NCBI RefSeq assembly: GCF_003334785.1 | Contig: NZ_QOWV01000094.1 | Length of the DNA: 231 bases | Reading direction: 5' to 3' (one strand) | DNA from: Escherichia coli | Lineage (GTDB): Bacteria; Pseudomonadota; Gammaproteobacteria; Enterobacterales; Enterobacteriaceae | Made by a program: the position numbers and the translations under genes | The notes under the pieces: generated by a model | Database searches by the model: none | What the model was told of the DNA's origin: nothing | What the model saw: the letters and a program-made list of their open reading frames with translations, nothing else | In this document: in pieces, positions 1 to 231 of the stretch | Numbering within the stretch: position 1 is the first letter of the stretch | How the letters are laid out: every line of letters starts with the position of its first letter

Positions 1-15
1 ATTTTCCCGTTAACA

Positions 16-41
16 CGCGGGCAAGTAATCCGGGGCCCGCG
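16..41. repeat. GC-rich inverted repeat / stem-loop: CGCGGGC (16-22) pairs with GCCCGCG (35-41), 12-nt loop aagtaatccggg
   Basis: Seven consecutive G:C pairs verified base by base. Lies 10 nt downstream of the minus-strand small-ORF stop codon. Not followed by a U-tract on either strand, so it is not a canonical intrinsic terminator. Confidence 0.45.
26..41. repeat. copy 1 of a ~15-nt direct repeat motif TAATCCGGGGCCCGCG (minus-strand reading CGCGGGCCCCGGATTA)
   Basis: First 8 nt (TAATCCGG) are identical to copy 2 at 141-148; the GC-rich remainder matches with 1-2 indels. Spans the loop and 3' arm of the 16-41 hairpin. Confidence 0.4.
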
Positions 42-51
42 ATACCACGCT

Positions 52-129
52 CTATCGGGCGGGACGGCGCCGGTGCTCAGAGAGCAGCCTTTCCAGCTCA
101 GCGATGCGAATGAGGTATTTCTGACTCAT
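52..129 (-). CDS. small ORF, 25 aa hypothetical peptide MSQKYLIRIAELERLLSEHRRRPAR (ATG at plus 127-129, TAG at plus 52-54)
   Basis: ATG-initiated ORF in the same minus frame as the upstream ORF. GC by codon position across 52-129 is about 65/42/69%. The N-terminal 13 codons use common enteric codons and read like an amphipathic helix. The C-terminal tail uses rare codons (AGG, CGG, CCC, CGA) and an amber stop, and no Shine-Dalgarno is visible upstream (aaaaacggccATG), so it may be a fortuitous ORF or a gene remnant. Confidence 0.3.
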   Translation of the reverse strand: MSQKYLIRIAELERLLSEHRRRPAR

Positions 130-138
130 GGCCGTTTT

Positions 139-144
139 TATAAT
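139..144 (+). promoter_or_regulatory. perfect TATAAT hexamer on the plus strand with no convincing -35 partner
   Basis: Plus 139-144 reads TATAAT. At 15-18 bp spacing the upstream hexamers (tatttc, atttct, ttctga) match TTGACA at 3/6 or less, and no TG extended -10 is present (ttt precedes). It is the reverse complement of the AT-rich stretch used for the minus-strand call, so the two are not independent. Confidence 0.15.
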
Positions 145-155
145 CCGGCCCGGCG
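141..155. repeat. copy 2 of the direct repeat motif TAATCCGGCCCGGCG (minus-strand reading CGCCGGGCCGGATTA)
   Basis: See copy 1. Spans the loop and 3' arm of the 130-150 hairpin and lies 4 nt from the TAA stop of the upstream minus-strand ORF. Confidence 0.4.
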
Positions 156-159
156 TTTT

Positions 160-231
160 TTACAACATTGTCAGTGCGTTAAGGCGGGATGTTTTTGGCT
201 GACGCCAGTCCAGCTTATCGAGGAGCATTGC
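160..231 (-). CDS. 3' end of an ORF of unknown function (5' part lies beyond the window edge); C-terminal residues ...AMLLDKLDWRQPKTSRLNALTML, stop TAA at 160-162
   Basis: Minus-strand frame open from position 231 to TAA (plus 160-162). No Cys and no very rare codons. GC by codon position across 160-231 is about 54/38/58% (pos1/pos2/pos3), a coding-like pattern for this frame pair. An in-frame ATG at plus 226-228 means the ORF could instead start inside the window as a 22-aa peptide; this cannot be resolved without upstream sequence. Confidence 0.4.
   Translation of the reverse strand, partial: AMLLDKLDWRQPKTSRLNALTML

Follow-up and report, generated by a model that had tools for sequence, protein, structure and literature searches.

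Insertion sequences of the IS66 family are organised as three genes, tnpA-tnpB-tnpC, the last of which encodes the DDE transposase (PMC6778807). The copy with which we compared our locus is an intact ISEc47 element of 2,541 bp on plasmid NZ_CP025918.1 (73098-75638; L001 in the following), whose tnpC product of 537 amino acids starts with MSQKYLIRIAELERLLSEQAEAL... / MSQKYLIRIAELERLLSEQAEALRQKDQQ..., has EAPAPSRPIE as residues 186-195, scores 451 bits against the NCBIfam model transpos_IS66 (cut-off 180), and is assigned three Pfam domains: LZ_Tnp_IS66 at residues 60-130, zf-IS66 at 138-182, and DDE_Tnp_IS66 at 196-486 (2.8e-97). The terminal inverted repeats of IS66 elements reportedly begin with GTAAGCG, and an 8-bp target-site duplication is said to accompany them. 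From other systems it is known that hairpins occluding a start codon, together with translational coupling, occur in insertion sequences and phages, as in the fold-back inhibition of IS10/IS50 and in MS2, and that truncated transposase derivatives of Tn5 act as inhibitors.

The DNA analysed here is a stretch of 231 nucleotides, called the window throughout, which is identical to positions 1879097-1879327 of the chromosome of the E. coli ETEC strain TW10722 (NZ_CP035841.1; L002:4944-5174). The first-pass annotation had drawn attention to an unrecognised ATG-started ORF, and translation of the window places it on the minus strand at 129..52, with 25 codons (MSQKYLIRIAELERLLSEHRRRPAR) and the stop codon TAG. 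When the whole window was used as a megablast query, ISEc47-type matches were obtained in 3,019 of the 5,426 complete E. coli genomes, with underlying features annotated as 'IS66-like element ISEc47 family transposase' and 'IS66 family accessory protein TnpB', and every best match was split into two pieces that span 736 bp for the 231-bp query. The window can be divided as follows:

160..231, minus strand: 3' end of tnpB, its last 23 codons (...AMLLDKLDWRQPKTSRLNALTML) with the stop codon TAA at 162..160, identical to the annotated WP_000624688.1 (L001, L002).
160..165, minus strand: TTGTAA, the proposed '-35' hexamer, made up in the tnpB reading frame of TTG, the final Leu codon, and the TAA stop.
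130..159, minus strand: tnpB-tnpC spacer of 30 nt with the ATTATAAA block and a putative hairpin (based on pair counts and folds as well as on alignments A1 and A2).
137..142, minus strand: TATAAA, the proposed '-10' hexamer, located by its letters in the loop of the putative spacer hairpin, 7 nt (AACGGCC) before the ATG.
76..129, minus strand: tnpC codons 1-18 (MSQKYLIRIAELERLLSE), 100% identical to L001:3581-3634, the start of WP_001744949.1.
74..77, no strand: deletion junction with the 4-bp microhomology TGCT, from BLAST against intact ISEc47.
52..75, minus strand: out-of-frame tail HRRRPAR plus TAG, the true frame being A187-PAPSRPIE195 by comparison with intact tnpC.
1..76, minus strand: remainder of the tnpC pseudogene (RefSeq EXA02_RS09240, L002:3964-5019), with TnpC residues 187-211 in the window.
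65..72, no strand: the palindrome CGGCGCCG, in the tnpC codons for A-P-A-P and present also in the intact ISEc47 copy compared.

In BLAST against the intact element, window positions 1-77 correspond to L001 3001-3077 and positions 74-231 to L001 3579-3736, both at 100% identity; the two blocks overlap by TGCT, and 505 bp are absent at the join of L001:3077 with L001:3579 (junction sequence in the window: GGCGCCGGTGCTCAGAGAGC). The deletion extends from within codon 19 of tnpC to codon 186/187 and leaves codons 1-18 in place. Since 505 is not divisible by three, the codons for A187-P-A-P-S-R-P-I-E195 are read as H-R-R-R-P-A-R-stop. The true-frame codons GCA CCG GCG CCG, read out of frame in this way, account for the rare codons for Arg and Pro, for the amber stop, and for the GC-rich, palindrome-bearing block. 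With this deletion, both N-terminal domains of the transposase, the leucine zipper and the zinc finger, are lost and the catalytic domain is out of frame; beyond the junction, the tnpC frame is still open for 351 codons that cover the DDE domain. With a probability of about 95%, the sequence comparison thus points to a decayed ISEc47 copy in which the 25-aa ORF consists of tnpC codons 1-18 followed by seven codons frameshifted by the 505-bp deletion. The 505 bp were lost between two TGCT tetranucleotides, presumably through illegitimate recombination or replication slippage, and codon 19 is now linked to codon 187. Translation from the normal tnpC start would then end at the TAG after seven foreign codons, and the 25-aa stub, if made at all, would use whatever signals normally express tnpC and probably has no function of its own.

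A 36-nt probe across the junction (window 58-93) was searched in the complete E. coli genomes (5,426) and in 72,556 plasmids, and it was found in one of the genomes at a single place, the TW10722 chromosome NZ_CP035841.1 (assembly GCF_018884385.1), and in 0 of the 72,556 plasmids; as the junction is carried by this one assembly only, it might conceivably be an assembly error. The junction is not widespread, being absent from the 5,425 other complete E. coli genomes and all plasmids, and since it is limited to one genome, both halves match intact copies at 100% identity, and 351 codons remain open, the deletion appears to be recent and strain-specific. A 25-aa product that depends on a junction unique to one genome has no evolutionary history.

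These data bear directly on the original proposal that the ORF is a missed, free-standing small-protein gene, encoding an amphipathic helix with an Arg-rich tail and transcribed from its own leaderless promoter. An ORF, a start codon in good context, and a promoter-like geometry are indeed all present, and window positions 77-129, which contain the 5' stub, have no RefSeq annotation: EXA02_RS09240, listed as the pseudogene 'IS66-like element ISEc47 family transposase, missing N-terminus', reaches window position 76, and as the pseudogene call spans the larger fragment only, the 5' stub can fall into an annotation gap. The ATG is moreover a genuine start codon of a real gene, namely the annotated tnpC start in intact ISEc47. 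However, 18 of the 25 residues belong to the 537-aa ISEc47 transposase, whose N-terminus they form, and the other seven form a frameshifted tail that was made by the deletion. The codon-position GC counts that had been taken to support the frame do so for codons 1-18, which look coding (0.56/0.28/0.67), and fail for the last seven codons, which look non-coding (1.0/0.86/0.71), in line with the earlier reservation about the C-terminal third, now explained by the out-of-frame reading after the deletion. Conservation of the whole ORF in frame is likewise not seen across relatives, in which only codons 1-18 are kept, as part of the 537-aa TnpC. The peptide matched no NCBIfam family, and the length of the ORF carries no weight, because an ATG-started ORF of at least 25 codons is present in 58% of mononucleotide shuffles of the window. 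We therefore regard a free-standing small gene as highly improbable; measured against the intact element, the 25-aa ORF is a by-product of pseudogenisation in a mobile element. The fallback suggestion of a decaying gene had been the right one, the gene being an IS66 transposase gene with a frameshifting deletion of 505 bp, and the descriptive elements of the first-pass annotation are likewise accurate: the position of the ORF, the 8-bp palindrome CGGCGCCG at 65-72, the letters TTGTAA at 165..160 and TATAAA at 142..137 with 17 nt between them, and the absence of a Shine-Dalgarno (SD) sequence within ATTATAAAAACGGCC directly 5' of the ATG.

The window contains two further ORFs of 22-24 aa. As separate genes we rejected the minus-strand ORF 228-160, which is the tail of tnpB, and the plus-strand ORF 128-202, which is antisense and without support. 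An Rfam scan of the window gave only one match, at chance level (snoR113 at 17.6 bits, with a gathering score of 47 and E = 0.2). The feature is a defective copy of a known and very common insertion sequence and has little biological weight. For the hunt for small ORFs it holds a caution: when a gene has suffered a deletion or frameshift, its 5' stub mimics a small gene, as it has a real start codon and a good N-terminus, and codon statistics that shift midway along the ORF are the tell-tale sign of such a stub.

The element to which the stub belongs covers L002:3934-5969 (2,036 bp; chromosome positions 1878087-1880122) and has the gene order tnpA, tnpB, tnpC. Full TnpB scores 119 bits against the NCBIfam model IS66_TnpB (cut-off 50), and the tnpA product matches the NCBIfam models of IS66 TnpA below their cut-offs. 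The intact ISEc47 and the window copy have the tnpB end, the spacer, and the tnpC start in common, with 100% identity over both window halves, and they are alike in having GTAAGCG at both element ends and 8-bp flanking direct repeats, CGTTTATA/CGTTTATA in L002 and CGGCACTG/CGGCACTG in L001. The presence of both GTAAGCG-type ends together with a direct repeat indicates a genuine insertion that suffered the internal deletion afterwards. By its gene order, terminal repeats, and target duplication, the copy belongs to the IS66 family, but in comparison with the intact element it lacks 505 bp of tnpC (codon 19 to 187), is frameshifted, and has lost the leucine-zipper and zinc-finger domains; it does not encode the full-length intact transposase of an autonomous element and is a pseudogene copy in RefSeq. 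The TW10722 chromosome has eight places that match the window, the plasmids NZ_CP035842-44 match too, and for each TW10722 replicon the best-matching record shows the two halves in the intact arrangement, 736 bp apart. Mobilisation in trans is therefore conceivable: as the copy keeps its terminal inverted repeats, target duplication, tnpA, and tnpB, it could be mobilised by intact copies in the same genome.

The same intact copies, together with the 351 open codons that include the DDE domain, could also be taken to favour a regulatory role of the deletion derivative, in which the stub or a restart product, such as one starting at the in-frame GTG of window 18..16, would inhibit the intact transposase in a manner resembling the truncated inhibitor forms of Tn5. 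Against this stand the single occurrence of the allele, which is confined to one genome and gives no hint of having been selected or of having spread, the absence of an SD sequence before the GTG, and the fact that the 18 kept residues end short of the leucine-zipper domain (Pfam residues 60-130). Such a role is very improbable, and we hold to the reading of a decayed copy with a probably functionless stub.

The surroundings of the insertion in TW10722 (L002:1-3800 and 5900-9400) look like a genomic island, with apparent island genes for hha, an inovirus-type Gp2, zinc-ribbon proteins, a frameshifted GIY-YIG nuclease, a truncated ShlB/FhaC-family protein, and a toxin-activating acyltransferase.

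In relatives with 73-95% DNA identity (ISEc23, ISKox1, and other variants), the TnpC N-terminus is kept as protein; their TnpC products start with MSQKYLIRIAELE, MSQDYLARITALE, or MNHDYLARIAALE, and the starts differ by a frame-preserving indel of 21 nt. This conservation at the protein level identifies the tnpC N-terminus as real coding sequence. The 21-nt indel comprises the seven residues RLLSEQA in the N-terminal coiled-coil region of TnpC (alignment A1, columns 148-168), and it parts ISEc47 and ISEc23 from other relatives (L001:3581-3560 versus L004, L006, and L007). Other decayed tnpC copies were also seen. At L005:367-588 (NZ_CP024860.1), the annotated 'hypothetical protein' WP_000080227.1 is a 73-aa 5' stub of an IS66 tnpC, and at L089:1289-1894 (NZ_CP024244.1), an IS66 tnpC pseudogene has a different internal deletion plus an internal stop and is hemmed by IS3-family insertions. 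Like the window copy, both are a 5' stub or an internally deleted form of the same transposase gene located after tnpB, but their breakpoints differ from those of the window copy, and the 73-aa stub was long enough for annotation, whereas the 25-codon stub of the window was left unannotated.

The only item here of some wider value is the expression of tnpC in the ISEc47 clade, in which the gene has no SD sequence. A literature search on IS66 tnpC expression or a tnpC promoter found nothing, with matches that were mostly genome surveys, and PMC6778807 gives the general tnpABC organisation of IS66 and nothing on tnpC expression. The geometry noted at the outset could be that of a weak internal promoter of the ISEc47/ISEc23/ISKox1 clade, with TTGTAA and TATAAA 17 nt apart, that would give a leaderless tnpC mRNA with its first base at the A of the ATG and, in the window copy, a leaderless stub mRNA. 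The hexamers, with a spacing of 17-18 nt and 6-7 nt to the ATG, are kept in 11 of 11 spacer variants, including L050 with its entirely different stem arms, and this would suit a promoter, as would the lack of an SD sequence in the clade. The same can be said of TATAA, which is invariant among variable spacer bases: ATTATAAA is invariant in 10 of the 11 distinct spacer variants, with neighbouring spacer bases that vary, and the most divergent, L050, keeps TATAA at a similar distance to TTGTAA and ATG as the other variants. For a sigma-70 promoter one expects 16-18 nt between the hexamers and, in the -10, an A at position 2 and a T at position 6. The hexamer pair of the window has 9 of 12 consensus matches, a spacing of 17 nt, and 7 nt to the ATG, but its -10 has no T at position 6; a sigma-70 promoter and terminator consensus scan of the window found no sites, as it requires this T and refuses TATAAA with its final A, and in all variants the -10 ends in A or C, never T. 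The invariance of TTGTAA, in turn, is explained by coding, as it is the last codon plus the stop of tnpB. We therefore consider a leaderless promoter unlikely, and two further points against it come from the structure of the spacer and from the sister clade.

A candidate hairpin at or including the SD-less tnpC AUG (window 130-150, minus strand) was also seen in L003, L006, L007, L008, L013, L020, L049, and L050. In the window, its arms are GGCCG at 150..146 and CGGCC at 134..130, so that the stem ends directly at the tnpC ATG. The loop AUUAUAAA is invariant in all but L050, and the arms co-vary among ISEc47, ISEc23, ISKox1, and L050:

ISEc47: 5' arm GGCCG, 3' arm CGGCC.
ISEc23: 5' arm TGACCG, 3' arm CGGTCA.
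ISKox1: 5' arm ATAACCGC, 3' arm GCGGTTAT.
L008: 5' arm TGATC, 3' arm GGTCA (one G-U pair).
L050: 5' arm CCCGTTG, 3' arm CAGCGGG.

The helix was independently predicted by RNAalifold, and 79% of the cells pair in the stem, a share that falls to 14-53% once the partners are shifted by 1-3 columns. Across the 11 related sequences, the covariation score was 0.198 versus 0.109 ± 0.028 in shuffles, a value that 3 of 500 shuffles attained; the number of stem pairs changed on both sides was not significant. In single-sequence folds, the tnpC AUG lies in or against the stem, with z-scores of -2.3 to -4.9 in four relatives; the hairpin of the window's own variant is weak (z = -1.2). The evidence for the spacer hairpin is thus suggestive, and it falls short of proof, given the kinship of the sequences and the small number of independent compensatory events.

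If the RNA of the spacer has a conserved structure, this would imply a transcript that runs through the spacer, i.e. a tnpABC message, and not one with its 5' end at the ATG. Compensatory changes between the arms point in the same direction and speak against the leaderless promoter, as they indicate that a spacer-containing RNA is under selection, and such an RNA would be absent from an ATG-started transcript. Most likely, tnpC of the ISEc47 clade is translated from polycistronic RNA, with the hairpin restricting independent initiation: the tnpABC transcript would cross the spacer, the hairpin would occlude the SD-less AUG, and ribosomes finishing tnpB could open the hairpin and thereby free the tnpC AUG. 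In comparison with IS10/IS50 fold-back inhibition and MS2, the putative stem of the ISEc47 clade includes or abuts the AUG of an SD-less gene that lies closely behind another ORF; the conserved loop AUUAUAAA is not required by a simple occluding hairpin, and the IS66 case is drawn from sequence alone. It is possible, and we suggest this tentatively, that the spacer block with its co-varying arms, its invariant AUUAUAAA loop, and the SD-less AUG is an undescribed control element of the IS66 transposase. If so, it could be a hairpin that couples tnpC translation to that of tnpB, or an internal promoter for a leaderless mRNA, and under either mode the 25-aa ORF would still be a deletion by-product. 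A read-through fusion of TnpB and TnpC, for which the TAA and the ATG are in frame at a distance of 30 nt (10 codons), was considered and rejected, as relatives have spacers of 29 and 31 nt; the in-frame arrangement of the tnpB TAA and the tnpC ATG in ISEc47 (window 130-162) is, judged from these spacer lengths, probably coincidental.

In the ISEc8-like sister clade (L056-L088), the tnpB-tnpC spacer has about 17 nt with a canonical SD sequence, GAGGA or GGGG (AAGTGAGGATATG or AATGGGGTTATG). This clade has neither the hairpin nor the TATAAA block, and its 17-nt spacer with a normal SD sequence (GAGGA) offers no room for a -10, which is a further argument against the leaderless promoter. To judge from their spacers, the two sister IS66 clades appear to use different signals for tnpC initiation.

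The region around the tnpC start has also been hit by other elements. In ISEc47-like copies at L018:846-985 and L053:312-450, we observed two independent nested insertions, each with an IS66-family end (GTAAGCG…CCGTATTGA) no more than 25 nt from the tnpC start; one follows codon 5, and the other is in the hairpin loop just after ATTATAAAA. These nested insertions may reflect a local target preference.

Follow-up and report, generated by a model that had tools for sequence, protein, structure and literature searches.

The 231 nucleotides analysed here, in the following called the window, lie inside an ISEc47 element of the IS66 family and contain, on the minus strand, the 3' end of tnpB, a 30-nt spacer and the start of tnpC. 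The element is a copy from which 505 bp of tnpC have been deleted. We conclude that the reading frame shared by tnpB and tnpC is coincidental and that the junction hides no fusion gene, and for this reading as a whole we estimate a probability of about 0.9. The junction has the ordinary, already known gene layout of an IS66 element, seen here in a decayed copy.

On the minus strand of the window, a small open reading frame of 25 aa covers positions 52–129, and an upstream open reading frame covers 160–228 and runs off the window at 231. The stop codon of the upstream frame (TAA, 160–162) and the ATG of the small one (127–129) stand in one frame, 33 nt apart, and the 30 nt between them (130–159) make up ten codons, all of which are sense codons. 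The minus-strand translation of the window, AMLLDKLDWRQPKTSRLNALTML*KTPGRIIKTAMSQKYLIRIAELERLLSEHRRRPAR*..., shows that the original prediction described this arrangement accurately as two open reading frames in the same frame with no other stop between them. For its explanation, the prediction offered a coincidence, a once longer gene inactivated by a nonsense mutation, or an extension by stop-codon readthrough, and its preference was for a genuine intergenic spacer. This preference is upheld by our analysis, the fusion and pseudogene options are not, and the identity of the two genes as tnpB and tnpC as well as the 505-bp deletion had been overlooked.

A deleted copy of ISEc47

The window is part of the chromosome of E. 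coli TW10722, an ETEC strain (record NZ_CP035841.1), where it occupies positions 5947–6177 of the locus L002. It matches thousands of records from E. coli and other enterobacteria, with 8401 matching places in the E. coli collection, and the annotations found under the matches are "IS66 family accessory protein TnpB" and "IS66-like element ISEc47 family transposase". Positions 160–231 (minus strand) hold the last 23 codons of tnpB together with its TAA and are 100% identical to tnpB of ISEc47 (WP_000624688.1). The full TnpB protein comprises 116 aa, of which residues 9–106 match the Pfam domain TnpB_IS66 (PF05717) with E = 1.8e-34. The transposase TnpC of the intact ISEc47 reference (WP_001744949.1) has 537 aa, starts with MSQKYLIRIAELERLLSEQAEALRQ... 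and contains the Pfam domains LZ_Tnp_IS66, zf-IS66, DDE_Tnp_IS66 and DDE_Tnp_IS66_C. A search for solved structures of TnpB or TnpC found none.

The organisation of the element around the window is that of an IS66 element. The genes tnpA and tnpB share 4 nt both in L001 (tnpA 4012–4446, tnpB 3665–4015), an intact ISEc47 on plasmid p120899_76 that was used as reference, and in L002 (tnpA 6453–6887, tnpB 6106–6456). The element ends are GTAAGCG, and both start with GTAAGCGT. The 8-bp target duplication is CGGCACTG for L001, which is located in traX, and CGTTTATA for the deleted copy in L002. GTAAGCG inverted repeats together with an 8-bp duplication reportedly define the IS66 family, a definition that is ascribed to ISfinder and to Han and co-workers in 2001. 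Every IS66-defining feature that can be tested here is present. As in the relatives IS66, IS679, ISEc8, ISEc23 and ISKox1, the gene order is tnpA-tnpB-tnpC with a short non-coding gap in front of tnpC, and the Pfam domains, the GTAAGCG ends and the 8-bp duplication are accompanied by 100% DNA identity to ISEc47 outside the deletion. Unlike these elements, the TW10722 copy is without 505 bp of tnpC, the region of the leucine zipper and the zinc finger, and no transposase is possible from it. Of 5426 E. coli genomes, 3019 carry ISEc47, which is itself an intact, multi-copy element. Three open reading frames, tnpABC, are described for IS66 elements in the literature (PMC6778807).

The deletion is seen in a direct comparison with the reference. 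Window positions 1–77 correspond to L001 3001–3077 and positions 74–231 to L001 3579–3736, the two pieces overlapping by 4 bases. This overlap at 74–77 marks the deletion junction and is a 4-bp microhomology that reads TGCT on the plus strand and AGCA on the minus strand. Perfect matches to the window are split into two pieces with 505 bp between them and span 736 bp of the record; the one exception is NZ_CP035841.1, where the match is contiguous. The same break appears when L002 is aligned against L001, and L002 otherwise aligns with ISEc47 from end to end. As query for the junction, we used a 42-mer centred on the break, each side of which alone is too short to seed a match. Of 5426 complete E. 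coli genomes, a single one contains this query, in the TW10722 chromosome, and no plasmid does. The deletion is confined to this strain.

With the segment between the two TGCT repeats, tnpC codons ~19–186 have been removed, including the coiled-coil and zinc-finger part of the protein. The frame of tnpC is shifted because 505 is not a multiple of three. At 76–129 (minus strand), starting from the ATG at 127–129, the window holds the authentic tnpC codons 1–18, MSQKYLIRIAELERLLSE, which are the start of WP_001744949.1. These 18 codons are joined out of frame to codon ~187, and the product of this frameshifting deletion is a run of seven out-of-frame codons, HRRRPAR, with a TAG at 52–54 (52–75, minus strand). 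Over the same DNA, the intact gene reads ...VEAPAPSRPIERGIAG... in another frame. Positions 1–73 (minus strand) belong to downstream tnpC, approximately nucleotides 562–634 of the 1614-nt gene, which no longer lie in the frame set by the start codon. In the PGAP annotation of NZ_CP035841.1, tnpB ends at window position 160, the spacer contains no CDS, and 1–73 is listed as 'IS66-like element ISEc47 family transposase, incomplete, missing N-terminus', a feature that ends at the junction. The small open reading frame was also considered as an independent small protein and rejected, as it consists of the tnpC N-terminus and frameshifted codons; for annotation, this means that the 25-codon frame should not be called a gene. 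An open reading frame on the plus strand (128–202, 24 aa), antisense across the tnpB–tnpC junction, is without support. In Rfam, the window gives only a sub-threshold match to a snoRNA, with 17.6 bits compared with a gathering score of 47.

The TW10722 chromosome contains eight matching places, an intact copy among them. As both GTAAGCG ends and the 8-bp duplication have been kept, the deleted copy is a non-autonomous derivative that shares its genome with intact copies. A defining trait of the family is transposition that depends on all three gene products. Judged from its sequence, the deleted copy should be inactive alone and could be mobilised in trans. The finding originally submitted matters little in itself: it describes the standard gene junction of an insertion sequence that is very common, in a copy that is dead.

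The reading frame shared by tnpB and tnpC

Intact ISEc47 has the same TAA, the same 30-nt spacer and the same ATG in the same frame, and therefore the question of the frame concerns the whole element. With shuffled spacer bases, ten codons contain no stop with a probability of 0.69, and multiplication by 1/3 for the frame gives 0.23. The junction was surveyed in 80 loci from different species, and the 60 loci with a long downstream tnpC were counted. Relative to tnpB, tnpC is in frame in 24 of these loci, in +1 in 16 and in +2 in 20. The in-frame class is the largest, a preference that is not significant (chi-square ~1.6) and that comes from phylogenetically related loci. Further in-frame stops occur in the spacer of 8 of the 24 in-frame loci, and the layout without an extra stop is found in 16 of 60 loci (27%), compared with the 23% expected by chance. 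The length of the spacer ranges from 16 to more than 130 nt, and even in closely related Burkholderiales elements it is either 29 or 30 nt, a difference of a single nucleotide. A tnpB stop is present in all 60 of these diverse loci from many genera; TAA, TAG and TGA are all in use, with no consistent pattern. As all three frames and many spacer lengths occur across the family, the shared frame is incidental. With 0.23 expected and 0.27 observed, the coincidence considered in the original prediction is borne out.

The spacer at 130–159 evolves as non-coding DNA. In five close relatives, 9 of its first 17 positions vary without a bias for codon position, and TATAAA is unvaried. It is not conserved as coding sequence in orthologues, a check that had been suggested together with the prediction; relatives keep the stop, and the spacer behind it differs in length. 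With its length and frame varying in the family, the element indeed has a true intergenic spacer at this site. We conclude that TnpB and TnpC are, with high probability, made as separate proteins.

The lengths of the proteins agree with this. TnpB is a stand-alone family of 12,961 clusters at 50% identity (E ≤ 0.001) with a full length of ~115–120 aa, and among the best 150 cluster representatives there is no protein of the size of TnpB–TnpC. All of the 20 aligned TnpB members end 10–15 residues past the DWR motif, as the protein in the window does. TnpB homologues thus end at the same place, at ~115 aa, which speaks against a fusion. A database search with the concatenated translation had been proposed as a further check. 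With TnpB, spacer and TnpC joined into one query, the search does return continuous homologues of 664 aa, but these are single-base stop-loss variants and represent neither the ancestral nor the normal state. The clusters P0001 and P0002, which have exactly 664 aa, are the top two matches, P0004 and P0017 are truncated versions, and P0050 comes from Citrobacter. Each of these fused clusters has 1–5 member sequences, compared with 10,721, 5,236, 6,034 and more members (>20,000 sequences) for the clusters of separate TnpC. In the fused genes, the stop is changed by one base, from TAA to CAA in L003 and from TAA to GAA in L004. Other proteins in which both Pfam domains are found are chimeras produced by deletion or nesting. 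Being one base away from the norm and occurring in such small clusters, the fusions represent sporadic mutants and a derived state. The natural 664-aa proteins indicate that some copies at least tolerate a fusion.

Programmed readthrough of the tnpB TAA, resulting in a 664-aa TnpB–TnpC fusion with a role in transposition comparable to the fusions in IS1 and IS3, is very improbable in the light of these data. For such a mechanism one can cite that tnpB and tnpC are in frame with no second stop, in intact ISEc47 as well, that 16 of 60 loci share this layout, and that stop-loss fusions exist in databases, so that a fused protein is not immediately purged. Against this, neither the frame (24/16/20) nor the spacer length is conserved, sister elements differ by one nucleotide, and additional in-frame stops interrupt 8 of the 24 in-frame loci. 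The spacer shows no third-position bias, and what is conserved in it are two hexamers. The stop is UAA followed by A and not a leaky UGA or UAG context. TAA is the least leaky stop codon in E. coli, and programmed readthrough typically relies on UGA or UAG followed by 3' sequence that stimulates it. The family survey, the evolution of the spacer and the rarity of fused proteins, in clusters of 1–5 sequences as against more than 20,000, lead us to reject this option of the original prediction.

The comparison with IS1 and IS3 points in the same direction. The fusion transposases InsAB' and OrfAB also arise from two consecutive open reading frames of an insertion sequence that are joined to give a longer protein. 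Their synthesis depends on programmed −1 frameshifting, for which the overlap of the open reading frames, a slippery site and the frame relation are conserved and required. In ISEc47 and the IS66 family, by contrast, the frame relation is not conserved, the genes are separated by a spacer without overlap, and frameshifting is not used according to PMC3469429. That text, citing Han et al. 2001, describes three IS66 proteins made via translational coupling without a frameshift fusion, and three separate proteins are also given in PMC6778807.

Still more improbable is that tnpB and tnpC were once a single gene and that the TAA is a recent inactivating mutation. The continuous 664-aa homologues at the top of the matches to the concatenated query would fit such a history. 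The stop, however, is present in 60 of 60 diverse loci and in intact ISEc47 with its multiple copies in more than half of the E. coli genomes counted above, TnpB exists as a stand-alone family of ~115 aa in 12,961 clusters, and the fused forms are one-base derivatives of the separate genes. With the stop universal and the fusions derived, the nonsense-mutation pseudogene is rejected. What has made a pseudogene of this copy is the loss of 505 bp inside tnpC and not the TAA.

Promoter-like signature in front of tnpC

The only potentially new point that the sequences suggest is a conserved promoter-like signature at tnpC. On the minus strand of the window, TTGTAA (165–160) is followed by 17 nt (159–143), TATAAA (142–137), 7 nt (136–130) and the ATG (129–127). 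TTGTAA consists of the last leucine codon of tnpB and the stop and is a putative −35 hexamer; TATAAA, 7 nt upstream of the tnpC ATG, is a putative −10 hexamer. The TATAAA of ISEc47 matches a −10 element at 5 of 6 positions, with the final T absent. In the consensus scan of the window, neither an intrinsic terminator nor a consensus promoter was called, the latter because TATAAA is without this highly conserved final T.

The signature was surveyed in 45 non-redundant IS66 junctions aligned on the tnpC ATG. Conserved in front of the ATG are T or A at −12, A at −11 and −10 (32 and 28 of 45 loci, respectively) and C at −1 (32 of 45), together with a T-rich patch near −35, and the rest of the spacer varies. 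In 28 of 45 loci, a TAnnnT motif ends 5–8 nt ahead of the tnpC ATG; the corresponding figures are 1.8% for random positions, 3.2% for other ATG trinucleotides and 2.5 ± 1.5 of 45 for local shuffles (maximum 10 in 2000 shuffles), where p-values overstate independence because the 45 loci are homologous. The arrangement TTGACA-N16–18-TATAAT is matched at at least 8 of 12 positions in 22 of 45 loci versus 1.3% of control positions, and the best spacing of the hexamers is 17 nt in 34 loci. Only four of the loci have a Shine-Dalgarno-like 4-mer. In an alignment of 12 elements, both hexamers are invariant and the 17 nt between them vary freely.

This pattern makes it possible, at odds that we place somewhat short of even, that the spacer is a conserved internal sigma-70 promoter of proteobacterial IS66 elements. 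Such a promoter would fire at the A of the tnpC ATG and give rise to a leaderless tnpC mRNA without Shine-Dalgarno sequence, and the transposase would be made without reliance on the transcription of tnpA and tnpB. The signals for tnpC expression would then lie in the spacer, with a −35 element of sigma-70 type overlapping the leucine codon and stop of tnpB. The in-frame spacing of 30 nt would be a mere consequence of promoter geometry (17 + 6 + 7), and sister elements with a gap of 6 nt have 29 nt and are out of frame. If true, the model of three proteins made by translational coupling would have to be revised, and the element would possess a built-in means of keeping transposase levels low. 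Confirmation would change the view of expression control in a large family of insertion sequences.

Leaderless mRNAs are known from lambda cI, transcribed from P_RM, and from tetR of Tn1721, and they are made from most genes in Deinococcus and from many in Actinobacteria. The combination of TAnnnT and a missing Shine-Dalgarno sequence is a signature used to predict leaderless genes. The IS66 junctions resemble leaderless bacterial mRNAs: a TAnnnT −10 hexamer stands 6–7 nt upstream of the AUG, position −1 is a pyrimidine, and a Shine-Dalgarno sequence is missing, a signature seen in 28 of 45 loci. A difference is that the hexamer of ISEc47, TATAAA, has no final T. For Deinococcus deserti, PMC4007540 gives 60% leaderless mRNAs. 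Among the papers searched, none connects IS66 with leaderless transcripts, and the K. pneumoniae supplementary tables, consulted for transcription-start evidence, contain no IS66 entry.

The spacer also contains a hairpin, located at 130–150 on the minus strand, in which GGCCG (150–146) and CGGCC (134–130) enclose an A/U-rich loop of 11 nt and the 3' arm adjoins the ATG. The original prediction had pointed to a hairpin in this region. The pairing of GGCCG with CGGCC is real, and the hairpin is weak when taken alone: the 71-nt fold has z = −1.58, with 14 of 200 shuffles folding at least as well. Among close relatives, a single compensatory change is found, from G-C to A-T in L003/L005. Family-wide, folding of the upstream regions is slightly above that of shuffles (mean z = −0.70, p = 2e-4) and has no common register. 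A common covarying hairpin was rejected, as the positions of the arms and the loop sizes differ among elements.

Located beside the ATG, the hairpin may limit internal initiation on read-through transcripts, or it may couple translation of tnpC to that of tnpB. The spacer could in this way act at the RNA level instead of as a promoter, with hairpin and A/U-rich loop mediating either tnpB–tnpC coupling and re-initiation or an S1-mediated, Shine-Dalgarno-independent initiation on the tnpABC mRNA. We regard this as rather unlikely, even though it matches the translational coupling of the published IS66 model (PMC3469429, citing Han et al. 2001). It is also consistent with the excess folding of the upstream regions, in roughly half of which the 3' arm adjoins the ATG, with the compensatory pair and with the absence of a Shine-Dalgarno sequence. 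However, the hairpins share neither register nor loop size, and the one in the window is not significant. In the strongest conserved signal, 17 nt separate two hexamers, the ATG follows after another 6–7 nt and position −1 is a C, which is the geometry of a promoter and not of a helix. In addition, the distance between motif and ATG is fixed, whereas the distance between motif and tnpB stop varies from 19 to more than 100 nt, which is hard to square with a coupling linked to termination.

The promoter and the RNA-level mechanisms are not mutually exclusive. A role of the hairpin on read-through transcripts would be compatible with the published coupling and would leave room for the promoter. 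Part of the conservation in the spacer could be explained by an RNA-level hairpin or the A/U-rich loop. The −35-like TTGTAA is in most elements also under coding constraint as leucine codon and stop; in L050 and L051, TTGTAA is kept though the tnpB stop, a TGA, lies 7 nt upstream.

Sequence signals upstream of tnpC

A sigma-70-like signature is conserved before tnpC, at a fixed distance to its ATG, both on the minus strand of the window (127-165) and in the IS66 loci of the family survey (L005-L084). In IS66 elements, the order is TTGTAA or TTC(C/A)C(G/A), followed by 17 nt, TAnnnT, a further 6-7 nt and C-ATG. A Shine-Dalgarno sequence is absent in nearly all of these elements. This combination of a promoter-like signature at fixed distance with the near-absence of a Shine-Dalgarno sequence suggests, at the level of sequence, that the tnpC mRNA is leaderless. 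No report of either the signature or a leaderless tnpC mRNA was found in the literature searched.

For two loci of Noviherbaspirillum galbum (L050 and L051), we find the motif TTGTAAAC kept in non-coding DNA, about 37 nt upstream of tnpC. Here, tnpB ends earlier, with a TGA located 7 nt upstream of the motif. The persistence of the hexamer beyond this TGA argues for its conservation for a reason other than Leu-stop coding.

In the alignment of the tnpB-tnpC junction of 12 elements, the conserved boxes in columns 3-8 and 23-28 resemble each other. Burkholderiales elements have GTAAAC in both boxes; in ISEc47, the pair reads GTAAAA...ATAAAA. The boxes form a direct repeat with a distance of about 23 nt, which could also be a candidate tandem binding site for a regulator, e.g. 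the HTH protein TnpA. A further conserved motif, GGATTC(C/A)C(G), recurs some 30-40 nt before tnpC in the long spacers of Rhodobacterales-type elements (L011, L016, L019, L031, L032, L036, L041, L043, L058, L077 and L084). In many cases, TTTTGCTATnnT comes next, which is an extended -10-like TGn element; the motif itself might represent a protein-binding site or the -35 region. A plus-strand ORF of 24 codons (MAVFIIRPGVFYNIVSALRRDVFG, window 128-202) runs antisense over the tnpB-tnpC junction; it is without support and probably spurious.

Spacer hairpin and stop-loss copies

The spacer hairpin (window 130-150) shows a compensatory change. Its arms are GGCCG/CGGCC in ISEc47 and GACCG/CGGTC in the equivalent hairpin of one fusion-bearing locus (L003) and of an ISEc47 relative (L005), with a G-U intermediate in the second fusion-bearing locus (L004).

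In naturally occurring copies that have lost the tnpB stop, TnpB and TnpC are encoded as one continuous protein of 644-664 aa (P0001, P0002, P0004, P0017 and P0050); each of these proteins is represented by 1-5 sequences. The TAA is changed to CAA in L003 and to GAA in L004 (1849-1851 in both), and the protein P0050 carries W at the position of the stop. The ISEc47-like copy in L004 (GCA_003009915.1) is flanked by opposite-strand fragments of other IS66-family elements (274-759 and 3499-4995), and their presence on both sides indicates nested or adjacent insertions.

A deleted copy in TW10722

In tnpC, 505 bp are lost internally between two TGCT repeats (window 74-77, corresponding to 6020-6023 of the TW10722 locus L002; 3074-3582 in the intact plasmid-borne ISEc47, L001). 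Among the 5426 complete E. coli genomes searched, this deletion occurs only in TW10722, and it had no plasmid match. With both ends and the 8-bp target duplication CGTTTATA retained, this copy could be a non-autonomous element that is mobilisable in trans. It lies inside an island (L002 1-4900 and 6900-12042) that carries, among others, hha and genes for zinc-ribbon proteins, for an inovirus-type Gp2 protein and for a toxin-activating acyltransferase, as well as a truncated ShlB/FhaC-family gene and a frameshifted GIY-YIG nuclease gene.

Follow-up and report, generated by a model that had tools for sequence, protein, structure and literature searches.

A GC-rich, arginine-rich ORF tail in Escherichia coli as the probable product of a frameshifting 505-bp deletion in an ISEc47-family insertion sequence

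The 231-nt window, by which is meant the whole stretch of DNA that was analysed, very probably lies in a defective insertion sequence copy of the IS66 family, ISEc47 family, with tnpA-tnpB-tnpC on the minus strand, in which a 505-bp deletion within tnpC would have given rise to a chimeric 25-aa ORF (probability about 0.93 for this joint reading of element, deletion, and ORF). The first-pass annotation had singled out a GC-rich block that contains a palindrome and coincides with the arginine-rich, rare-codon tail of this ORF, and had suggested a noncoding element at its 3′ end. The outcome is a clean negative: the anomaly of composition and the rare-codon tail appear to have marked a deletion junction and frameshift in a known mobile element. 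Where codon usage changes abruptly inside a short ORF, this would be a useful sign of a junction in a pseudogene and not of a regulatory element.

Identity of the element

The entire window is an exact substring of the chromosome of ETEC TW10722 (NZ_CP035841.1; locus L002, positions 3950-4180), a strain that was used in human challenge (PMC6844497). In a megablast search of complete E. coli genomes, 3,019 carry window-related sequence, with 8,401 matching places in total, and among the matches listed the underlying features bear the names ‘IS66-like element ISEc47 family transposase’ and ‘IS66 family accessory protein TnpB’. The best matches to the window show 100% identity but consist of two pieces covering 736 bp. 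Of the noncoding element, binding site, or repeat remnant that had been proposed, the repeat remnant is borne out by this recurrence of IS66 sequence, and the noncoding character and the binding site are not.

The proteins encoded by the TW10722 copy are recognized by family models to differing degrees. The TnpC remnant, 351 aa in its true frame, scores 371 bits against NCBIfam NF033517 (transpos_IS66, cut-off 180), compared with 451 bits for the intact sibling TnpC; Pfam DDE_Tnp_IS66 matches the intact TnpC protein with E = 2.8e-97. TnpB (PGAP CDS WP_000624688.1, L002 4109-4459, beginning at window position 160) scores 119 bits against NF033819 (IS66_TnpB, cut-off 50). The TnpA candidate is a 144-aa ORF (L002 4456-4890) that overlaps tnpB by 4 nt, and its best model, NF047595 (IS66-like TnpA), gives 68.7 bits, slightly below the cut-off of 74.

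Terminal inverted repeats starting 5′-GTAAGCG are a hallmark of the IS66 family. The defective copy spans L002 2940-4975, or 2,036 bp versus 2,541 bp in intact copies, and keeps both termini, GTAAGCG...CGCTTAC. The ends of this copy, of an intact plasmid copy of ISEc47 (L001), and of an intact sibling in TW10722 (L013) read GTAAGCGTCAACGG... on the left and ...CTTTACGCTTAC on the right. A perfect 8-bp target duplication, CGTTTATA, surrounds the defective copy, and two intact copies are bounded by 8-bp target duplications of their own, CGGCACTG and AGTATGAC.

Similar to the IS66 group comprising ISEc47, ISEc23, ISEc8, and IS679 (ISfinder names as applied by PGAP), the TW10722 copy has the gene order tnpA-tnpB-tnpC, in which tnpA is a candidate, a TnpB and a TnpC that match curated IS66 models, termini starting GTAAGCG next to an 8-bp target-site duplication, and 99-100% nucleotide identity to ISEc47-family copies. 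The main differences are that it is without 505 bp of tnpC (residues 19-186, with the leucine zipper and the zinc finger) and is frameshifted, and that, as judged from its reading frames, a full-length transposase is impossible for it to make, which would leave it nonautonomous at best. By this comparison, the copy is a defective member of the IS66 family that lacks an autonomous transposase gene. Such a member is already known and is no departure from known concepts: RefSeq annotates the gene as a pseudogene (PGAP EXA02_RS09240, ‘missing N-terminus’, incomplete ISEc47 family transposase, L002 2970-4025), the upper end of which is window position 76.

Table 1. Features assigned to the window (positions counted from its first letter).
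Feature	Position	Strand	Basis
tnpB 3′ end, last 23 codons (...AMLLDKLDWRQPKTSRLNALTML), stop at 160-162	160-231	minus	PGAP CDS WP_000624688.1, NF033819
tnpB-tnpC spacer, 30 nt, with short hairpin	130-159	minus	sequence, folding, four diverged relatives
Genuine tnpC 5′ end, codons 1-17 and first base of codon 18	78-129	minus	identity to intact ISEc47
tnpC ATG	129-127	minus	N-terminus as in intact 537-aa TnpC
Deletion junction, 4-bp microhomology TGCT, one copy kept	74-77	.	comparison with intact copies
Distal tnpC remnant, TnpC residues 187-211 (APAPSRPIERGIAGPGLLARVLTGK), running past the window edge	1-76	minus	translation of minus-strand frame 2
GC-rich block, true-frame codons GCA CCG GCG CCG TCC CGC CCG = TnpC 187-193	56-76	minus	sequence
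8-bp palindrome CGGCGCCG	65-72	.	present; by-product of codons CCG-GCG-CCG
Chimeric 25-aa ORF, 18 genuine TnpC residues and 7 out of frame, TAG at 52-54	52-129	minus	sequence

The deletion junction and the sibling copies

By exact matching to the intact plasmid copy L001, window positions 1-77 correspond to L001 3001-3077 and positions 74-231 to L001 3579-3736. The two segments, which share TGCT at window 74-77, lie 505 bp further apart in intact ISEc47. In intact copies TGCT is found at both breakpoints, at 3074-3077 and 3579-3582 in L001 and at 4084-4087 and 4589-4592 in L018, and comparison with L018, the closest intact variant, places the breakpoints identically. Window positions 78-129 are 100% identical to intact ISEc47 tnpC (L001 3583-3634). 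Missing from the window copy are nucleotides 57-561 of the tnpC CDS, which encode residues 19-186. As aligned with the intact copies, the change of composition around position 77 turns out to be the junction of a 505-bp deletion, a point that the first-pass annotation had missed.

Intact TnpC comprises 537 aa, to which Pfam assigns an LZ_Tnp_IS66 domain (60-130), a zf-IS66 domain (138-182), a DDE_Tnp_IS66 domain (196-486), and an IS66 C-terminal element (494-530). The loss of residues 19-186 would thus eliminate both N-terminal domains, the leucine zipper and the zinc finger, and the remnant at window 1-76 represents the DDE_Tnp_IS66 domain at its N-terminal border (Pfam, NCBIfam). Because 505 mod 3 = 1, the reading frame shifts after the junction.

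An internal 505-bp deletion with 4-bp TGCT ends would have removed tnpC codons 19-186 and joined codon 18, with a shift of one base, to the sequence for residues from 187 on. The segment Ala-Pro-Ala-Pro-Ser-Arg-Pro-Ile, which is conserved and GC-rich, would then be translated in the wrong frame up to a stop codon, appearing as an arginine-rich tail of rare codons, and the copy would now be nonautonomous. The single TGCT that is kept points to a deletion mediated by microhomology, whether through replication slippage or through illegitimate recombination, a suggestion drawn from the 4 bp of microhomology alone; at least 4 bp of microhomology would be expected at a random junction with a chance of ~0.016. 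As in other pseudogenes formed by microhomology-mediated deletion, the TGCT repeat is present at both ends in intact copies and in one copy at the junction; the homology here is only 4 bp, and the mechanism is deduced from sequence. A break initiated by a transposase or a nuclease and followed by end-joining-like repair would leave a junction that cannot be distinguished from that of a slippage-type deletion.

The TW10722 chromosome record contains 8 matching places. In one of them (L013, region 1243-4694) an intact sibling copy is inserted in rpnC, splitting this gene between panC and panD, so a full-length TnpC would be available in trans. Downstream of the junction, the remnant differs from the rpnC sibling at 14 of 1,087 nt (13 of the 14 differences in CDS, 4 non-synonymous, with no stop codons), and upstream of the junction at 2 of 953 nt; divergence from ISEc47 is 1.3% and 0.2%, respectively. 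The closest intact element, L018 of strain JNE070796, shows 1 mismatch in 1,087 nt and 2 in 953 nt and occupies a different site. The uneven divergence had prompted consideration of a mosaic of two IS66 variants; the intact JNE070796 element fits both parts, and a simple internal deletion is enough. Since the differences are mostly synonymous and the downstream frame is open, the comparison suggests a recent deletion of a JNE070796-type variant rather than long decay.

Two side observations concern these strains. JNE070796 is an O166:H15 strain from Japan. TW10722 appears to hold at least two ISEc47-family sequence variants, in view of the uneven divergence from the sibling and of a closest intact relative that is found elsewhere.

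The distribution of the junction bears on whether it is real. A 48-nt probe spanning it (window 52-99), each flank of which is too short to seed alone, matched 1 of 5,426 complete E. coli genomes, the TW10722 chromosome; it matched 0 of 72,556 plasmids, and no match was found in the collections of species-representative genomes or metagenomes. A deletion known from a single assembly could be a 505-bp gap introduced in assembling a multicopy IS, with an intact tnpC at the true locus, and an element found 8 times in one record is the classic source of such trouble. This explanation is nevertheless judged quite unlikely: the copy carries its own SNP pattern, as seen in the 14 differences from its sibling in the same genome, it has unique flanks and a perfect target duplication, its breakpoints share microhomology typical of real deletions, and when repeats are misassembled, whole copies are normally collapsed or exchanged, and not shortened internally by 505 bp. 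With a genuine deletion as the preferred reading, the junction sequence unique to TW10722 could serve as a strain-specific marker, without evident biological significance.

The GC-rich block and the chimeric reading frame

The GC-rich block had been placed at positions 55-75, which are indeed 86% GC; the string quoted for it, cgggcgggacggcgccggtgc, occupies 56-76, one base away, and is 90% GC, compared with 55% for the whole window. The reported difference in composition from the N-terminal part of the ORF also holds, with 77% GC at 52-77 versus 50% at 78-129. Of all 21-mers in the intact tnpC, the block has the highest GC content, among the top 3 of 1,594 windows, and when the window is shuffled by mononucleotides, a 21-mer of equal GC content occurs in 13.5% of cases. 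The perfect palindrome CGGCGCCG is confirmed at the positions given, at the level of chance: a shuffled 231-nt sequence is expected to contain 0.89 8-bp palindromes, and one or more turn up in 59% of the shuffles. Neither the GC richness nor the palindrome is by itself beyond chance. A repeat search of the window returned only short, chance-level repeats, none of which touches 55-76.

In the true frame of tnpC, the block reads GCA CCG GCG CCG TCC CGC CCG ATA, which encodes APAPSRPI (TnpC 187-194), followed by ...ERGIAGPGLLARVLTGK. The GC richness stems from the encoded amino acids, since positions 1 and 2 are occupied by G or C in the codons for Ala, Pro, Ser (TCN), and Arg (CGN), and the palindrome stems from the Pro-Ala-Pro codons CCG-GCG-CCG. 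By the Kazusa K-12 table, the true-frame codons are mostly common in E. coli. Of the 7 codons of the tail, to which rare codons had been attributed, 3 are rare by the same table, CGG, CCC, and CGA, and the impression of rarity arises because the shifted frame contains these three.

Codon-position variation was compared in an alignment of the homologous 300 nt from 11 IS66-family elements ranging from 100% down to ~70% identity, which include ISEc47, ISEc23, ISKox1, and others from Klebsiella, Enterobacter, Salmonella, and E. coli. In the tnpC frame of the block (window 55-76), the columns that vary are 1 of 8 at position 1, 1 of 7 at position 2, and 7 of 7 at position 3, with mean pairwise differences of 0.02, 0.03, and 0.67, respectively. 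In the frame of the small ORF (window 52-77), they are 1 of 8, 9 of 9, and 1 of 9; third codon positions of tnpC fall on second positions in the small ORF. Ten of the 11 relatives have the peptide APAPSRP unaltered and the other has APVPSRP, and the palindrome is kept in only two, ISEc47 and ISEc23. By this pattern, the block is ordinary, strongly constrained TnpC coding sequence for the motif APAPSRPIERGIAGPGL, which is strongly conserved in TnpC.

The third-position variation in the tnpC frame implies that the block is neither an element conserved at the nucleotide level nor coding sequence of the small ORF. A noncoding GC-rich element into which the small ORF runs, such as a protein-binding palindrome or a repeat remnant, would agree with a block that is the GC-richest of tnpC, that holds a perfect palindrome, and that recurs many times per genome, the last because the IS itself is repeated. 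It is considered extremely improbable in the face of variation confined, apart from one column each at positions 1 and 2, to tnpC third positions, a peptide conserved down to 70% DNA identity, a palindrome lost from most of the relatives, and the roughly 0.9 palindromes of this length per window expected by chance. The codon-independent conservation for which the first-pass annotation had proposed a test at 55-75 is contradicted by these data, and the codon-aware variation that it had named as the sign of ordinary coding sequence is seen in the tnpC frame and not in that of the small ORF. A secondary DNA-level role on top of coding would be compatible with comparative data alone; the poor conservation of the palindrome counts against it. 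A genuine 25-aa small-protein gene with an unusual choice of C-terminal codons is hardly credible either: its ATG is a real, translationally coupled tnpC start, from which the peptide may be made, but the ORF is present in one genome only, its tail was apparently created by a frameshifting deletion, the homologous DNA changes fastest at the second codon positions of the ORF, and no family match was obtained from NCBIfam.

The preferred reading, a chimera produced by the deletion, accounts for each part of the ORF. Its 25 residues are MSQKYLIRIAELERLLSEHRRRPAR, of which the first 18, MSQKYLIRIAELERLLSE, are the true TnpC N-terminus (junction bases included). The tail that follows the junction, CAC CGG CGC CGT CCC GCC CGA TAG, encodes the HRRRPAR* ending that had been read on the minus strand and is the DNA of TnpC 187-194 one base out of frame; the suspicion that it is not optimised coding sequence of the ORF proves right in this sense. 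The ORF is thus best described as an accidental chimera made by a frameshifting deletion. It shares with other frameshift-derived chimeric ORFs in pseudogenes a genuine start and N-terminus, a short out-of-frame stretch, atypical codons, and a premature stop, and nothing distinctive sets it apart from this textbook case. As one later account (PMC3469429) summarises Han et al. 2001 (J Bacteriol 183:4296), translational coupling is reported to underlie the expression of the three IS66 proteins, and the 25-aa peptide would for this reason probably be made as a by-product upon expression of the IS operon.

The tnpC start and the surroundings of the defective copy

The 30-nt spacer between tnpB and tnpC contains no Shine-Dalgarno sequence before tnpC. 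In the minus-strand mRNA, GGCCG (150-146) can pair with CGGCC (134-130) around an 11-nt loop, forming a hairpin that adjoins the tnpC AUG; in the window copy this hairpin has 5 bp only and a fold z of -1.2. Four diverged IS66 relatives (L014-L017) have a hairpin at the same position with different stems (AACCGC/GCGGUU; AAGCCUG/CAGGCUU), with fold z-scores of -5.9, -3.3, -3.8, and -1.7, and the AUG is sequestered in the hairpin in 3 of the 4. RNAalifold folds the five sequences with 9 pairs, of which 5 show changes on both sides. The hairpin at the tnpC AUG, as seen in these five sequences, and the missing Shine-Dalgarno sequence are consistent with the reported tnpB-tnpC translational coupling.

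A scan of the window found no promoters or terminators. Promoter-like hexamers, TTGTAA and TATAAA separated by 17 nt, are observed on the minus strand at window 165-137, where they overlap the tnpB stop and the hairpin loop; the consensus scan passed over them, since A is the last base of the -10 hexamer. With these hexamers, transcription would begin roughly at the tnpC AUG and yield a leaderless transcript. The TTATAAA part is kept in ISKox1 and in a Klebsiella relative.

Since both termini, the candidate tnpA, tnpB, and the coupled tnpC start are kept, the deleted copy could conceivably act as a nonautonomous element mobilised in trans by intact ISEc47 copies, and its products could also modulate IS66 transposition, although this is regarded as a long shot. 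If such modulation occurred, the candidate products would be TnpA, TnpB, the 25-aa peptide, or an N-terminally truncated protein with the DDE domain only. A 331-aa minus-strand ORF that starts at a GTG at window 16-14 (L002 2970-3965) represents such a putative DDE-only TnpC, devoid of both the leucine zipper and the zinc finger; it has no evident ribosome-binding site.

The surroundings of the defective IS (L002 1-2000 and 4900-8048) are those of a degraded island, in which its neighbours include a frameshifted GIY-YIG nuclease gene, a partial ShlB/FhaC-family gene, an inovirus-type Gp2 gene, and genes for a toxin-activating acyltransferase and for zinc-ribbon proteins. On the plus strand, an ATG-started ORF of 263 aa (L002 3653-4444) runs antisense to tnpC and tnpB, crosses the junction, and covers the whole window; its existence probably follows mechanically from the codon structure of the opposite strand.

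Follow-up and report, generated by a model that had tools for sequence, protein, structure and literature searches.

The 30-nt spacer between tnpB and tnpC of the insertion sequence ISEc47 probably holds a weak sigma-70-type internal promoter, from which tnpC would be transcribed as a leaderless mRNA, together with a hairpin that would silence tnpC on read-through transcripts. The window analysed here, a 231-nt stretch of Escherichia coli DNA, is part of a defective ISEc47 copy in the chromosome of ETEC TW10722, with the minus strand as the coding strand. Support for the promoter comes from homologues of the element and from published start-site data, and not from the window alone.

Alignment of the window to an intact ISEc47, a member of the IS66 family carried on plasmid NZ_CP025918.1 (locus L001), yields two blocks at 100% identity: window positions 1-77 correspond to L001 2501-2577 and positions 74-231 to L001 3079-3236. 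The minus strand carries, at positions 160-231, the 3′ part of tnpB (the accessory gene also called IS66 orf2), a 100% match to the annotated ISEc47 tnpB WP_000624688.1, and both the sequence and the list of open reading frames place its TAA stop codon at 162-160. The annotation of intact ISEc47 puts the intercistronic spacer at 130-159, and the start of its transposase CDS puts the ATG of tnpC, the DDE transposase gene, at 129-127. PGAP annotation of identical DNA shows tnpA, tnpB and tnpC in that order on one strand, and the intact TnpC has 537 aa. Precomputed Pfam assignments for homologues comprise PF05717 on TnpB and PF13007, PF13005, PF03050 and PF13817, tnpC being DDE_Tnp_IS66. The ends of the element lie outside the 231-nt window; the plasmid copy L001 has GTAAGCG...CGCTTAC termini and an 8-bp target duplication, CGGCACTG, and the TW10722 copy (L007 3938-5973) has retained both GTAAGCG ends within 8-bp direct repeats. 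The tnpA-tnpB-tnpC order, the GTAAGCG termini and the 8-bp target duplication are features that ISEc47 has in common with IS66, IS679, ISEc8, IS682 and ISEc23, and the overlap of tnpA with tnpB followed by a short spacer ahead of tnpC is likewise typical of IS66-family elements. Among 5,426 complete E. coli genomes, 3,019 contain ISEc47 or a close relative, as do 2,867 plasmid records.

Compared with intact ISEc47, the tnpC gene in the window lacks 505 bp. The alignment places the breakpoint at 73/74, at a 4-bp microhomology (TGCT, 74-77), and positions 1-73 match tnpC nt ~562-634 on the minus strand, out of frame with the start codon. Since 505 is not divisible by 3, the tnpC frame is lost after codon 19, and what is left is a reading frame of 25 codons at 52-129 (minus strand) made up of 19 codons from the tnpC N-terminus, six out-of-frame codons and a stop, as established from the list of open reading frames and by comparison with the intact TnpC, whose N-terminus begins MSQKYLIRIAELERLLSEQ. 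The earlier note had, in one of its two readings, given this small ORF a promoter of its own; the alignment and the PGAP annotation of TW10722, in which tnpC is a pseudogene, identify it as the truncated and frameshifted 5′ end of tnpC, and for annotation the lesson is that this small ORF is a transposase remnant. Whatever the promoter does in the window, its sole product is the frameshifted tnpC remnant.

A 40-mer specific to the deletion junction was found in exactly one of the 5,426 complete E. coli genomes, the TW10722 chromosome NZ_CP035841.1, where the window corresponds to L007 4948-5178 at 100% identity. The junction had no match in the plasmid collection, a junction 50-mer had none in GTDB representative genomes or JGI metagenomes, and a junction 20-mer gave only five unrelated chance matches in these last two collections. 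Whereas autonomous IS66-family elements have an intact transposase gene, this copy lacks one and is a defective derivative of 2,036 bp (intact ISEc47 has 2,541 bp). Having kept its ends and the direct repeat CGTTTATA, it could in principle be mobilised in trans by an intact ISEc47.

The sequence elements listed in the earlier note, namely both sets of hexamers and the hairpin, are all present where they had been placed. On the minus strand the -35-like hexamer TTGTAA (165-160, 4/6) is formed by the last leucine codon of tnpB (TTG, 165-163) and the stop codon, and is followed by 17 nt (159-143) and by the -10-like hexamer TATAAA (142-137; 5/6, without the final T), which lies 7 nt 5′ of the ATG; the sigma-70 reference is TTGACA and TATAAT separated by 16-18 nt. 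Read in reverse complement, the same conserved loop gives a perfect TATAAT on the plus strand (139-144). The predicted minus-strand hairpin at 130-150 consists of a 5′ arm GGCCG (150-146), an 11-nt loop GATTATAAAAA (145-135) and a 3′ arm CGGCC (134-130) adjoining the ATG. It had been described as lying between the -10 and the ATG, but the -10 sits within the loop. The stretch at 137-165, said to be the only AT-rich one in the window, is indeed low in GC (41%, against 55% for the window), but the low-GC zone is wider, from about 113 to about 185, and is broken up by the GC stem arms. The spacer in the window, read directly, has no Shine-Dalgarno sequence in the form of GGAG or AGGA within 14 nt of the tnpC ATG.

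Taken by itself, the window gives an ambiguous promoter signal. A consensus promoter scan, which accepts a -10 only with T in sixth place, found none in the window. With a sigma-70 weight matrix built from approximate hexamer frequencies of published compilations, and therefore giving rough scores, the minus-strand TTGTAA-17-TATAAA combination reaches 10.3 bits. No site in the window scores higher, and it shares the top score among sites on both strands of the 2.65 kb scanned around intact ISEc47, but an equal or better site turns up in 12.6% of dinucleotide-shuffled windows (p ~0.13). The hairpin is similarly unimpressive in this copy: its fold of -10.2 kcal/mol (z = -1.2) is no better than that of shuffles, and its stem of 5 bp, which ends one base ahead of the AUG, is the weakest form among the variants compared. 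An Rfam scan of the window gave sub-threshold chance matches only. The hairpin was also considered as an intrinsic terminator on either strand and rejected: there is no U-run directly past the stem in the sense direction, the T-run in the antisense direction begins 5 nt after the stem, and a terminator scan of the window found none.

Start sites mapped in related elements bear directly on the promoter. Cappable-seq of E. coli O157:H7 EDL933 (NZ_CP008957) under eight growth conditions has provided gene-specific start sites (Table S5 of PMC10469882), in a paper whose text does not mention transposases or insertion sequences. The IS682 of this strain is 92.4% identical to ISEc47 across tnpB-tnpC, and its junction reads TTGTAA-aaatgtcatggccggat-TATAAA-AACGGTC-ATG, with the same hexamers and the same spacings (17 and 7) as the window. 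Its transposase has a gene-specific start site at 1088264 (+) in 8/8 conditions (PMC10469882); the RefSeq CDS of IS682 tnpC starts at 1088264, and the IS682 primary transcript therefore starts on the A of the ATG. The more distant ISEc8, whose TnpB and TnpC are 64% identical to their ISEc47 counterparts, has start sites at 346224 and 1275582, again in 8/8 conditions and with relative read scores of 9-15 (PMC10469882), and both coincide with the A of the annotated tnpC ATG. Agreement in coordinate convention was verified on the bTSSfinder record of the same paper, in which box10 position 187 corresponds to position 1311 of L116, the ISEc8 locus, and TSS position 201 to position 1325, where the A of the ATG lies (PMC10469882). 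These data show that in both elements transcription begins at the first base of the start codon, with the caveat that reads from multi-copy insertion sequences are possibly multi-mapped. The -10 of ISEc8, TAAAAT, also sits in the loop of a hairpin, here of 9 bp (ATAAGCCCG/CGGGCTTAT, z = -6.2). In both elements the start falls within the 5-9 nt past the -10 that are expected of a sigma-70 promoter.

For ISEc47 itself we infer a start at A129 from promoter hexamers identical to those of IS682. In the arrangement that we propose, the -10 would be TATAAA (142-137), placed after the 17-nt spacer and probably assisted by TTGTAA (165-160), which overlaps the last tnpB codon and the stop; transcription would start 7 nt past the -10, on the first base of the tnpC ATG, and the resulting tnpC mRNA would be leaderless. 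Such an mRNA fits the absence of a Shine-Dalgarno sequence, and would presumably be translated. The suggestion in the earlier note of a minus-strand promoter starting near 129 and acting separately from the upstream gene is to this extent upheld, through the same layout in IS682 and its start on the ATG, although in the window alone the weight-matrix score is not significant. Some features count against a promoter. The final T of the -10, otherwise highly conserved, is missing here, and the variability of this sixth position among relatives is not what would be predicted under strong selection on a sigma-70 -10; the -35 is wholly accounted for by coding constraint, and ISEc8 has none comparable at the proper spacing.

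To compare the spacer among relatives, we gathered tnpB-tnpC junctions at 80 loci on viral contigs and on 10 other contigs in which TnpB is 75-100% identical to the query, and aligned 18 distinct spacer variants that make up a long-spacer clade; a second scan of viral contigs with divergent TnpB found no further members of this clade. Spacer length across the clade is 29-31 nt. TTGTAA is unchanged in 18/18 aligned relatives, where it is also under coding constraint as the Leu-stop end of tnpB, and the TATAA core of the loop is unchanged in 18/18 variants, 6-7 nt ahead of the ATG, the sixth -10 position being A, C or T. A Shine-Dalgarno sequence is absent from all 18 long-spacer variants. In a sister clade with TnpB identity of 65-69%, the spacer has 19-20 nt and a clear Shine-Dalgarno sequence (GAGGA or GGGG), indicating that the layout without one is specific to a subgroup.

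The stem changes in sequence among these variants while its complementarity is kept. Arms of GGCCG/CGGCC, GACCG/CGGTC, AACCGC/GCGGTT and CCCGTTG/CAGCGGG are found, as well as TCATGGCCG/CGGCCATGA and ATGACCATAT/ATATGGTCAT. In the stem alignment 73.5% of cells are paired, against 21-40% in controls in which the partner was slid; 7/12 pairs have changed on both sides, and the observed covariation score was reached by 0/500 shuffles. The core stem contains six G.U and two A.C pairs, and this excess, a small count, leans towards a structure in the sense-strand RNA. In most variants the 3′ arm covers the tnpC start codon, wholly or in part. This is so in ISEc8 and in IS682, whose 9-bp stem includes AUGA (z = -3.1), and the stem in the window stops one base short of it.

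What the hairpin might do follows from where transcription begins. A transcript that starts at the ATG lacks the 5′ arm, and the hairpin can therefore act only on longer transcripts begun upstream; the idea that it modulates initiation from a position between the -10 and the ATG is not supported, for the same reason. We suggest that the hairpin would form in RNA that originates outside the element or at the promoter of tnpA-tnpB and, its 3′ arm containing the AUG in most relatives, would keep tnpC untranslated on read-through RNA, such that the weak promoter of the element itself would be the only source of transposase. In ISEc47 itself this inhibition would be weak, because its stem of 5 bp leaves out the AUG and folds no better than shuffles.

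Several of these observations could also be read without a promoter. The spacer might be an ordinary intercistronic one, with tnpC translated from a polycistronic tnpA-tnpB-tnpC mRNA by coupling to the termination of tnpB; the hairpin would then hide the AUG until the ribosome ending tnpB opens the stem, the A/U-rich loop would serve as an S1-type enhancer, and the promoter-like hexamers would be by-products of the Leu-stop codon pair and of the AU-rich loop. A covarying hairpin that takes in the AUG in most relatives suits this reading, as does a stem that starts 5-9 nt past the UAA, where a terminating ribosome can reach it, and it is also in keeping with the coding nature of TTGTAA, with a final -10 position that is not kept as T and with a weight-matrix score that is not significant in the window. 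What coupling alone does not predict is a 5′-triphosphate start on the A of the ATG in 8/8 conditions, in three copies and in two divergent subfamilies, and we regard it as an unlikely account of the spacer. Coupling and an internal promoter could coexist, and the hairpin may plausibly serve coupling along with, or instead of, the silencing of read-through RNA. If instead the inverted repeat around the -10 were a DNA operator, a dimeric protein such as the helix-turn-helix protein TnpA could repress the tnpC promoter by binding it, and the apparent covariation would be that of two half-sites changing together. The palindrome does bracket the -10, its arms do change symmetrically, and TnpA homologues have an HTH_Tnp_1 domain. 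Yet elements with proteins >85% identical have very different arm sequences; complementarity alone is kept and not sequence, and the balance of six G.U against two A.C pairs in the core is that expected of sense-strand RNA; an operator is in our judgement improbable.

The perfect TATAAT on the plus strand (139-144) had been proposed in the earlier note as a possible antisense promoter, with a rightward transcript that starts at about 151-153 and enters tnpB at its 3′ end; on this reading the antisense RNA would regulate tnpB or tnpC. Besides the perfect hexamer, its favourable feature is that the loop motif ATTATAA, and with it the antisense TATAAT, is kept in 16/18 aligned variants. Against it, two variants, L049 and L109, lose the antisense TATAAT yet retain the sense TATAA. 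The plus-strand hexamer has neither a -35 nor an extended -10, and on the same rough matrix its best pairing scores 7.15 bits, a chance-level value matched in 73% of shuffles. Published start sites likewise offer nothing in or beside the spacer: the full list for ISEc8 has no minus-strand start between 345610 and 347115, and the antisense table for IS682 gives 1089011, within tnpC, and none for tnpB or the spacer. Moreover, the start codon of tnpC would lie outside such an RNA. The resemblance to IS10 pOUT/RNA-OUT, in which a -10-like hexamer also lies on the opposite strand close to the transposase start, ends there, no antisense start having been detected beside the transposase start of IS682 or ISEc8. 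We consider an antisense promoter at this site very improbable; for annotation, a perfect -10 hexamer in an AT-rich loop does not on its own indicate an antisense promoter.

The proposed internal tnpC promoter and its hairpin have features in common with known systems. Leaderless bacterial mRNAs include that of lambda cI transcribed from PRM and that of Tn1721 tetR; like these, the tnpC mRNA predicted for ISEc47 would start on the A of its AUG and have no Shine-Dalgarno sequence. It differs from them in encoding the transposase of a gammaproteobacterial insertion sequence, and its leaderless translation is putative. Fold-back inhibition and protection against outside transcription were reportedly described for IS10/Tn10 and IS50/Tn5 by Davis, Simons and Kleckner in 1985 and by Krebs and Reznikoff in 1986. 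As in IS10 and IS50, the start codon of most relatives pairs with upstream sequence found only in transcripts begun before the element's own promoter, and only the promoter-proximal transcript would be translatable, putatively so here. IS10 and IS50 have a terminal promoter and an mRNA whose leader includes a ribosome-binding site, whereas here the promoter would be internal, between two genes, with its -10 in the hairpin loop and a leaderless transcript. The layout is apparently undescribed; in it three known kinds of feature, an internal promoter, leaderless mRNA and protection by fold-back, would occur together. To our knowledge, the standard description of IS66 elements presents the three genes as one unit and mentions neither a separate tnpC promoter nor a leaderless tnpC mRNA, and our literature search found no paper that deals with a promoter, a start site or a leaderless mRNA for the tnpC gene of IS66 elements.

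We extend this proposal more tentatively to an enterobacterial IS66 subgroup comprising IS682, ISEc47, ISEc23-like elements and ISEc8, which could share a dedicated tnpC promoter with its -10 in a hairpin loop, a leaderless mRNA and an AUG that is buried on all longer transcripts. If true, the transposase would be made independently of the accessory gene products and shielded against transcription from outside. Elements of the IS66 family are very common, and the expression of their three genes is poorly understood; a separate, constitutive leaderless tnpC transcript would mean that the level of TnpC is set independently of TnpA and TnpB, and would explain the missing tnpC ribosome-binding site in the subgroup. 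Mutations in the -10 and in the stem would offer a simple experimental handle on the control of IS66 transposition.

A number of further observations were made in the course of the comparison. The EDL933 data also assign to tnpB start sites located within tnpA, at 345610 (+) in ISEc8 (L116), in stationary phase only, and at 1087824 (+) in IS682 (L117), in 6/8 conditions, and each of the three IS66 genes may have its own start site. Antisense starts inside tnpC are recorded in 8/8 conditions in both elements, at 347115 (-, L116) in ISEc8, 891 nt past the ATG, and at 1089011 (-, L117) in IS682, 747 nt past it. An antisense transcript within IS66-family transposase genes is possibly conserved; the homologous position of these starts lies outside the window. 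The plus strand of the window also carries a 24-codon ATG reading frame (128-202), antisense to the spacer and the tnpB 3′ end, which starts opposite the tnpC ATG by virtue of a CATG palindrome and which we presume to be a chance occurrence.

The frames of tnpB and tnpC coincide in the window, where the UAA is the only stop across the 30-nt spacer (127-165, minus strand). This in-frame arrangement is probably a coincidence, because the spacers of relatives have 29 and 31 nt, and we rejected read-through of the UAA into a TnpB-TnpC fusion, the spacer varying over 29-31 nt among relatives and the stop context being UAA-A. In the sister clade, three loci (L059, L082 and L077, from the tnpB stop to the tnpC ATG at ~1525-1560) have a strong Shine-Dalgarno sequence, and by eye a different hairpin pairs this sequence with tnpC codons 3-5 (AGTGAGG...CCTCACT). 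The motif TGTAA(A/T)G is retained in the sister clade though it is non-coding there.

Finally, two viral-contig copies, L052 (~1543-1600) and L017 (~1543-1610), are interrupted by the end of another IS66-family element (GTAAGCG...), the insertion point being the AT-rich loop of the hairpin (ATTATAAAA|GTAAGCGGCTCG) in one copy and codon 6 of tnpC in the second. The EDL933 IS682 is itself located within the tnpC of another IS66-family element (L117), and IS66 elements seem to insert into one another.
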